Assembly: GCA_963815095.1 (NCBI GenBank)
Contig: CAWFFH010000003.1
Span: 640,001-704,000 of the forward strand
Length of the DNA: 64,000 nt
Source: Candidatus Bathyarchaeota archaeon
GTDB taxonomy: Archaea > Thermoproteota > Bathyarchaeia > Bathyarchaeales > Bathycorpusculaceae
Direction of reading: 5' to 3'
Part shown: positions 1 through 64,000 of the stretch, in pieces
Layout: every line of letters begins with the position of its first letter
Position numbering within the stretch: position 1 is the stretch's first letter
Notes under the pieces: model-generated
The model's database searches: none
Told to the model about the DNA's origin: nothing
What the model saw: the letters and a program-made list of their open reading frames with translations, nothing else
Program-made: the position numbers and the translations under genes

Positions 1-1035
1 TTTACCATTAAACCTTATTGTGAAACCTGCAATTCAGAAGCAGAATTTGTCCGCGCCATAAGCTTTGTCGACGCGCCTGGCCACGAAGCTTTGATGGCTA
101 CGATGCTTTCAGGCGCAGCCATAATGGACGGCGCAATCTTGGTCATTGCAGCCGATGAACCGTGTCCTCAACCACAAACACGAGAGCACCTTGCAGCCGC
201 AGAAGTTAGCGGAATAAAGAACCTAATTATCGTTCAGAACAAAATCGACATCGTAGACGAGAAAAGAGCGATAGAAAGCTACAAAGAAATCAAAGCCTTC
301 GTCAAAGGCACGGTAGCTGAAACCGCCCCCATTATCCCAATCTCTGCCCAACGTGGAATAAACATCGATGTTCTACTAACTGCTATACAAACACTTATTC
401 CCACACCAAAAAGGGATGAAACCAAACCGCCAATGATGTTCATCATCCGCTCATTTGACGTTAACAAACCAGGAACAACCATCGAAGGGTTAGAAGGCGG
501 CATCATTGGAGGAACCATTGCCCAAGGCAAATTTGCCGTTGGAGAAGAAATAGAAATTCGCCCCGGCGTAATGGCTGAGCGAGAAGGCAAAACAGTCTAC
601 GACCCCTTAATCAGCGAAATAGTCAGTCTTCAAGCAGGCAATGATGACGTCAAAGAAGCCACATGCGGCGGACTAGTAGGAGTAGGAACTTGCCTAGACC
701 CATCCTATTCAAAAGCAGACGGCTTAACAGGCAGCATCGCCGGAAGAACAGGTGAACTACCGCCAACACTAACCGAACTCACATTGGAAACCCACGTTTT
801 AGAACGCGCCGTTGGAACCAAGGAACTTTTAAAGGTAGAAAAAATTAACCCTGACGAAGCTCTATTGCTCCACGTTGGATCCGCCGTTAACGTCGGCAAA
901 GTTATCTCAATCAAACAGAACATAATTAAAGTAAAGTTGACTAGACCAATTTGCGCGTTACCAGGCTCAAGAGTTGCCATCAGCAGAAAAATAACTGCAA
1001 GGTGGAGACTCATCGGGTACGGACTCGTAAAATAA
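1..1035 (+). CDS. eif2g: Translation initiation factor 2 gamma subunit (5'-truncated by window edge)
   Basis: Frame open from window start (SFVDAPGHEALMATMLSGA), NKID G4 motif, C-terminal RWRLIGYG signature. Confidence 0.97.
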   Translation, partial: FTIKPYCETCNSEAEFVRAISFVDAPGHEALMATMLSGAAIMDGAILVIAADEPCPQPQTREHLAAAEVSGIKNLIIVQNKIDIVDEKRAIESYKEIKAFVKGTVAETAPIIPISAQRGINIDVLLTAIQTLIPTPKRDETKPPMMFIIRSFDVNKPGTTIEGLEGGIIGGTIAQGKFAVGEEIEIRPGVMAEREGKTVYDPLISEIVSLQAGNDDVKEATCGGLVGVGTCLDPSYSKADGLTGSIAGRTGELPPTLTELTLETHVLERAVGTKELLKVEKINPDEALLLHVGSAVNVGKVISIKQNIIKVKLTRPICALPGSRVAISRKITARWRLIGYGLVK

Positions 1036-1039
1036 GCAC

Positions 1040-1480
1040 TTAGTCTTTTACTATTTCCTGTTTCTTTAGGAAATCGTGTGCTTTCTGCAACACATCTTTA
1101 GCGTTTTTGAAATTTAATTTTTCCATAGCATGCTTATAATCCAGCCAAATGAAGCCCACATGCTCAAAAGATAACTCCACTTTATCAGTATGCGTCTCGA
1201 TTATGAAGAACACGACTTCTTTATGAACGGTTAAGCCTTGGCGACGGTAGAAGTAAGCTATGGTTTCTTTAAAGCTGTCTAGGAAGGTAGCGTCGGTTAT
1301 GCCTGTTTCTTCTTGGAGTTCGCGGAGGACCGTTTCTTTTTCTGTCTCGTTGAGTTCAACATTGCCTTTGACGAAGTCCCAATGCCCCGCCGTATAATTG
1401 AGAAGAAGATATTTTGTTTGGTCTTCTTTTTTAATGAATACTACTGCCCCGCATGATTTCTCGCGAATCACTACATTCAC
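1040..1480 (-). CDS. NUDIX hydrolase, Ap4A hydrolase-like
   Basis: Nudix box GNVELNETEKETVLRELQEETG; GHWDFVKG and LSFEH motifs. Confidence 0.9.
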   Translation of the reverse strand: MNVVIREKSCGAVVFIKKEDQTKYLLLNYTAGHWDFVKGNVELNETEKETVLRELQEETGITDATFLDSFKETIAYFYRRQGLTVHKEVVFFIIETHTDKVELSFEHVGFIWLDYKHAMEKLNFKNAKDVLQKAHDFLKKQEIVKD

Positions 1481-1599
1481 CTAGCTGTTCTCAATTCATT
1501 TATTCTAGCTATTTAAAGTAATACTAAAAGCCAAGCTAAGCCTGCAAAACAAAATGTTTTAAGCACCCAAAACAACGTTAGAAAACAGGAGCATGCTCA

Positions 1600-2028
1600 G
1601 TGTCGGCTTTAACGCCTAAAAATATTCAACCTCTAAAAATAATTTTAGACTCAAACGCTCTATTTGTTCCGTTGGAGTTTAAGATTGATATCTTTGAAGA
1701 GTTGAAGCGGCTGCTGAATCGTAACGTAGAGTTTATTTTGCTTTCATCGGTAAAGCGTGAACTTGAGTTGCTTGCAGCTAAGGATTCATCTGGGATTCGC
1801 AGAGAGGCCCTTTTCGCGTTAAAATTGGCTGAAAAATGTAAGTACGTGCCGGTTGAAAACGATGAAAAGTTGACGACTGACGACGCTATTGTAAGGGTAG
1901 CTAAAAAATGGAATTCGCCCGTGTTTACGAACGATATACAATTAAAGAGGAAGCTAAGAGATATAAGTGTGCCAGTGATTTATGTGAGACAAAAATCGCG
2001 TCTAGACATTGACGGGATGATATCGTAG
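1600..2028 (+). CDS. PIN-domain protein (Fcf1/Utp24-like)
   Basis: IILDSNAL, TDDAIV, VFTND acidic PIN motifs; conserved position before rpoE'. Confidence 0.88.
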   Translation: MSALTPKNIQPLKIILDSNALFVPLEFKIDIFEELKRLLNRNVEFILLSSVKRELELLAAKDSSGIRREALFALKLAEKCKYVPVENDEKLTTDDAIVRVAKKWNSPVFTNDIQLKRKLRDISVPVIYVRQKSRLDIDGMIS

Positions 2029-2619
2029 ATGTTCAAACTAATTACTCTTCAAGACACTATTCGTATTCCGCCCGAAACCTTCGGTAAGCCACTTGAGAAA
2101 GTTGGCCGCGAACAAGTTAAACAAAAGTACGAGGGAATCGTGGATGAAGAATTAGGATATGTCATAGCAGTTACAGGTATAGAAGTAAGTCCGATTGGGA
2201 AAATTATACCTGGCGACGGCGCAACATTCCATAAAGTAATCTTTTCGCTATTAGCATTCTATCCGATAATTCAAGAAGTCGTTGAAGGCGACGTTGTTGA
2301 AATCGCTGATTTCGGCGCTTTCGTCCGCATTGGACCAGTCGACGCATTACTGCACGTCTCACAACTCATGGACGACTACATCTCATACGACGAAAAACAA
2401 GGCGTCTTGTTGGGAAAAGAAAGCAAACGTAAGCTAACAACAGGCGACCAAGTGCGCGTTAGAATAACCGCAGTATCTTTGGGCCGAATTGGAAGCTCTG
2501 GTAAAATCGGCGTCACCGCAAGACAACCATTCCTTGGCAAGTTAGATTGGCTAAAAATGGACCAAGCCAAGGGTGCACCCGAAAAGAAGCCAGCCGAAAC
2601 CTCAGAGAAGGCAGCATAA
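2029..2619 (+). CDS. rpo7: RNA polymerase subunit E' (Rpo7)
   Basis: IRIPP, IIPGDG, FGAFVRIGPVDALLHVSQ S1 domain, RQPFLGK. Confidence 0.97.
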   Translation: MFKLITLQDTIRIPPETFGKPLEKVGREQVKQKYEGIVDEELGYVIAVTGIEVSPIGKIIPGDGATFHKVIFSLLAFYPIIQEVVEGDVVEIADFGAFVRIGPVDALLHVSQLMDDYISYDEKQGVLLGKESKRKLTTGDQVRVRITAVSLGRIGSSGKIGVTARQPFLGKLDWLKMDQAKGAPEKKPAETSEKAA

Positions 2620-2633
2620 GAGGATTGAGTTGA

Positions 2634-2819
2634 ATGAGCGAAAAAGCATGTACAAACTGCCATAATATTACTAAAGATAACGTTTGTTCAAAGTGTAAAG
2701 CGACTAATTTTAGTGAAGATTTCAGCGGTCTAGTAGTAATGTTTGACCCAGAAAACTCTGCCATAGCAAAAGCGATGAATATTAAAGAAAAAGGTCGATA
2801 CGCACTAAAAGTCCGTTAA
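2634..2819 (+). CDS. spt4: Transcription elongation factor Spt4 (RpoE'')
   Basis: ACTNC...CSKC zinc ribbon, DPENSAIAK, GRYALKVR. Confidence 0.96.
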   Translation: MSEKACTNCHNITKDNVCSKCKATNFSEDFSGLVVMFDPENSAIAKAMNIKEKGRYALKVR

Positions 2820-2879
2820 ACTTTGGTTCGCGGTAGCTTCATAACCCACCGAGCATTTTCTATTTTATAAGGTCTAAAG

Positions 2880-3407
2880 ATGACAATAGCGTACACTTTA
2901 ACGCCTGAGCTTCGCATAAAATTAAAAGACCCCTTCGGCAACCTTATCCAAGGCACATCAGAAGAAACTATGACAAAAATGAAGGACCTGGTCGAAAAAG
3001 AAAAGCCGTCTAAGATAATTTCTGTTGGAGACATCGTTTCCCGTAACCTCCACAAACATAACATCGATCCACAATTAACAATAATTGACAATGTTTCTCT
3101 AAGAGACCAACCAATCCCCAAAGAAGACAGTGTGGAAAAAACATTTAATGTGGATAATCCGCAGGGAACTATAACCCAAGAAGCAATTGCCGCTATCAAA
3201 AAAGCGTTAGAAAGTAATGAGCACACCCACATCGTGGTAAGGGGCGAGGAAGATTTGCTTACGCTTATAGCGGTTTTGTATGCACCAGAAAATGCTTTCG
3301 TGGTCTACGGGCAGCCATATTTGGGCATTGTAATTGTTAAAGTAACATCTGAGAAGAAAGCGCACGTTAACGAGTTCCTAAACGCCATGAAATCTTCGAA
3401 AAGCTAA
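2880..3407 (+). CDS. GTP-dependent dephospho-CoA kinase (DUF359)
   Basis: SVGDIV, NPQGTI, GEEDLL, VYGQP motifs; conserved position between spt4 and S24e. Confidence 0.92.
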   Translation: MTIAYTLTPELRIKLKDPFGNLIQGTSEETMTKMKDLVEKEKPSKIISVGDIVSRNLHKHNIDPQLTIIDNVSLRDQPIPKEDSVEKTFNVDNPQGTITQEAIAAIKKALESNEHTHIVVRGEEDLLTLIAVLYAPENAFVVYGQPYLGIVIVKVTSEKKAHVNEFLNAMKSSKS

Positions 3408-3450
3408 ATAAGAAGAGTATTGTATGAATTTACGCCTTAAGTGAACACTA

Positions 3451-3762
3451 ATGCAAGTCAAAATAGATTCAACCAAGAATAACCCACTACTCAAACGGAA
3501 AGAAGTAGGTTTCACTATCGTTTCGGGTCCAAAAGAGAAAACTCCAAAACGATTAGATGTAAAGAAAGGTGTAGCCATTGAAATGCAAATAGGCGACGAG
3601 GTAGTTTTCATTAAGAGAATGCACACCAAAACAGGAACTAGCATAACTGTTGGAGATGCTAACGTTTATCAATCCGTTGCTCAAGCAAAACTAGTCGAAC
3701 CAGATTACATCAGGAAACGTAACAGTCCACCTGAAAAGCCAAAAGATGAGGCGAAACCATAA
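3451..3762 (+). CDS. rps24e: 30S ribosomal protein S24e
   Basis: NPLLKRKEV, TPKR, operon context. Confidence 0.93.
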   Translation: MQVKIDSTKNNPLLKRKEVGFTIVSGPKEKTPKRLDVKKGVAIEMQIGDEVVFIKRMHTKTGTSITVGDANVYQSVAQAKLVEPDYIRKRNSPPEKPKDEAKP

Positions 3763-4055
3763 TGCCAGTTAAACCAGCCCCAAAGAAAGAAGAACCAGCA
3801 AAGAAGGAAGAGGCAAAACCAGCAGCTGCAGCAGAAGCAGCGTCATCAGCACCGAAAGTTCAAAAAGCCGACAAGAAACGCGAAAAAAAACATAAAGAGG
3901 AAAAAGGCGTCCGCGCAATGTACAAAGGTGAAGGCGAAAAAGTTTCTAGGACACGACCAACTTGCGAACGATGCGGACCAGGATATTTCATGGGCGATCA
4001 CCATGACAGGTATACTTGTGGCCACTGTGGCTTTACACGATACAAGCAAAAATAA
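3762..4055 (+). CDS. rps27ae: 30S ribosomal protein S27ae with Ala/Lys/Glu-rich N-terminal extension
   Basis: CERCGPGYFMGDHHDRYTCGHCGFT zinc ribbon. Confidence 0.95.
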   Translation: MPVKPAPKKEEPAKKEEAKPAAAAEAASSAPKVQKADKKREKKHKEEKGVRAMYKGEGEKVSRTRPTCERCGPGYFMGDHHDRYTCGHCGFTRYKQK

Positions 4056-4107
4056 ACAGTAAGCAGTTTTAAATCTTCCAACTGCAATTATTCTTTTTTG
4101 ACCCATC

Positions 4108-4536
4108 ATGCTGAAAGTGAACGTAGTCATAACTAGCGTTTCTGCAGAACGATTCTGGGATATCAGAAAACCTGTTCCGCCCATTCAAATTAGCACAAAC
4201 ATTAACGTTGTTGGGATGGAAAAAAAGCAAGATGAATCCCTTGAGGTGCCGTTTGTTTTGTCGATTGTTTATAATCCATCCATTGCTCAGATGAGCTTAA
4301 AGGGGATTGCTTACGTAAACGGCGAAAAAAGCGAAGTTGACAAAGTTCTCAAAGATTACGATCAAAAGAAACCGCCGGCGCAAATAATAATCCAATCAAT
4401 ATCCAACGTTGTCTTCATTGAGTCAGTTCTTATTTCAAGAACGTTGAATATTCCGCCGCCAATTCCTCTGCCACAAATTCCTGAGACTGGAAAACCTGTA
4501 AGCACCAAGCCTGAGGGACGAGATTACAGCGCCTAA
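4108..4536 (+). CDS. Conserved archaeal hypothetical protein
   Basis: 142-aa ORF, beta-rich N-half, helix, then IPPPIPLP tail; normal coding composition. Confidence 0.8.
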   Translation: MLKVNVVITSVSAERFWDIRKPVPPIQISTNINVVGMEKKQDESLEVPFVLSIVYNPSIAQMSLKGIAYVNGEKSEVDKVLKDYDQKKPPAQIIIQSISNVVFIESVLISRTLNIPPPIPLPQIPETGKPVSTKPEGRDYSA

Positions 4537-4550
4537 AGAAACTACTGCCT

Positions 4551-4589
4551 CAGCAATTTCTTAGTTAAACTGAGAACCCGAAATTGCTG
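4551..4589 (+). terminator. Hairpin downstream of 4108..4536
   Basis: CAGCAATTTC (4551-4560) / GAAATTGCTG (4580-4589) perfect 10-bp inverted repeat just after the stop codon. Confidence 0.4.
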
Positions 4590-4994
4590 CGTTGCCAACG
4601 GTATTTTCAATCTTATTAATTACGCCAAATACAAATTTGTATGGTTTGGCACGTTCTTGATTGATTCTGGTTTCTAGATAATACGGATGCCTTACTGCTG
4701 AAGTCATGTATAGTTTTTCGATTTGTGCTTTGGGATGCAAAGACGAATTAAAATGGAAGACCTCGTGGCTATCTCCTTCTTCAAGCTTTAGGGCGGCGTA
4801 AACTTCGAAGGCAAATACTGAACCGGTGCTTAGAAAGGATTTGTAAACGAATATACAATACTGAGTTTAGGGTCACTTCAAGCGGGTTTTAGCGTTTTTC
4901 ATCAGCAATTAAAATTTTGAAAAAGGGTCATTCAAGTTTATAGTGTGCTAAATCATCAACAAAACAAAGAAGAAAATAGAGAAAAAGAAACAGT

Positions 4995-5399
4995 TTATTT
5001 TAGTGGCACATACATTGACGAACGTGACGCACCAATACCAGGAGTTCCATGTCGGACAGGCTTGTTGGTTATAGCGAATTCGCCTAGGTAGTGTCCAATC
5101 ATTTCTGGCCTGATTTCCATTGCAACGAATTCTTTACCGTTATGAACACCAATTTTTGCTCCCACCATCTCTGGAAGAATGATTAGGTCTCGGACGTGAG
5201 TTTTAATGTTGACGTCTTTGCCTTCTTTTTGAGCTTCTTTGGCTTCGCGTAGTTTCTCGAGCAGTATCCGTTGTTCTGCTGTTAGTCCGCGTTGTAGGCT
5301 TCTTCTTTGGCGTGAGGGAAGCATATTGATGAATTCATCCATAGACATAGCTGTTAAACTGTTGAGGCTGTGTCCACGGAAGCTAAATTCTTTCGGCAT
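4995..5399 (-). CDS. rps19p: 30S ribosomal protein S19 (uS19)
   Basis: [46 protein letters not shown]. Confidence 0.98.
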
Positions 5400-5442
5400 T
5401 TTTCATCTTCACCTAAACTTATTTTTCCTCTATTATAGTTTC

Positions 5443-6183
5443 CTAGCGAATTGCCCGTTTCTTTTTCTGTCCTGGACCCCTAGCTGCGATCAATCCGACT
5501 TTCTGTCCTGGCGGTGCACCGTGGGAGGTTGTTGTACATCTGCGAGAGCTGCGTTTGCTGCTTCCGAATGGGTGACATGCTGGAACCATTTTACGACCGC
5601 TAGTTCTCGGGTATGAATGACCTTTAGCTTTCATTAAGTGGAACTTGGAGCCCGCCTTAAGGAATGGCTTTTCGATTCTTCCAGAAGCAGAAATTACACC
5701 GACAGTCGATAAACAGTAATCGTCAACATAGCGTGTTCGACCAGAGGGCAATCGAATCATAGTACCTTGTGGAGTGTGACCGACAACAGTGGCGTAAGCG
5801 CCTGAAGACTTTGCCATTTTTCCTCCGTCACCTGGACGAAGTTCAAGATCGCAAACGATTGTTCCTTCAGGAACTTTGCCCAAAGGTATAATGTTGCCTA
5901 TTTCAGCTGGAGCTTTTCCGCCATAGCAGATTTTTTGTCCTGTGAAAACGCCTTCAGGAACAACGGTATAAATTGATAAGCCATTCTCGAATTTGACCAG
6001 TGATAGTGGCGAACCACGACCTGGATCATGAACAAGATCTTCTATAGTACCGGTTAGTGAAAGCTCAAAGGATTGTTTGGGTGCTATTGCAGGATATTTT
6101 GCTGGAGCAACACGTTTGTGAGTGTTAGCGCGGAAGTTTCGTCCACCGCGACCACGTCTTTGAACACGAATTCGTTTTCCCAT
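5443..6183 (-). CDS. rpl2p: 50S ribosomal protein L2 (uL2)
   Basis: MGKRIRVQRRGRG, HDPGR, PGDGGK, APPGQKVGLIAAR. Confidence 0.98.
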   Translation of the reverse strand: MGKRIRVQRRGRGGRNFRANTHKRVAPAKYPAIAPKQSFELSLTGTIEDLVHDPGRGSPLSLVKFENGLSIYTVVPEGVFTGQKICYGGKAPAEIGNIIPLGKVPEGTIVCDLELRPGDGGKMAKSSGAYATVVGHTPQGTMIRLPSGRTRYVDDYCLSTVGVISASGRIEKPFLKAGSKFHLMKAKGHSYPRTSGRKMVPACHPFGSSKRSSRRCTTTSHGAPPGQKVGLIAARGPGQKKKRAIR

Positions 6184-6203
6184 AAGTCATGCCTTCAATA
6201 AGT

Positions 6204-6473
6204 TTAGAGTATTCCTAGCTTAATTGCAACGTCTGAAGCTTTGAATTCTGGTTTTAGCTTTACGAACGCTTTCTTTACGCCTTGTGGAGTAATGAGCATG
6301 TTTATTTTGCTTACTTTGACTTCGTAGAGTGTCTCAACGGCGCGTTTAACGTCGGTTTTGCCTGCTTTGAGGTTAACGATAAAGATTAGTTTGTTGTCTT
6401 TTTCAACCATTACGCTGGCGGATTCCGTCATTAGCGGAAAAGTGATTATATCATTAATATCCATTATATTCAT
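6204..6473 (-). CDS. rpl23: 50S ribosomal protein L23 (uL23)
   Basis: PLMTE, NKLIFIV, KKAFVKL, DVAIKLGIL. Confidence 0.97.
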   Translation of the reverse strand: MNIMDINDIITFPLMTESASVMVEKDNKLIFIVNLKAGKTDVKRAVETLYEVKVSKINMLITPQGVKKAFVKLKPEFKASDVAIKLGIL

Positions 6474-7249
6474 TCTCCATAAAGAGTGTCTAATTTTTCG
6501 ATAGCGCCATTAGTCCAAACAGTTAATCTTCCTGGATGAGTTCCAGGTGCGAGCATTTCAGTGTTAAGGTTAGTTACGGTTGTTACTTGTACGCCTGGAA
6601 GGTTACTTGCAGCGTTAACTAAGCTTTTACCATCAACAACCACTATTAGTGGGCCAACGGCTTGCTTCATCTTTCTGCCTCTCCGCTTACCTTTACCAGC
6701 ACGGATGCTACGGCTGTCGCGTACTCGAATCAAGTCCTCAGCTATGCCAAGGCTGGTTAATGCATCTTCGACTTCTTTTGCCTTCATTAATCCTTCAAGA
6801 GCATCCTCAACTACTAACGGAAACTGTTGAGCACTCCCGATTTTGTGTCCGCGGGATGTGATTGTTTCTTTTTGTGCTGTTGCTGCTATTGCGGAAATTA
6901 AGGCTAATTTTGCTTCTTTCTTTGGAATAGCGCGCAGTATTTTCTTTTCTGCTCTTGGTGGGTGAGGTTGTCTTCCTTTAACGGTGCTTGGAGCGAAAGC
7001 TGCTCTTCCACTGCCGCTTTTTATGCGTGGAACTCTTGCAGTTGCGCTGCCGGTTCCGCGTGATTCTGCAGTGGTTTTCTTTCCAGCCATAGGGTCTCTG
7101 CCTTGCTTCTGTCTTCTGTTAGATTGAATAGCTAAGACAGCACGTTTTATTACGTCGGGTCTCAGTGGTGTAGAGAAAACGCTTGGAAGCGCAATTTTAC
7201 CTGTTGCTTTGCCTTGCAAGTCAAAGATTTCTGCTGTTTTTTGTGCCAT
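6470..7249 (-). CDS. rpl4p: 50S ribosomal protein L4 (uL4)
   Basis: RPDVIKRAV, GRDPMAG, RAGKGKRRGR, LAPGTHPGRLTVW. Confidence 0.98.
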   Translation of the reverse strand: MAQKTAEIFDLQGKATGKIALPSVFSTPLRPDVIKRAVLAIQSNRRQKQGRDPMAGKKTTAESRGTGSATARVPRIKSGSGRAAFAPSTVKGRQPHPPRAEKKILRAIPKKEAKLALISAIAATAQKETITSRGHKIGSAQQFPLVVEDALEGLMKAKEVEDALTSLGIAEDLIRVRDSRSIRAGKGKRRGRKMKQAVGPLIVVVDGKSLVNAASNLPGVQVTTVTNLNTEMLAPGTHPGRLTVWTNGAIEKLDTLYGE

Positions 7250-7262
7250 GGCTTATTTCTCC

Positions 7263-8279
7263 TTATTTTCCTTGTGGGGACTCCAGCGATATATATGTGA
7301 CTTGTGGTGCTGCTTCTGGTGTTTCGGTGGGTGGACGTGCTGGAACTCTTAGGCGGATTTGGCGTTTTTCTGTTCCAGGTACGCTGCCTGCGATTAGGAT
7401 GTATGGACCATTTACTTCGCCGTAACGGACATATCCACCTTTTACGGTGACTTCTTTGCCGTTTTTGCCGATTTTTAGTATTCGTTTGTTGAATTCGATG
7501 CGTTGGTGATATCCCATTTGGCCTGCTCTTGGAATAGAGTACATTAAGTGGTGAGGATTCCATGGACCTAAAGTGGCGATTCCTCGTTTTGTTTTTCTGC
7601 CTTTATGCTGTAGGCAAGTTACTCCCCAACGTTTAACTGGACCTTGGAAACCTTTGCCAACGGTAATTCCACCGACATCGATGTATTGTCCATCTTTGAA
7701 GACTTCTTCAGGAGTTACGGTTTTTCCTAAGAGTTGTTTTGCATATTCGAATTGCTGTGCGATTGTTCCGCCGCCGATTTGGATTTCGCTTGTTTCAGGT
7801 TTCTTCTTTGAGAGACTGGTTTGTGATGGTTGTGTTGCGGCGATGACTCGAACTATGTCTGTTTGTTCGAGGTTTTGTGAGAGTTTCTCGAGCATTTCTT
7901 CGGTGTTAAAGTTATCTGGCAAAACTAGTTTTCGGTCTAGTATTGCTGGTGGGTCTTTCATCCATGCCTCTGTTATGTTTTTGAGCCCATATGGTGTTTT
8001 AGTGTAAGTTCTAATGCCACATACAAGGATAGGTGGCGTTTCAAGTATGGTTACTGCTCGAGCAACTTCTTTTCCGAAATGAGGAGAACGTTTACGGTCC
8101 TCGATTGTGAATACATAAGTCATGCCTGCCTTGTAGGCTGCTGAGTAACCAAGTAGTTTAGGAGATTCTGACTTTGTTTCTGGCCAGTATCTTATTCGTG
8201 CAGTTGGTTTCTTTGCACGGTGCCTTGGTAAATAGGCTAATGAACCATGTTTTGGAGCATGAGTTTTACGATGTCCCAT
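7263..8279 (-). CDS. rpl3p: 50S ribosomal protein L3 (uL3)
   Basis: Start re-assigned to ATG at 8279 (MGHRKTHAPKHGSL); YKAGMT, GKGFQGPVKRWG, GQMGYHQR. Confidence 0.97.
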   Translation of the reverse strand: MGHRKTHAPKHGSLAYLPRHRAKKPTARIRYWPETKSESPKLLGYSAAYKAGMTYVFTIEDRKRSPHFGKEVARAVTILETPPILVCGIRTYTKTPYGLKNITEAWMKDPPAILDRKLVLPDNFNTEEMLEKLSQNLEQTDIVRVIAATQPSQTSLSKKKPETSEIQIGGGTIAQQFEYAKQLLGKTVTPEEVFKDGQYIDVGGITVGKGFQGPVKRWGVTCLQHKGRKTKRGIATLGPWNPHHLMYSIPRAGQMGYHQRIEFNKRILKIGKNGKEVTVKGGYVRYGEVNGPYILIAGSVPGTEKRQIRLRVPARPPTETPEAAPQVTYISLESPQGK

Positions 8280-8936
8280 AGTACTTCCGCTTCGCGCCTT
8301 TACAAAATAGTGGGTTAAGTTATAAACGTTGCCATTAAAAACGCAAAAGTGATCGCAATCTCTGAAAAAGAAATTTAACAACTCTAGATTGTTTTCTTGA
8401 ATTATTAAAGAGTTTTAATTGGTTAGCTATCGCTAGAAAGGATAATTATTCTTGATATTTAAAGAATATTTGTTTAGCTTGATTGGTTTTGTTTGAGAAA
8501 AAATGGTTGAAAATTTCGTTGACCTTAAGAATTGGCATTTGTGTGCAATATTAGGTCTAGATAGTTGTTGTTTATATATTTGTTTATACATTTTGCATAT
8601 ACAACCAGATAATTTTTTAAATTATGGTATTTTTTGGGTGCTTAGGGCATCGTCTGGCTCAACCTATTAAGCCCTCATAAGGCAAAAAAGATAATTTGAG
8701 TTAGTTTTGAAAGTTGCAATACCTATGTGCAAACTCAATTGTAGCAGCAATTTCTATTCGATGTTGATTTGATTGGTTTCGGATTGGATGGTTTTTAGGG
8801 CTTTGGTGTTTGTGTGATTGAGTTAGTGTTGTGAATTTAGTTGTTTTTTATTAGGCTTGATAAAAGGAGCAAACCAAAATTTGACGCAGTTGAACTGAAA
8901 ACTCTTTTAGCCACAACACCAAATCATATGGCTGGA

Positions 8937-9062
8937 GCCGGGGTGGCGGAGTGGTTATCGCGCCAGCCTCGAGATCAAACAAAAGAGGGCTAAAGCCAGA
9001 AAATGGCAAGATAGCTGGTGGGCTTCGTGCTCGCAGGGGTTCGAATCCCTTCCCCGGCGCCA
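8937..9062 (+). tRNA. tRNA-Ser(CGA) with 39-nt intron at 37/38 (8974-9012) and encoded CCA
   Basis: Acceptor GCCGGGG/CCCCGGC, G73, CCA; anticodon stem CCAGC/GCTGG with CT-CGA-G; long variable arm; T-arm AGGGG-TTCGAAT-CCCTT. Confidence 0.95.
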
Positions 9063-9167
9063 ACAACTTACTTTTGGACAAATCCCTGGCCGCTCTGACA
9101 GGCTGGCTGTAGTTTTTAAGTTTCTCCGACCGAAAACGTACTTGTTATTTTGTTCTGAATTACTAAG

Positions 9168-9343
9168 TAGAAGTAGTCGTCCCTATGCCATATAGGAATA
9201 CTACTTCTATCTATCAGTTTCTTTGAAATAAGATCTAACTCAAGACAACGCAATCAAAGAGGTATAAGAAGAAGCGCCCCAGCAGCAACCTTCTTCTTCT
9301 CTTGAAAGGGTTATAGCCGTGCTGTCTTGTGAGTGGTCCTCAC
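9168..9343 (-). ncRNA. Putative structured RNA (tandem long hairpins)
   Basis: TAGAAGTAGT/ACTACTTCTA stem; CAAGACA/TGTCTTG enclosing AAGAAGAAG/CTTCTTCTT; GTGAG/CTCAC. Strand inferred from extra G-U pairs on the minus strand. Confidence 0.4.
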
Positions 9344-9362
9344 GTTTACTATATCAACAGGT

Positions 9363-10349
9363 TTAACGCATGAAAGTACTGTCAGTTAGACTCTCCACCT
9401 TGAGCGTTAAGGCGTTGTCTTGAGAGATTTGCTGAAAAGAAAACCAAGCGTCTTCAACTGTTTGCTGGAGCTCATGGAGGTCAGTAGCCAACTTTTTTCC
9501 TTTAAGCGTTAAATCATAAGTTTTCGGCGTTCTTCTTTGGAACGCCAGTTTTTTACCTCTCAAATGTTTTAGGCATTCATAGGTAACCCTTAGGGAAAAA
9601 CGTGTTTGGCAAGCAAGCTTTCCAGCAGGAATTCCTTCAGTAGTAATCGCATCGTAAATTTTACGTTGGGTGATCGTCAGGGTTTCCTTGTCAGAAGCCC
9701 GAATTGTTTTGAAGAAAAAAACATATTCCCGTTCGGTTGGTGTTTTAATGAGTTGGGCTGAACGCAGGCGTTTGAGTGTCCGTGAAACGTTTCTCAGCGG
9801 GATGACTGCCTCAATTCCTTCAAACGTTTTTGGCCCAGTCAGTAAATGTTGTATTACAGCTTCTTCATAGCATTCGGAGTGAGCAGGCAACTTTAGTGCA
9901 AAATCAGGGAAGCATCCGAGCAGTTTGGTTAGGCGACCACCAAACAATGTAAGCTGATATTGGTCTACTGATTTGTTAACTAAGCCCAACGTCTCTAAAG
10001 GGCGCAGGTATTCTTCGCTGATGACTTTTAAGCTGTGATTTTGCCCACTGTTTTTTAATTCAAGCTGAAGTTGACTTGGAGAATATCTACCTTTGACGAA
10101 TGTCTGCAAAATAGTAAGTCTCGTTTCGTTTTTTAGGGCATTGAAAAGATCTTTTATGTAGTCAGGGGCATCCAAGGTTTTCCTAAGGCATCTTAGCTCG
10201 TTTTTTAACTTGTACACTCTACAGTTTGTTATACATTCTATGGGAGTTATTGGAGCGCAACTTTTACATTCTGAGTCAAGCGATTTTAGCATTTCAAAAA
10301 AGTAGCCTTCATTTTCAGTTTTTTGAATTCCTGACAGGACAGTGATCAT
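9363..10349 (-). CDS. Multi winged-helix DNA-binding protein with N-terminal Cys motif
   Basis: CKSC-x7-CITNC, ArsR-like ALKNETRLTIL...YQLT, further HTH segments NVSRTLKRL and SLRVTYECLKHL...TYDLT. Confidence 0.8.
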   Translation of the reverse strand: MITVLSGIQKTENEGYFFEMLKSLDSECKSCAPITPIECITNCRVYKLKNELRCLRKTLDAPDYIKDLFNALKNETRLTILQTFVKGRYSPSQLQLELKNSGQNHSLKVISEEYLRPLETLGLVNKSVDQYQLTLFGGRLTKLLGCFPDFALKLPAHSECYEEAVIQHLLTGPKTFEGIEAVIPLRNVSRTLKRLRSAQLIKTPTEREYVFFFKTIRASDKETLTITQRKIYDAITTEGIPAGKLACQTRFSLRVTYECLKHLRGKKLAFQRRTPKTYDLTLKGKKLATDLHELQQTVEDAWFSFQQISQDNALTLKVESLTDSTFMR

Positions 10350-10447
10350 TTTTTATTTCCCCTTTGTGGCGTTCATTTAATCGAGAGGATGGAGCCACCC
10401 GATTTTCCTCTAAAAAGTCTTAGTTTCTTTTAAGTAAAAGCGTTCTC

Positions 10448-10491
10448 GTCAAGGATTCTTGACTAAGCTTAGTCAAACTTTCTTGACTAAG
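10448..10491. promoter_or_regulatory. Tandem palindromic operator GTCAA-N6-TTGAC x2
   Basis: GTCAAggattcTTGACTAA gc TTAGTCAAactttcTTGACTAAG between divergent genes. Confidence 0.6.
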
Positions 10492-10577
10492 AATTCATGA
10501 CTGTTTTTGAGAAGAAAAATTGCCGCTAACTGCTTATTTAGCCAAAACATCAACTACTATTTTGAAGATGTTGCTAG

Positions 10578-11165
10578 TTGTTGCCCAAACGTGTATACCT
10601 TGCAGGCCCCGAAGTCTTCCTACCCAACGCCAAAGAAATTGGGAAAGAAAAAAAAGCTCTCTGCAAAAAATACGACTTCGAAGGCGTTTTCCCCCTAGAC
10701 AATGAAGTAGATGCCAAAGATAAAACTCCAAGAGAGATTGGCTTTTGTATCAGTGCGTTAAACGAGGATTTGATTAGAAGCTGCGATTTTGTGATTGCGA
10801 ATATTACTCCGTTTAGGGGTCCGAGTGCTGATGTGGGAACGGCGTATGAAATAGGATTCGCTCACGCTTTAAGCAAAGTAGTCTTTGCGTACACCAACGT
10901 TTCCGCGCTGTTTACTGAACGCACCGTGAAAGCGGTCAACTCGCAGGTTAACCGAGACAAAGACAGAAAACTAAGAGATGCCAACGGCATGCTCATTGAA
11001 GAACTTGATTTAACCGATAACCTGATGCTAGATGGCTGCATCCACTCAAGTAGTAAACGTTTAGTGATTGAACAAGCACCCGTGGACCAATTTTTTACTT
11101 ACCTTGGTGGATTTGAAAAATGCCTAAAAGCCGCTCAAGAACTTACTGGAGCAAGTGAAATGTAA
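10578..11165 (+). CDS. Nucleoside 2-deoxyribosyltransferase / N-glycosidase family protein
   Basis: VYLAGPEVF, SADVGTAYEIGFA, DNLML motifs. Confidence 0.92.
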   Translation: MLPKRVYLAGPEVFLPNAKEIGKEKKALCKKYDFEGVFPLDNEVDAKDKTPREIGFCISALNEDLIRSCDFVIANITPFRGPSADVGTAYEIGFAHALSKVVFAYTNVSALFTERTVKAVNSQVNRDKDRKLRDANGMLIEELDLTDNLMLDGCIHSSSKRLVIEQAPVDQFFTYLGGFEKCLKAAQELTGASEM

Positions 11166-11306
11166 GAGTTGCCAATTAGATATTAGGATTGATAAGCAGA
11201 AAGCGAATAACGGTTTCAGAATTACGCTCTTAACATGCTTTTTTTTATTTTAGATCCGGTTTTGTACTGGCAGTTTTAAGCAGCCTTTTTCTTTAATGTT
11301 CCAAGT

Positions 11307-11612
11307 TCAACCCATTATGGTTGGGTTTATATCTTCTTCGTTGATGTGATGCATAACGTGGATTGCTAAGCCTGTTGCTGCTCCAGCAGAGAGACCCACC
11401 AGCAAGTAAGTCAACCAGTTGTAGCCTCCAATCAATCCGACAACAGCTAACGCGTCAAATCCCAGTGCAACAGCAAGGTACCCGACGCACCACATTTTCA
11501 CACTCATACCGCGGGGTTTATTGATGCCTATACCGCCAAGCATACCCAGCATGATTAAGAAACCGACTAAAGCGAAAAGTAAATTGTAATCGAAAGACAT
11601 CACGGTCACCAT
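11307..11612 (-). CDS. Small three-TM membrane protein
   Basis: Three hydrophobic Gly-rich segments, His-rich HVMHH tail. Confidence 0.7.
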   Translation of the reverse strand: MVTVMSFDYNLLFALVGFLIMLGMLGGIGINKPRGMSVKMWCVGYLAVALGFDALAVVGLIGGYNWLTYLLVGLSAGAATGLAIHVMHHINEEDINPTIMG

Positions 11613-11756
11613 TTATGTTGGCTATGTTCCTTTTTGGAGTTAATTAGTTTATCGAATCCACGCCTGCATTGAAGATGTACTATTCTTATGCAGTTTACAT
11701 ATCGCTAGCCTTTAATACGTTCAACTTGGAATCTTTAAGCTTCAAGGGTAAATACA

Positions 11757-13826
11757 TTGACGAACTTTGACGTTAGGCAATGCCATAAGTGGGCTCAACT
11801 CTTAGTAAGTCGCAAACAAAAATTATGCGAAGCCCAAGCCGCCATAGAAAAGCAGGATTTTGATAGTGCAAAGAAACTGTTTAACCAAATTTTCAATGGG
11901 TTCATGGGTAAACAGGCTGACCCAGGTATGGCAGGTTCACTCCTGTACCACATGGCTATGGTTACAAAAATGGAGTCAGAAACCCAAGTTCTCCTAGACG
12001 AATTAAAAGTTCAGCTGCCTAACGTATCTGTGCAGTTGGGCAAGATTTACTGTGATTTTGAATCCGATGCAAAAGAGCTGACAAGAACAGTTGCCAAGGT
12101 TCCATTGGGACTCTGTGAAGTAGCCAATGAGAGACGAATCGGTTCAGAAGAAAAAATCGCCTTATTTAACAGGCTAAAGCAAGAAAACAAAAAAGTGGAA
12201 ACCCAGCTAAACAACAAAGACCCAAAGGCTAGCGAAGCGTTCGAGAAACTCTTTGGAGATTGGGCAGAACAAATCATCCGGATGCGGCTTATCCAGGAGT
12301 ACGAAACAATCAAGGGGTTGCTGGTAACTGCTGAATTGGCTAAAACCATTGGTTTGCCAGCGCTTGAGGCAGCTATGGCACGGGTGCAAGAAAAGTTCGG
12401 TCAAGAAACGGTCAGCATCGCCCTCGATGTAACACTCAAGGTCGGGATGCCCAGAGAAAAACTGCAATCAGTCATGTTAAGCGACCACTTCATCAACATG
12501 ACCATGAGCACAGAAACCCTCGATGGAAAAATGGAGTTTTTGAATTGCCCAATCTACGGAAGTCACAAGTACGCCAACGAAAAATTCGGCATTGACCAAA
12601 AAGTTTCGGCACTGTTTTGCACCCACTTCTGTTTTGCTCACGCTAAAGCCATGCTCGACACGGTCCTTCCATTTCCGTTTACATTGTGGCAACCCAAACT
12701 CATCGCGTCCCACCAGAAATGTGAATACTACCTTAAACTGGCTCATTCACCCGAAGCCGATGCATCTCAACAGTTTGTTCCGCTGGTAATGTCTTGGAAT
12801 GTTACCCGCGAATGCAACATGAAATGCAGCCACTGCTACATAAACGCCACCGAAAAAAAACTTGCCAACGAATTGACCACTCAAGAGGGCAAAAACCTAA
12901 TGGATCAAATATGCAAGGTAAGCAAACCACTGCTTATTCTCAGCGGCGGCGAACCTCTTTTGCGTCCAGACATTTACGAGCTCATTGAGCACGGCGCTTC
13001 TAGGGGTTTGAAGATGGGTCTGGGAAGCAACGGAACTCTCATTGACGACGAGGTTGCGCACAAACTTAAGGTGGCGGGTATAACGACGGTTTCAATCAGT
13101 TTAGACTCCCATATTCCAGCGCAGCACGACGAATTCCGTGGCGTGGCGGGCGCATGGGAAAAAGCAATTAACGCTTGCAAAGCTTTAAGGAAAAACAATG
13201 TGCTTGTCCAAGTAAACACCACCTTAACCCACGAGAACTATAACCAAATCGATGACATCATGTCGTTGGCAGAAGAAATTGGCGTTGAAAACTTCCATCT
13301 TTTTTTCCTCGTACCAACTGGGCGAGGAACTAAACTAACCGATATCTCACCTCAAAAATACGAGGATATGATAACCAAAACGTTCGCCAAAGTCTCAAAG
13401 CACAAGTTAAACGTGAGACCTTCCTGTGCACCACAGTTCATGCGCATCGCCAAGGGCATGGGTTTGGATATGAGGCAATGGATTCGCGGTTGCTTAGCAG
13501 GATTATACTACTGTCGCATCTACCCCAACGGGGACGTAACCCCTTGCCCATACCTGCCAATCAAACTTGGGAACGTTCGGGAGAAAAGTTTCAAGGAAAC
13601 CTGGTTCAATTCACCCATATTCAAAGCTCTACGAGACCCGAATTCATTGAAGGGAAAGTGTGGGGTATGTGAGTATCGCTCACTTTGCGGTGGTTGTAGA
13701 GCTCGAGCATACGGACTTTCCAGCGATTTCATCGATTACTGCGGCGACCTCCATGAACCGACAGAGCTAAAAAGGGATTATTTAGCTGAAGACCCATGGT
13801 GTGTACACCAACCAAAAACCTCTTAA
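11757..13826 (+). CDS. Radical SAM/SPASM enzyme (AhbC/AhbD/NirJ-like) fused to a ~340-aa N-terminal region
   Basis: CNMKCSHC, SGGEPL, LVPTGRG, GCLAG...GDVTPC...GKCGVCEYRSLCGGCRARA...EDPWC. Confidence 0.9.
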   Translation: MTNFDVRQCHKWAQLLVSRKQKLCEAQAAIEKQDFDSAKKLFNQIFNGFMGKQADPGMAGSLLYHMAMVTKMESETQVLLDELKVQLPNVSVQLGKIYCDFESDAKELTRTVAKVPLGLCEVANERRIGSEEKIALFNRLKQENKKVETQLNNKDPKASEAFEKLFGDWAEQIIRMRLIQEYETIKGLLVTAELAKTIGLPALEAAMARVQEKFGQETVSIALDVTLKVGMPREKLQSVMLSDHFINMTMSTETLDGKMEFLNCPIYGSHKYANEKFGIDQKVSALFCTHFCFAHAKAMLDTVLPFPFTLWQPKLIASHQKCEYYLKLAHSPEADASQQFVPLVMSWNVTRECNMKCSHCYINATEKKLANELTTQEGKNLMDQICKVSKPLLILSGGEPLLRPDIYELIEHGASRGLKMGLGSNGTLIDDEVAHKLKVAGITTVSISLDSHIPAQHDEFRGVAGAWEKAINACKALRKNNVLVQVNTTLTHENYNQIDDIMSLAEEIGVENFHLFFLVPTGRGTKLTDISPQKYEDMITKTFAKVSKHKLNVRPSCAPQFMRIAKGMGLDMRQWIRGCLAGLYYCRIYPNGDVTPCPYLPIKLGNVREKSFKETWFNSPIFKALRDPNSLKGKCGVCEYRSLCGGCRARAYGLSSDFIDYCGDLHEPTELKRDYLAEDPWCVHQPKTS

Positions 13827-14124
13827 GTCATAGATGTCTTTCAAAAACTTCAACAGACAGTTAATGCGGCTTTGGCAGCCCGCAAACACAGTGTTTCAGT
13901 GACTGTGGACCGCCAAACAGATATTGGAAGGCGTAAGTATGAATGGAGTCCACACCTCCCCGAATTCGACCAAAGCGGTTACGGCACCAACTCCACTTGA
14001 TATAGGGAACGTCCAAACACTCCGCAGGAACCCTTTGATTTTCAGTTTCTTTAACCTAAAAATATGCAGGTACTAGGAGGCAGCCAAGATCACACATGCT
14101 GGTCTCTCTAAAAGTTTCGTCGGA

Positions 14125-15288
14125 ATGTTCAAAGAGACCGCACTACCATGCCTCTTTGATGTCGGTGGCTTAATCGCTGGTTTTATGATTGCATTGCAGC
14201 TGGGTATTTTTCAGCTTTCACCTTGGGCAATAGCACTTTACCCAGCGGTAGTCAGTGTGAAGGGAGTTATTACGGGGTTACTCACTGGCCGTCTAAGCAC
14301 TGCTCTGCATCTAGGAACGATTTATCCCAAATTCTTTGGGAATACGAAGACATTTTACAATCTGATTGGAGCCATGGTTGTTTTGACTCTGGCAACTAGC
14401 GCAACGATCAGCGTTATTGCGCTAGGTTTTGGAACTCTATTTTGGGGAATTTCAATTACTGATTTTCCAGCTATCTTTACAGTTATGGTGGCGACCCTAT
14501 CTTTGGGGTTACTTATCACTTTGATAACAGTAAAATTCACATTTATTTCTTTCAAAAACAGTTTGGATCCTGACACCGTCGTTTACCCAGCCATCTCGAC
14601 TGTTGCAGGCATCATCATAACTTTCCTCTACATTGGAGTCTTGCACCTGTACTTTTCTGGGGCGCTTGGAAGATGGACATTAATTATTTTTGGCTTAATC
14701 AACGTGTCTCTCGTCTTAATCATCGTCCCCCGAAACATACGAGAAAAAGAGTTTCTAAAAAGTATTAAAGAATCGTTACCAACGATGCTTTTAGTCGCTT
14801 TTATGGTCAACATAACAGGAACCATTCTAAAAGGCATAAGCAACCATGCAGCTGGTCGAAAAGAAATTTACACAGTTTATCCAGCCATGATTGATATGAT
14901 GGGCGACGTGGGGTTAGTTGTGGGTTCAGCTGCAACTACAAAGCTTGCTTTAGGCGTTCTTACACCCTCTTTCTCTTCGATAAAGAATCATGCTAAAAAC
15001 ATTTTTAGCGCGTGGACTGCATCCCTTTTGATGTTTGCAGTCATAGGCCTTTTAGCTTTAAGTGTCAATGGGGTATTTTCCTGGCAGGGAATTTCAAGCT
15101 TATTACTGATACTTTTAGTTTCCAACATAATCGCTTTCGTCGCTATCGTAATCTTATCCTACGCAATTTCGATACTAACATTCAAAAAAGGCTTAGACCC
15201 AGACAACTTTGTTATTCCCGTCGGAAGCTCTCTAGCTGACGCGATCACAACCATTGCATTGTTTGTAGCTTTACTTTTGCTCTTTTAG
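14125..15288 (+). CDS. MgtE-family divalent cation transporter (duplicated membrane domain)
   Basis: GRLSTALHLG, LDPDTVVYP and GLDPDNFVIP repeats; ~10 TMs. Confidence 0.9.
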   Translation: MFKETALPCLFDVGGLIAGFMIALQLGIFQLSPWAIALYPAVVSVKGVITGLLTGRLSTALHLGTIYPKFFGNTKTFYNLIGAMVVLTLATSATISVIALGFGTLFWGISITDFPAIFTVMVATLSLGLLITLITVKFTFISFKNSLDPDTVVYPAISTVAGIIITFLYIGVLHLYFSGALGRWTLIIFGLINVSLVLIIVPRNIREKEFLKSIKESLPTMLLVAFMVNITGTILKGISNHAAGRKEIYTVYPAMIDMMGDVGLVVGSAATTKLALGVLTPSFSSIKNHAKNIFSAWTASLLMFAVIGLLALSVNGVFSWQGISSLLLILLVSNIIAFVAIVILSYAISILTFKKGLDPDNFVIPVGSSLADAITTIALFVALLLLF

Positions 15289-15350
15289 CCTTAAGGCACA
15301 ATTAAAATATCCCAAGAACCCTTATCTAATAGTGGAGCGCTCCATCAAAA

Positions 15351-16547
15351 TTGCCTCAATTTGAAAAAATAAAGTACAAACCCATTCCAGTCAGGGAACT
15401 TTTGCTTGAAATGAAGAATCTCTCAGAATTAATGATTGATTTAGCTTATTCCGCTGCCTTATACAATGATAAGGACTTAGCGGAAGACGTTCTCGAATTA
15501 GAAAACAGAGTTGACTCTCTAGCATACCTTTTAGATATGGAAATCATGATTGCCGCAAGAGATGCCAAAGACGCAGAGATGCTAATTGGTGTTTCGATTG
15601 TTGCGGCTTCTACGGATAAAATTTCAGACGCAGCCGCCGACATAGCGGCCATAGTAACCCGTAACATTGGCATCCACCCAATCATAGGGGAAATCTTTCA
15701 AAAAGTAGAAGAGCGCTTAATGAAGGTAACTGTAAAAACTAACTCAGAAATTATTAATAAAACCATAGAAGAGCTTAATTTGGCGGCAAGAATGGGAGTT
15801 GACATAATTGCCATTCGAAGAACTCACGATTGGATCTTAAACCCCAATGAAACAGAAACAGTGCTCGAAGGAGACATTCTAATTACGCGTGGAGCACCAT
15901 TAGGCATTGAGGAATTCAAAGACTTAGCTGAAGGTAAACTAGCAACATTAGATACTGAAAAAAGAGCAAAATTCGAAGAAATCGTCTCAAGGTTCGTAGA
16001 ACTGAAGGATACCTCTGAGTTGATGATGGACTTAGCATATTCCTCATTGATGCTAAACAGCAAAGAGCTAGCAGAAGAAGTGGAGCAGCTTGAAGAACGC
16101 ATGGACCAGCTACACACAGACTTTGAGTTACTTGCTTTAACTAGTGATTTTAAGAAGGAAGAGGCATCAGGCTTTCTGGGATTAATTAGGTTGGGTGTTG
16201 CGACTGAAAAGATTGCTGATGCAGCAGCAGATATGGCGGAGGTAGTTTTAAGGGGAATTGAACCACACCCAATTTTGAAGTTAACTATTAAGGAAGCGGA
16301 AGAAACGGTTGCTCAAGCTTGTGTTACGACGGATTCTCCGCTTGTTGGCAAAACACTCAAGGAAGCGAGAGTGCATGAGGAAACGGGGATGTGGGTTTTA
16401 GTTATAAAAAGGAACGATAAGTGCCTGCGCCCTCGTGGAGAATCGAAAATTGAGTCAGGCGACGTGCTGGTGGCGTCTGGTTACGCCGAGGGTGCAGACG
16501 CTTTAAAGCGGCTTGCTTCTCCAACCCAAACATGCAGTATAGAATGA
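15351..16547 (+). CDS. PhoU-like + TrkA-C (RCK_C) tandem-duplicated protein
   Basis: Two EMKNLSELMIDLAYS/ELKDTSELMMDLAYS repeats, each followed by a TrkA-C domain; usual neighbour of archaeal MgtE. Confidence 0.9.
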   Translation: MPQFEKIKYKPIPVRELLLEMKNLSELMIDLAYSAALYNDKDLAEDVLELENRVDSLAYLLDMEIMIAARDAKDAEMLIGVSIVAASTDKISDAAADIAAIVTRNIGIHPIIGEIFQKVEERLMKVTVKTNSEIINKTIEELNLAARMGVDIIAIRRTHDWILNPNETETVLEGDILITRGAPLGIEEFKDLAEGKLATLDTEKRAKFEEIVSRFVELKDTSELMMDLAYSSLMLNSKELAEEVEQLEERMDQLHTDFELLALTSDFKKEEASGFLGLIRLGVATEKIADAAADMAEVVLRGIEPHPILKLTIKEAEETVAQACVTTDSPLVGKTLKEARVHEETGMWVLVIKRNDKCLRPRGESKIESGDVLVASGYAEGADALKRLASPTQTCSIE

Positions 16548-16632
16548 TTCGAAATCCTTAGTTTGGATACATTAACACTATAAGGCAGCGACGTCTATTG
16601 TAAGCATATTAAGCGTTCAGGGTGGTTCAGAA

Positions 16633-17007
16633 ATGGGGGAAAAAAAAATGTTTACTTGCCAAAACCCTTCTTGCAAAAAAAGTTTTACTGCACCCCTTAA
16701 AACTTTGAACCTGCAGAAAAACCCGACTGAGCCATATTTCGCTTGCCCTTATTGTCTAACTCAAATAAAAGAAATAGAAGAAACTCTGGAAACAGGCAAA
16801 AGCCCTCAAGAAAAACAACCTGAAAAAATTCGCCTGAAAATAAATCAAGTTGAAACCATAGAAAAAACCAAAAATGACGATAAGTCATTAGATTGTCATC
16901 ATTACCATGGCTTCTTAAGTGAGCGTTCCTCGAAAGAGCAAATTCCCGATGAATGCCTTGTCTGCAAGGATATCGTTGAATGTATGTTAAGAAAGATGCG
17001 TGCATAA
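16633..17007 (+). CDS. Cys/His-rich putative Zn-finger protein
   Basis: CQNPSC...ACPYC and CHHYHGFL...IPDECLVCKDIVEC. Confidence 0.8.
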   Translation: MGEKKMFTCQNPSCKKSFTAPLKTLNLQKNPTEPYFACPYCLTQIKEIEETLETGKSPQEKQPEKIRLKINQVETIEKTKNDDKSLDCHHYHGFLSERSSKEQIPDECLVCKDIVECMLRKMRA

Positions 17008-17103
17008 CAATCAAAAAATTTTTCTAAGTATCCTTTGCATTTACGGGAAAATTATAATTAAAAAAACTGAAAAAGAGAATCATAAGAAAAGATTGAAGTT
17101 AGT

Positions 17104-17466
17104 TTACTTCTTTTTCTTTGCTGTTGGTTTATCTTCGGTTGGAGGCTCTTCAGTTGACTTTGCTGGTTCGGATTCTGTTTTTGATTCTTCTTTCTTCTCT
17201 TCGATTTCAGTTGTGATTTCTTCGATTGGTTTTGGAGGCGGTGTTGTTGCCATAGTCCATCCGATCCATGCGCCTATGAACATTATAGCTACGAAAGCTA
17301 CAAAGACTGGCACTGCGATCACCCAGAATTGGACGTTAGCAGTGTTGCTAAGTAGACCGATAGAGACTAGCCAAGTTGGATAGAATAGTGTGACGATGTA
17401 GAGTAGTGCAACAATTACGCAGACAGCGAGTATTGCTCCACCTATTGATTGATCTTTGCTAACCAT
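17104..17466 (-). CDS. Two-TM membrane protein, DPM2/PIG-P-like
   Basis: KDQSIGGAIL..TM1, TM2 VPVFVAFVAIMFIGAWIGWTM, TPPPKPIEEI then charged tail. Confidence 0.75.
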   Translation of the reverse strand: MVSKDQSIGGAILAVCVIVALLYIVTLFYPTWLVSIGLLSNTANVQFWVIAVPVFVAFVAIMFIGAWIGWTMATTPPPKPIEEITTEIEEKKEESKTESEPAKSTEEPPTEDKPTAKKKK

Positions 17467-17544
17467 TTAGTGATTCACCACTTTATAGCCATGTATTCGC
17501 TTAATCAATTTAAAGTTTGTCATGTTTTTTAAACTCTCGATTGA

Positions 17545-18801
17545 TTAGGTAGTGCCCATTTCCCAAGTTGAAAGGTACTTTTTCTGTTCAGCGGTAAGTT
17601 CATCGATGTTGACACCCATGGATTTGAGTTTGAGTTCTGCGACTTTTTCATCGATATCTTTGGGGACAGTATAGACTTTAGTTTGGAGTTTGGTTGTTTT
17701 TGCTACATATTCAGAGCATAGGGCTTGGTTTGCAAATGACATGTCCATGACCTCTGATGGGTGGCCTTCTGCTGCGGCCAGGTTGACTAGTCTGCCCTCG
17801 GCGAGGAGATAGAGTTTTCTGCCGTCTTTTAAGCTGTACTCTTCCATGTTGGGGCGCATCGTCCGTTTTTCTTTAGTAAGTGATTCTAAGTCGGGGATGT
17901 TGATTTCCACGTTGAAGTGTCCGCTATTGCACATAATTGCGCCGTCTTTCATCTTTTGGAAGTGTTCTTTGCGTATGACACTAATGTCACCTGTTGCTGT
18001 GACAAATATGTCTCCGAGGGGTGCTGCTTTTGCCATGGGCATTACCCGGTAACCATCCATGACTGCTTCTAGGGCCCGGGTTGGTTGAACCTCTGTTACT
18101 ATTACGTTGGCACCTAAACCTTTTGCACGCATAGCTATGCCCCTGCTGCACCAGCCATATCCTCCGACAACAAAATTTTTGCCAGCAAGCAGAACTGAGG
18201 TTGCTCGCATAATTCCATCGATTGTGCTTTGGCCCGTTCCATACCGGTTGTCAAAGAGATATTTTGTGTATGCGTCGTTGACTGCTATGATGGGATATTT
18301 AAGGCTCCCATCTTGTTCCATGGCTTTTAGGCGGACTACACCTGTAGAGGTTTCTTCGGTTCCTCCTTTGACGTCTTTAATCAGGTTTTGGCGTTTACTG
18401 TGAATCATGCCAACGACGTCTGCGCCGTCATCCATTGTAATGGTTGGTTTGTAATCGAGGACTTGGTCGATGCATTTGTAATAGTCTTCTGTGTTTTGTC
18501 CTCTCCAAGCGAAAACGTGCACACCGCTATCCGCCAGAGCCGCGGCAACGTCATCTTGGGTTGAGAGAGGGTTTGAGCCGCACAACGCGACTTTCGCGCC
18601 TCCTGCTATGAGTACTTTGATCAGGACTGCGGTTTCTTTAGTTACGTGAAGGCATGCGGCTAAGGTCTGGCCTTCGAGAGGCTTTTCTTTTTCAAATCGA
18701 GTTTTTATAATGTTAAGTACAGGCATGTGTTTTGATGCCCATTCGATCTGTAAATGTCCTTGAGGTGCTAAACTTTTATCTTTAACTTGGAATTCTTCCA
18801 T
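17545..18801 (-). CDS. ahcY: Adenosylhomocysteinase
   Basis: [50 protein letters not shown]. Confidence 0.98.
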
Positions 18802-18943
18802 GATTGTTCCTTCTTATACGAGATTGAGTGCAATTCTCCTTATTTAGAATTTACCTAAATTTCATAAGATGCAAAGTATGGCGAGGGCTCTCTTAAGCTG
18901 GAAAAAGTTAAATTAACCCCTAACGCAAGCTAACTGTAAGAGA

Positions 18944-19558
18944 GTGAATTTCATGAAAGAACCTTTTGCTACTTTTGTAAAAAAACAACTTGAACCAAGA
19001 ACTCTACTGATAACATGTGGGTTACCAGCAAGTTACAAAACAGAAACTGCAGAAGAAGTTTCCAAAATCAAAGGTTACCCTATCCTACGCAGCGATTTAA
19101 TCAGGCTAGAAGTACTCAAGAACGAGGACGTTTTCGATGCAAAAGTCGCTGGAAACATGAACAAAAGATTATCAGTCTACGATGAAGTGTTTCGAAGGGC
19201 AGACGAACAAGCCGCAAGCAGTAAGGGTGGCTTAATTTTGGATGCCACTTTTGTTACTCAGGAATTGCGTAGGCGTGCAGCAGAGATTGCCGCAAAAAAC
19301 AACATGACGTTTGTAATATTGCAAACCAGCTGCCCTCAAGAAGTGTCCATTGCGAGAATAAAAAGGCGAACCAAAGAAAAGTACGAGTCAAACGCTCTAA
19401 CTGAAGAAGCGTATTTGGCAAATAAGAACAAGTTCGAACATGTAGATATTGACGATTTGAAGAAAAGAAATCCAACGCTCAAAGTGACCCATTTAACTGT
19501 TGACACCTGCCGTGACGAAACCGACCAATGGTTTGTTATAGGAATGGAGAAAAAGTAA
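18944..19558 (+). CDS. AAA_33/gluconate-kinase-like P-loop kinase with variant Walker A
   Basis: ITCGLPASYKT, LRSDLIR, LILDATF, RIKRR. Confidence 0.85.
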   Translation: MNFMKEPFATFVKKQLEPRTLLITCGLPASYKTETAEEVSKIKGYPILRSDLIRLEVLKNEDVFDAKVAGNMNKRLSVYDEVFRRADEQAASSKGGLILDATFVTQELRRRAAEIAAKNNMTFVILQTSCPQEVSIARIKRRTKEKYESNALTEEAYLANKNKFEHVDIDDLKKRNPTLKVTHLTVDTCRDETDQWFVIGMEKK

Positions 19559-19569
19559 GAGCATCTATA

Positions 19570-20436
19570 ATGAAGATTGATTTACACATTCACTCGAAAA
19601 GTTCTGATGGAAAATTCACCGTCCAAGAAATTTTACAGGAAGCCAAATCCAGAAACATCGATTTTTTATCAATTAGCGATCACGATTCCATAGGCTGCCA
19701 AAACCAAGCTATCGCAGAGGCAAAGATAATTGGAATCAAATTCGTTACTGGTGTCGAATTGAATGTAACTTTTTCCGACCCGAAGTACAAAGAAGGCAAA
19801 GCAGTCTCTCTGGATTTTTTGGGTTATCAATTCGCTCCCGATAACAAAACGTTTGCAGGCAAACTGGAAATTATGGCGAAGTATCGACGGGAGCGGGCCG
19901 CTAAACTACTCGACAACCTAAACGCTGAATTTCAGAAAGAAAACATTGCAGCGCTGACTGCAGAGGATTTGCGTTTGATTGAAGAGTCAGTGGATGGTGT
20001 GCTTGGCAGACCTCACATAGCTGACTATCTAATTAAGAAGGGAATTGTTAACACCCGCCAAGAAGCCTTTGATAAATACTTGGTGAAGTGCGATGTCCCG
20101 AAGTTCCCGCTCTATCTTGAAGAAGCATCAAAACTGGTAAGGGATGCGGGCGGAAAGTTAGTGTTGGCTCACCCGAACGATCCCCACGGAACTTCACTTG
20201 TAGCGTTAACTAAAGTGCTCGCTGAGCAAACCCAGATTGTGAAAGATAATATGCTTCCTTACATCGACGGAGTTGAATGCTGGCACTCCCGAAGCGCCCC
20301 GGAAACCATAAACCACTACGTAGGTTTCGCAAAGGAACAGAAACTTATCATGACGGGGGGGAGTGATTGCCACCAAAAACCAATTTTAATGGGCACGGTT
20401 CAGATTCCCTATTGGGTAGAGGGCCAATTCAAGTAA
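19570..20436 (+). CDS. PHP-domain phosphoesterase (TrpH/YciV-like)
   Basis: DLHIHSKSSDG, SDHD, GVE, GRPHIA, LAHP, GGSDCH. Confidence 0.93.
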   Translation: MKIDLHIHSKSSDGKFTVQEILQEAKSRNIDFLSISDHDSIGCQNQAIAEAKIIGIKFVTGVELNVTFSDPKYKEGKAVSLDFLGYQFAPDNKTFAGKLEIMAKYRRERAAKLLDNLNAEFQKENIAALTAEDLRLIEESVDGVLGRPHIADYLIKKGIVNTRQEAFDKYLVKCDVPKFPLYLEEASKLVRDAGGKLVLAHPNDPHGTSLVALTKVLAEQTQIVKDNMLPYIDGVECWHSRSAPETINHYVGFAKEQKLIMTGGSDCHQKPILMGTVQIPYWVEGQFK

Positions 20437-20445
20437 AGGAAAAGG

Positions 20446-21453
20446 TCAGAGGTTTTTTGCGTATTCAAATGCTAGTTTGAAGTAGGCTTGGGCTTCTTCG
20501 GTTGCTGAAACTTTTTCTTTTTGGTTTATGTTTAGGTCGTCGAGTCTGAAACTGATTACTTTACCTCGAACATATGCCCTGTAACATTTGTAGAAGGGAA
20601 GAAGCTTTGTAAGGTTTTGGTCTTTGGAGTACTCTATGTATTTTTCTATGAAGTGATTTGCAAGGTCAGGACGTAGTTGGAAGTCTAGGTCCATGGCTAA
20701 GAAGGCTACGTCAGCTGTAACGTCGGAGTAGCGGAATCTGTCGTTGAATTCTATGGCGTCGAAAATGCAAATTTTGTCAGTTATGAATATGTTGCCTGAA
20801 TGCAAGTCGCCGTGGCAGTCACGGATTCGCTTGTCGGAGATTCTGCTCTCAAAAAGGGCCTTGTTTTTGTTTATGAAACCGTTGATTTTGGTTTGGATAA
20901 ATTGGAAGTCCTTTTGTGGAATCGTTTGGTTGATGTATTTTTGGGTTTGAGCAAAGTTTTCATCCCAGTTAGTTTTGACAATTTTGATGCTGCCGAACTC
21001 GCTTATTTCGCCGGATGTCTTTGCCTTCGAATGGAAATCTGCAACTATTCTTGCTATCTCATCGATTGTTTTCTTGTCAACCTTGTCCTCTTTGAGTAGA
21101 AGGGTCATAATTCTTTCTTGAGGCAACCGTAACATTTTCAGCGCATACTCGACGGTTTCGCCTTTACCGCCGATTTTAATGCTATTTGATTTGTTGATTG
21201 AGACAACTTCGAGGTAGATTTCTGGGCACAGACGCCTGTTGAGCTTCAGCTCTTTTTTGCAGTATTCAAGTCTTTTGTCTAAGGTGGAGAAATCCAGAAA
21301 CCCAAAGTTAACGGCTTTCTTTACTTTGTAAACGTATTTTTTGGTCAGGAATACGAAGGATATGTGTGTTTGAATAAGTTCTACTTTGCCTGCTTCCTCC
21401 GGGTAAGCCTCGGGAACAAGTAGTGCATCAACTATTTCTTTTTGGGTTTGCAA
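20446..21453 (-). CDS. Aminoglycoside-phosphotransferase-like kinase (N-terminal half of Rv2004c-type proteins)
   Basis: IQTHISFVFL, YKVKKAV.FGFLDFSTL, ELKLNRRL, DCHGDLH, FDAIEFN, DVAFLAMDL, YRAYVRGKV; likely TTG start at 21453. Confidence 0.9.
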   Translation of the reverse strand: MQTQKEIVDALLVPEAYPEEAGKVELIQTHISFVFLTKKYVYKVKKAVNFGFLDFSTLDKRLEYCKKELKLNRRLCPEIYLEVVSINKSNSIKIGGKGETVEYALKMLRLPQERIMTLLLKEDKVDKKTIDEIARIVADFHSKAKTSGEISEFGSIKIVKTNWDENFAQTQKYINQTIPQKDFQFIQTKINGFINKNKALFESRISDKRIRDCHGDLHSGNIFITDKICIFDAIEFNDRFRYSDVTADVAFLAMDLDFQLRPDLANHFIEKYIEYSKDQNLTKLLPFYKCYRAYVRGKVISFRLDDLNINQKEKVSATEEAQAYFKLAFEYAKNL

Positions 21454-21578
21454 CAGGATTCGCCTTTTAGGTATAATGTTGTGAGTTGCCAGCCAATAAA
21501 TATAGAGGTACCAGTTAACCAAGTTTTCAGTTTGGTTAGCTTTATATTCAACATTCGAAAGAGATTTTGCGATTACAA

Positions 21579-21692
21579 ATGGAGACAGATAAACCCGAGA
21601 ACCTAAAAAAGGTACTCTTGAACAGCGGAATTCCTATCGTTGTGGCTGAAAAAATCGTTGCTCACTACACTAAAGATTTTGAAAGTGTTTGA
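21579..21692 (+). CDS. Unannotated 37-aa small protein
   Basis: METDKPENLKKVLLNSGIPIVVAEKIVAHYTKDFESV fills the gap between APH and pyrE; helix-G-P-helix pattern; TTTATA upstream. Confidence 0.5.
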   Translation: METDKPENLKKVLLNSGIPIVVAEKIVAHYTKDFESV

Positions 21693-22293
21693 CGTAATCC
21701 AAGACTTTGTCGGATTGTTCTTTAGAGATGTGGTTTCCAATGTGGAGTGAGGCTACGATGTCTGAGATTTTTGCGAGTGAATGAACTTGGTAACCGAGTT
21801 TTTCAAGTTTTTCTTTGCCGCCATGCTCTCGATTTACAACCACCAGCAAATGTTTTACGTTGGCGCCTAATTCCTGGAGGGGTTTTATGCCTTCAACTTT
21901 GGATATGCCCTCACTTATGACATCGTCGAAGAATAGGATATTATCACCCTTAGCCACATCTGCTCCGGCGATTCTACCTTTAACACCGTAGGCTTTCTCT
22001 TCTTTACGAACTATGACACAAGGAAGATTTAGATTACAAGCGATACTTGGCACAATTAACGCGCCCTTCAGCTCAATAGATGCTAATTTGTCGATTGGGT
22101 CAACAGCCATTATATGCCTAATTTTTTCCGAGGCAGCCTCAGCGATAGTGCAGAGATTCTTTGGTGCGGAAAGAACCTTTGCAAGGTCAATATAATAGGG
22201 GCTTGTTGCTCCAGACTTGATTGTGAAGCTGCCAAACCTTAAGCACCCAGACAAGTAAAGAGCATCAGCCACTTTATCAGTAATCGTTGACAT
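21670..22293 (-). CDS. pyrE: Orotate phosphoribosyltransferase-like
   Basis: FGSFTIKSGATSPYYID, VRKEEKAYG, LFFDDVISEG PRPP motif. Confidence 0.9.
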   Translation of the reverse strand: MSTITDKVADALYLSGCLRFGSFTIKSGATSPYYIDLAKVLSAPKNLCTIAEAASEKIRHIMAVDPIDKLASIELKGALIVPSIACNLNLPCVIVRKEEKAYGVKGRIAGADVAKGDNILFFDDVISEGISKVEGIKPLQELGANVKHLLVVVNREHGGKEKLEKLGYQVHSLAKISDIVASLHIGNHISKEQSDKVLDYVKHFQNL

Positions 22294-22446
22294 TTGATTT
22301 CACTGATGAGAGTGTTAAGTTGCAAATTTAACCCTTTACCAACCTATTTTAAGTCTTTTAAAAACTAATGACAGAAACCTATAGTGAGTAGTTAACAGTG
22401 ACGCTTTCAACAACGAGAATATTAAAAAAATAGTAAAAATGGGATA

Positions 22447-23433
22447 TTAGACAACTAAGTCGGCCATGTCGACGCTACGCTCGTAAATCTGCCTAAGGAA
22501 AGACACCGACGCCAAAATCTGAGGTATTAAATCCACAGACGAATCCTTCGCTAACTGTTCAATGTTTGAGGAGGTTGACTCTATTTTCTCTCGCAGGTTC
22601 CGAACGTTTTCGGCCACCGAAATGTCCTTGTTCAGGAAAGCTTTAATGGCTTGCTCATTAGCCTCGGAACAAGCAGATTGCAATTCAAACAACAACTTCC
22701 GAAGTTCATCAGATAATTTAATTCCGTTTAGCGCTATAGTGTTTGAGGCAAACTGAACACATGCGTCACCGATACCTTCAATTAAACTTGCAGCCAAACG
22801 ATAGTCTAAACATTCAATCGGTGTAATCCCAAGTTTATCGCTCAACCTTGGATTCTGAATAATTGTCCGAAGAGTTCTAACCAACAAAAAGTAAAGCCGA
22901 TTGCTTTCGTTATCACGCGAAACAACGCTCTTAGCTAACTCTGAATCGGTGTTAATAAAAGAGTTAGTTACGTCACGAATCATCCCTGCTACCAAACCGT
23001 GGTTTCGTTGCAAGATTTTTTGAGGTAAAAACCCAAATGGTTGTTGTGAGATACTTTGCAAAGAAATTTTGCAGATCGTCTCTTCTACAATCTCTAATCC
23101 CGCCAAAGAACTTGCGGTTGACTTAATTATTTTCCTTGCGTTTGCATCAATACGGTCCTTTGCCTCAATGTTAATTGTATCAAAGCCCAGAAGGTATCTA
23201 CCAACAATTTCACGCCCCAAAAAAGGGCCAACTCCCAAAGTGGCGACTTTAGGCTCAGGTTCAGCAGCATTTTTTGGGTCAACAAGAAGTTTACCGTCAC
23301 TGGTAACTTCCAAATTTACTTCAAAACCCTTCTTTAAACCGGACGCGTTGGCCCAATCTCTGGGTAAACAAACAAAGAAAGTCCCAGTTGGTGTTTGCTG
23401 TACTTTACGCGATTCACTCATCTGCGGTTTCAC
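22447..23433 (-). CDS. phoU: Phosphate uptake regulator, AbrB + PhoU domains
   Basis: RKVQQT.TGTFFVCLPRDWA AbrB N-terminus, YLLGFD, NRLYFLLVR, IEGIGD. Confidence 0.88.
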   Translation of the reverse strand: MKPQMSESRKVQQTPTGTFFVCLPRDWANASGLKKGFEVNLEVTSDGKLLVDPKNAAEPEPKVATLGVGPFLGREIVGRYLLGFDTINIEAKDRIDANARKIIKSTASSLAGLEIVEETICKISLQSISQQPFGFLPQKILQRNHGLVAGMIRDVTNSFINTDSELAKSVVSRDNESNRLYFLLVRTLRTIIQNPRLSDKLGITPIECLDYRLAASLIEGIGDACVQFASNTIALNGIKLSDELRKLLFELQSACSEANEQAIKAFLNKDISVAENVRNLREKIESTSSNIEQLAKDSSVDLIPQILASVSFLRQIYERSVDMADLVV

Positions 23434-23659
23434 CTATGGAAGATACAATATATCTAAACTATGGTTTGCTTATTTAAATTGAATTGATTTTCTATAACTT
23501 AATTCAAAAAATACAATCAAATTAGTCGGAGTACCGAAAATTTTTCCATTAAAGGTTCATTCATAAAAAGGGTCAGAAAACAAAAAACAGTAAATAACTC
23601 AAGAACATAACTGCCTAACATAAAAAACTAACATTTAGTAAGGTCAAGGCAAGAACTCG

Positions 23660-25246
23660 ATGAGCGCAGAAGAAAAACTCCAAAAAGCCATAGAGACATC
23701 TATTATGGCGGGTTATCAATTAAATAGCGAAGCCTTCGAGTTTCTCACTCAAAAAGCAGAAACTAACGACCCTGTCCTCATTATGGACTTGGCTCTTGCG
23801 AGAATCCAAGAGTTGCATGATAAACCGATGTTTATAGAAAAAAGCTTTCTAGAAGCGCTTTTGCAAGCCGCTGTACCTGCGCCACAACTTCAAGTCCCCG
23901 AGCGACAATACAGTCCACAACCAAGTATTCCGCAACAGCAATTGCGGCCACTTGAGGAATATCAAGATTCCAACGAAACCGAGTTTTATCCCTTCGCCAA
24001 AGATATACCGTCAGAACTCAATATTATCGATGATGCTACAGGAAAACTTACTTCGAATGGTACACTAGACGAGTACGTACTCTATTTTCAGGACCGCTTC
24101 AAACGTATCGAGAAACTGTTAAGACAAAGGATGGATGTTAAGGCAGCAACCTCAATTACGGAAGCCCTCAAGTCGCCACCAAAAACTAAGCTCAAAATCA
24201 TCTGTATGCTAACTGAGAAGAGGGACTCAAAAAATAACACAATCTTATCCGTCGAAGATTTGAATGGAAGTGCAACAATTCTTGTTTCTCAAAAAGCTCC
24301 TGAAGAAGTAAAGAAAAAAGCGCTCACTCTTCTGCCTGACCAAGTTTTCTGCGTAGCGGCTGTTAAAACAAGAGGCGACCTGCTGATGGCTGAAGACATT
24401 ATTTTTCCTGACGTAGGAAAAAAGATACCTCTGCGTGCGCAAGAACCCGTTTACGCTGTCCTTACATCAGACATCCATATTGGAAGTACAAAATTTACAA
24501 AAGAATCATTCAAGCGCTTTATCCTCTGGCTGCGAGGCAAATATGGAACCCCAGAAATGCGCCAAATAGCCGGCCGAGTAAAATATCTTCTCGTTGCGGG
24601 CGATATTGTAGATGGAATAGGTATTTATCCTGGTCAACAAAATGAGCTAACCATTCGAGATGTACATAAACAGTATAATTTTGCTATCAAATATCTTGAA
24701 AAAATTCCAGATTACATTGAAATTGTTTTGTCTCCAGGTAACCATGACGCCGCACGCAAATCATTACCTCAACCAGCAATACCAGAAGGATATCTGACAG
24801 AAATTCAAGGCAAAAAAAATATCCACTCAGTTGGCAGCCCATGTTACCTCAGCATTCACGGCGTAGAAGTACTCATGTATCACGGCAGAAGCCTCGACGA
24901 CATAGTTTCTGTTATTCCTGGAATGGATCATCAGCACCCAGAAAAATCCATGCGTCTACTCATGCAAGGACGACACTTAGCTCCTGTATACGGTGGAAAA
25001 ACCATGCTTTCCCCAGAAAGCCGCGATTATCTTGTAATTGATAAGGTTCCAGACATTTTTCATGCAGGGCACGTACATGTTAATGGACTTTGTAATTATC
25101 GCGGAGTACTTGTTGTGAACTCGGGCGGATGGCAAGACCAAACGGATTATATGGAAAAATTAGGGTTAGTTCCTACTCCAGGAATGGTGCCAGTGGTGAA
25201 TCTGCAAACACTACATACCACCGTTTTAGATTTTAATTTAAGTTAG
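23660..25246 (+). CDS. polB: DNA polymerase D small (exonuclease) subunit DP1
   Basis: SDIHIGS, AGDIVDGIGIYPGQ, PGNHD, YHGRSLDD, RHLAP, HAGHVH, NSGGWQ. Confidence 0.97.
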   Translation: MSAEEKLQKAIETSIMAGYQLNSEAFEFLTQKAETNDPVLIMDLALARIQELHDKPMFIEKSFLEALLQAAVPAPQLQVPERQYSPQPSIPQQQLRPLEEYQDSNETEFYPFAKDIPSELNIIDDATGKLTSNGTLDEYVLYFQDRFKRIEKLLRQRMDVKAATSITEALKSPPKTKLKIICMLTEKRDSKNNTILSVEDLNGSATILVSQKAPEEVKKKALTLLPDQVFCVAAVKTRGDLLMAEDIIFPDVGKKIPLRAQEPVYAVLTSDIHIGSTKFTKESFKRFILWLRGKYGTPEMRQIAGRVKYLLVAGDIVDGIGIYPGQQNELTIRDVHKQYNFAIKYLEKIPDYIEIVLSPGNHDAARKSLPQPAIPEGYLTEIQGKKNIHSVGSPCYLSIHGVEVLMYHGRSLDDIVSVIPGMDHQHPEKSMRLLMQGRHLAPVYGGKTMLSPESRDYLVIDKVPDIFHAGHVHVNGLCNYRGVLVVNSGGWQDQTDYMEKLGLVPTPGMVPVVNLQTLHTTVLDFNLS

Positions 25247-26484
25247 GTGCCGGAACTTGGGTTTTTGCGGATAGCTTGGGGTGAATAGTCAATCAATCGG
25301 CTAAAGCGATTATCACCGACAAAGACATCTCTAATCAAGCTGCGAGAGATTTCCAGTCTAATTTTTTTGGTTCTTCCGTATCGACCCATGCTTACAACTT
25401 TGGCGTTTACAAGACCCATCGAATCAAGTTCGTTAACCAAAGTGCCTAGACGCCGTTGCGTTAGAAGCCCAGCGCCCATCTCACCGCATAATTCATTGTA
25501 TATATCGTAGATTTCCCCGGTTGTCGCACTTGACTTATTTAGATGGTAAACACTCAAGAGCACCAACTTTGAATGCAAAGTTAAATTATTGAGTGCTTCG
25601 ACAACTCGGTTGTGCTCAATATGCTTCTCAGCCTGACGCACGTGCTCTTCAGTAATAGTTTTTGCACCAAGCCGCTCCGCCACTTCTCCAGCAACACGCA
25701 ACAAATCTAGAGCTCGCCTAGCGTCTCCATGTTCTGCGGCAGCTAAAGCTGAGCAAATGCTCAATGCTGAATCTGATAAGACACCATCTTGGAAGGACAA
25801 CTTTGAGCGTTCAAGAAGTATATTTCGAAGTTCTCCAGCATCATATGGTCTGAAGACCAGTTCTTCTTCGCTAAGTGAACTGAAGACTCTTGGGTCCAAG
25901 AATTCTTTTAGGCGCAAATCGTTGGATATGCCGATTAGGGCAACTTTGCTTTTGGTTAATGTTTCGTTTATTCTTGTTAACTCATACATGAAGCCGTCTC
26001 CATGTTCTTTGATCAAGGCGTCAACTTCATCCAAAATAATGATGAATATTATTTTAGATTGATCTAACCCTATGCGGAACCGGTCAAAAACTTCGCCTGC
26101 CGACAAACCAGTGAAGGGAATGGACAAGCCTACACTTTGGCTTAGCGCCGCGAAAACCCTGTATTCTGAACCAGTCATTCGACAATTAATGTAGCAAAAT
26201 TTTACCTGTGCACCATATTCTTTTGCTTTGGATTCTAAATGGCTTAGCACATATTTTGTTACGGCAGTTTTTCCTGTTCCTGTTTTTCCGTAAATGAAAA
26301 TGTTGGAGCATCTTGAATCTCTTAGGACTGGAGCAACAGTTGCACCGAGCAATCTAATCTGGTCTTCTCGATGTGGAAGTTTATCCGGAAGATAATCATG
26401 CCTTAAGACCTCTCGATCTTTAAACAGTTTAACTCCGTTTACGAAGTTTTCGAATACATCATCTAGTACGCTTGAATTACCCAT
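25243..26484 (-). CDS. cdc6: Cdc6/Orc1 replication initiator
   Basis: LPHREDQI, GKTGTGKT, ILDEVD, DPRVFSSL, HGDARRALDLLR, GRYGRT wing. Confidence 0.98.
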   Translation of the reverse strand: MGNSSVLDDVFENFVNGVKLFKDREVLRHDYLPDKLPHREDQIRLLGATVAPVLRDSRCSNIFIYGKTGTGKTAVTKYVLSHLESKAKEYGAQVKFCYINCRMTGSEYRVFAALSQSVGLSIPFTGLSAGEVFDRFRIGLDQSKIIFIIILDEVDALIKEHGDGFMYELTRINETLTKSKVALIGISNDLRLKEFLDPRVFSSLSEEELVFRPYDAGELRNILLERSKLSFQDGVLSDSALSICSALAAAEHGDARRALDLLRVAGEVAERLGAKTITEEHVRQAEKHIEHNRVVEALNNLTLHSKLVLLSVYHLNKSSATTGEIYDIYNELCGEMGAGLLTQRRLGTLVNELDSMGLVNAKVVSMGRYGRTKKIRLEISRSLIRDVFVGDNRFSRLIDYSPQAIRKNPSSGT

Positions 26485-27110
26485 TTGCTTTCCCTCTTAT
26501 TCTTCAGAGGCAACACCGTTATTTCTTGTGGAACAGATAAAGGCTACACTACAAAAAACTGGTCTTAGAGCACAACAATCCTAAAAAACATTGAAAATAG
26601 CCAATATCTTTCAAATAAAGCGAGAGCACACACACACCACAGTTTCTACTGGAGGAAAAAGCTTGGTAAAAGAAAAACACTATTTATTGTATATATAATA
26701 ATATACTCTGATAGGTAAGGGGCAATTTGATATATTAATAATTGTTATCAAAGAAATTAGACAAATCATCTACAATAATTTTTTCAGCCTTTCCTAACTT
26801 CTTTTTGTCCCAAATACTTCGAGCGGAAACATAGGGGCCTGTGCGAGCGATTTTTCCATGGTAAATTACACTTGTTCAAGCTATTACATCTTGTTTTCTT
26901 TCATAACTTTCTTAATTTCTCAAGGAAGTTAATTTTCAACTTTTTAGTTAAAGTTTCTCGAAAAAACCGTTCACAAAATTGTGAATACATGTGAAATGGC
27001 AATGAAGTTGTCGCTTTATTGAGTCTATTTTCTGATAAATTACCCTTTTCCTGTCTTTAACAAGTGAATAAGGCACCCCTACACTTCTACTGGAAAAGCA
27101 TAACCAAGGC
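26485..27110. other. Replication origin (oriC) with ORB-like boxes and AT-rich DUE
   Basis: ORB-like boxes: 26511-26534(-) GTTCCACAAGAAATAACGG; 26627-26655(-) CTCCAGTAGAAACTGTGGTGTG; 26817-26837(+) CTTCGAGCGGAAACATAGGGG; 27074-27096(-) TTCCAGTAGAAGTGTAGGGG. AT-rich tract at ~26680-26760; directly upstream of cdc6. Confidence 0.88.
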
Positions 27111-27270
27111 GAAACTGAATTATTTCAAGCATTTCGTTATACTGTGAAGCTGGTAATAACAGAATAACTTCAATTCTTAGCTATTACAGTATTATAAGCT
27201 TGATAACTGCCTATTTCATTCATCAGTTTCACCATAACAGCTATAAGGTGTGAAGTACTGACTTGTGAAC
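26970..27270. repeat. GTGAA/TTCAC motif cluster
   Basis: TTCAC 26970, 27228; GTGAA 26981, 26991, 27064, 27144, 27250, 27265; TTCACAA-aa-TTGTGAA inverted repeat at 26970-26985. Confidence 0.55.
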
Positions 27271-27291
27271 AATCCTTAAGGTGTGCAGCAA

Positions 27292-27720
27292 ATGCCCGCT
27301 CGTAAAATGCGCATTGAGCTTTTCGATAGCGATGGTAATCGATATACTATTGCTTTTGAGGGTCAAGTGACTCGTGACAAAGCTCTTCGCCTTTTGGATC
27401 TGGTAGAGTTGCTTGGCAGTGCACCTGGAGAAGGCCTCACTACAAATGCAGGAAACACTTTACCAAATAAGGTTCTATCACGGTTCGAGAAAGTCCAGGT
27501 GGTTATCCACAAGAATTTCCCCTTGATTTGGTTCTCCTCAAAAGACATCCAGTCCATTTATGAACAAGAACTTAAAGAACCGGTAAGTCTCAGCACAGTT
27601 TCAACCTACCTTTCCAGGATGGCTGTAAAAGGTATGTTGCTTAGGACCGGAGGCCAAAACAACCTCAAGTACAAGACTGCCCCAAACATCTCCCCTGCTA
27701 TTAAACAACGCATAAAATAA
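27292..27720 (+). CDS. Origin-adjacent protein with C-terminal winged helix
   Basis: N-domain RIELFDSDGNRYTIAFEGQVTRDKALRLLDLVELL; wHTH FSSKDIQSIYEQELKEPVSLSTVSTYLSRM..KGML. Confidence 0.85.
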   Translation: MPARKMRIELFDSDGNRYTIAFEGQVTRDKALRLLDLVELLGSAPGEGLTTNAGNTLPNKVLSRFEKVQVVIHKNFPLIWFSSKDIQSIYEQELKEPVSLSTVSTYLSRMAVKGMLLRTGGQNNLKYKTAPNISPAIKQRIK

Positions 27721-27779
27721 CTCCCAAGGTTCACAATCATTTCACAAAAAGACAATTATTGAACCCTTTAAACCGTTAA

Positions 27780-28583
27780 CTATGTTTGAGCGGAGGGGTT
27801 CACGACTTTTTGCAGAAGAGCTTCCATCTCCTTTTTGATGCTGTACCTGAAAGGAATTTTACCAGCCTCCCTCTCCAAGTATCCCTCTTCATAGAGTTTC
27901 TTCATTAACCGAGCTGTATGCTCCCTACTGAGTTGCACTATTTCTTTGATTTCAGGAGCCGTCTTCGCTCCCTCTTTAGCGAGGAGTTCTAAGACTGTGA
28001 TTTCCGTTTCGGTTAAAGCTGCCAACGCTTTATCCCGTTTTATGGGTATAGGCGGTAGGACAATGTCGTTCCTGGTTTCATTTTGTGGTGGAACAACTGA
28101 TATTTTCTTAATTTGCTCTTCAAACACTGTTATTTTATTTCTCAAAGTTTCTTGTGTAGATTCGATGTCTTTTAGTTTTGCTTCTATTCCTGAGAGCCCA
28201 GACAGGACTGTGCTGTTGTTTTGTGTGTAGTCGGATAAGTTTTGTGTAACAGTTTGTGAAATAGCTTGATGTGATTGGCTGAGTGCACCGAGTTGTTGCT
28301 CGATGTTCTCTGCTTTCCTGAAACTCACGTTTGCTGTGTTATAGCTTCCTTCAACTCTTGATACCATTGTATCAAACTTGTCTGATTCACGTTTAAGTTC
28401 ACGATTAAAACTCAGCACGATATCTTCGATAAAGTTTTTGGCTTTTTCGTATTCTTTGTGTGCAAGGCGTACCTGCTTATAGTACTCATATGCAGCTATT
28501 ACTGTAACAGCTAGTAGAACGCCCAAGATTAATGGTGTGAGATCAATCGTGATTTTTTTCTCCGTGATTTGTATGTGACTCAA
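27780..28583 (-). CDS. Membrane-anchored coiled-coil protein with C-terminal MarR/ArsR-like winged helix
   Basis: TM LILGVLLAVTVIAAY; heptad-rich helix from ~aa35-160; LTETEITVLELLAKEGAKTAPEIKEIVQLSREHTARLMKKLYEEGYLER...FRY; start codon uncertain. Confidence 0.87.
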   Translation of the reverse strand: MSHIQITEKKITIDLTPLILGVLLAVTVIAAYEYYKQVRLAHKEYEKAKNFIEDIVLSFNRELKRESDKFDTMVSRVEGSYNTANVSFRKAENIEQQLGALSQSHQAISQTVTQNLSDYTQNNSTVLSGLSGIEAKLKDIESTQETLRNKITVFEEQIKKISVVPPQNETRNDIVLPPIPIKRDKALAALTETEITVLELLAKEGAKTAPEIKEIVQLSREHTARLMKKLYEEGYLEREAGKIPFRYSIKKEMEALLQKVVNPSAQT

Positions 28584-28692
28584 CCGTGATTTATGGTGAT
28601 TTCAGTGGTTGCATCACATATCACAGTATTTCCATGGAGTAATAAGGTTATCGGTGACATGAAATAATGTAATCTATGACATCACACATCAC
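28537..28692. repeat. GTGAY/RTCAC half-site array 1
   Basis: GTGA(T/C/G) at 28537, 28549, 28564, 28575, 28586, 28596, 28654; ATCAC at 28613, 28620, 28681, 28688. Confidence 0.75.
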
Positions 28693-28841
28693 AATAATAC
28701 CCTAATAGCTCTCCGTCAAGACTTTCATTATGAACTAAAGGCTGAGGATTAGCCTTATTTTGCCAATTAATACTTAAAATAGTCATTTCAGAATAACTTA
28801 ATTTAATGTATCAAAACACTGAAAAAATCATGGAAAAATCT

Positions 28842-28873
28842 GTGATTTGTGACGTCACAAAGGCTCTTGTGAT
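28842..28873. repeat. 16-bp perfect palindrome TTTGTGACGTCACAAA with flanking GTGAT
   Basis: 28846-28861 is self-complementary; GTGAT at 28842 and 28869. Confidence 0.75.
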
Positions 28874-29352
28874 GGGCTAGAAAGCCGTTTCAGGCTTGTT
28901 TCAAGCTCATTTCGAATGATTTCAATGACTTTTAGATGGTCTTTTAGTTCCTCTTCCTTTCCCGGTATGTTCTGGTGAGCCTCCACATAATCGTGTAGTT
29001 TATTGGCTATTTCGAGATACGGGTCAAGAGTAGAGCTCTCAAACACACCCAAATACCCCAAAAGTAGGACTGTATAGATCGATTTTATAACGTTTTCTTT
29101 GGACTGTCTTAAGGTCCTATTAAAAGAACCGCGGCTTATTTTAGCCTTTGTTAAGCGTAAAGCAGCCTTTTCATCGTAATTTAGCTGTTTGTCTGATATA
29201 TTTTCGGCCAAAACGTCAATTAACAGTGTTTCAAGCTGTGTTTTTGTTAATTGGCTGTTTTTAGCCAGGACTTGCACAATGGGGTCGTTTAATGCCCCGC
29301 TTAACCATGCTGTAACACCGTCTTTTAACTTCAAATCTTCGTGTTCCTCCAT
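28855..29352 (-). CDS. Conserved origin-adjacent helical protein with HTH-like segment
   Basis: SQLTKTQLETLLID...YDEKAALR...ISRGSFNRTLRQSKENVIKSIYTVLLLGYLG. Confidence 0.82.
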   Translation of the reverse strand: MEEHEDLKLKDGVTAWLSGALNDPIVQVLAKNSQLTKTQLETLLIDVLAENISDKQLNYDEKAALRLTKAKISRGSFNRTLRQSKENVIKSIYTVLLLGYLGVFESSTLDPYLEIANKLHDYVEAHQNIPGKEEELKDHLKVIEIIRNELETSLKRLSSPSQEPL

Positions 29353-29724
29353 AGTCTTAATGGATACAGTTTTGTATACTAATCCATGTTTTTAACCTTT
29401 GCACTAGCCAAAAGCCTCAATTTCTCGTTTGGAAGAAGCTAAAATTGAAGTCGTTTTACGCAAACAAAGCGTTTTACTAACTTTATTGGCTATTCGTGGC
29501 AAGAAAAGCCCATTTAACATAATAAAGGCTAATTTCTTGGCAATTTCTTGTGTTAGCACGCCTCAACTTTACACAAAAAATGCTCTTTTGCAAACCCTCC
29601 TGAAAGTAAAAACTATTCATTTTGGCAATTTTAAAGAAATGTCTCTAACTTTTTCTTGTTTAATATCTTGCTTAAACACAGTTTTACTGCAACAACTCCC
29701 TGTAACAATATCCAAAAAAACCGC

Positions 29725-29832
29725 GTGACATCACCAAATCTGCGTGATTTTACCATAAGTCACTTGATATCACGATGATGTGATACACTTGTGATGTTAA
29801 ACTTCAACGTCCCGTTGTGAGTGTGATATCTC
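29725..29832. repeat. GTGAY/RTCAC half-site array 2
   Basis: GTGACATCAC 29725, GTGAT 29744, GTCAC 29759, TTGATATCAC 29764, GTGAT 29780 and 29791, GTGAG 29817, GTGATATCTC 29823. Confidence 0.75.
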
Positions 29833-30664
29833 AGATTTGCTCTGAAAGGTGCTTTAATTCATCGAAAAGTTCAGGTCGTAAGTCTCTCAAAGTCGGGATA
29901 AATGTCTCAGCTGCTCTTAAATCACCAAAATCCACGTCACAGAAGACAAAATCTTCTTCATCGTACTTTGCTTTGGCTGCAATGTCGCCCGTTGGACAAA
30001 CAAGTCGGCTCCCTCCCCAAAACTGTAGTCCATCTTCAACACCTGCAAGGTTAACGTACGCAAGAAATGCCGTGTTTTCAAGTGCTCGAGCAGAAGTTAG
30101 GATTTCAAAGTAACCTCTCCTTACAGCCGGGGATGCGGAAATACAAACAATCAACTGTGCACCCTTGAGGCGTGTCAGCCTAAATACTTCTGGAAAGAAG
30201 ACATCGTAGCAAATAGATAATCCAATATTGCCTAATTCTGTTTGGAAAGTTGCTGTTTCATACCCTGGGCGAAAATACCTTTTCTCTTCAAAGACGCTGT
30301 GAGTAGGCAGATACATCTTGCGGTATTTACCGATTAAACCTTTGGGACCAATGAAGACAGCTGTGTTAAAGATTGTTGCTTGGGTTTTTTTGCTTAACTC
30401 CGGCATCCCAAAAATAATGTGCATACCCGTCTTCTTTGCTAAAGCCTCAATTTTATGGGTTGAAGGTCCAGGTATCGGCTCCGCAAGCTCGTAAACTTGA
30501 TCTAAGATGACGTAACCCGTTAAAGACATCTCCGGAAAAATAATTAGGTCTGCACCTTGCCCCTTGGCTTTGATAGTTAGTTCTTCTATCTTCTGCAGAT
30601 TCATGCTTTTGTTTTCGCGTTTGCTACTTATTTGGGCAAGAGCGAGTCTAATCTTATCTTTCAT
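29831..30664 (-). CDS. Carbon-nitrogen hydrolase (nitrilase family), probable glutaminase partner of NadE
   Basis: FPEMSLTGY, YRKMYLP, ICYDVFFPE Glu-Lys-Cys triad; co-oriented with nadE. Confidence 0.92.
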   Translation of the reverse strand: MKDKIRLALAQISSKRENKSMNLQKIEELTIKAKGQGADLIIFPEMSLTGYVILDQVYELAEPIPGPSTHKIEALAKKTGMHIIFGMPELSKKTQATIFNTAVFIGPKGLIGKYRKMYLPTHSVFEEKRYFRPGYETATFQTELGNIGLSICYDVFFPEVFRLTRLKGAQLIVCISASPAVRRGYFEILTSARALENTAFLAYVNLAGVEDGLQFWGGSRLVCPTGDIAAKAKYDEEDFVFCDVDFGDLRAAETFIPTLRDLRPELFDELKHLSEQI

Positions 30665-30676
30665 GCAGGTTCCACT

Positions 30677-31519
30677 TTAATATGTGTGTCTTGGAAGCCT
30701 AAAATCGTTTCCAACGGTACGGTACCCAATCTTTGGAGCGATGGGCATTCTTCTTTTATGTTCGTTTGCGAGCCATCTACTCTTTACTTTATCTACTTTA
30801 CTTTTTTCAACGGTGAGTTGCTCCGCGATTTCTTCTGGAGACAAGAACCGTTCGAGTCCATAGAGAATGAGATCCAAGGTTTCAAATTTGATTCCGAGTT
30901 CAGACTCTGCCAGCTGATTAGGCCAAAGTGCTGGCGTTGACGGCTTTAGGACGAGCTCCTTTGGGATTCCTAAATGCAATGCAAGTTTGCGAACCTGCGT
31001 TTTATATAAATCCATTATTGGAGCAATGTCTGCTGCAGCGTCTCCCCATTTGGTGAAGTACCCCATCATTGTTTCGGATTTGTCGGAGCTGCCGCAGACT
31101 ATTCGATTTTGTTTATTGGCGAAGTAGTAAAGGTAAAGCATCCTCGTTCTTGCTTTGATGTTTCCTTTGCAAAGTCTGTTGGATTGGTCAAACACAGGTA
31201 TGGCGCTATAAATGCCATTGAGGGCATCTGACATATCACAGATTTGCGTTTTTATATTAAACTGCTGAGCGACAGTTTTCGCGTCGTCGATGTCTTTTTG
31301 GTTAAAATTCTCATTCTCGGGCAACATTAGACCCAAGACGTTTTCTCCTCCGATTGCGAGGCTTGAAAGCGCCGCTATGGTTCCACTATCGATCCCTCCA
31401 GAGAGCCCAAGCACGATTCCTTTTGCTCCTGCATTTTCAACGTATTCTTTAATGAAACGGCAGATTCTTGTTTGAGCCTCAGAAAAATCGATCTCTAACA
31501 GGTAAGGCGTTAACTTCAT
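30677..31519 (-). CDS. nadE: NAD+ synthetase
   Basis: GLSGGIDS, GNIKARTRM, GYFTKWGD, DLYKTQV, HKR. Confidence 0.96.
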   Translation of the reverse strand: MKLTPYLLEIDFSEAQTRICRFIKEYVENAGAKGIVLGLSGGIDSGTIAALSSLAIGGENVLGLMLPENENFNQKDIDDAKTVAQQFNIKTQICDMSDALNGIYSAIPVFDQSNRLCKGNIKARTRMLYLYYFANKQNRIVCGSSDKSETMMGYFTKWGDAAADIAPIMDLYKTQVRKLALHLGIPKELVLKPSTPALWPNQLAESELGIKFETLDLILYGLERFLSPEEIAEQLTVEKSKVDKVKSRWLANEHKRRMPIAPKIGYRTVGNDFRLPRHTY

Positions 31520-31617
31520 TTGCTATGGCAGCCTCATTATTGATGGTTAGTAGGCAAGTATTTAAGGACAAGCATAAATATTATGAACATTACCAGACGA
31601 ATGTAGAAGGTTATTGT

Positions 31618-31881
31618 ATGGGGCGAAGAAGGAAAAAAGTTGTTCATATACCAAAGAAACGTTTACCAAAGTTCTTCTCTTGCCCTATATGCGGAAAAGA
31701 AACTGTACGTGTAGAAATCGTCCGAGAAGACGGTGGTCACTCTGTTGCTCAATGTAGCAGCTGTGGTCTTAAGGAAGAATTTCCAGTTAAATCCGCTCAA
31801 GGCGAAGTTGACGTTTACTGCATGTTAACCGACCGAGTTTACGGCACTCAAAAAAGAACTCCAGTAATAAAAAAAGAGTAA
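31618..31881 (+). CDS. elf1: Transcription elongation factor Elf1
   Basis: Start re-assigned to ATG 31618: MGRRRKK...FSCPICG...CSSCG...VDVYC..D. Confidence 0.9.
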   Translation: MGRRRKKVVHIPKKRLPKFFSCPICGKETVRVEIVREDGGHSVAQCSSCGLKEEFPVKSAQGEVDVYCMLTDRVYGTQKRTPVIKKE

Positions 31882-31897
31882 CTGAAGGACCACTTGT

Positions 31898-32644
31898 ATG
31901 CTAGGACCTATTGAAAGGTACTTGCTTGAAAAAATAAAAAAAGACGGCTCAATTCACATAACCCTTATAGATCCAGAAAAAGTGACAGCCGCAAACGCTT
32001 CAAGCATCGCTGAAAGTTCCAAAAACAGTGGAACCGCCGCCATCATGATTGGAGGCTCAACATTTGTTTCTGAGAACCATCTTGATGCTGTAGTGAAAGC
32101 CATTAAATCCAAAGTAGATATTCCCACTATTCTTTTTCCAAATAACGTAACTGGAATAAGCAGCCACGCAGACGCGATATGGTTTATGTCACTGCTAAAC
32201 TCAGTCGACCCCTACTTTCTCATAGGCGCCCAAATCTTGGGAGCTCCCCTCGTTAAAAAGTACGGTTTGGAACCGATCGCGATGGGCTACATTATTGTTG
32301 GCGACGGAGGTACAGCAGGCATAGTGGGAAAAGCAATCTCGGTACCTTACAACAAGCCTGAACTTGCAGCAGCTCACGCTCTTGCAGGCCAATACCTTGG
32401 AATGCGTTTTATCTATCTTGAGGGCGGTTCTGGAGCGGCAAATCCCGTGCCTCCTGAAATGATTCGCGCCGTTAAGCATTTGATTGACATTCCACTCATC
32501 GTTGGAGGGGGCATTAAAACTAGAGAGCAGGCGTTCACCGCAGCTTCAGCTGGTGCAGATATAATTGTTACAGGAAACGTCACTGAATCAAGTGATGCCA
32601 ACAAAAGAATCTCTGAAATCATAGCCGCCATAAGAAAACATTAA
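31898..32644 (+). CDS. Geranylgeranylglyceryl phosphate synthase
   Basis: HITLIDP, IMIGGST, FMSLLNS, YLEGGSGA, VGGGI, IVTG. Confidence 0.95.
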   Translation: MLGPIERYLLEKIKKDGSIHITLIDPEKVTAANASSIAESSKNSGTAAIMIGGSTFVSENHLDAVVKAIKSKVDIPTILFPNNVTGISSHADAIWFMSLLNSVDPYFLIGAQILGAPLVKKYGLEPIAMGYIIVGDGGTAGIVGKAISVPYNKPELAAAHALAGQYLGMRFIYLEGGSGAANPVPPEMIRAVKHLIDIPLIVGGGIKTREQAFTAASAGADIIVTGNVTESSDANKRISEIIAAIRKH

Positions 32645-32742
32645 AACAAATATTCTCACTTTTAGTTGTTGGAAATATTTTCTTTAGCTTTTAGAAAGCC
32701 AAAATAACCCATCACTATATATCTTGCAGGAGAGCTGTCAAC

Positions 32743-35700
32743 TTGAACATCAGCAAGGGTTATAAAAACTACGTTGAAACTATGGAAAATGAGCTTAAAC
32801 GCTTGTATGCCATTAGTGATAACGCCCGATCCAAAGGTTTGGATCCAGCCCTAAAAACAGAATGTATTATAGCACAAGACATCGCTGATTTGGTGGAAGG
32901 GTTGGTTGGACCCAAGGGCGTTGCGCTGAGTATCCGGGATTGGAGCACCAAGATGCCCCGGGAAGAAATAGCCTTCAAAGTAGCTGAAGAAATTACTGTT
33001 GGCAAATTTGGTCAAATGGATCCTGAAAGAGCAGCGGAACAGGCGATTCGGACGGCTCTTGCAATTTTTACTGAAGGCTTAACAGCAGCGCCTATTCAAG
33101 GCATCGCGCAAGTTAAAATCAAGACAAATGCTGACAGAACTCGCTATTTGGCAATTTACTTTGCTGGACCGATCCGTTCAGCAGGCGGAACAGACCAAGC
33201 CTTGACTTTAGTCGTGGGGGACTATGTCCGTCTACAGCTGAACTTAGACAAGTATAAACCAACTGAAGACGAAGTCTCCCGCTTCGTCGAAGAACTAAGA
33301 CTCTATGAACGTTCCGTGGGTCGTTTCCAATATCACATACCCGATGAAGAACTCAGAAAAGCCCTAAATCTAATTCCCGTTGAATGCACTGGAACAGAAT
33401 CAGATCCAGTCGAGGTTTCATCCTACCGTAACTTAGAAAGGGTCGAAACTAACCGCGTTAGAGGCGGGGCGCTGAGAGTCGTAAACGATGGAATCGTTGG
33501 ACGCGCACAGAAAGTCTATGTGATAATTGATAAGCTGGGTTTTCAAGGTTGGGAATGGCTCAAAAATTTCAAAAAGAAATCTGAGAAGAAATCGGGCGGT
33601 TTCATGGATGATGTGATTGCAGGGCGACCGATTTTCGCTTTTCCTTCTAGACGCGGTGGATTTCGTCTTAGGTATGGTAGGTCCAGAAACACAGGGCTCT
33701 CAGCTGTAGGTATTCATCCTGCCACGATGCTTGTGGTTGAAAGTTTCCTTGCTGCTGGTACCCAGATGCGTTTGGAGTTGCCCGGGAAAGGCGGTGTTAC
33801 GATGCCTGTGGATAGCATTGAGCAACCTGTGGTATTGCTAAATGATAACTCGGTTGTTCGCGTGTCGCTTGAAAACTATGCTGAGGTTAAGGGTAAAGTC
33901 CAAAAAATCCTGTTTTTGGGTGATATGCTTATAGATTTTGGCGATTTCCTCTATTGCAACAAGGCACTTCCCCCATCTGGGTACGTAGAGGAATGGTGGG
34001 CAAAAGACTTGCAAAACGCTATTCAGGGAAAGTACGGTTCTGACTATCAGAAGGCGGCTCAAGCAGCAAATCTCCTCTTAGATAAGATAGAGAGTTTTGT
34101 GTTGGATCCATTTGCAAACAAGCCAACAGTCAAAGAATCCGTAGCATTGAGTTCAATTTTAGGCATACCTCTTGCTCCCAATTGTACATTATTTTGGGGC
34201 AATCTCTCAAACGTGCAAGAGCTCGAGTTGCTGAGAGAGTGGTTAACAACTTGTGAAGTAACAATAGAAGCCGGTTTTGCGATCAAGATTGTGGGTAAAG
34301 CTAGCGATGCCGCGCTAAGTTCTCTCAGGAAAATATTCGTTCAACACAAAATCGTAGACGGCAAAATCATGCTTGTGAGTGAAGAAGCTGCTGCTTTCGC
34401 GTTCTGTCTTGGTTACGGTAAAACAAAGATTGTTGAAGCAAGTTCTACTCTGGAAATGCTGAGTCTGCTATCAGATGTGCAAGTCAAAGATAAAGCTCCA
34501 ACTTATGTAGGAGGGCGTATGGGTAGACCCGAAAAAGCCAAACACCGCGAAATGAAACCCCTTGTCCATGTGCTTTTTCCAGTCGGTTTGAAAGGAGGTT
34601 CACATCGTGACCTTATGGAGGCGTCACGGCAAGGGCCAGTTTTTGTAGAGTTGGCTAAACGTAAATGCCCCAGCTGTAAAAGCTACACTATTAAAGTAAA
34701 ATGTCCCACCTGCGAATGCGAAACCATTTCTGAGAAGATTTGTCCAAGATGTGGCAGAACGGTGAAAGATGCCGGTTGCCCAACCTGCAAGACAGATGGG
34801 GTTATGTATCAGCGTCAACCCATTAACTTCAAAGAATTAATCGACAACGCTAGCACCAACCTTGGGTATCCGGTGCCTAAAATGTTGCGGGGTGTTAAGG
34901 GTCTAACAAACCTCGACAAGACTCCCGAAAACATAGAAAAGGGTATCTTGCGAGCAAAGCATGGTCTATCTGTCTACAAAGATGGCACCATACGGTTTGA
35001 CGCCACAAATGCCCCATTAACACATATCACGCCAGCTGAAGTGGGAGTCTCCATCGAAAAGATGTATCAAATGGGCTATCTCTCAGATACTCATGGATTG
35101 CCTCTAACAAACCCCAACCAAGTTTGCGAACTAAAAATCCAAGACGTCGTAATTCCATGGCGTGCTGCGGAATACTTTATCCAAATTGCCGCCTTCATCG
35201 ACGACCTCTTAGTACGGGTCTACAAGCAACCTGCATACTATAATGTCAAGAAAGCAGAGGATATGGTTGGTCACTTGCTTTTCGGGTTGGCTCCTCATAC
35301 GTGTGCATGCATTTTGGGAAGAGTTGTTGGTTTTACTGACCGCAACGTGATTTATGCCCATCCCATTTGGCATTCGGCAAAGCGTCGGGATTGCGACGGC
35401 GACGAAGACGCCATCATGTTGGGGTTGGATACACTCCTTAATTTTTCAAGAGTATTTTTGCCTGCGCAAATAGGCGGGATCATGGATGCACCCATTCTGC
35501 TGATTCCCTTCGTAAATACTAAAGAGGTACAAAGGCAAGCCCACGACTTTGACGTCAGCGCCACCTATCCGATCGAGTTTTATAATAAAACTTTAGAGAA
35601 ATATGATCCTAGACCCGCCAGCGCCATGATGGATGTAATCAGCCACAGATTGGGCACGGAAGCCCAGTTTGAAGGCTTCCAATATACCACCCCCTGCACA

Positions 35701-36144
35701 AGTATCAATCTTGGCAACGCCAACAGCTCCTACAAGGAATTCAAATCTATGATAGATAAGCTGCATATGCAATTAGAGTTGGGTGAAAAGATTGATGCCG
35801 TCGATGCTAGACGTGTAGCGCTGAAAGTTTTGAATACACATTTTATGCGTGACATTGCCGGTAACTTGCGTGCCTTCTCAACGCAGGGGTTCCGCTGCAA
35901 GTCATGCAACAAAAAGTTTCGCCGATTGCCCCTCAAAGGAAAATGCCCGTCCTGCGATGGAAAACTAACACTTACTGTTTACCGTGGCGGCATTGAAAAG
36001 TACCTTGTTGCAGCGCAGGAACTAGTCGATAAATATGGTTTGCCAAAATACTATACACAGCGCATGGACTTAATCAAAGAAGAGATAGCTACGATGTTCG
36101 ATAATAAAAAGCCAAAACAAGCCAAGCTTTTCGATTTTAATTAG
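32743..36144 (+). CDS. polC: DNA polymerase D large subunit DP2 (no intein)
   Basis: YFAGPIRSAGGT, GFRLRYGRSRNTG, GRMGRPEK, KDGTIRFD, HSAKRRDCDGDED, C-terminal zinc fingers. Confidence 0.98.
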   Translation: MNISKGYKNYVETMENELKRLYAISDNARSKGLDPALKTECIIAQDIADLVEGLVGPKGVALSIRDWSTKMPREEIAFKVAEEITVGKFGQMDPERAAEQAIRTALAIFTEGLTAAPIQGIAQVKIKTNADRTRYLAIYFAGPIRSAGGTDQALTLVVGDYVRLQLNLDKYKPTEDEVSRFVEELRLYERSVGRFQYHIPDEELRKALNLIPVECTGTESDPVEVSSYRNLERVETNRVRGGALRVVNDGIVGRAQKVYVIIDKLGFQGWEWLKNFKKKSEKKSGGFMDDVIAGRPIFAFPSRRGGFRLRYGRSRNTGLSAVGIHPATMLVVESFLAAGTQMRLELPGKGGVTMPVDSIEQPVVLLNDNSVVRVSLENYAEVKGKVQKILFLGDMLIDFGDFLYCNKALPPSGYVEEWWAKDLQNAIQGKYGSDYQKAAQAANLLLDKIESFVLDPFANKPTVKESVALSSILGIPLAPNCTLFWGNLSNVQELELLREWLTTCEVTIEAGFAIKIVGKASDAALSSLRKIFVQHKIVDGKIMLVSEEAAAFAFCLGYGKTKIVEASSTLEMLSLLSDVQVKDKAPTYVGGRMGRPEKAKHREMKPLVHVLFPVGLKGGSHRDLMEASRQGPVFVELAKRKCPSCKSYTIKVKCPTCECETISEKICPRCGRTVKDAGCPTCKTDGVMYQRQPINFKELIDNASTNLGYPVPKMLRGVKGLTNLDKTPENIEKGILRAKHGLSVYKDGTIRFDATNAPLTHITPAEVGVSIEKMYQMGYLSDTHGLPLTNPNQVCELKIQDVVIPWRAAEYFIQIAAFIDDLLVRVYKQPAYYNVKKAEDMVGHLLFGLAPHTCACILGRVVGFTDRNVIYAHPIWHSAKRRDCDGDEDAIMLGLDTLLNFSRVFLPAQIGGIMDAPILLIPFVNTKEVQRQAHDFDVSATYPIEFYNKTLEKYDPRPASAMMDVISHRLGTEAQFEGFQYTTPCTSINLGNANSSYKEFKSMIDKLHMQLELGEKIDAVDARRVALKVLNTHFMRDIAGNLRAFSTQGFRCKSCNKKFRRLPLKGKCPSCDGKLTLTVYRGGIEKYLVAAQELVDKYGLPKYYTQRMDLIKEEIATMFDNKKPKQAKLFDFN

Positions 36145-36182
36145 ACTAAAGCTTTTCAAGGTAAACCTCATTTTATCTATCG

Positions 36183-36455
36183 GTGGAAGAGAGCATAAAA
36201 CAAACTATGCATCCTAATGCTTACTTAAAAAACATCAGAAACGTAAAAAGCGGTCTTATGGCTCGAACAAAAATCTTAACTTTACTTGAAAAACAGGCTT
36301 TTAACGCTTCCAAGATTGCTATGGAATCCTCAATGTCTTATGGTGTTGTGATGTATCATCTTAAGTTGCTGAAAAACGAGGGCACAATAGAGAGTAGAGG
36401 AATTAGGCGGTATATTTGGTTAGCGACAGGTTTAGGGCAGAAACGCCTCAGCTAG
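36183..36455 (+). CDS. ArsR-like winged-helix protein
   Basis: RTKILTLL...SYGVVMYHLKLLKNEG...W..TG.GQ. Confidence 0.82.
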   Translation: MEESIKQTMHPNAYLKNIRNVKSGLMARTKILTLLEKQAFNASKIAMESSMSYGVVMYHLKLLKNEGTIESRGIRRYIWLATGLGQKRLS

Positions 36456-36739
36456 AAAGTGCATTGACATGGTGAGCTTTGACATTTCGGGCATTTGTGG
36501 TTGTACTTGTTAAGGGCAGCTTTTTCAAGATCGATTCCCTTAATGTTGGCAAGGGAAGCAAGCCAAGCAATAACGTCAGCAAATTCCTTTTCAGTTGCTT
36601 CTCTATCATTTCCCTTTAACTCTTCCCCAAGCTCGGCGATTTCATCGACAAGCCAATTGAAAGTTCCATTCACTCCACGCTCGGAATCTCTTTCGAAGTA
36701 TAGATGCTTCATCATTTCTTGGAATTCATGGATTTGCAT
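36452..36739 (-). CDS. MazG-like nucleotide pyrophosphohydrolase
   Basis: FQEMM..Y.ERD, WLVDEIAEL, EFADVIAWL, KY..KCPKCQSSPC.C. Confidence 0.9.
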   Translation of the reverse strand: MQIHEFQEMMKHLYFERDSERGVNGTFNWLVDEIAELGEELKGNDREATEKEFADVIAWLASLANIKGIDLEKAALNKYNHKCPKCQSSPCQCTF

Positions 36740-36891
36740 AAGTTTTTTCCTGCTTAGGTTTGTTGCTTGCGTACTTTAAACTTGATGTTACTTTGAAAAT
36801 TTCAGGTTTATATGTTTAGGATTTGGCACAAGATTAATTAGTCCAAGAGAAATATTAGGCATGTATCACCTTAACTCGGTAGGAATATCTG

Positions 36892-37062
36892 ATGAGTGGA
36901 AGAAGGAAAAAGAAAGATACAGGACCAATGCCTGCTGCAAGTGCAGGTTTGCTGAGGTTCTTTGAAGAAGAGACCGAAGGAGTCAAAATCAGACCTGAAC
37001 TACTCGTAGTTTTTGCTGTTTCACTAATAGTTATATCTGTTTTGGCAAAAGTATTCTTCTAA
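36892..37062 (+). CDS. secG: Preprotein translocase subunit Sec61beta (not in ORF track)
   Basis: MSGRRKKKDTGPMPAASAGLLRFFEEETEGVKIRPELLVVFAVSLIVISVLAKVFF; AGL.RFFEE..G.KI.P signature plus C-terminal TM. Confidence 0.93.
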   Translation: MSGRRKKKDTGPMPAASAGLLRFFEEETEGVKIRPELLVVFAVSLIVISVLAKVFF

Positions 37063-37076
37063 AAAAAATCTTTTCT

Positions 37077-37367
37077 TTAGCGTCTTGGCGTCGTAGCGTG
37101 CAAGACTTCTATTCTTTGAACCGAGTTTAAGTGCAGAAATAATTCGCTTCTTTCTTCTCGGCTTGCAACTTGTGGAATAGGTTGCGCAATAGTTGATCTT
37201 AATACAATTGCTTCAGCGTCGGAGAGCCAAATTCCTGACGGTTCATGAGTCACCGCGGTTAAGGTGCCTTCAAAGCCGTAAGAAGGGTCTAAGATTATTC
37301 TGATTTTTTTGCCCACGTTTCTCTCGAGCATATGAAAAATTGACGGGGGCAAGTCTTGATCTGGCAT
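37077..37367 (-). CDS. Divergent Sm/LSm-fold-like protein
   Basis: LERNVGKKIRIIL...FEGTLTAV...IWLSDAE...ELFLHLNSVQRIE follows the Sm1/Sm2 pattern. Confidence 0.6.
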   Translation of the reverse strand: MPDQDLPPSIFHMLERNVGKKIRIILDPSYGFEGTLTAVTHEPSGIWLSDAEAIVLRSTIAQPIPQVASREERSELFLHLNSVQRIEVLHATTPRR

Positions 37368-37600
37368 AAGCTTCGCAAATTAATATGATTGTGGCTCTGA
37401 AGATAAAACAGTTCCCTTGCAGTTGCATGTTGTTTTCTAAGTTATAATCTAAAAAGGTCTAAGTATCCTCTTTGTCCTTAACCTTCTTTATGCAAAAAAC
37501 AGCATTTGACATTTTTATGTTAAACAAATAAATGTCTTTTGTGTTCACTGCAGTACCCTCAAGTTAGCTAAATTTTAATAGGGCTAACTAATCTCATAGT

Positions 37601-39418
37601 TTGACACTTATGGCGAAAGAGAGCTCTTTAACTCATTCCATGGAAAGTGCAACCAAACATTATTCTTCCATGTTCTTCCTTCCATCCTACCGAACAGCCC
37701 TTATAGGAGTCGCCTCAACCTGCATCATTGCAGTCAACCTCGTCACCTTCCTGCTTTTTCCTGCATGGACCACCTTAGCACTTGGAATTTCCCTCTTTGT
37801 GGTAACCTATGTAACCGACACAATTGTGAGTAAATCACTGTTGAAAAGCGACCCCATCTTTTCAATGAGACGGACGCTTGTCTTGTCTTTGGTGTGCTGG
37901 GTAATCTGGCTGGTTTTCATCGTTTTAGGCGTTGGCTTAAGTTTCGAGTTTGGTTGGATTATCTGGGTCAAACTTACCCTTTTGGGGTTCGCAGCAGTTT
38001 TAACTCTTCGATTCCTCGCTTTTAACGCGACTTCTTCGGCGCCCAAATGGCGACAATTGCTCTCTGTCTTGTTTGGACCTGCTCTATCTATAGTGGTGTT
38101 TGTCGTTTTCTGGATAGGTATTTCGAATACAATAGTCCTGCAAGTGTTGCCCTTTATCACGATATCTCCAATAATCGGTTATGTCGCCGTGTATTTGCTA
38201 CTTTTCTCCATCGATCGTTTAGGCAGAAAAATCTACTCTCTGCCTGCCCTACCTCTGTTTAGAGCCTTTTTACTCAACTGGGTCGCTGATCAAAATGAAC
38301 CCCTCGAAAAGCACCTTGAGGTAATGGGTGTTGACGCAGACATTGAAGTGACTTTGCTAAAGTTTGATGCCTCTAATCCTAAAGCAGCAATTATCGTTCC
38401 ACAAGTTCATCCCGGACCCTTCAAGAATATCGGAAGTAGCCTTCTGCCTTCGCTGATGAAGAAAGGATACGAGTGCGAATTCGCATGCGACGCCTGTGTT
38501 CCCTTAGGTATCTTGGGACATGAACTGGACTTAGCTTCGCAAGCACAGAACAACAAAATAATAGTTCAAACAATAGATTCCGCCAAGTTTAAAGCCCAAG
38601 ACTCGTCGGCGTCCCCTCTTGTCCGAGTCAAAGAAGGCACAGCCACGGCCTCTTGCCAGATTTTCGGTGATACTGCATTCCTCTCTTTTTCGCTGGCCCC
38701 CAACACAACAGAAGATTTACCCCAAGAGTTAGGGCGCATCGTAAGCGAAGAAGCAAAAAAGCTTGGACTAAAAAATGCAATGGTGGTGAACACTCACAAC
38801 TGCTTAACCCCAATTATCGATACGGCTGAACACCTCGAAGAACTGAAGATGGCGGCCTCAAAATGCCTCCAAAAAGTCATTGCGTTACCAACTAAACCCT
38901 TCAGTGTCGGTTCAGCAACGGTTTTTCCAACTGAATTTAACCTTAAAGGTGGCATGGGTGCAGGCGGAATCACCGCTATAGTGGTTGAAGTGGAAAACCA
39001 GAAAACTGCCTACATAGTCATCGACGGCAATAACATGATTCCTGGGTTGCGGGAAACGATTCTTGAATCTTTAGCTGGATTAGGCTTTGATTCAAGCGAG
39101 ATCTTCACAACTGACACTCATTCGGTGACTGCATCGGTTACAGGGCGACGTGGCTATCACCCCGTAGGCGAAGTCATGGAGCACAAACTGTTAATCAACT
39201 ACATCGTTCAGGTAGCGACGAAGGCTGAAGCAAACTTGGAAATATCGCGTGCGGGTTACCTTCATTTTACCGTTCCGCAGGTCAGAGTTATCGGCGAGGA
39301 ACGCTTAAAGTCAGTGACCACCCTAATAGACAAAGCAATCATAAAGGCAAAACATGTGGTGTTTCCAGTCTTTGGAATAGAAGGCTTACTGCTTATTCTG
39401 CTGCTTCTACTTTTTTGA
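37601..39418 (+). CDS. DUF2070 membrane protein
   Basis: N-terminal TMs; VHPGPF..IGSS.LP, HELD, NTHN, IDGNNM, TTDTH motifs. Confidence 0.9.
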   Translation: MTLMAKESSLTHSMESATKHYSSMFFLPSYRTALIGVASTCIIAVNLVTFLLFPAWTTLALGISLFVVTYVTDTIVSKSLLKSDPIFSMRRTLVLSLVCWVIWLVFIVLGVGLSFEFGWIIWVKLTLLGFAAVLTLRFLAFNATSSAPKWRQLLSVLFGPALSIVVFVVFWIGISNTIVLQVLPFITISPIIGYVAVYLLLFSIDRLGRKIYSLPALPLFRAFLLNWVADQNEPLEKHLEVMGVDADIEVTLLKFDASNPKAAIIVPQVHPGPFKNIGSSLLPSLMKKGYECEFACDACVPLGILGHELDLASQAQNNKIIVQTIDSAKFKAQDSSASPLVRVKEGTATASCQIFGDTAFLSFSLAPNTTEDLPQELGRIVSEEAKKLGLKNAMVVNTHNCLTPIIDTAEHLEELKMAASKCLQKVIALPTKPFSVGSATVFPTEFNLKGGMGAGGITAIVVEVENQKTAYIVIDGNNMIPGLRETILESLAGLGFDSSEIFTTDTHSVTASVTGRRGYHPVGEVMEHKLLINYIVQVATKAEANLEISRAGYLHFTVPQVRVIGEERLKSVTTLIDKAIIKAKHVVFPVFGIEGLLLILLLLLF

Positions 39419-39425
39419 TCTTAAA

Positions 39426-39968
39426 CTATTTTTTTATTGGTCTTTTCGGTTTTCTCTTCAGTTCGGTGCCGCAGACGAGGCATTCCTTGAATTTAGAGTC
39501 AGCTGAATACTCTTTGTAGCAAGCTGGGCAGTAACGTACCCACTCCAGAAGTCGTTTAATTCCCAAAGTCGCTAGTGATAGAAATTCGATACCCATTTGG
39601 GTGGCTACGTTTTGGATAGAGTAGTCATCGGTGACAATTTGAGGCGAATACCCTGCATCTTTGAGTTCCACAGCTAAGGCCAAAAGTTGCTTGTCGGTTT
39701 CTGATAACTTGAATGAGTCTCCTACCTTATTGGAGGATACTTTAGCTTTAGCTGCGAATTCTTGAGAAGGCGCTTTAACTTTGAGTTTGCCGCTTTCGAT
39801 AGCCATTTCTAAGCGCATCTTAACCATCGAGTTTCGACGGATTTCTTCCTCAACCTTGGGCACTGTGAACTGTTCGTCGCCTAAGGCGAAAGAATCAAAC
39901 CCTGCGACAAACGCCGACGTATCTAAAACAACCGCGCGCTTACAGGTTTTGTCTGGATGGCTACTCAT
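39426..39968 (-). CDS. nob1: Nob1 rRNA-processing endonuclease
   Basis: VLDTSAF, LSETD, TDDYSIQNVA, CPAC...CLVCG zinc ribbon. Confidence 0.93.
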   Translation of the reverse strand: MSSHPDKTCKRAVVLDTSAFVAGFDSFALGDEQFTVPKVEEEIRRNSMVKMRLEMAIESGKLKVKAPSQEFAAKAKVSSNKVGDSFKLSETDKQLLALAVELKDAGYSPQIVTDDYSIQNVATQMGIEFLSLATLGIKRLLEWVRYCPACYKEYSADSKFKECLVCGTELKRKPKRPIKK

Positions 39969-40813
39969 TCCGTTCCCTTGAAAAGCAACCTGTTACGTAA
40001 CCTATCATAGAAGCCGGTTTCAAACCGGATGAATGAAGTTACGTTCTTTGATTTTGTTATTTTCACTGAAGGCTCATCTTCAGTTAAGAGTTTTCGATAG
40101 TTTCCATCAATTAAAACAAACAAGTTATTTGGCCTAAGAGCATTGAGGGTTATAGCACAGTCGGCAGGAAATACAAGCGAATGGAACACTGTTAGTGAAC
40201 AGATTGGCGTTATAACAAAAGCATTTACTTCGCTGTCCAAAACTGGTCCACCTGCCGAGAGATTGTACCCTGTGGAACCCGTTGGAGTAGCAACTATTAA
40301 TCCGTCAGCCTGACACTTTAAAATCGGCTTATCTTCCTTACGTATTTCTGCATAAAGAATTTTTGACGGTTCACCAGTCGAAATTACCACGTCGTTAAGA
40401 GCGTCAGGCAATGTTTCTTCACCAGCTATCACACATAACTTGGTGCATTTTTCAATTTTATAATCATTATTTAGGATTCGCTCAATAGCTTCAATGGCGT
40501 TCTCAGGTTCTACTTCTGTAAGGAACCCTCTTACACCCATGTTGACAGCTAAAATAGGCGGTTCAGGCTTGGGCACCGTTATGGCTGTTCGAAGTATGGT
40601 TCCATCCCCACCGATAGTGATTATGAAATCAGTTTTCATATCTGAGAGAGGAACAAAATCACGAGGAAGTATTAGCTTGTCGTTGAGGCTATCTTCTATG
40701 TAAACCTTCAAGCCTTTCTCGGTGAGGTAGTCCGCAAGTTTTTCAGCAAGCTTCAAAGCTGCTTTTTGATCGAAGCGTGCAACCAAACCTACGGTTTTGA
40801 ACACTTTTTCCAC
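39965..40813 (-). CDS. nadK: NAD kinase
   Basis: GGDGTIL, GFL, ALND, ADGLIVATPTGSTGYNLSAGGP. Confidence 0.95.
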   Translation of the reverse strand: MEKVFKTVGLVARFDQKAALKLAEKLADYLTEKGLKVYIEDSLNDKLILPRDFVPLSDMKTDFIITIGGDGTILRTAITVPKPEPPILAVNMGVRGFLTEVEPENAIEAIERILNNDYKIEKCTKLCVIAGEETLPDALNDVVISTGEPSKILYAEIRKEDKPILKCQADGLIVATPTGSTGYNLSAGGPVLDSEVNAFVITPICSLTVFHSLVFPADCAITLNALRPNNLFVLIDGNYRKLLTEDEPSVKITKSKNVTSFIRFETGFYDRLRNRLLFKGTE

Positions 40814-40896
40814 CGCTCATTTACTAGCGTAAACCTTAATCTATATATGGGTGTTGTTCAGAATTGCATTGAATAGAACTATACTGTGGTGAGCGC

Positions 40897-41289
40897 ATGA
40901 GTAAACCAGTAGATGTTGGAGAATTACGCGTTGGCGGCTACATGATGATTGAGGGCGAACCATGCCGCATAGTTGACATCGCTAAATCTAAACCTGGAAA
41001 ACACGGATCAGCAAAAGCAAGAATCGTCGCAATCGGAGTCTTTGACGGCCAAAAACGACAATTCGTAAAACCCGTAGATCTCGGAGCAGAAGTTCCAATA
41101 ATTGATAAAAGAGCCGGTCAAGTCTTCGCTATTAATCCTACAGGCGTACAAATAATGGACTTAGAAACCTACGAGTACTTGGATGCACCGTTCCCAGATG
41201 AGCCAGAATTGAAAGCCAAGCTTGTTGCAGGCGCAGAAATTGAGTATTGGGCAATACTTGGTAAAGTAAAGATTGTCCGTGTAAAATAA
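40897..41289 (+). CDS. eif5a: Translation factor aIF5A
   Basis: SKPGKHGSAKAR hypusine motif. Confidence 0.98.
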   Translation: MSKPVDVGELRVGGYMMIEGEPCRIVDIAKSKPGKHGSAKARIVAIGVFDGQKRQFVKPVDLGAEVPIIDKRAGQVFAINPTGVQIMDLETYEYLDAPFPDEPELKAKLVAGAEIEYWAILGKVKIVRVK

Positions 41290-41435
41290 TCAACAACTAT
41301 TTTCTTATCTTTGTTTTCTTTTAAAAATAATGCAATTAACGATCCTGACTTTATTCTACGGATATGCCTATTGTTCTTGTGTTGTTTTAAGATTTTCCGT
41401 TAAAGTTTATGTTCTAGCTTGGAGCTTTTTTGCTG

Positions 41436-41503
41436 TGAAGCCAATGATGCATGAAGAGCCGTCTGAATTGTGAAGAATATTTTAATGGGGAACTGAGGCT
41501 TCA
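41436..41503 (+). ncRNA. Box C/D guide sRNA, double guide, probably targeting the 23S rRNA peptidyl-transferase centre
   Basis: Terminal stem TGAAGCC/GGCTTCA; C ATGATGC 41444, D' CTGA 41463, C' GTGAAGA 41470, D CTGA 41493; guides GAAGAGCCG and TTTAATGGG. Confidence 0.85.
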
Positions 41504-41596
41504 AACTAATCGATCAGAAATTAACCTGTATTGTTAGGTTTTACGCTGTAATCTTTATTTAAAAGAACAATAGAATGTTTAACGCTGGAGACTCTG

Positions 41597-42943
41597 ATGG
41601 CACTAGACAAGTTAGGTTCTTCTCTAACCGACGCCATAAGGAAACTTTTCAAAGCGGGCGCAGTCGACGAAGCCGCAGTGAAGGAACTGGTCCGCGACAT
41701 TCAGCGCGCCCTACTTCAATCAGATGTTAACGTCCAACTAGTCTTGGAAATCTCCAAACGCATTGAAGAACGTGCGTTAAAAGAAAAAGTGCCTCCGGGA
41801 GTTTCAAGACGTGAACACGTCATAAAAGTGGTCTATGAAGAACTAACCAGATTCGTGGGCGACAAACCAGTACCACTCAAAGTTGAGCCAGGCAAAAAGA
41901 AAATCATTATGCTCGTCGGGATCCAAGGCTCAGGGAAAACAACCCATGCCGCTAAACTGGCACGGTACTTCCAGAAAAGAGGCTTGAAGGTAGGTTTGAT
42001 TTGCGCGGATACTTTTCGTCCAGGCGCATATAACCAGCTTCAGCAATTGGCAACCAGAACAAACACTCCCTTTTTTGGTGACCTTAAAGCGAAAGACCCA
42101 GTAAAGGTTGTCAGAGAAGGTCTAAAACAGTTTGCTGACAAAGATTTGATAATCGTTGACACAGCGGGTCGGCATAAGGAAGAGAAAGATTTAATCAAGG
42201 AAATGAAAGACCTTGAAAAGAACATTCATCCTGACGAGGTCATAATGGTTATTGACGGCACAATAGGCCAGCAAGCTCTAGCCCAAGCCAAAACCTTCCA
42301 TGAAGCAACCCCGATCGGTGCAATCATAGTCACCAAACTCGACGGTTCCTCACGTGGAGGCGGCGCACTATCAGCAGTCGCTGCAACGGGAGCACCCATA
42401 AAGTTCATTGGGACAGGCGAAAAAATCGAAGACCTTGAAGCATTCATTCCTTCACGATTCGTAGGTCGACTCTTAGGCATGGGCGACCTAGAAACATTGT
42501 TGGAAAAAGTTAAAGACGCCGAAATCAAGGTACCTCAAAAGAAAGCCAAAGACATCATGAGCGGCAACTTCACCTTAACAGATATGTATGAACAGTTCCA
42601 AGCGGTTAAAAAAATGGGACCCTTCGGTAAAGTGCTAAAGATGATCCCGGGGATGTCTTCCACTGATGTGCCTGATGAGATGCTAAACACTGCTGAAGGT
42701 CGCTTGGAAAAATGGGGTATCATAATTCAATCTATGACTCCTGCCGAAAAAGAAAATCCTAAACTCCTCAACTCCTCACGGGCAAAACGCATAGCCCGCG
42801 GTTCAGGAACAACCGAAAAAGACGTCAAGGAACTCCTCAAGCAGTATGTAATGATGCGAAAAATGCTGAAGATGTTCAAACACAAAAAGAAGCTACCGTT
42901 CGGTTTAGGTGGTAAAGGCATGGGTTTGCCAGGTATGAAGTAG
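41597..42943 (+). CDS. srp54: Signal recognition particle protein SRP54
   Basis: GIQGSGKTT, DTAGRH, TKLDG, RLLGMGD, IIQSMT M domain. Confidence 0.98.
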   Translation: MALDKLGSSLTDAIRKLFKAGAVDEAAVKELVRDIQRALLQSDVNVQLVLEISKRIEERALKEKVPPGVSRREHVIKVVYEELTRFVGDKPVPLKVEPGKKKIIMLVGIQGSGKTTHAAKLARYFQKRGLKVGLICADTFRPGAYNQLQQLATRTNTPFFGDLKAKDPVKVVREGLKQFADKDLIIVDTAGRHKEEKDLIKEMKDLEKNIHPDEVIMVIDGTIGQQALAQAKTFHEATPIGAIIVTKLDGSSRGGGALSAVAATGAPIKFIGTGEKIEDLEAFIPSRFVGRLLGMGDLETLLEKVKDAEIKVPQKKAKDIMSGNFTLTDMYEQFQAVKKMGPFGKVLKMIPGMSSTDVPDEMLNTAEGRLEKWGIIIQSMTPAEKENPKLLNSSRAKRIARGSGTTEKDVKELLKQYVMMRKMLKMFKHKKKLPFGLGGKGMGLPGMK

Positions 42944-42953
42944 GCTAAATTCG

Positions 42954-44291
42954 ATGGATGTTTTAGAAAAAGCTTTTGAACTTCTCAGTAAATACCCGCT
43001 TTGCGACCACTGCTTGGGTAGACAGTTTGCTTTACTTGGTTATAGCATGGAAAACAACCTTCGTGGCAAAGCACTTAAAGTCAGTTTAACCATGCAAGCT
43101 AACGAACTCAACGCAGAAAAAAAACCTGAAGGTATAAAGCGACTTAAGGTTTTGGCGGGTAATGGTTTTTCAAGGGAAGCTCAAGAAACCTTAAAACACC
43201 TAAAGAAACGTCTTCCAAAAGAAGACACCGTTGTCAAATGCAGTCTTTGTGACGGCAAATTTGAGCTCGTTGATAGTTTAACCCAGAAAGCTTTAGAATT
43301 CATTGCAGAGTATGAGTTTACAACATTTCTTGTAGGCATTGAATTACCAACCAAAATTGAGGAGCGAGAAGACGAGTTTAAGGGTGCCGTAAACATTGGC
43401 TATGGCGAAAGCATAAAGCATGAATTCGGTAGATTGCTGGGCAAAGCCTTCGCTAAACAGACTGGCAAAGAAGCAGATTACTTAATCCCTGACATGGTTG
43501 TTGTGTTCAATCCTTTCCTTGAGACTGTTCGGCTTCAAGTTAACCCTCTGTTTGTTGCCGGTAGATACCGCAAGCTGGTCCGCACTATTCCACAGTCGAA
43601 GTGGTTCTGTTCAGACTGCCGCGGCAGGGGCTGCGAGAAATGCGGTGGAACAGGAAAACTTTATCCTGAATCTGTAGAAGAATTGTCTTCTAAACCACTG
43701 CTTGAAGCAACTTTAGGAGAAGAGGCGTTTTTGCATGCCTCAGGGCGAGAGGATATCGATGCACGGATGCTCGGGAGCGGTAGACCCTTTGTGATTGAGG
43801 TCTCAAAGCCCAAGAAACGGTTCGTTGATTTGAAACAGATAGAAACCCTAGTGAACGAAGGCGCAATCGGGAAAGTTGAGGTTTCGGATTTGCATTTCAC
43901 AACAAAAGAAGTCGTTAGACGCCTCAAGAAGGGTGAGGGAGCCCAGAAAGAATATCAATTGTTAGCTGAGTTTGAGAATGAATTATCAGACCAAGATTTA
44001 CGGACCATTGAAGAGAAGTTTTCTGGCATTTGTATTAAACAGCAGACGCCTATTCGTGTTTTGCATCGAAGGGCAGATTTAATCCGAGAAAAGTACATAT
44101 ATCAGGTTAAAGTTAAGAAGGTGTCGCTTAAGAGGGCTCTGCTGGAAATTCGTTGCCAAGGTGGGCTCTACGTTAAAGAATTGGTGTCTGGAGATGAAGG
44201 AAGAACAGTACCGAACGTGTCGGATTTGCTCAACAACAGAGCTAAGACGCTTAAGCTTGATGTTCTGAATGTAATAATGGATGATAATTAA
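42954..44291 (+). CDS. pus10: tRNA pseudouridine(54/55) synthase Pus10
   Basis: LCDHCLGR, GRYRKL, GREDIDARMLG, QQTP.RV.HRR, GGLYVKEL.SGD.GRT. Confidence 0.96.
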   Translation: MDVLEKAFELLSKYPLCDHCLGRQFALLGYSMENNLRGKALKVSLTMQANELNAEKKPEGIKRLKVLAGNGFSREAQETLKHLKKRLPKEDTVVKCSLCDGKFELVDSLTQKALEFIAEYEFTTFLVGIELPTKIEEREDEFKGAVNIGYGESIKHEFGRLLGKAFAKQTGKEADYLIPDMVVVFNPFLETVRLQVNPLFVAGRYRKLVRTIPQSKWFCSDCRGRGCEKCGGTGKLYPESVEELSSKPLLEATLGEEAFLHASGREDIDARMLGSGRPFVIEVSKPKKRFVDLKQIETLVNEGAIGKVEVSDLHFTTKEVVRRLKKGEGAQKEYQLLAEFENELSDQDLRTIEEKFSGICIKQQTPIRVLHRRADLIREKYIYQVKVKKVSLKRALLEIRCQGGLYVKELVSGDEGRTVPNVSDLLNNRAKTLKLDVLNVIMDDN

Positions 44292-44304
44292 AGGTGAAAA
44301 TTGG

Positions 44305-44601
44305 ATGAGAGGCTCAAAAGGTTACTACACTGGAACTCGCAGTCTATTGCGTAAACCAACTCGTGCAAAAGGTAAACCACATATAGGCAAAATCCTTGAA
44401 GATTACACTCCTGGTTCCCAAGTAATCATAAAGATGGATTCTAGCACCCAGAAGAGTATGCCCCACAAACGTTTCCATGGCAAAATTGGTGTCATAGTTG
44501 AAAAAAGAGGTCGAGGATACGTCGTGAGTGTTCCACAGGGCAATGCAATTAAAGAAATCATTACTCGCCCCGAACATCTAGAGCCATACACGGGTAAGTG
44601 A
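44305..44601 (+). CDS. rpl21e: 50S ribosomal protein L21e
   Basis: SKGY..GTR, MPHKRFHGKIG, RPEHL; start re-assigned to ATG 44305. Confidence 0.96.
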   Translation: MRGSKGYYTGTRSLLRKPTRAKGKPHIGKILEDYTPGSQVIIKMDSSTQKSMPHKRFHGKIGVIVEKRGRGYVVSVPQGNAIKEIITRPEHLEPYTGK

Positions 44602-44608
44602 GATAAAC

Positions 44609-44947
44609 ATGAGCAAGAGAGAAGTCAGCGAAAGCCGCTTAACCCTACCGCAAGTTAAGAAGGTTCTGGAAACCATTGGCGAAGAAAACCTTGATCAATT
44701 TCAACGCCGAACACTCGATTACGTGAGCAAATTCTCCAAATGTGATCCAGATAAAGCCGAAGAACTCTTGCAAACGCTTCTCAAAGAATACGAACTTGAC
44801 GAGGCTGAAGCCGTTCAAATTATCAATTGTATGCCAGAAACTGTTGACGAGTTAAGGGTGTTCCTAGCTGGCGGACGCAAAATCATAGAAACCTCGAAAC
44901 TGCATACAATTGTTGAGCTTTTGAACGAGAACCGAACGTTGAAGTAG
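44609..44947 (+). CDS. rpo4: RNA polymerase subunit F (Rpo4)
   Basis: QRRTLDY..KFSK, AVQIINCMPETVDELR; position between L21e and DUF655. Confidence 0.93.
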   Translation: MSKREVSESRLTLPQVKKVLETIGEENLDQFQRRTLDYVSKFSKCDPDKAEELLQTLLKEYELDEAEAVQIINCMPETVDELRVFLAGGRKIIETSKLHTIVELLNENRTLK

Positions 44948-45005
44948 CGGGAAGCGACTAAGTATTTTTAAGCATTAAGCGAGAATAGTCTAGCGGACGG
45001 ACCTA

Positions 45006-45581
45006 GTGACTGTTATGGAAAAGCGTTATGAAGAGCATGCTTACGTGTTAGATTTCCTTCAGCACGGCAAGCCAGGATTTCGCCCAACTGGTCGGGCAGG
45101 TTACCGAGCGGGAGCCTTAATTCAATGTGTCGGCGAAGAATTCTTTACTCTTTTAGAAGCTTTAGTGAAGGAAGAGTTGGTTCTCAAGCCTGGCGACCGT
45201 GTATATGTGGGAAAAGATTCTCGTGAAGAAGTCACCTACATTATTGGCCGAATCGGCTATGAGGAATTAACTGCCTCAGCCAAGGCAGAGCTTCCAAGCG
45301 TTATCAGTAAAATAGTGGCAAACCGAGAAAAATGGTTTGTTAACTTTTTCAACAATGCTCGAGCGATTACTCCTCGAATGCATGCCTTAGAGCTAGTTCC
45401 AGGTATCGGTAAAAAATACATGTGGCAAGTCATCAATGACCGAGAGCGTAAGCCTTTTGAAAGTTTTGAAGATTTGCAGAAACGGACTGAATTGCCGAAC
45501 CCAGTGAAGTTGATTACCAAGCGGGTCATGGAAGAGCTTGAGGGTGACAGCAAGTACCGATTATTTACGCGAGCGCAGTAA
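45006..45581 (+). CDS. DUF655 putative RNA-binding protein
   Basis: AYVLDF, GEEFFTLLE, RMHALEL.PGIGKK, FESFED, KYRLF. Confidence 0.93.
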   Translation: MTVMEKRYEEHAYVLDFLQHGKPGFRPTGRAGYRAGALIQCVGEEFFTLLEALVKEELVLKPGDRVYVGKDSREEVTYIIGRIGYEELTASAKAELPSVISKIVANREKWFVNFFNNARAITPRMHALELVPGIGKKYMWQVINDRERKPFESFEDLQKRTELPNPVKLITKRVMEELEGDSKYRLFTRAQ

Positions 45582-45590
45582 GGCATAGCG

Positions 45591-46409
45591 ATGAATCTTG
45601 AGGAAACGAAGCAGCTGCTTCGAACCCATCAAATTTTCCCGAACAAACTTTTGGGACAGAACTTCATGGTCGAGAAGTCGCTCTATTCTAAGCTTTCCAA
45701 TTATGCAGCGGTTGACAAAGCGGATGTAGTGTTGGATGCTGGCGCAGGCTTCGGTTGGTTAACCTGTTTCTTGGCTGACAAATGCAAAAGTGTTATCGCT
45801 GTTGAGAAAGATCGGCAAGTTGCGATGGTGCTTCGTGAACAAGTTAAAAACTTGGGCAATGTTACGGTGATTGAAGGCGATGTTTTGAAGGTTGAGTTGC
45901 CTGAATTCAACAAAGTAATAGCAATTCCCCCATATTATTTGTCTTCTCATCTGGTAACGTGGCTTCTTACATGCAAGATTGATTGTGAAGTTTTGATTCT
46001 GCAGAAGGAATTCGCTGAACGCCTCGTTTCGCCTGTAGGCAGTGAAATGTATGGTTGGTTAACAGTTGTCACTAATCAGTCTGCTGAAGCGGAACTCTTG
46101 GATAATGTTCCCAAAGACATGTTTTATCCCCAACCCGAAGTGGATTCAGTTATCCTTCGTATAAAACCATTGAGTATCAAACCGTTTGAAATCAAGGATG
46201 CTGCTTTTTTTGTGCGAATGATGAAATGGCTCTTTACTCAACGCAACAAAAAGTTAGGAAAAGCACTTACCCCATTCATCCGAGACAATTTCAAGTTAAG
46301 CAAGAAGGATGCAGAGACATTAGCTCTTGGCCTGCCATTCCACAATAGGCGCGTCAGAGAGTTGTCCCCTAAAGATTTTGGAGCCTTAGCAAATGCCTTG
46401 CCCAACTAA
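45591..46409 (+). CDS. rsmA: 16S rRNA adenine dimethyltransferase KsgA/Dim1
   Basis: LGQNF, DAGAGFG, EKD, QKEFAERL, FYPQPEVDS. Confidence 0.93.
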   Translation: MNLEETKQLLRTHQIFPNKLLGQNFMVEKSLYSKLSNYAAVDKADVVLDAGAGFGWLTCFLADKCKSVIAVEKDRQVAMVLREQVKNLGNVTVIEGDVLKVELPEFNKVIAIPPYYLSSHLVTWLLTCKIDCEVLILQKEFAERLVSPVGSEMYGWLTVVTNQSAEAELLDNVPKDMFYPQPEVDSVILRIKPLSIKPFEIKDAAFFVRMMKWLFTQRNKKLGKALTPFIRDNFKLSKKDAETLALGLPFHNRRVRELSPKDFGALANALPN

Positions 46410-47013
46410 GAGAACACATTTTGGCGACTACGTTTTTGATGTGTTTGAAGATGTGTATGAGCCTGCAGAGGACTCATCTCTTTTCGCCGAAAACATCGAC
46501 GTAACTGAAGGCGAGCTGGTTTTAGACGTTGGCACAGGCTGCGGATTACTTGGCATATTAGCTGCTAAGAAAGCTGGGTGTGTAGTGGCGGTTGACTTAA
46601 ACCCATATGCCATTCGATGCGCAAAGCAGAATTCAGCAATTAACGGAACGCAGGGGAAAATCGATTTTGTTCAAGCAAGCCTTTTTGCAGCTCTAAAAAC
46701 AAACGTAAGATTCGACTTAATTTTATTCAACGCACCCTACTTGCCCTCAGGTGAGGACGAGGTATCGTCTTGGATTGGGCGCGCTTGGGCAGGAGGCGCC
46801 AATGGACGGGAAGTGGTTGACCGATTTATCTCCGAAGTTGCAGCACATTTGAAGCCGAACGGCAGAGTTCTGCTAATGCAATCAACGCTCACAGGTGTAA
46901 AAGAAACTATCCAAAAGTATAGCGAGCACAAACTGACAGCGAAAGTAAAAGCAGAACTTAAGTTGCCCTTCTTTGAAACCTTAACCCTTATAGAAGCCCA
47001 AGCTGACGAGTAG
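46393..47013 (+). CDS. HemK2/Mtq2-family methyltransferase
   Basis: VYEPAEDS, DVGTGCG, FNAPYLP, AGGANGR, FFETL. Confidence 0.92.
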   Translation: MPCPTKRTHFGDYVFDVFEDVYEPAEDSSLFAENIDVTEGELVLDVGTGCGLLGILAAKKAGCVVAVDLNPYAIRCAKQNSAINGTQGKIDFVQASLFAALKTNVRFDLILFNAPYLPSGEDEVSSWIGRAWAGGANGREVVDRFISEVAAHLKPNGRVLLMQSTLTGVKETIQKYSEHKLTAKVKAELKLPFFETLTLIEAQADE

Positions 47014-47061
47014 AAGAAACAATTTAAAGCCAGAAACTAACTCAATAGTAATGGTGAAAGT

Positions 47062-47391
47062 ATGACGATTTGGTTCTATGTGAAAACAAGTGAGGACCCA
47101 AAAGCCGTTGGGGACGTTGTTTGTGCTTTTAACTTCATGCAGGGACAGCATCCTGAGGATAAATATTCTTGGATTATTGAGCCTGGACGTGATGAACCGG
47201 GTTACTGGGAAATCAAGGGCAAATACGCCGCTCTAAAAGATGTCACTATCATTTGTATAGTTTACAGAATTGGCGATACCGTGGCCTTTGCAGAAATTGA
47301 CGATGACTTATCTCCGAACTTCATCGATCCACTGGTAACGAAGTATGGGTTTGATAACGTTAAGTGGTTTGTTCTTCCCTCAAAAAAATAG
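47062..47391 (+). CDS. Hypothetical protein
   Basis: 109-aa ORF with GGTGA RBS; aromatic-rich; no recognised family. Confidence 0.7.
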   Translation: MTIWFYVKTSEDPKAVGDVVCAFNFMQGQHPEDKYSWIIEPGRDEPGYWEIKGKYAALKDVTIICIVYRIGDTVAFAEIDDDLSPNFIDPLVTKYGFDNVKWFVLPSKK

Positions 47392-47586
47392 TCAAAGACT
47401 CTCTTGTTCAGAGAGCATCCTTCTTTTCTCTTCAAAGCCCTAATTTTCGATATGCTAATGGCCGCTGAAAAAAACAATACCGACTTACCCCTCTTAGGTT
47501 TCTGCTTCGAGTTTCTAATAGGCTACTTATATTTTGGATATCGGATTTGAAATAACTCAAAAATTAAGAATATATGATAAGAATGG

Positions 47587-48081
47587 CTACTGTTTGTCGT
47601 ATTTTTCGAATTCATTATTCACTATTGTAAGCTCTATTTCAGCTTGCTTAAACATTTTAAGAGTATCTGCGTCAGCATGATATCGCTTTTCGCAGACGAC
47701 ACGTTTGATTCCAGCATTAATAATCATCATTGCGCAGGTTCGGCAAGGAGTCATCTTGCAAAAGAGGGTCGCACCTTCAAGTGGTATGCCAAACCGAGCA
47801 GCCTGAAGGATCGCGTTCTGTTCCGCATGCAGTGTACGTACGCAATGTTGAGTGACTTCGCCGTTACCGTTTGTGACTTGGCGCATATCATGGCCTGCTT
47901 CGTCGCAGTGAGGCAACCCTGCAGGTGCGCCAACGTATCCTGTGGTCATTATGCGTTTGTCTTTTACGATGACCGCGCCGCATTTTCCCCGGTCACAGGT
48001 TGCTCGTGCAGCCACGGCTTCGCAGAGGTCCAAAAAATATCTATCCCAATTAGGTCTTGAATTGTTAATTGGAGTTACCAT
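47587..48081 (-). CDS. dCMP/cytidine deaminase (ComEB-like)
   Basis: RPNWDRYF, RATC, HAEQNA, PCRTC. Confidence 0.93.
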   Translation of the reverse strand: MVTPINNSRPNWDRYFLDLCEAVAARATCDRGKCGAVIVKDKRIMTTGYVGAPAGLPHCDEAGHDMRQVTNGNGEVTQHCVRTLHAEQNAILQAARFGIPLEGATLFCKMTPCRTCAMMIINAGIKRVVCEKRYHADADTLKMFKQAEIELTIVNNEFEKYDKQ

Positions 48082-48148
48082 TTTCTAGCCTCAGTTTAAG
48101 AAACATAGTTCACAAAACAAATTAATAAATTGTATCAGCAAAGAAACT

Positions 48149-49447
48149 TTATTTTTCCACAATGTGGATTTCTCGGCCAATCATGTGGCGTTCATCCATT
48201 TCAATCAAGGAAGACGTGTTAATTAATCGTTCAAGTCCACCTGCGCTTTGCGAGAACACTTCTTTCGAAAATGTATAAACTCTCTTGAAACCTAAATCAT
48301 CAAGTTTCTGGGTGATTGGCATCGTTACTGCTTGCCCTGAACGCGCTTTAATATATGGTGTAACCACAACCAATCTTCCACTTGGTTTTAGCGTTCCATA
48401 GGCTTGTTCGACAAAACCGAAATACAGCGGTTCTAGTTTTTGAATTATCTTTTCTGCGTATGGAGTAGTTGGCACTTGTCTTAGGGCTGGACCTAAATCT
48501 GGCTCACAAACAATGCAGTCCACCGTTTCCTGCCCAATCTTCTCCACTAACTTGCCTACATCTCCCTGCAGAACCCGAAAATCCGCATTCTCCAATCCAT
48601 ACTCTCTTTCTAACCACTCAAGATTTTCGCTTGCAGCTTTTACACACCAAGGATTAACATCCAAGCCAACCGCATTTGCCTTTTCCAACAACGCTTCCTG
48701 AAGAATTGTTCCGACACCGCAGAATGGGTCAAGTAAAGTTTTTCCAGATGTGCATGAGGATAAGTTAACCATTATTCTTGCCAATCTTGGAGGCATGCCA
48801 AAGATTTTTCTTTGATTCGGTTTGTAGATGTCTCTTTTCTGAAATTCAAAAGGGTTGTGAACAGCAACTGTAGTTGCAACCCAGGTTTCAGTTCTGCCAA
48901 TGCAGAATAATACCTCGGCTTTATTTTCAACCAAATTCTTCTTCAACACTTCGACATGGCTTAGCTGTGCTTGTTTTCTATCTTTGCCAAACCCCATGAA
49001 CTTCGCTTTTTTGTCCAGGCCAGCCAGCTCTTCCTTGACGGCGCTTCCCACGAACCGTTGAATACCACCCGACGACGACCGCAGAGTACTTTCAGTGCAA
49101 TAAACGCTAACACCAAACAGAGCCTTCTCCGACAGTTTTGCCATCCCTTCAACTAAACGTCCCGAAGCCAAAGTCTCTATTATTTCCGATTTGGTTTGTT
49201 TGTTTTTCTTGAGGAAAGCTTCCTTGACGGTTTCAGTGGGAAACTTGGATTTTACTTCACCAATTTTTATGGTTCCACCCAAATCCGCGATCGCAGACGC
49301 ATCGAAGTTTTTCTCAAAGGATAGGACGAAGAATTCTCCAGAAAAGAATTGGATTTCAAACTTAATTTCTCTAGCTTTAAAATACTCGGTCAGCTCCGCT
49401 AATGAGAGCATCCAGTTTTTTCCTGAAATAAACAACTGTGTTGGCAT
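48149..49447 (-). CDS. Trm11/TrmG10-like RNA methyltransferase
   Basis: LSLAEL, LGGTIKIG, MPPRLARIMVNL, LDPFCGVGTILQE, EPDLGP. Confidence 0.85.
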   Translation of the reverse strand: MPTQLFISGKNWMLSLAELTEYFKAREIKFEIQFFSGEFFVLSFEKNFDASAIADLGGTIKIGEVKSKFPTETVKEAFLKKNKQTKSEIIETLASGRLVEGMAKLSEKALFGVSVYCTESTLRSSSGGIQRFVGSAVKEELAGLDKKAKFMGFGKDRKQAQLSHVEVLKKNLVENKAEVLFCIGRTETWVATTVAVHNPFEFQKRDIYKPNQRKIFGMPPRLARIMVNLSSCTSGKTLLDPFCGVGTILQEALLEKANAVGLDVNPWCVKAASENLEWLEREYGLENADFRVLQGDVGKLVEKIGQETVDCIVCEPDLGPALRQVPTTPYAEKIIQKLEPLYFGFVEQAYGTLKPSGRLVVVTPYIKARSGQAVTMPITQKLDDLGFKRVYTFSKEVFSQSAGGLERLINTSSLIEMDERHMIGREIHIVEK

Positions 49448-49614
49448 TCTGAAAAATCAAAAGTAAACTAACTATATAAGTAGATGACCGCCAATTGCTA
49501 AAATAGTGCATTGTAAGTAAATAACGCGAAGTTGGAAAAACCACGGAAGTATCATCGTAGATTTACAAATCGTTTAAATATTGCTGGAATGTGTAGGTTA
49601 AAAAGGGACGTCGT

Positions 49615-50172
49615 ATGCACGCAAAAAATTATAGGCACGTGAAAAATCGAGCCTACACACGAAAGAAGTACGCTAGAGGTTTTCCACCACCAAAAATCGT
49701 AAAGTTCACTATGGGCGATACTAAGGGAAGCTTTGCACTCGAAGGCAGACTTGTCGCTTTAGAGCGAGCTCAAATACGCCACAGTGCCTTAGAAGCAGCG
49801 CGTGTTGCTTGCAACCGTATCCTGATCGATAAAACCATAAACGACTATTTAATGGTCGTTAACCTGTATCCTCACATTATCCTCAGAGAAAACAAAATGA
49901 TCTTCGGCGCTCACGCTGACCGACTCCAACAGGGAATGAGACGTTCCTTCGGAACAGCAGTCGGCACTGCAGCCAAAGTAGAGGTAGACCAAACCATCAT
50001 AACCGTCAAAGTTAAAGCCGGTCAAGAAGTAACTGCTAAAGAAGCCCTTAAAAGAGGAAGCGCAAAACTTCCAATACCTTGCAAAATAGTTATCTCCAAA
50101 ATTGAAGCTTCTCCATCTATAGCCGAAACGGCAGAATCCGAAGCGCCAGAAGCGGAGACGGAGACGACTTGA
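49615..50172 (+). CDS. rpl10e: 50S ribosomal protein L10e (uL16)
   Basis: YTRKKY, QIRHSALEAAR, YPHIILRENK, ADRLQQGMRRSFG. Confidence 0.97.
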   Translation: MHAKNYRHVKNRAYTRKKYARGFPPPKIVKFTMGDTKGSFALEGRLVALERAQIRHSALEAARVACNRILIDKTINDYLMVVNLYPHIILRENKMIFGAHADRLQQGMRRSFGTAVGTAAKVEVDQTIITVKVKAGQEVTAKEALKRGSAKLPIPCKIVISKIEASPSIAETAESEAPEAETETT

Positions 50173-52595
50173 CCGTAAAAGAGAAAGAGCTCGTTTTATG
50201 GTTTGAAGATGTAAGAAATATTGATGTTTCTATTGTTGGCGGCAAAAACGCCAGCCTCGGCGAAATGATTTATTCGGGGCTTCCTGTTCCCCCTGGTTTT
50301 GCAGTAACTGCTTTTTCATATGAACGTTATATCCAAGAGAAAAAAATTGCAGAGCAAATTTACAAGCTTATTACTGAAACTGTAACAAACCCAAACGACC
50401 CTAAACAGTACGATACTGCCTCAAAGAAAATCCGTGAACTTATCGAAAAGACTGACATGCCGAAAGATATAGAGACCGCTATAAGAACAGCTTACAAGGA
50501 ACTAAATAAGCGCCTTGAACTCAAAGACACCTTTGTTGCGGTGCGGTCAAGCGCTACAGCCGAGGACTTGCCTGACGCATCGTTTGCGGGTCAACAGGAA
50601 ACTTATCTTAACGTGAAAGGATCAGACGACCTCATTGACAAAGTGAGGAAATGCTGGTCAAGTCTCTTTACTCCACGCGCAATCTTCTATCGCAACGAGA
50701 AAGGTTTTCCACACGAAAAAGTCTTCATAAGTGTCGGTGTACAAAAAATGGTTAACTCTGGATGCGCCGGAGTCATGTTCACCATAAATCCAGTAACTGG
50801 AAATCGTAATGAAATTGTTATAGAAGGCAACTACGGGTTAGGAGAAACCGTGGTTTCAGGTGCCGTTAATCCTGACGACTTTGTCATTGATAAAGCGACA
50901 ACTACAATTAAAGAACGAAGGATTTCTCGCAAGACAATCGAGTACATTCGTGACCCAAAGACAGGTAAAACGGTGCATTTAGACGTGCCAGATGAAAAGC
51001 AGAAAGTAACCTGTATAGAAGACCGGGAAATTTTAGCGCTGGCAGAACTTGCAAAACGAATAGAGAAACACTACAACAAGCCTATGGATATTGAATGGGC
51101 AATTGACCAAGATCTCTCTTATCCACAGAACATGTTTATCGTTCAAGCTCGACCAGAAACAGTTTTTGGTACAAAAGAGATGGAAGGCCCTAAAATGGAA
51201 GATACAAAAGCTCAAGAACAGCTAAAAGTCGTAGTTAGAGGAATCTCCGCTGGGCGAAGAGGCTATGGCGTAGGAAAAGCAACAGTTGTACTAAACCCCG
51301 ACGATGCAAACCGCGACATGAAAAAAGGCGACATCCTCGTTACAGGCATGACTGACCCCGATTTTGTGCCTTTCATGAAAATGGCAAGCGCAATTGTAAC
51401 AGATAAAGGCGGAATCACATCCCACGCAGCCATCGTAAGTCGAGAACTTAACATTCCATGTGTCGTAGGCACCGAAACTGCAACCCAAGTCATGAAAACA
51501 GGGCAAGAATACACGGTGGATTCAAGAAATGGCGTTATCTATGAAGGCGTAATAGCTCAGGCAGTTCAACCAGCAGCAACAAACGGCGGCGCAGTCATGC
51601 AAGTTGCCGAAGCAGCTCCAATTACAGCAACAAAGATTTACATGAACCTCGGAACTCCCGAGATGATTGAACAATACAAGAACTTGCCGTTTGAAGGCAT
51701 AGGTCTGATGCGTACCGAATTCATCTTAGCCAGCGCAATCGGCAAACACCCAATGGCATTTGTTGATGAAGGCAAAAGTCAAGAGTTCGTTGACAAACTT
51801 GCAGAAGGCGTGGCCACTGTTGCACGGGCGATCCAGCCTAAACCAGTCGTGGTACGACTAAGTGACTTCAAAACTAACGAGTACCGCGGATTGAAAGGCG
51901 GTGACAAATACGAAATCATTGAAGAAAACCCAATGTTGGGTTGGAGAGGATGCAGCCGCTACATAAGCAAATGGTACGATAAAGCATTCCGCTTGGAATG
52001 TCAAGCCATAGTAAAATGCCGCAAGGAATGGGCTCTCAAAAACGTCTACGTCATGCTGCCCATGGTCCGCACGCTTTGGGAAGCAAAAGCTGTTCTTCAA
52101 ATCATGAAAGAAGAAGGCTTAGAACGCAGCAAAGATTTCAAGGTTTGGTTCATGGCTGAGACTCCAGCAATCGGAATAATGGCTGATGAATTCAGCAAAC
52201 TTGTCGACGGCTTCAGTATAGGCTCTAACGATATGACTCAAGGAGTGCTGATGATAGACCGCGACTCTGAACGGTTAGGACAAATGGGCTACTTTGATGA
52301 ACGTGATCCAGCAGTGAAACGAATCATAGCCCACCTCATAAAAGCCGCGCATGAAAACGGCTGTACAGTAAGCATCTGTGGTGAAGGGCCATCTAACTTG
52401 CCTGACTTCGCAGAGTTCCTCGTCAGAGTCGGCATCGACAGCATATCAGTAAACAACGACGCCGTAGTCACAACAAGGAAAAACGTTGCCCAAGTGGAAC
52501 AAAAAATAATTCTCGAACGCCTCGCAGAACAAGCTGCATTAGCTCGTGGTCAACCACTCAAAAAACCGACGCAAGACTGGGAATGGCAACTCTAA
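50169..52595 (+). CDS. ppsA: Phosphoenolpyruvate synthase
   Basis: VGGKNASLGEM, RSSATAED, SFAGQQET, GGITSHAAIVSRE, ENPMLGWRG, SIGSND. Confidence 0.97.
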   Translation: MTVKEKELVLWFEDVRNIDVSIVGGKNASLGEMIYSGLPVPPGFAVTAFSYERYIQEKKIAEQIYKLITETVTNPNDPKQYDTASKKIRELIEKTDMPKDIETAIRTAYKELNKRLELKDTFVAVRSSATAEDLPDASFAGQQETYLNVKGSDDLIDKVRKCWSSLFTPRAIFYRNEKGFPHEKVFISVGVQKMVNSGCAGVMFTINPVTGNRNEIVIEGNYGLGETVVSGAVNPDDFVIDKATTTIKERRISRKTIEYIRDPKTGKTVHLDVPDEKQKVTCIEDREILALAELAKRIEKHYNKPMDIEWAIDQDLSYPQNMFIVQARPETVFGTKEMEGPKMEDTKAQEQLKVVVRGISAGRRGYGVGKATVVLNPDDANRDMKKGDILVTGMTDPDFVPFMKMASAIVTDKGGITSHAAIVSRELNIPCVVGTETATQVMKTGQEYTVDSRNGVIYEGVIAQAVQPAATNGGAVMQVAEAAPITATKIYMNLGTPEMIEQYKNLPFEGIGLMRTEFILASAIGKHPMAFVDEGKSQEFVDKLAEGVATVARAIQPKPVVVRLSDFKTNEYRGLKGGDKYEIIEENPMLGWRGCSRYISKWYDKAFRLECQAIVKCRKEWALKNVYVMLPMVRTLWEAKAVLQIMKEEGLERSKDFKVWFMAETPAIGIMADEFSKLVDGFSIGSNDMTQGVLMIDRDSERLGQMGYFDERDPAVKRIIAHLIKAAHENGCTVSICGEGPSNLPDFAEFLVRVGIDSISVNNDAVVTTRKNVAQVEQKIILERLAEQAALARGQPLKKPTQDWEWQL

Positions 52596-52669
52596 GCCAA
52601 CGCGCGCAACCGTGCAATCTTTATTTTAATTTCTTTTTCTTCTTTTAATCTCAAACGTGAGGACAGAAA

Positions 52670-53671
52670 ATGTTGGGCTTTGATTTTGAAGAAGAACGCA
52701 TAAAACAGGAAATCACCAAACTCGAGGCCAAACGTGTTTTATTGCAGATGCCTGAAGGCCTTAAACCTGAAGCTCCAAAATTAGCCAAACTCATCGAGAA
52801 GTGTGGTGCACTTGCTATTATTTCAGCTGACCCTTGCTACGGAGCATGCGATATCGCGGTAGATGAGGCTGAAGAGTTGGGCGCGGATTTGATTGTACAT
52901 TTTGGCCATGCAAAAATGGTTAAACATGAGTCGATTCCAACGATTTACGTAGAAGCTAGGGCAACCGTTAATGTCGATGAGGCGGTTGGAAAATCACTTT
53001 CACTCCTGAAGGATTACACAACTGTTGGATTAGTAACATCTGTTCAGCATCTTCAAGCTCTTAATCAAGCAAGGGAAATCCTAACTCTCGCGGGAAAAAA
53101 TGTTATAATTGGCGACACGGGGCAAATTGCATATCCCGGGCAAGTCAGTGGATGTAACTATAGCAACGCTAAATCCATTGCCCATGAAGTTGAAGCTTAT
53201 CTTTTTGTGGGCGGCGGAATGTTCCACGCGTTGGGCATAGCACTGGGCACTTCTAAGCCAACCATCGTAGCTGACCCATACGACAACCGAGCATATTCCA
53301 TTAATGCGGAAGCACAAAAGATTCTAAAGCAACGCTTCGCTAGCATCCGTGAAGCTAAGAATGCAAAAAAGTTTGGGATTTTTGTTGGTTTAAAGCCCGG
53401 TCAGAAACATATGGACAGTTCGCTTCACATGAAGGCATTGGCTGAGAAAAATGGCAAAACCGCTTACCTGTTAGCGGCCAGAGAAATTACTCCTGAAACC
53501 CTTTTAGAATTTCCCTCCATTGACGCCTATGTGAACACGGCTTGCCCAAGGGTTTCTCTTGAAGCAACGGGAAAGTTTGTGAAGCCTGTTTTGACGGTTA
53601 ACGAGTTTATGGTTGTTTGCGGCGAATTATCATGGGAGAACATGCTCAAAAAAGGCTTATTCGAAAATTAG
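52670..53671 (+). CDS. dph2: Diphthamide biosynthesis enzyme Dph2
   Basis: QMPEGLK, CYGACD, HFGH, GQVSGC, FHALG, TACPR. Confidence 0.95.
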   Translation: MLGFDFEEERIKQEITKLEAKRVLLQMPEGLKPEAPKLAKLIEKCGALAIISADPCYGACDIAVDEAEELGADLIVHFGHAKMVKHESIPTIYVEARATVNVDEAVGKSLSLLKDYTTVGLVTSVQHLQALNQAREILTLAGKNVIIGDTGQIAYPGQVSGCNYSNAKSIAHEVEAYLFVGGGMFHALGIALGTSKPTIVADPYDNRAYSINAEAQKILKQRFASIREAKNAKKFGIFVGLKPGQKHMDSSLHMKALAEKNGKTAYLLAAREITPETLLEFPSIDAYVNTACPRVSLEATGKFVKPVLTVNEFMVVCGELSWENMLKKGLFEN

Positions 53672-54330
53672 ACTTGGAGCGTTTCCTTTCCACAGTTGTT
53701 GCCCAACCTGATCCCAACGTTCACTTGGAACAATATACGAGTTCGGAACAGCTTGCTGCAAACATGCTATACATAGCTGCTTATGTTAATGAAGACATTG
53801 TTGGAAGATCAGTGCTTGATTTAGGCTGTGGCACAGGGAGACTTTCGTTAGGTGCATCATACCTTGGCGCCCGGGATGTTGTAGGCGTTGACATTGATAG
53901 GTCAGCTATTAAAACGGCTTCTGAAAACTCAAAGAAAGCAGGCGTTAGTAATGTCCAATGGGTTCTTGCTGACATTAGTGCAGTTGTTGGAAAGTTCGAT
54001 ACTGTTTTGCAGAATCCGCCTTTTGGAGTGCAGAAACGTGAGGCAGACCGTGCTTTCTTGGTTAAAGCCCTGGAGGTCGCCAGCGCAGTTTATTCACTCC
54101 ATAATCATCCCGAAGTTGACACACGGTTGATAAAACAGTTAAAAGCAAGTCAAGGTTTCCTGCAGGTTCCTCCATCTCCATTTATCGAAAGATTCGTTAC
54201 ACAACATGGCGGAATTGTTATAGCAGTTTATGCTATGCTTATGACGATTCCCCGTATGTTTGATTTTCACACAAAACTAAAGCATGACTTCGTCATTGAC
54301 TTATATGTTATCAAAAAGAATGCGCTCTAA
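53632..54330 (+). CDS. METTL5-family rRNA m6A methyltransferase
   Basis: LEQY, DLGCGTG, NPPFG, FDFH. Confidence 0.9.
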   Translation: MGEHAQKRLIRKLDLERFLSTVVAQPDPNVHLEQYTSSEQLAANMLYIAAYVNEDIVGRSVLDLGCGTGRLSLGASYLGARDVVGVDIDRSAIKTASENSKKAGVSNVQWVLADISAVVGKFDTVLQNPPFGVQKREADRAFLVKALEVASAVYSLHNHPEVDTRLIKQLKASQGFLQVPPSPFIERFVTQHGGIVIAVYAMLMTIPRMFDFHTKLKHDFVIDLYVIKKNAL

Positions 54331-54450
54331 TTCTTTGCCACCATAAAAAATTGATTTTTGTTTATTAATCAAAAGGTTTATTGAGCAGATTGGAAACTAA
54401 GCATATGCATTTATCAAAATCAAACTTATTTACAAGTAAAGTGAACCATC

Positions 54451-55032
54451 ATGAGCTTAAAATCTCCAGAACAAAAAAGTGGTCATTTAGTATTGCCTGG
54501 CGAACGCTTAGGCGTTATTGAAGAATTTATTCCCGACTCGGGAACTTATGTTAAAGACGGCGTTATCTTTTCAAAGATTGTTGGTCGTTCACTTATGGAC
54601 TTACAAACTAGGCGGGTGTCTGTTTATCCGGTAGTTGAAAGGGTAGTGGTGCCAAAAGTTTCAACTATAGTCATTGGGCAAGTTGGCAATGCTCAATCTG
54701 ACAACGTTTTAGTGAAGATATTTAGGATTGGACACAAGAAGCTCTCTGGGAACTTTGGCGGCATTTTACATGTCTCAGACGTCTCGGACAGGTATGTTGA
54801 TCAAATTAGCGACGTGTGTAAGCCGGGAGACATCATTCGTGCAAAAGTCATCAGCGACAAGAATCAAGCTTTCCACTTAACAATGAACGACAAAGGCTTA
54901 GGTGTCGTTTACGGTTTTTGTTCAAGATGCGGAACCCTGCTAGAGCAGAATGGGTACGACCTTAAATGTCCAAAAGACGGTAACGTAGAAACACGTAAAA
55001 TAGCTCCAGATTACGGCAAAGAACAACTCTAA
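54451..55032 (+). CDS. csl4: Exosome subunit Csl4
   Basis: VLPGERLG..EEF, GDIIRAKV, LGVVYGFCSRCG, ETRK. Confidence 0.95.
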   Translation: MSLKSPEQKSGHLVLPGERLGVIEEFIPDSGTYVKDGVIFSKIVGRSLMDLQTRRVSVYPVVERVVVPKVSTIVIGQVGNAQSDNVLVKIFRIGHKKLSGNFGGILHVSDVSDRYVDQISDVCKPGDIIRAKVISDKNQAFHLTMNDKGLGVVYGFCSRCGTLLEQNGYDLKCPKDGNVETRKIAPDYGKEQL

Positions 55033-55046
55033 AAGGCGAAAAAAGC

Positions 55047-55328
55047 ATGAAAGTTAAAGTGTTAAAGAAATCAGAAAACGAGCTAAAGATAGAAATCGAA
55101 GGTTCAAGCCATGGTCTCTGTAACTTGTTAGCAAAGAGGCTTTTAGAAGACAAACGAGTAGAGTTTGCAGGCTACGACGTGCCACATCCTTTAGCTTCAA
55201 GCCCAATCATTTACCTTAGAATGAAAGGTGCCAACAAGCCAGAAGACGCGTTAATTGAAGCTACATCGAAAGTTCGGGAAGCAAACAATGCGTTCAGCAA
55301 AGAACTTGAGCGCGTCCTCAAAGTTTAA
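55047..55328 (+). CDS. rpo11: RNA polymerase subunit L (Rpo11)
   Basis: EG.SHGLCNLL, FAGYDVPHPL. Confidence 0.95.
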   Translation: MKVKVLKKSENELKIEIEGSSHGLCNLLAKRLLEDKRVEFAGYDVPHPLASSPIIYLRMKGANKPEDALIEATSKVREANNAFSKELERVLKV

Positions 55329-55412
55329 TCCATATTTTTTCAGTTTTTATTTTTTTATATCGGATTTAATGGGCATTATAGTCGATTGACTTCTAAAGGT
55401 TAAGGGAAAAAC

Positions 55413-55994
55413 GTGAACGCCCAAACCGACTTTCATGTCATAAAACCAGAAATTCGAGTGCTCGGAATAGATGACGGAAAATTTATCCCTCAAACTAAGG
55501 GCAGAGTGATTGTTGTAGGTGTTGTTTTTCGAGGCGGCTATTCCATAGATGGCGTTATGCATACAACTGTTGAAATTGACGGATTAGACGCGACTGAACA
55601 ATTGGCATCAATGATTAATAGTTCACCTCATCGCGGGCAGTTGCGTTTGATAATGTTGAATGGAATTACTTTTGCAGGTTTCAATTTGGTGGATTTGAAA
55701 AAATTGAATTTGGCAATTGGGCTTCCTGTGATTGCTTTAACTCATGATAAGCCAGATTTGGATGCAATTAATTTAGCGCTTAAAAATTTGCCTAATTGTG
55801 AAGAGCGGTGGCGGATAGTTCTTGAAGCTGGAAAAATCCATGAGGTCATCAATAAAAGCACCAAAATCTACGTTGAGATAGCAGGAATTTCGCTTGCCGA
55901 TGCAAAAAAAATCATCAAGTTAACTTCTAATAGGAGTAGTTTGCCTGAACCGCTGCGTGTTGCTCATCTTATCGCTTCTGGAATCACGCCTTAA
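55413..55994 (+). CDS. DUF99 endonuclease V-like protein
   Basis: RVLGIDDG, DGLDAT, GITFAGFN, PEPLRVAHLIA. Confidence 0.92.
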   Translation: MNAQTDFHVIKPEIRVLGIDDGKFIPQTKGRVIVVGVVFRGGYSIDGVMHTTVEIDGLDATEQLASMINSSPHRGQLRLIMLNGITFAGFNLVDLKKLNLAIGLPVIALTHDKPDLDAINLALKNLPNCEERWRIVLEAGKIHEVINKSTKIYVEIAGISLADAKKIIKLTSNRSSLPEPLRVAHLIASGITP

Positions 55995-56068
55995 CTTAGG
56001 TTAAATTAGAAAAAGTTTAAAAGGTAGAAAGCTAAGGGAATCCCAAAACGGATGTGGATTGAGGTAAT

Positions 56069-56425
56069 ATGGAATTCTGCCCAAAATGCGGTTCACGTCT
56101 TGAACCAAAGAAATCTAAGAGTGGTAAAGAAGCAACTTTGGTTCTTGCCTGCCAAAAATGCGGTTACAAGAAGCCAGAAGCTGACAAAAACGTCGAAACC
56201 AAAGTGGCGCCTAAAGTTATTCAGCATTCGCCCCAACAATTAGTGGCTGTTATCGGTAAAGAGGAGCAGAAGTTGAATACGTTGCCGACAGCTCGTATTG
56301 AATGTCCAAGGTGTGGGAACAATACAGCTTATGTTTGGCAAGTTCAGACACGTGGAGCAGATGAATCTTCTACTCAATTTATGCGTTGCACTAAATGCAG
56401 TTATACGTTTAGAGAATACAGCTAA
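56069..56425 (+). CDS. tfs: Transcription factor S (TFS)
   Basis: FCPKCG N-terminal ribbon; CPRC...QTRGADE...CTKC. Confidence 0.96.
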   Translation: MEFCPKCGSRLEPKKSKSGKEATLVLACQKCGYKKPEADKNVETKVAPKVIQHSPQQLVAVIGKEEQKLNTLPTARIECPRCGNNTAYVWQVQTRGADESSTQFMRCTKCSYTFREYS

Positions 56426-56517
56426 ACTTTTCTTTTATTTTTGCTCTTATCCCAAAATCAACGTTTTGATGTGGATAGGGGTATTCTTTTTTAAATCGAG
56501 GTCACATTTTTACAGTT

Positions 56518-57579
56518 GTGAACGGTATGAACCACAACTTAACTCTGCCAAAAAACAAAGATAACCTCTTTAAGGTTCTGCCGCTCATCGCATTCGCTGT
56601 TCCTTTAGCCATACTTTTTCTTCTTAACCCGTTGGATCCATACCTTAAGGTTTCAACGCAGGACTCTTTCCAGCTAATGTGGAAAGGCAGAACTTTCCAG
56701 TTATTCTTCATTTGGTTAGTAGCTTTAGAGTTTATCTTAAGTTGGGAAACCATCAAATTAAAAATAAGCAGACAAAATAAACCAAGAGCCCTCGCCTTTG
56801 GCTTGGTAATGCTGTTGCCTACACTGTACATATTTTTTGAGTATTATTTTGGGTTAAACATTGCCATAGCAAATTGGGCAACGAAAAGCGGAGTCGCCTT
56901 TTCTGATTCTATGCCGCTTTCAATCGAGTACCTTGTCTTTTCACTTCTCTTCTTCGGGACCATTTTCCTATCTTTTGGAAAGAAGGGGTTGACGGGTTTT
57001 GCTTTGCCCGCCTTGTTTGTGAGTTTAGTCGGGGTTCTCTATACCATCGATAACGTGTTTCCTTACGGGCAATTTACGCCCTTTCAAATTCTGGTTCCAA
57101 CGACTGCATATCTAGCTGCTGGTGTTTTGGGCTTAATAGGGTATGCGGCTGTGCCTGGAACTGATGTCGCGTCGGGAATGCCCATGCTTCATGTGACGGG
57201 TCCATTGGGAACTGCACAGTTTACGATAGCGTGGCCTTGCGCCGGTATTGAAAGCTTGCTTATCTTCACGGCAGTGGCTTTGCTGTTTTTGAAGCGAATG
57301 AATATTTCGTGGAAAGCCAAAATAGGCTACTTCGCCTTTGGAGCAGCAATTACATACTTCATAAATGTCCTGAGAATAGCAACTATCTTTATCATAGGTA
57401 CGCAGTATGGAGTGGACTCAAGCCAAGTTCAATCATTCCACTTTTACTATGGACCCCTGTATGCGATGGCGTGGATTATCTCTTACCCACTAATTATTCT
57501 CGTCAGTCAAAGTTTATGGGGAAAAATCCAAAACGGAAAAATCAGGAAACCTCAACCAATACAGCTAAACCCTGCTTAA
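56518..57579 (+). CDS. Exosortase/archaeosortase-family protein (thaumarchaeosortase-like)
   Basis: Multi-TM; WKGR; IAWPCAGIESL (Cys), NVLRI (Arg), FHFYYG (His). Confidence 0.88.
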   Translation: MNGMNHNLTLPKNKDNLFKVLPLIAFAVPLAILFLLNPLDPYLKVSTQDSFQLMWKGRTFQLFFIWLVALEFILSWETIKLKISRQNKPRALAFGLVMLLPTLYIFFEYYFGLNIAIANWATKSGVAFSDSMPLSIEYLVFSLLFFGTIFLSFGKKGLTGFALPALFVSLVGVLYTIDNVFPYGQFTPFQILVPTTAYLAAGVLGLIGYAAVPGTDVASGMPMLHVTGPLGTAQFTIAWPCAGIESLLIFTAVALLFLKRMNISWKAKIGYFAFGAAITYFINVLRIATIFIIGTQYGVDSSQVQSFHFYYGPLYAMAWIISYPLIILVSQSLWGKIQNGKIRKPQPIQLNPA

Positions 57580-58123
57580 CCAAAATCTGTGCGTTCTGAG
57601 GCGGCAACGAAGCCACATCATCCGCCACAAATGGACCATACGATTTCATATCTGCGCCCATGATAGCTGGAATCCCTTTTATGAAACGAATCGTTGATCG
57701 TTTATGAGTTGGGGCTACCTCGGATTTAATTTCAACTTTAGCTGCAACTCTGACTGATTCGGCTATTTGGCCTTGCATGAGATTTTCCGAAAACTTTTGA
57801 TAAGTTTTCGTAAACTCGGCAAAGCTTTCGCACATTCTGGCTTCTTCAATCGTAAGCAATTCAGTCGGCAGCTTTTGGCTCTTGGTAACCGTTTTGATGA
57901 TTTTTCTGTACCTTGCCCCAAGCAGTTCCTTAAGCATCCGCTCAACATTAACCGATTCATGAAAAAGCAAATTCATCTTAACCGATTTTTTATCGAGTAC
58001 CTTGTCTTCTTCTTTAATGCGTCGCAGGTACTCTGCTATTTTAGCATAGAAGTCTAGCGGCAAACCTCCAAGCGTAGGGTCATCAATTTCTCTTTGCCAC
58101 GCCGCGTAAAGTTCATTGTACAC
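57542..58123 (-). CDS. gins15: GINS15 subunit
   Basis: LPLDFY, R.RKI, LTIEE, C-terminal IPAIMGADMKSYGPF...LP..NA..LVKQG B domain; downstream of priS. Confidence 0.9.
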   Translation of the reverse strand: MYNELYAAWQREIDDPTLGGLPLDFYAKIAEYLRRIKEEDKVLDKKSVKMNLLFHESVNVERMLKELLGARYRKIIKTVTKSQKLPTELLTIEEARMCESFAEFTKTYQKFSENLMQGQIAESVRVAAKVEIKSEVAPTHKRSTIRFIKGIPAIMGADMKSYGPFVADDVASLPPQNAQILVKQGLAVLVEVS

Positions 58124-59370
58124 TACTTTGCCACCTCAGCTCTTCTCTTACAGATAAGCATAACCGCCGCAGCAACCGGCAACTCAACATTCTGGTTCTT
58201 ATATGGACCCAACGTTTCCCCACTCAACCTAAACTCAGGAGCATCAAACACCAACACTTTAGCTGTGCCCTTTTTAAAAGCTACTGCTGCACTAAAAGGG
58301 TCAAAATCATTTAGGTCTTTCGCGGGGAACTCGATTTTTTTTAAGCCCGTTTTGCCATGTAAGGTTCCATTCATTCTGATTAGGCGGTGGATATCGGTTG
58401 TGACCACAGTGTCAATCTTTGAAGATTGGATTTCTCTAACATAATCAGCTAGTTTTAACCACGTTTGATCTTTCACGCCGTTGATGCTTTCCCACTTGCC
58501 TTCGGCGATGGCGCGTTTAATGATTGTATCTTTGTTATCTAGAAGCGCCTTGTTATTTAGACCGATAGCTTTCAGGTCTTCTTTATTGGAGTTTAAAAGC
58601 AGATTTTGCATTCCCACCTTTAGGCGTCTATTCCAACCGAAATTATGTAAGCTAAATTTTTTGACTGGAGTTTTTTTTCCGCCTCTCCCGCGTTTCTCCT
58701 GTGCTTCTTTATCGAGAACACTTATTCCCAACCCAGTAACATAATCGACGATTTCTTTTCTCGCCATAGCATCTAGCGATCGTACAACTTCGCTCTCGAT
58801 ATGTACATGGTATCCGCGGTGTCCAGAAAAATAAACGTGTAATTCATCTTGGGAAAAACCAAAATCGTTCTCCAACATGTCAAGCAGCTTGGCGGTTTCG
58901 TCGCGGGCTGATTGAATGCATAAATCGCATGCCCAAATTTTGGTATCAAACTTTGTCGTTTCACAGCAGGGACAAACTTCTGGAGTGATTCCTCTTCCTT
59001 CAAAACCGCATTTTGCGCATCTGAATTCGTCGTGGATTTTGTTGCATGTTGTAGGGATGTGGTCTGCATCTATGTCGAAGACCAGATCAGAGCCTATCCA
59101 GCCTTTTTTGTCCATGTCAAAATCTGGGTTTTCATAATATGCGCAGGAATGGTAGACATCTGAAGGAATAGTTTCGGCAAGGGTTGCTTTCAGGTTTTTG
59201 AATTCTGCAAATCTACGGTGTCTAACCATGAATCGTTCTTTGAACATGAGATAGCCGAATTCTCGTTGCTCAGGTAAAAAGACTGCAGGAATAACTGTTG
59301 AGGGGTCTTGGTAGTATTCGGTGAATTTTTGGTAAACGAATTCTCGAGAAGCCTCCATGCTAACCCCCAA
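58123..59370 (-). CDS. priS: DNA primase small subunit PriS
   Basis: REFG, DVYHS..YY, DLVFDIDAD, FSGHRGYH, IDTVVTTDIHRLIR..GTLHGKTGL. Confidence 0.96.
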   Translation of the reverse strand: MGVSMEASREFVYQKFTEYYQDPSTVIPAVFLPEQREFGYLMFKERFMVRHRRFAEFKNLKATLAETIPSDVYHSCAYYENPDFDMDKKGWIGSDLVFDIDADHIPTTCNKIHDEFRCAKCGFEGRGITPEVCPCCETTKFDTKIWACDLCIQSARDETAKLLDMLENDFGFSQDELHVYFSGHRGYHVHIESEVVRSLDAMARKEIVDYVTGLGISVLDKEAQEKRGRGGKKTPVKKFSLHNFGWNRRLKVGMQNLLLNSNKEDLKAIGLNNKALLDNKDTIIKRAIAEGKWESINGVKDQTWLKLADYVREIQSSKIDTVVTTDIHRLIRMNGTLHGKTGLKKIEFPAKDLNDFDPFSAAVAFKKGTAKVLVFDAPEFRLSGETLGPYKNQNVELPVAAAVMLICKRRAEVAK

Positions 59371-59435
59371 TTGATAGTAGATACTTGATCAGCTTAAATT
59401 TAACTTATGCCGATAAAAATCGGTTTTTCTTTGGG

Positions 59436-61103
59436 TTAGATTTTAAGTATGCTTTGGACGAAACTAAAAGCTTGCAGTGGATTGCCACTAAAGCAAAGCA
59501 TTATAATCATAAATATCAACCAAAAGATAGTGACTTCTAACTCTTTTTTGTTTTGGGGAATCAGAGCATACACAAAAACGTACGGTATATACCAGTATTG
59601 GAAGTAAGGCAACATGAAACTTGGAAAAAGCAAAAAAATAGCGGAGAAAGAAAGCAAACTGTTTTTGTTAAGCATGTAGGCGGCATAAACCAACGTAACT
59701 GACAGTGTCAACAAAACTCCTGCAGATTGGTATAACCAACTGATTTGAGCGTGTGGGGCAAAAGCGTTGATGGCGTTCATAACCAACTCAGGTCTGGTCT
59801 GCAAAAGAAACGGTAAACTCAGGTAAGCCGTAAAGCCACTAATCCCAAAAAACACAATTCCAAAAATAACTGCCTTTCTTTGAATGAACAATCTAAAACT
59901 GTTTCTGGTCAAAAGTTTCATCAAACCAGCAATAATTAGCGGCAAAAGGAAAAGGAAAGCTTGATACTTAAAAAAGACAGAAACTCCCATAGACAAAAAG
60001 AAGATGTCATATCGTTCACTTAGAAACATCGTTACCGCAATCAAAGCAAAGATGAATGCCACTGAATCAAACATGCCTCCGGCGGCGTAAAGCACCAAAG
60101 AAACGTAAATGATATAGAGCCCAGCTATTTTCCAGAATAAATGCGAGTTCTTGTTAAGAAAACTACTTAGGAAAAAGAAGACGCAAATATGGGCGAATAC
60201 AAGGAAAATGGCGATCTCAAGTTTGTAAATCAAAACGGGGGCAAAACCGTTCTGCAATAAGGCGCCAAAGGGCAAAAACACCAAAATGCTGCCCATCGGA
60301 TATAGATGCGGCATTTCGGGCCAAGTTACAAACATATAGCGTGAATTATCATGGTTTGCGAGTGCGCCCAAAGGTTGGGTAAACACTGATAAGCCATCTT
60401 TGAGAAATAGGCTGGACACATAATCATCTCTGACATGGTCGGTATACCAGTTATTGAACGTCGCAAGCGGGTTAGAATTTGCTGCCAAAATCACTAGCCA
60501 GATAACCAACGATATCAAAAGAAGAGCCAACAAGCGATTGCGGTAGGTTCTCGTTAAAGGTTGTGACTCTTGGGTAGGTCCTAATTTTTCTGTGAACCTA
60601 GGATAAGCCCATTTTAAAATGATTATCAGGGCAGATGTTGCACTTATTAGGAACATGATTTTTGCTGGTGTGTTAAGCCAGCCTAGTGGGTAGACGACTT
60701 GTGGTTTCTCGACTGTTACTTGAAAGTTGATCCAGCTTGCGTTTAGTTCGTTGGAATAAAAGACGGCTTCGTAGTAACTGGGTCCTACAATGAACGAGTG
60801 GGTGATGTTTTGGTTTGTTAGGTTAGAGTAAATTGTTGTGTTTGAGGTTACAACTGCAAAATTTTTCGTGAAAACCGTTGGGGAATCAACTGTTAGGGAT
60901 AGGTTTTCTCCACCACGGAAAGCGCCTAAGCCCTGCCTGAAGACTTCGTTTTGGCTTAACCTAAAGGAATCGTGGATAATGATGCTTTTTTGGTTGCTGC
61001 CGGTAGCAACTGGGTATAAGCTTGCGACCGATAAGACGATGCTTAGCACTAGAAACACAGTAACGCCTAAGAGAAGAATTTTAGCCGAGCCAAGCCTTTT
61101 CAT
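59436..61103 (-). CDS. Multi-TM GT-C-fold glycosyltransferase-like protein
   Basis: Extracellular beta domain, YTDH after a TM, HLYPMG, GMFDS, FFKYQ, YFQYWY; ~12 TMs; next to a Dpm1-like gene. Confidence 0.7.
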   Translation of the reverse strand: MKRLGSAKILLLGVTVFLVLSIVLSVASLYPVATGSNQKSIIIHDSFRLSQNEVFRQGLGAFRGGENLSLTVDSPTVFTKNFAVVTSNTTIYSNLTNQNITHSFIVGPSYYEAVFYSNELNASWINFQVTVEKPQVVYPLGWLNTPAKIMFLISATSALIIILKWAYPRFTEKLGPTQESQPLTRTYRNRLLALLLISLVIWLVILAANSNPLATFNNWYTDHVRDDYVSSLFLKDGLSVFTQPLGALANHDNSRYMFVTWPEMPHLYPMGSILVFLPFGALLQNGFAPVLIYKLEIAIFLVFAHICVFFFLSSFLNKNSHLFWKIAGLYIIYVSLVLYAAGGMFDSVAFIFALIAVTMFLSERYDIFFLSMGVSVFFKYQAFLFLLPLIIAGLMKLLTRNSFRLFIQRKAVIFGIVFFGISGFTAYLSLPFLLQTRPELVMNAINAFAPHAQISWLYQSAGVLLTLSVTLVYAAYMLNKNSLLSFSAIFLLFPSFMLPYFQYWYIPYVFVYALIPQNKKELEVTIFWLIFMIIMLCFSGNPLQAFSFVQSILKI

Positions 61104-61189
61104 TAACTTGCCTGCCTTTCATGGACCGTTAAAGTAGGGCTCACCCCGTATTTAATTATGCCCAAACAAAGATGGTTAACTCACGGCGT

Positions 61190-61948
61190 TTATGAACGCC
61201 AAACTGCCTTCATGGTATACGATAAGTAGCTTTTGATTTCGGTCCATGAAAGCTTAGATTTTCCCCGCTTCCTATTCACAAACAAAATGGGCGTTTCTTC
61301 TACATTGAAGTTCCTCAGTGATGCTTGCCTGACCGTTTCTATCTGAATTTCATAAGTGTGACTGTGCAGGTTGTTAATGGCTTCTTTAAGGAAACTCGTT
61401 GAGTAGCATCGGAACCCGCTTGTGCAATCTTTAAGTTTTAAGCCCAATGATGCTCGCGCGATGAGGTTAGCGGTTCTACTAATTACTTTTCTGGATAATG
61501 GCCACCCTGCAATTTTACCTCCTTTTACGTACCTGCTGCCGATGACAATTCCGCAGGCACATTCCCTCATGGTGGCTAATAGTTGAGGGATATCTTGTGG
61601 ATTGTGGGAGTAATCGGCATCCATTGTGAAAACATATTTTGGGGGTTCCTTGGCGGATAAGAATATTTTGAATCCATCAGTTATAGCTGTACCCAAACCC
61701 GTCTTTTTTGGTCTTACATAAAGCGTGATGTTTGGGTATTTTTTTTGTTTCTTCTGCACGATTTCTGCAGTTCCATCTGGGCTGGAATCATCAATAACCA
61801 GTATGGATGCATCCAACTTTAAATTTTCAATATCCTCAATTAGTTTTGCAATGTTTTCTGCTTCTCCATAAGTAGGAAGAATCACGCCGATTTCAGAGTT
61901 CACCATGGAATTACCAATTGATTGATAGGACATAAAAAATTTTGCCAT
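61190..61948 (-). CDS. Polyprenol-phosphate mannose synthase (Dpm1-like GT2)
   Basis: LPTYGEAENI, DDSSPDGT, MDADYSH.P, GSRY..GG, DCTSGFR, F.NR..GKSK. Confidence 0.93.
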   Translation of the reverse strand: MAKFFMSYQSIGNSMVNSEIGVILPTYGEAENIAKLIEDIENLKLDASILVIDDSSPDGTAEIVQKKQKKYPNITLYVRPKKTGLGTAITDGFKIFLSAKEPPKYVFTMDADYSHNPQDIPQLLATMRECACGIVIGSRYVKGGKIAGWPLSRKVISRTANLIARASLGLKLKDCTSGFRCYSTSFLKEAINNLHSHTYEIQIETVRQASLRNFNVEETPILFVNRKRGKSKLSWTEIKSYLSYTMKAVWRS

Positions 61949-61987
61949 CCTTACAAGAGTTTAATGAATTAATAAATCTTTAACAAG

Positions 61988-63013
61988 TCATTCCGCCTTA
62001 CTTTTCTGCTCAGTTTTTCTTTTGTAGTATTTTAGTGGATGATAGATTCTTCGGCATAAGTCATCTTTGTTCTTGCATACGCCATGGGTCTGAAGAACTG
62101 AACACTGAGGGCAAGTGTACTTTGTTCCGGACCCGCGCTCTCCAGCGATATGCTCGATTTGGTAGCGTGTTAGGCGTTCATTATAGTCGGAGAAGGTTTT
62201 GAACATATCATTCAAACCTTCAGGGGTCATTCCTATGTTTATCATGAACGAAGTTAAAGTGAAACGTCCGATGTGGCTTAGATGGTGGGCTTGAGATGCA
62301 TCTTCGTAGAGGGCGTTTATACATGGGGGGAAAGCTCCTTGAACGACAACTTTGGGCATTTCCTCAATTTCCTGTCCCATGATCGTCTGCGCCAGCTTGG
62401 TTAATTCTTCGGCTATTTCGGATATCTCTTGAGGAAGGTTTTTGATTTCTGAAACATCAAGTCTTTTTTCCACTCGATTCTTCACTTCTTCCTGAAGCAG
62501 CCGAACTGCCTTATCCTTATTTAAATAGACTATTCCTTTGTCTATAATTTGGTTAATCAGCTTCCACTCCGATCCATGCATGTGAGCAGCATTCTTCAAG
62601 TAGAAACTAAACCCTAAACCAAAATCCTTGCCCACCATGCCTTCACAAATATCCCAGTCAAAGTCTTGGGCAATAGCAAAAATCTTTTCTTTATTTTCTC
62701 CAAGCAACTGTGAATGCGCCGTTTTTGCAACAGCCAATGCGTATCTTTTTTTTATCCACGAATTTTTAGTTGCAATAACCAGAATAAGTGCCGCCGCAAA
62801 AGAAGAGATTTCTGCTCTTCTGTCCCTCACTGCCTCTCCTGTGTTCACTTCCAAGATTGCTTTTTCCACACGGTTTTGGGCGCGGTCAAAAACGGGTTTC
62901 TCAGAAGCTAAGCTTCCGATTGTGAATTGTAGTTGTTCTATCTGTTTGGAGGCTTGTTTTAGAAATGGGTATTTGGCAAAATCTTCAGAAGATAATGCCG
63001 ATTCCATTTGCAA
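61988..63013 (-). CDS. priL: DNA primase large subunit PriL
   Basis: AKYPFL, WKLINQ..DKG.VYL, FPPCI, H.GRF, TRYQIEHIAG, Fe-S Cys motif, HPL.YY. Confidence 0.95.
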   Translation of the reverse strand: MQMESALSSEDFAKYPFLKQASKQIEQLQFTIGSLASEKPVFDRAQNRVEKAILEVNTGEAVRDRRAEISSFAAALILVIATKNSWIKKRYALAVAKTAHSQLLGENKEKIFAIAQDFDWDICEGMVGKDFGLGFSFYLKNAAHMHGSEWKLINQIIDKGIVYLNKDKAVRLLQEEVKNRVEKRLDVSEIKNLPQEISEIAEELTKLAQTIMGQEIEEMPKVVVQGAFPPCINALYEDASQAHHLSHIGRFTLTSFMINIGMTPEGLNDMFKTFSDYNERLTRYQIEHIAGERGSGTKYTCPQCSVLQTHGVCKNKDDLCRRIYHPLKYYKRKTEQKSKAE

Positions 63014-63020
63014 CTTGGTC

Positions 63021-63776
63021 TTACTCTGTTTCGATTCTTGGCGCCAAGAAGAAGGTTAACTTTCCCTCTTTTGTTTGTTGGAAGTCAATTCTCACAGGCA
63101 TGTCGCTTGAGAATTCGAGAGTTGCAATATCTGAGGTTGCCGATGCTGCTTTTATGATTTCGGAGAGGTAGCTTAGGCTGAATGTTGCTTTGGCGTTCTC
63201 TTTAACTTCCAAATCCAGCAATGCGTCGTTGCCTTTTTGGAGGGTGATGGTTGCTCCCATTAAGTCGCCTGAAGCGCTTAGGGTTAATTTTTCTGGTTCT
63301 GCCTCGATTCGAACGTGGTCGCTGACTAGTTGGGCGTCTTCGATTGCTTGGCTTAAGCCTTGGGTTGTGGTTTTGGCTTTAACATTGAAGCTGATTTTTG
63401 GTGTTGGGACTTCTTCTTCGGAGGCTTCAAGCGTTGGCATCGTAAAGTTACGGCTGTACTTTCCCATTATAGTTACGAGTAATTTTCCAGTTTTTTCGTC
63501 AAGAGACAGCTCGACGGATTCGTCTTTCCCTGCTCGTTTGAGAAGTTTGAGAAGCTCGCTTATATTGAGGCAGATTTTTGATGGCTCAGTGGATATGAAT
63601 TCTTGGAAGATGGTTTTGGGCCATTCAAAATCAATCATGGCGACGCGTGAGGGGTCCATGGCTCGAAGTTTTAAGCCTTCAGCGTCAATTTTGAAGGTTG
63701 CTTCGTCAACTAGAATTGAGATGGCAGTTGCCATATCTCTTAGGAGTTTAGCGTCAGACACTTTAAGCTTGAACAT
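63021..63776 (-). CDS. pcn: PCNA sliding clamp
   Basis: Start re-assigned to ATG 63776; LRAMDPSRVAM, FSLSYL, FFLAPR. Confidence 0.97.
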   Translation of the reverse strand: MFKLKVSDAKLLRDMATAISILVDEATFKIDAEGLKLRAMDPSRVAMIDFEWPKTIFQEFISTEPSKICLNISELLKLLKRAGKDESVELSLDEKTGKLLVTIMGKYSRNFTMPTLEASEEEVPTPKISFNVKAKTTTQGLSQAIEDAQLVSDHVRIEAEPEKLTLSASGDLMGATITLQKGNDALLDLEVKENAKATFSLSYLSEIIKAASATSDIATLEFSSDMPVRIDFQQTKEGKLTFFLAPRIETE

Positions 63777-64000
63777 TTTCCTCTCTTCCTCGCTATATGC
63801 ATACAGGTAATATGCTAACATTACAGTCTGAGTTAATAAATTTGTTCTAGTGGAACCCACAAATATTTACTTAAAGATTGGGAACGTAATGTGGTTGTTT
63901 TGTATTGAAGGGGCTTAAGTTTTTTCTAAGTAACATTGTTAGTAGCCTTTGTTTTTGCTTGATAAGTCATAAAGTATAAGAATGTGTATGTTTCTTTTAT

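What the first reader, a model, noticed from the sequence alone, without database searches (positions are those of the whole stretch)
27292..29832. Candidate origin-tethering / chromosome-segregation module: three HTH-like genes, one membrane-anchored, interleaved with centromere-like repeat arrays next to oriC
Seen: directly beyond the last ORB lie a wHTH protein (27292-27720), a TM + coiled-coil + wHTH protein (27780-28583) and a helical HTH-like protein (28855-29352). The spacers between them carry more than 20 GTGA(Y)/(R)TCAC half-sites and palindromes, a density I did not see in other spacers of the window. No ParA/SegA ATPase or ParB/SegB is present. Established: origin-proximal repeat arrays bound by HTH + coiled-coil proteins that link DNA to the envelope exist in bacteria (Bacillus RacA with ram sites). 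Streptococcus RocS has HTH + coiled coil + membrane anchor. Sulfolobus uses SegAB. Inference: this may be an undescribed archaeal ParAB-independent system that anchors oriC to the membrane, or controls initiation. I know of no characterised equivalent in this lineage.
Basis: partly seen in the sequence, partly recalled or inferred. Interest (0 to 1): 0.88.

Follow-up and report, generated by a model that had tools for sequence, protein, structure and literature searches.

The report
Membrane-anchored DNA binder with origin-side site arrays
Next to the predicted replication origin of this archaeon lies a conserved gene for a membrane-anchored DNA-binding protein, surrounded by dense arrays of its probable binding sites, which may pin the origin region to the cell membrane.

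Summary
The two spacers carry 22 GTGAY/RTCAC half-sites (24 GTGA). They are the two densest such clusters in the 2.69-Mb genome: 10 and 8 per 200 bp, against a mean of 0.45.

The sites have a fixed grammar: GTGAYRTCAC palindromes, 7-bp doublets and direct repeats 10-11 bp apart. Gene order and arrays recur in 20 of 20 related loci of the order, in most of the class Bathyarchaeia, and in 76 of 76 evaluated Nitrosopumilaceae loci.

The arrays track only the middle gene, g2 (N-terminal membrane helix, variable helical region, MarR/TrmB winged helix). Outside the order, 21 of 21 loci with the conserved recognition helix have arrays. So do 0 of 3 with a diverged helix and 1 of 10 without g2. Arrays also sit inside the coding sequence of whichever gene lies beside g3.

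g1 and g3 are older origin-proximal HTH proteins with separate operators. The GTGAA sites around g1 do not depend on g2.

Best reading: g2 and its arrays form a membrane-attached, self-regulating DNA-protein complex beside oriC. An origin-anchoring role is plausible but unproven, and a plain membrane-bound regulator of g2 and g3 remains a serious rival. My searches found no description of it.

The parts
25243..26484 (-). Orc1/Cdc6 initiator gene
   Evidence: Pfam Cdc6_lid 8.4e-25, Cdc6_C 2.5e-24, AAA_22
26485..27291 (.). Predicted oriC spacer. ORB-like elements at 26819-26837 (-) and 27077-27095 (+), a third look-alike near 26637-26655 (+), and an AT-rich stretch around 26670-26760
   Evidence: Pattern search. 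CCCCTACACTTCTACTGGA is unique in the genome. The same ORB is kept upstream of g1 in relatives. GC skew is uninformative. The origin is predicted, not shown.
27228..27269 (+). g1 promoter region: TTCAC (27228-27232), TATA-like CTATAAG (27241-27247), GTGAA (27250-27254) and GTGAA (27265-27269)
   Evidence: Read from the sequence. The bracket TTCAC-N17-GTGAA is conserved in relatives, including loci without g2. The promoter assignment is inferred.
27292..27720 (+). g1: 142-aa protein with a conserved N-terminal beta-beta-alpha-like region and a C-terminal winged helix (BlaI/MecI-like, weak)
27780..28583 (-). g2: N-terminal membrane helix (about residues 14-32), variable helical (probable coiled-coil) region, and C-terminal MarR/TrmB-type wHTH (residues 186-250) with recognition helix SREHTARLMKKL. 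The start codon is uncertain.
   Evidence: Stops inside the first ~15 aligned codons in several relatives.
28537..28600 (+). Array A1: six direct GTGA repeats (28537 GTGAG; 28549, 28564, 28575, 28586, 28596 GTGAY), spaced 12, 15, 11, 11 and 10 bp, across g2's start codon and first codons
   Evidence: Conserved in orthologous spacers. Spacing statistics.
28614..28624 (-). Doublet TCACataTCAC (7-bp spacing) at the predicted g2 transcription start
   Evidence: TSS position inferred from the TATA-like box.
28640..28658 (-). TATA-like box of g2 (28640-28649; minus strand AACCTTATTA, TTAAAAG in relatives) with a GTGAC half-site (28654-28658) at the BRE position
   Evidence: Read. Inferred, with no transcript data.
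28676..28692 (-). Triple site aTGAcaTCACacaTCAC (imperfect palindrome plus a 7-bp doublet) upstream of g2's TATA
   Evidence: In other families it is the perfect form GTGAYRTCACnnnTCAC.
28842..28873 (+). Triple site GTGAtttGTGAcgTCAC over the g3 stop codon, plus GTGAT at 28869. It is the inverted copy of the element at 28676-28692.
   Evidence: Present in 21 of 21 order-level loci and in all 13 class-level loci with g2. Absent from the 6 clean loci without g2.
28855..29352 (-). g3: 165-aa all-helical protein. Residues ~34-97 resemble sigma-70 region 4 / LuxR-type HTH. Residues 103-165 form a helical hairpin.
   Evidence: AF2 pLDDT 92.6. VIA-align 2h27_D Z 6.2, rmsd 1.7, 54 aa; 7vim_A Z 7.1, 64 aa. 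No Pfam. Present in 87 of 95 good genomes of the class.
29362..29399 (-). g3 promoter region: inverted repeat GGATACagttttGTATAC (29362-29379) between the start codon and a TATA-like TTAAAAA (about 29388-29399)
   Evidence: Conserved class-wide and in Nitrosopumilaceae, with or without g2. Whether it acts as a protein operator or as a 5'-UTR hairpin is open.
29725..29827 (.). Array B: palindrome GTGACATCAC (29725-29734), then GTGAT 29744, TCAC 29760 and 29770, GTGAT 29780 and 29791, GTGAG 29817 and GTGAT 29823. It lies just past the stop of the C-N hydrolase gene.
   Evidence: Conserved in the genus. Its left half has the same architecture as an array embedded in an aminotransferase gene in other families.

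Best explanation
g2 and the GTGAY arrays are a matched protein-site pair.

Shown:
- g2 has an N-terminal membrane helix followed by basic residues, which puts the rest of the protein in the cytoplasm. It has a poorly conserved helical middle and a C-terminal MarR/TrmB winged helix.
- The recognition helix (S/T)REHT(A/S)RLMKKL is almost invariant from Bathyarchaeia to Nitrosopumilaceae.
- The half-site T-GTGA-Y-n-T is equally invariant. It is arranged as palindromes, 7-bp doublets and repeats 10-11 bp apart.
- The sites are essentially confined to this one locus in the genome.
- Arrays are present only where a g2 with this helix is present.
- Arrays are maintained around g3 and g2 even inside the coding sequence of unrelated neighbouring genes.

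Inferred:
- g2 dimers or oligomers load side by side on the arrays.
- Because each g2 is held in the membrane, about 1.3 kb of DNA lying 1.5-2.8 kb from the last ORB is held at the membrane.
- Sites on g2's BRE/TATA/start give negative autoregulation and so set the dose of g2. Sites at both ends of g3 may modulate g3.
- The selected role is to anchor or organise the origin-proximal region, for segregation or for control of initiation. This would be analogous to, but not homologous with, bacterial RacA/RocS/RicO. The compact self-regulating layout resembles a plasmid centromere.

g1 and g3 are older origin-proximal HTH proteins with their own operators. Their function is unknown, possibly origin or cell-cycle regulation.
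For: - Enrichment and uniqueness: the two densest clusters in 2.69 Mb are here, and 2 of the genome's 4 palindromes.
- Grammar: same-orientation neighbour distances peak at 7 bp (38 of 128 in the genus, 20 of 49 in other families) and at 10-11 bp (48 and 13). Head-to-head pairs peak at 6 bp (20 of 50 and 19 of 27).
- Conservation: arrays sit at the same two positions in 20 of 20 order-level loci, where g2 identity is down to 34%. In Nitrosopumilaceae, 76 of 76 evaluated loci (of 78 fetched) have 8-15 sites in 460 nt, against a background median of 1.14.
- Co-occurrence outside the order (34 loci). With a REHT(A/S)R-type helix, 21 of 21 have clusters of 5 or more per 200 bp. With a diverged helix, 0 of 3. 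With no g2, 1 of 10.
- The 6 class-level genomes that lack g2 at the locus have no g2 wHTH match anywhere.
- Arrays independent of promoters. hypF genes beside g3 in g2-bearing genomes peak at 7, 10 and 4 sites per 200 nt. Five hypF genes in g2-less genomes, or not adjacent to g3, peak at 1-3. The aminotransferase beside g3 carries 3-6 GTGA/TCAC sites in a 111-nt stretch, 7 of 7. Six homologues in g2-less genomes carry 0-1 in the equivalent 72 nt.
- Membrane helix in 24 of 27 g2 orthologues.
- Origin proximity across the phylum.
- Not mobile: no g2 match in plasmids and no g3 match in phages.
Against: - There are no binding, localisation or expression data. g2 as the binder rests on co-occurrence among related genomes, which are not independent.
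- One discordant locus: L047/G116 has weak clusters and one palindrome but no g2 was found. That genome is 86% complete and the locus holds a masked stretch.
- Three g2 orthologues of one family (f35) lack the membrane helix yet keep the arrays. Membrane anchoring is therefore not indispensable for whatever the arrays do.
- The sites cover g2's core promoter and flank g3, as ordinary operators would.
- The arrays follow g2 and g3, not Cdc6, when the two separate by 11-60 kb.
- RicO and RacA sites are spread over hundreds of kb, unlike this compact cluster (RicO: preprint section 8).
- ParA/MinD-type ATPases exist elsewhere in the genome.
- oriC itself is only predicted.
Confidence: 0.45

Rival explanations
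1. g2 is simply a membrane-bound one-component transcription regulator. It represses or activates itself and g3 from the membrane, or after proteolytic release. The arrays are elaborate operators. The origin-side position reflects the function of g3 and g1, or slow synteny decay. Membrane attachment of the DNA is a by-product.
For: Half-sites sit at the BRE position, at the predicted transcription start and upstream of g2's TATA. Arrays lie at both ends of g3. g2 is never found without g3 beside it or within a few kb. In two families g3 and g2 abut on one strand like an operon. The wHTH is of the MarR/TrmB regulator type. Transmembrane regulators are reported as widespread in archaea (PMC10269533, abstract start in the listing). 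Family f35 keeps arrays without the membrane helix.
Against: Only about 13-25 residues lie outside the membrane, so there is no sensor domain. A protein with 22 or more sites and no sites elsewhere in the genome regulates at most two small genes. Arrays are kept at 3' ends and inside coding sequences of neighbouring genes, where they cannot control initiation. Where genes are inserted between g3 and g2, g2's own upstream region has 0-1 sites (5 loci), so autoregulation is not universal.
Confidence: 0.3
2. The complex acts on replication rather than segregation. It sequesters or insulates oriC at the membrane, or titrates a factor, to time initiation together with g1 and g3. This would be functionally like membrane sequestration of oriC in E. 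coli (recalled).
For: The whole block PolD-small / Cdc6 / ORBs / g1 / g2 / g3 / PolD-large is conserved from Bathyarchaeia to Nitrosopumilaceae. g1's promoter lies about 135 bp from the last ORB, and a conserved GTGAA element precedes the ORB core in the relatives' loci.
Against: The GTGAY arrays do not overlap the ORBs or the AT-rich region. Lineages without g2 keep the same origin layout. No test here bears on timing.
Confidence: 0.12
3. The module is a relic of an integrated plasmid or virus: a partition or iteron cassette that became fixed next to oriC.
For: Phased direct repeats flanking the promoter of the binder's own gene recall plasmid centromeres and iterons (recalled). Variable insertions occur inside the block: a HerA-like pair, hypF and an aminotransferase.
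Against: It is a single-copy chromosomal block between housekeeping genes across a phylum. There is no g2 match in 72,556 plasmids and no g3 match in 50,697 phage records. There is no integrase or att-like feature nearby. GC in the 1-kb windows of the region (36-41%) is a little lower than in most of the window, as expected for its spacers, and does not mark an island.
Confidence: 0.03

Closest known systems
RacA / RocS / RicO family of Firmicutes (origin-region DNA-to-membrane or pole anchors)
   Same: One polypeptide combines a small HTH-type DNA-binding domain, a coiled-coil-like middle and a membrane-attachment element. Specific sites lie in the origin-proximal region. The proposed outcome is to hold origins at the envelope. 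(RicO: abstract and sections 8 and 13 of bioRxiv 10.64898/2026.03.06.710092. RacA ram sites are recalled.)
   Different: The domain order is reversed: membrane helix at the N-terminus and wHTH at the C-terminus. g2 has an integral membrane helix instead of a C-terminal amphipathic helix or DivIVA contact. Its DNA-binding domain is a MarR/TrmB winged helix. RicO has nine sites spread over about 700 kb, whereas g2's predicted sites are packed into about 1.3 kb around its own gene. It is archaeal. Homology was not tested here, and no function has been shown.
Plasmid type II centromere ParR-parC, and pNOB8 AspA (recalled, except AspA: passage in PMC5120986)
   Same: A compact array of short repeats phased about one helical turn apart surrounds the promoter of the binder's own gene. 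One complex could therefore serve both as centromere and as autorepressor. AspA is an archaeal wHTH that nucleates at a site upstream of its operon and spreads.
   Different: No partition NTPase (ParM/ParA) or ParB lies beside g2. ParR is a ribbon-helix-helix protein. g2 carries its own membrane anchor. The locus is chromosomal and origin-side.
Transmembrane transcription regulators (ToxR/CadC-like; Sulfolobus ArnR-type membrane-bound regulators)
   Same: A DNA-binding domain and a membrane helix in one protein that binds near its target promoters. (PMC10269533 and PMC6396743: titles and abstract starts in the listing.)
   Different: g2 has no extracytoplasmic sensor domain. Its DNA-binding domain is C-terminal. 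Site number and placement go far beyond an operator.
Archaeal SegAB
   Same: A candidate archaeal chromosome-organising system with a site-specific DNA binder whose sites lie next to its own genes. (Abstract starts of PMC8682754 and PMC12139799, listing.)
   Different: There is no SegA-type ATPase gene in the block. g2 is unrelated in architecture and is membrane-anchored. Homology to SegB was not tested.

Membership tests
MarR/TrmB-type winged-helix DNA-binding domain (g2 C-terminus) | Pfam match over the curated cut-off | tested here: met
   TrmB 29.6 bits (cut-off 25.6) and MarR 29.2 (24.6), residues 190-249. NCBIfam Lrs14 and Sta1 matches fall far below their cut-offs.
RacA/RocS/RicO | Small N-terminal HTH followed by a coiled coil | tested here: not met
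   The wHTH is C-terminal (residues 186-250) and the hydrophobic helix is N-terminal.
RacA/RocS/RicO | C-terminal amphipathic helix (RocS, RicO) or DivIVA contact (RacA) for envelope attachment | tested here: not met
   The protein ends right after the wHTH. Attachment would be by an N-terminal membrane helix, found in 24 of 27 orthologues.
RacA/RocS/RicO | Central coiled coil | tested here: inconclusive
   Only sub-threshold coiled-coil-type Pfam hits for residues 41-160 (EzrA, CENP-F_leu_zip). No coiled-coil predictor or structure model was run for g2.
RacA/RocS/RicO | Sequence homology to family members | not tested
RacA/RocS/RicO | Binds specific origin-proximal sites and positions origins | not testable with these tools
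   The candidate sites lie 1.5-2.8 kb from the last ORB. Binding and positioning need experiments.
Transmembrane transcription regulators | DNA-binding domain and membrane helix in one polypeptide | tested here: met
Transmembrane transcription regulators | Extracytoplasmic sensing part | tested here: not met
   At most about 13-25 residues precede the membrane helix, and they are not conserved.
ParR-parC-like centromere (features recalled) | Repeats phased about one helical turn apart around the promoter of the binder's own gene | tested here: met
   Spacings of 10-11 bp at 28564-28600, with sites on both sides of the TATA-like box. The promoter assignment is inferred.
ParR-parC-like centromere / SegAB / ParABS | Adjacent partition NTPase gene | tested here: not met
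   The neighbours are Cdc6, g1, g3, C-N hydrolase and NadE. The PF13614 matches all lie outside the window. No ParB_N match reaches the cut-off.
Sigma-70 region 4 / LuxR-type HTH (g3 residues ~34-97) | Sequence-family match | tested here: not met
   No Sigma70_r4 or GerE hit for g3 at E<=1 or for any of 97 relatives at E<=0.01. One Atlas lead only: score 0.78, with 14% of a cluster carrying PF04545.
Sigma-70 region 4 / LuxR-type HTH (g3 residues ~34-97) | Fold match | tested here: inconclusive
   Repeated middling matches: 2h27_D Z 6.2, rmsd 1.7, 54 aa; 3vep_H Z 6.3; 9dvs_G Z 6.2; 7vim_A Z 7.1. No Foldseek match at E<=0.001.
BlaI/MecI (Penicillinase_R) winged helix (g1) | Pfam match over the cut-off | tested here: inconclusive
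   17.7 bits against a cut-off of 22.6. 18 of 20 orthologues match at E<=0.05, best 3.5e-5. Weak PDB profile hits to 2k4b and MecI, E 0.05-0.24.
Archaeal oriC | Orc1/Cdc6 gene beside ORB repeats flanking an AT-rich stretch | tested here: met
   GC skew is uninformative, and origin firing is not testable here.

The most novel reading that the evidence does not exclude
A compact chromosomal centromere-like element beside oriC is bound by a membrane-integral winged-helix protein. It is conserved from Bathyarchaeia to the ammonia-oxidising Nitrosopumilaceae. It anchors newly replicated origins to the membrane and so provides a partition-ATPase-independent way of organising or segregating chromosomes in a large part of the Thermoproteota. 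g1 and g3 would be further, older origin-side regulators.
Probability: 0.3. Interest if true: 0.88.

Novelty: new variant of a known kind. Interest (0 to 1): 0.72.

Why it matters
How archaea outside Sulfolobus and the haloarchaea position and segregate chromosomes is largely unknown.

This locus offers a concrete candidate that can be tested directly. It has one protein, a defined 5-bp half-site with a fixed grammar, a single target locus per genome, and a position beside the predicted origin.

The same module is present in Nitrosopumilaceae, some of which can be grown in the laboratory (recalled). ChIP, EMSA, origin FISH and membrane fractionation are therefore feasible now.

Even if the tether idea fails, three things remain to be explained:
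- two phylum-wide, single-copy, origin-side HTH proteins of unknown function (g1, and g3 with no sequence family);
- binding-site arrays kept inside coding sequences of unrelated genes, which is an unusual case of selection on DNA within genes;
- a clean natural experiment in which lineages lost g2 and the arrays together.

Tried and rejected
Chance or composition: rejected. The two clusters are the genome's top two. The grammar is conserved at protein identities down to about 30%.

One system of three proteins sharing one motif: rejected. The GTGAA bracket of g1 and the ATAC-N6-GTAT repeat of g3 persist without g2.

A regulon for either motif: not found. The palindrome occurs 4 times in the genome. 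ATAC-N6-GTAT occurs 32 times against about 72 expected, and the extended form 3 times against about 3.

Avoidance of the palindrome elsewhere in the genome: not supported. Counts for GTGA fall within the range of the 12 permuted half-sites.

Spacer B as a decayed aminotransferase gene: no residual protein similarity beyond the array itself.

RNA families: only one sub-threshold chance-level match, RsaOG at E 0.42, in the origin spacer.

GC skew gives no origin signal.

g3 fold. The second, from 97 sequences, was good. Foldseek against the PDB found no match at E<=0.001. A profile against PDB sequences found nothing meaningful.

Complex prediction with the g2 cytoplasmic part plus g3 gave 'no answer' (score 0.00). 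This is no evidence either way.

Expression: no RNA holder was listed among 13 runs.

Mobile origin: no plasmid match for g2 and no phage match for g3.

The HerA-like gene has no match in G000 with that query.

Literature. Searches found no description of this module. PMC10269533 holds none of the terms TrmB, MarR, Thaumarchaeota or Bathyarchaeota. Supplements were not consulted, because they are closed, and they could list such proteins. ParR-parC, RacA ram sites, E. coli oriC sequestration and the cultivability of Nitrosopumilus are recalled, not read.

Full report
**What is there**

The window is G000:C3:640001-704000, from a 2.69-Mb Bathyarchaeia genome. One search gives the placement. One NCBI name reads 'Candidatus Bathyarchaeota archaeon'.

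The gene order around the finding is:
- PhoU/AbrB-like gene;
- PolD small subunit;
- Orc1/Cdc6 (25243-26484, -);
- an 807-bp spacer with ORB-like elements;
- g1 (27292-27720, +);
- g2 (27780-28583, -);
- spacer A;
- g3 (28855-29352, -);
- spacer B;
- C-N hydrolase, NadE, an Elf1-like zinc ribbon, GGGP synthase and the PolD large subunit.

The origin is predicted from four observations. Cdc6 is adjacent. Two opposed ORB-like matches lie at 26819-26837 (-) and 27077-27095 (+). The ORB core is unique in the genome. The same ORB is kept upstream of g1 in relatives. GC skew is flat.

**The observation**

One search lists 15 GTGA/TCAC sites (14 GTGAY) between 28537 and 28873, and 9 (8 GTGAY) between 29725 and 29827.

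In the 64-kb window, every 250-bp window with 4 or more sites lies in these two places. In the whole genome the mean is 0.45 sites per 200 bp, and only four clusters reach 6. The two here peak at 10 and 8. GTGAYRTCAC occurs four times in the genome, twice here.

**Grammar of the sites**

Across the window and 20 order-level loci the consensus is T-GTGA-Y-n-T.
- Same-orientation neighbours are mostly 7 bp or 10-11 bp apart.
- Head-to-head pairs are mostly 6 bp apart, start to start. That is the 10-bp palindrome.

Spacer A has a fixed layout:
- phased direct repeats over g2's start codon and first codons (28537-28600);
- a 7-bp doublet (28614-28624);
- a TATA-like box (28640-28649 on the minus strand, TTAAAAG in relatives) with a half-site at the BRE position (28654);
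- a palindrome-plus-doublet triple site (28676-28692);
- about 150 bp of AT-rich DNA;
- the inverted copy of the triple site over g3's stop codon (28842-28858).

Promoter and start assignments are my inference. No RNA runs were listed.

Array B (29725-29827) lies about 370 bp upstream of g3's start codon, at the 3' end of the hydrolase gene.

**The proteins**

g2 has an N-terminal hydrophobic segment followed by K/R-rich sequence, so the C-terminal bulk should be cytoplasmic (inference from the positive-inside rule). This feature is in 24 of 27 orthologues examined. Three from one family (f35) lack it.

The middle of g2 is poorly conserved and gives only coiled-coil-type sub-threshold Pfam hits. 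The C-terminus is a MarR/TrmB wHTH over the Pfam cut-offs. Its recognition helix (S/T)REHT(A/S)RLMKKL is nearly invariant across the class and in Nitrosopumilaceae.

The start codon of g2 is uncertain. Several relatives have stops inside the first aligned codons, and that region is occupied by the repeats.

g1 has a conserved N-terminal region and a weak BlaI/MecI-like winged helix.

g3 has no Pfam family: 0 relevant hits among 97 relatives. A 97-sequence alignment gave a confident model (pLDDT 92.6). Foldseek found no PDB match at E<=0.001. VIA-align repeatedly aligned residues ~34-97 with sigma-70 region 4 and LuxR-type HTH domains at middling scores: 2h27_D Z 6.2, rmsd 1.7 Å, 54 residues; 7vim_A Z 7.1, 64 residues. 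Residues 103-165 aligned with generic helical hairpins. I read g3 as a probable HTH protein with a dimerising hairpin, at moderate confidence.

**Conservation**

g2 was found in 36 of 41 relatives.

In 20 loci fetched from 20 genomes of the order, g1, g2 and g3 lie in the same order. Two contig-cut loci lack g1 in the fetched stretch. Cdc6 is in the stretch in 17, and the other 3 are cut by contig ends on that side. All 20 have GTGAY clusters at the two homologous positions.

g3 is single-copy in 87 of 95 high-quality genomes sampled from the class. It occurs in 80 of 151 genomes sampled from the phylum.

In 20 class-level loci, Cdc6 is within the 20-kb stretch in 17.

In family f38 the order PolD-small / Cdc6 / ORBs / g1 / g2 / g3 / GGGPS / PolD-large recurs with GTGAT arrays. 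One search identifies f38 by record titles as Nitrosopumilaceae (Nitrosarchaeum, Nitrosopumilus). Of the 78 loci, 76 could be evaluated. All 76 have 8-15 sites in the 460 nt at g2's 5' end, against a background median of 1.14.

In five genomes of three other families where Cdc6 is not adjacent, the best Cdc6 orthologue lies 11, 14, 22, 32 and 60 kb from g3.

**Which protein goes with the arrays**

Outside the order I have 34 loci.

| g2 status at the locus | Loci | With clusters of 5 or more per 200 bp |
|---|---|---|
| REHT(A/S)R-type recognition helix | 21 | 21 |
| Diverged helix (SREHVSRILKNL twice, SKEHISRMLKRL once) | 3 | 0 |
| No g2 | 10 | 1 |

The exception is L047/G116. It has weak clusters and one palindrome. 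The genome is 86% complete and there is a masked stretch in the locus.

The six class-level genomes without g2 at the locus have no g2 wHTH match anywhere with an alignment query. They give only weak coiled-coil matches. In those loci g1 and g3 are directly convergent and the palindrome at g3's stop is gone.

These genomes are related, so the counts overstate independence. At least four families are involved in the loss.

By contrast, two other elements are conserved with or without g2: the TTCAC-N17-GTGAA bracket around g1's TATA-like box, and the GGATAC-N6-GTATAC repeat between g3's TATA-like box and its start codon. The g3 repeat is also seen in Nitrosopumilaceae.

Hence the arrays belong with g2, while g1 and g3 are an older pair with operators of their own.

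**Arrays independent of promoters**

Where other genes sit beside g3, the arrays are kept inside them.

In seven order-level loci an aminotransferase gene diverges from g3 (Aminotran_1_2, shown for the L028 gene). All seven carry GTGA/TCAC sites at the same codons, 3-6 in the 111-nt stretch shown. Four have the full pattern GTGAnnTCACnnnTCACn7TCAC. This pattern has the same architecture as the left half of the genus's array B. Six homologues in g2-less genomes have 0-1 sites in the equivalent 72 nt, although their amino-acid sequence differs there too.

In three class-level loci hypF lies between g3 and g2. Its site density peaks at 7, 10 and 4 per 200 nt. It peaks at 1-3 in five hypF genes from g2-less genomes and in G000's own hypF 440 kb away.

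In the five loci with genes inserted between g3 and g2, g2's own upstream region has only 0-1 sites, while the arrays stay at g3's 3' flank.

In Nitrosopumilaceae, sites also run through the 3' half of g3's coding sequence.

The numbers are small, but they point to selection on the DNA sites as positional elements and not only as operators.

**Mechanism**

Shown:
- the protein architecture;
- the site grammar;
- the uniqueness of the locus in the genome;
- the co-occurrence of g2 and arrays;
- origin proximity.

Inferred:
- g2 binds the arrays as dimers or oligomers;
- being membrane-held, it keeps this DNA at the membrane;
- occupancy of the BRE/TATA/start region autoregulates g2.

Any membrane-integral protein bound to a specific locus tethers that locus, so the open question is which effect is selected.

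For an anchoring or organising role: there is no sensor domain, there are many sites but only one locus, sites lie in coding regions and at 3' ends, and the origin-side position persists across a phylum.

For plain regulation: the sites sit on core promoter elements, g2 and g3 are tightly coupled (they abut like an operon in two families), arrays follow g2 and g3 rather than Cdc6, and family f35 keeps arrays without the membrane helix.

I put g2-array binding at about 0.75. I put the membrane-attached origin-side complex with an organising role at 0.45, the regulator-only reading at 0.3, replication control at 0.12, and a mobile relic at 0.03.

**Comparison with known systems**

The closest functional analogues are RacA, RocS and RicO of Firmicutes. 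RicO has an N-terminal DNA-binding domain, a coiled coil and a C-terminal amphipathic helix. It binds nine ricS sites within about 700 kb around oriC.

g2 differs in domain order, anchor type, DNA-binding fold and site distribution. It fails the architectural membership tests, and homology was not tested.

The compact phased array around the binder's own promoter resembles plasmid centromeres such as parC (recalled) and AspA of pNOB8. No partition ATPase is adjacent, while ParA/MinD-type genes exist elsewhere in the genome.

Transmembrane transcription regulators share the fusion of a DNA-binding domain with a membrane helix, but they have sensor domains.

My literature searches found no description of this module. 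Supplements could not be read.

**Verdict**

This is a new, non-homologous archaeal variant of a known kind of system: a site-specific DNA binder attached to the membrane, with origin-side sites. It can be tested directly in cultivable Nitrosopumilaceae.

Noticed in passing
window 29362-29379; same element in L013-L052 and L060 (9826-9845): An inverted repeat GGATAC-N6-GTATAC lies between g3's TATA-like box and its start codon. It is conserved across Bathyarchaeia and in Nitrosopumilaceae, with or without g2. The second position covaries (GC..GC, GA..TC, GG..CC). That fits either a dimeric operator or a 5'-UTR hairpin. No regulon was found in G000.
   Followed up: partly
window 27228-27269; also beside the ORB core in the relatives' loci: TTCAC-N17-GTGAA brackets g1's TATA-like box. 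In the relatives' loci a conserved GTGAA element, a doublet outside the genus, sits between the last ORB and g1's promoter. Both are conserved even in lineages lacking g2, so they are a separate recognition system, possibly for g1 itself or part of an extended ORB.
   Followed up: partly
L016 4979-7514, L027 5018-7595, and five further order-level loci (L023, L024, L025, L030, L031): A two-gene insertion between g1 and g2: a ~340-aa protein with no Pfam family and a ~515-aa HerA-like ATPase (DUF87/HerA central domain, 5.3e-8). It is in 7 of 20 order-level loci. G000 has no match with that query.
   Followed up: partly
L022-L025, L028, L030, L031 (aminotransferase beside g3); L036, L041, L050 (hypF beside g3): GTGAY arrays are embedded in the coding sequences of unrelated genes that happen to lie beside g3. 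Homologues in g2-less genomes, or far from g3, lack them. This suggests selection on DNA sites within genes.
   Followed up: partly
window 29560-29600 and the same place in L013-L015: A ~35-bp block (AACTTTACACAAAAAATGCTCTTTTGCAAAC) in spacer B is conserved in part of the genus but not in L016-L018. Its function is unknown. The long ORF 29429-29728 (+) is probably not a gene, judging by its translation.
   Followed up: no
window 23660-36144 and L060-L063: The replication-gene block PolD small subunit / Cdc6 / oriC ... GGGP synthase / PolD large subunit keeps its order from Bathyarchaeia to Nitrosopumilaceae.
   Followed up: partly
L066 9872-10709, L067: In family f50, g3 and a short g2 (147 aa: membrane helix, short helical part, wHTH with the diverged helix SREHVSRILKNL) abut on one strand like an operon. 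They lie 32 kb from Cdc6 and have no GTGAY arrays.
   Followed up: partly
window 28760-28775 and relatives' spacer A: A conserved GCYTTATTTT block lies in the AT-rich middle of spacer A, between the two inverted triple sites. It could be a terminator-like T-run or a promoter element. No strand was assigned.
   Followed up: no
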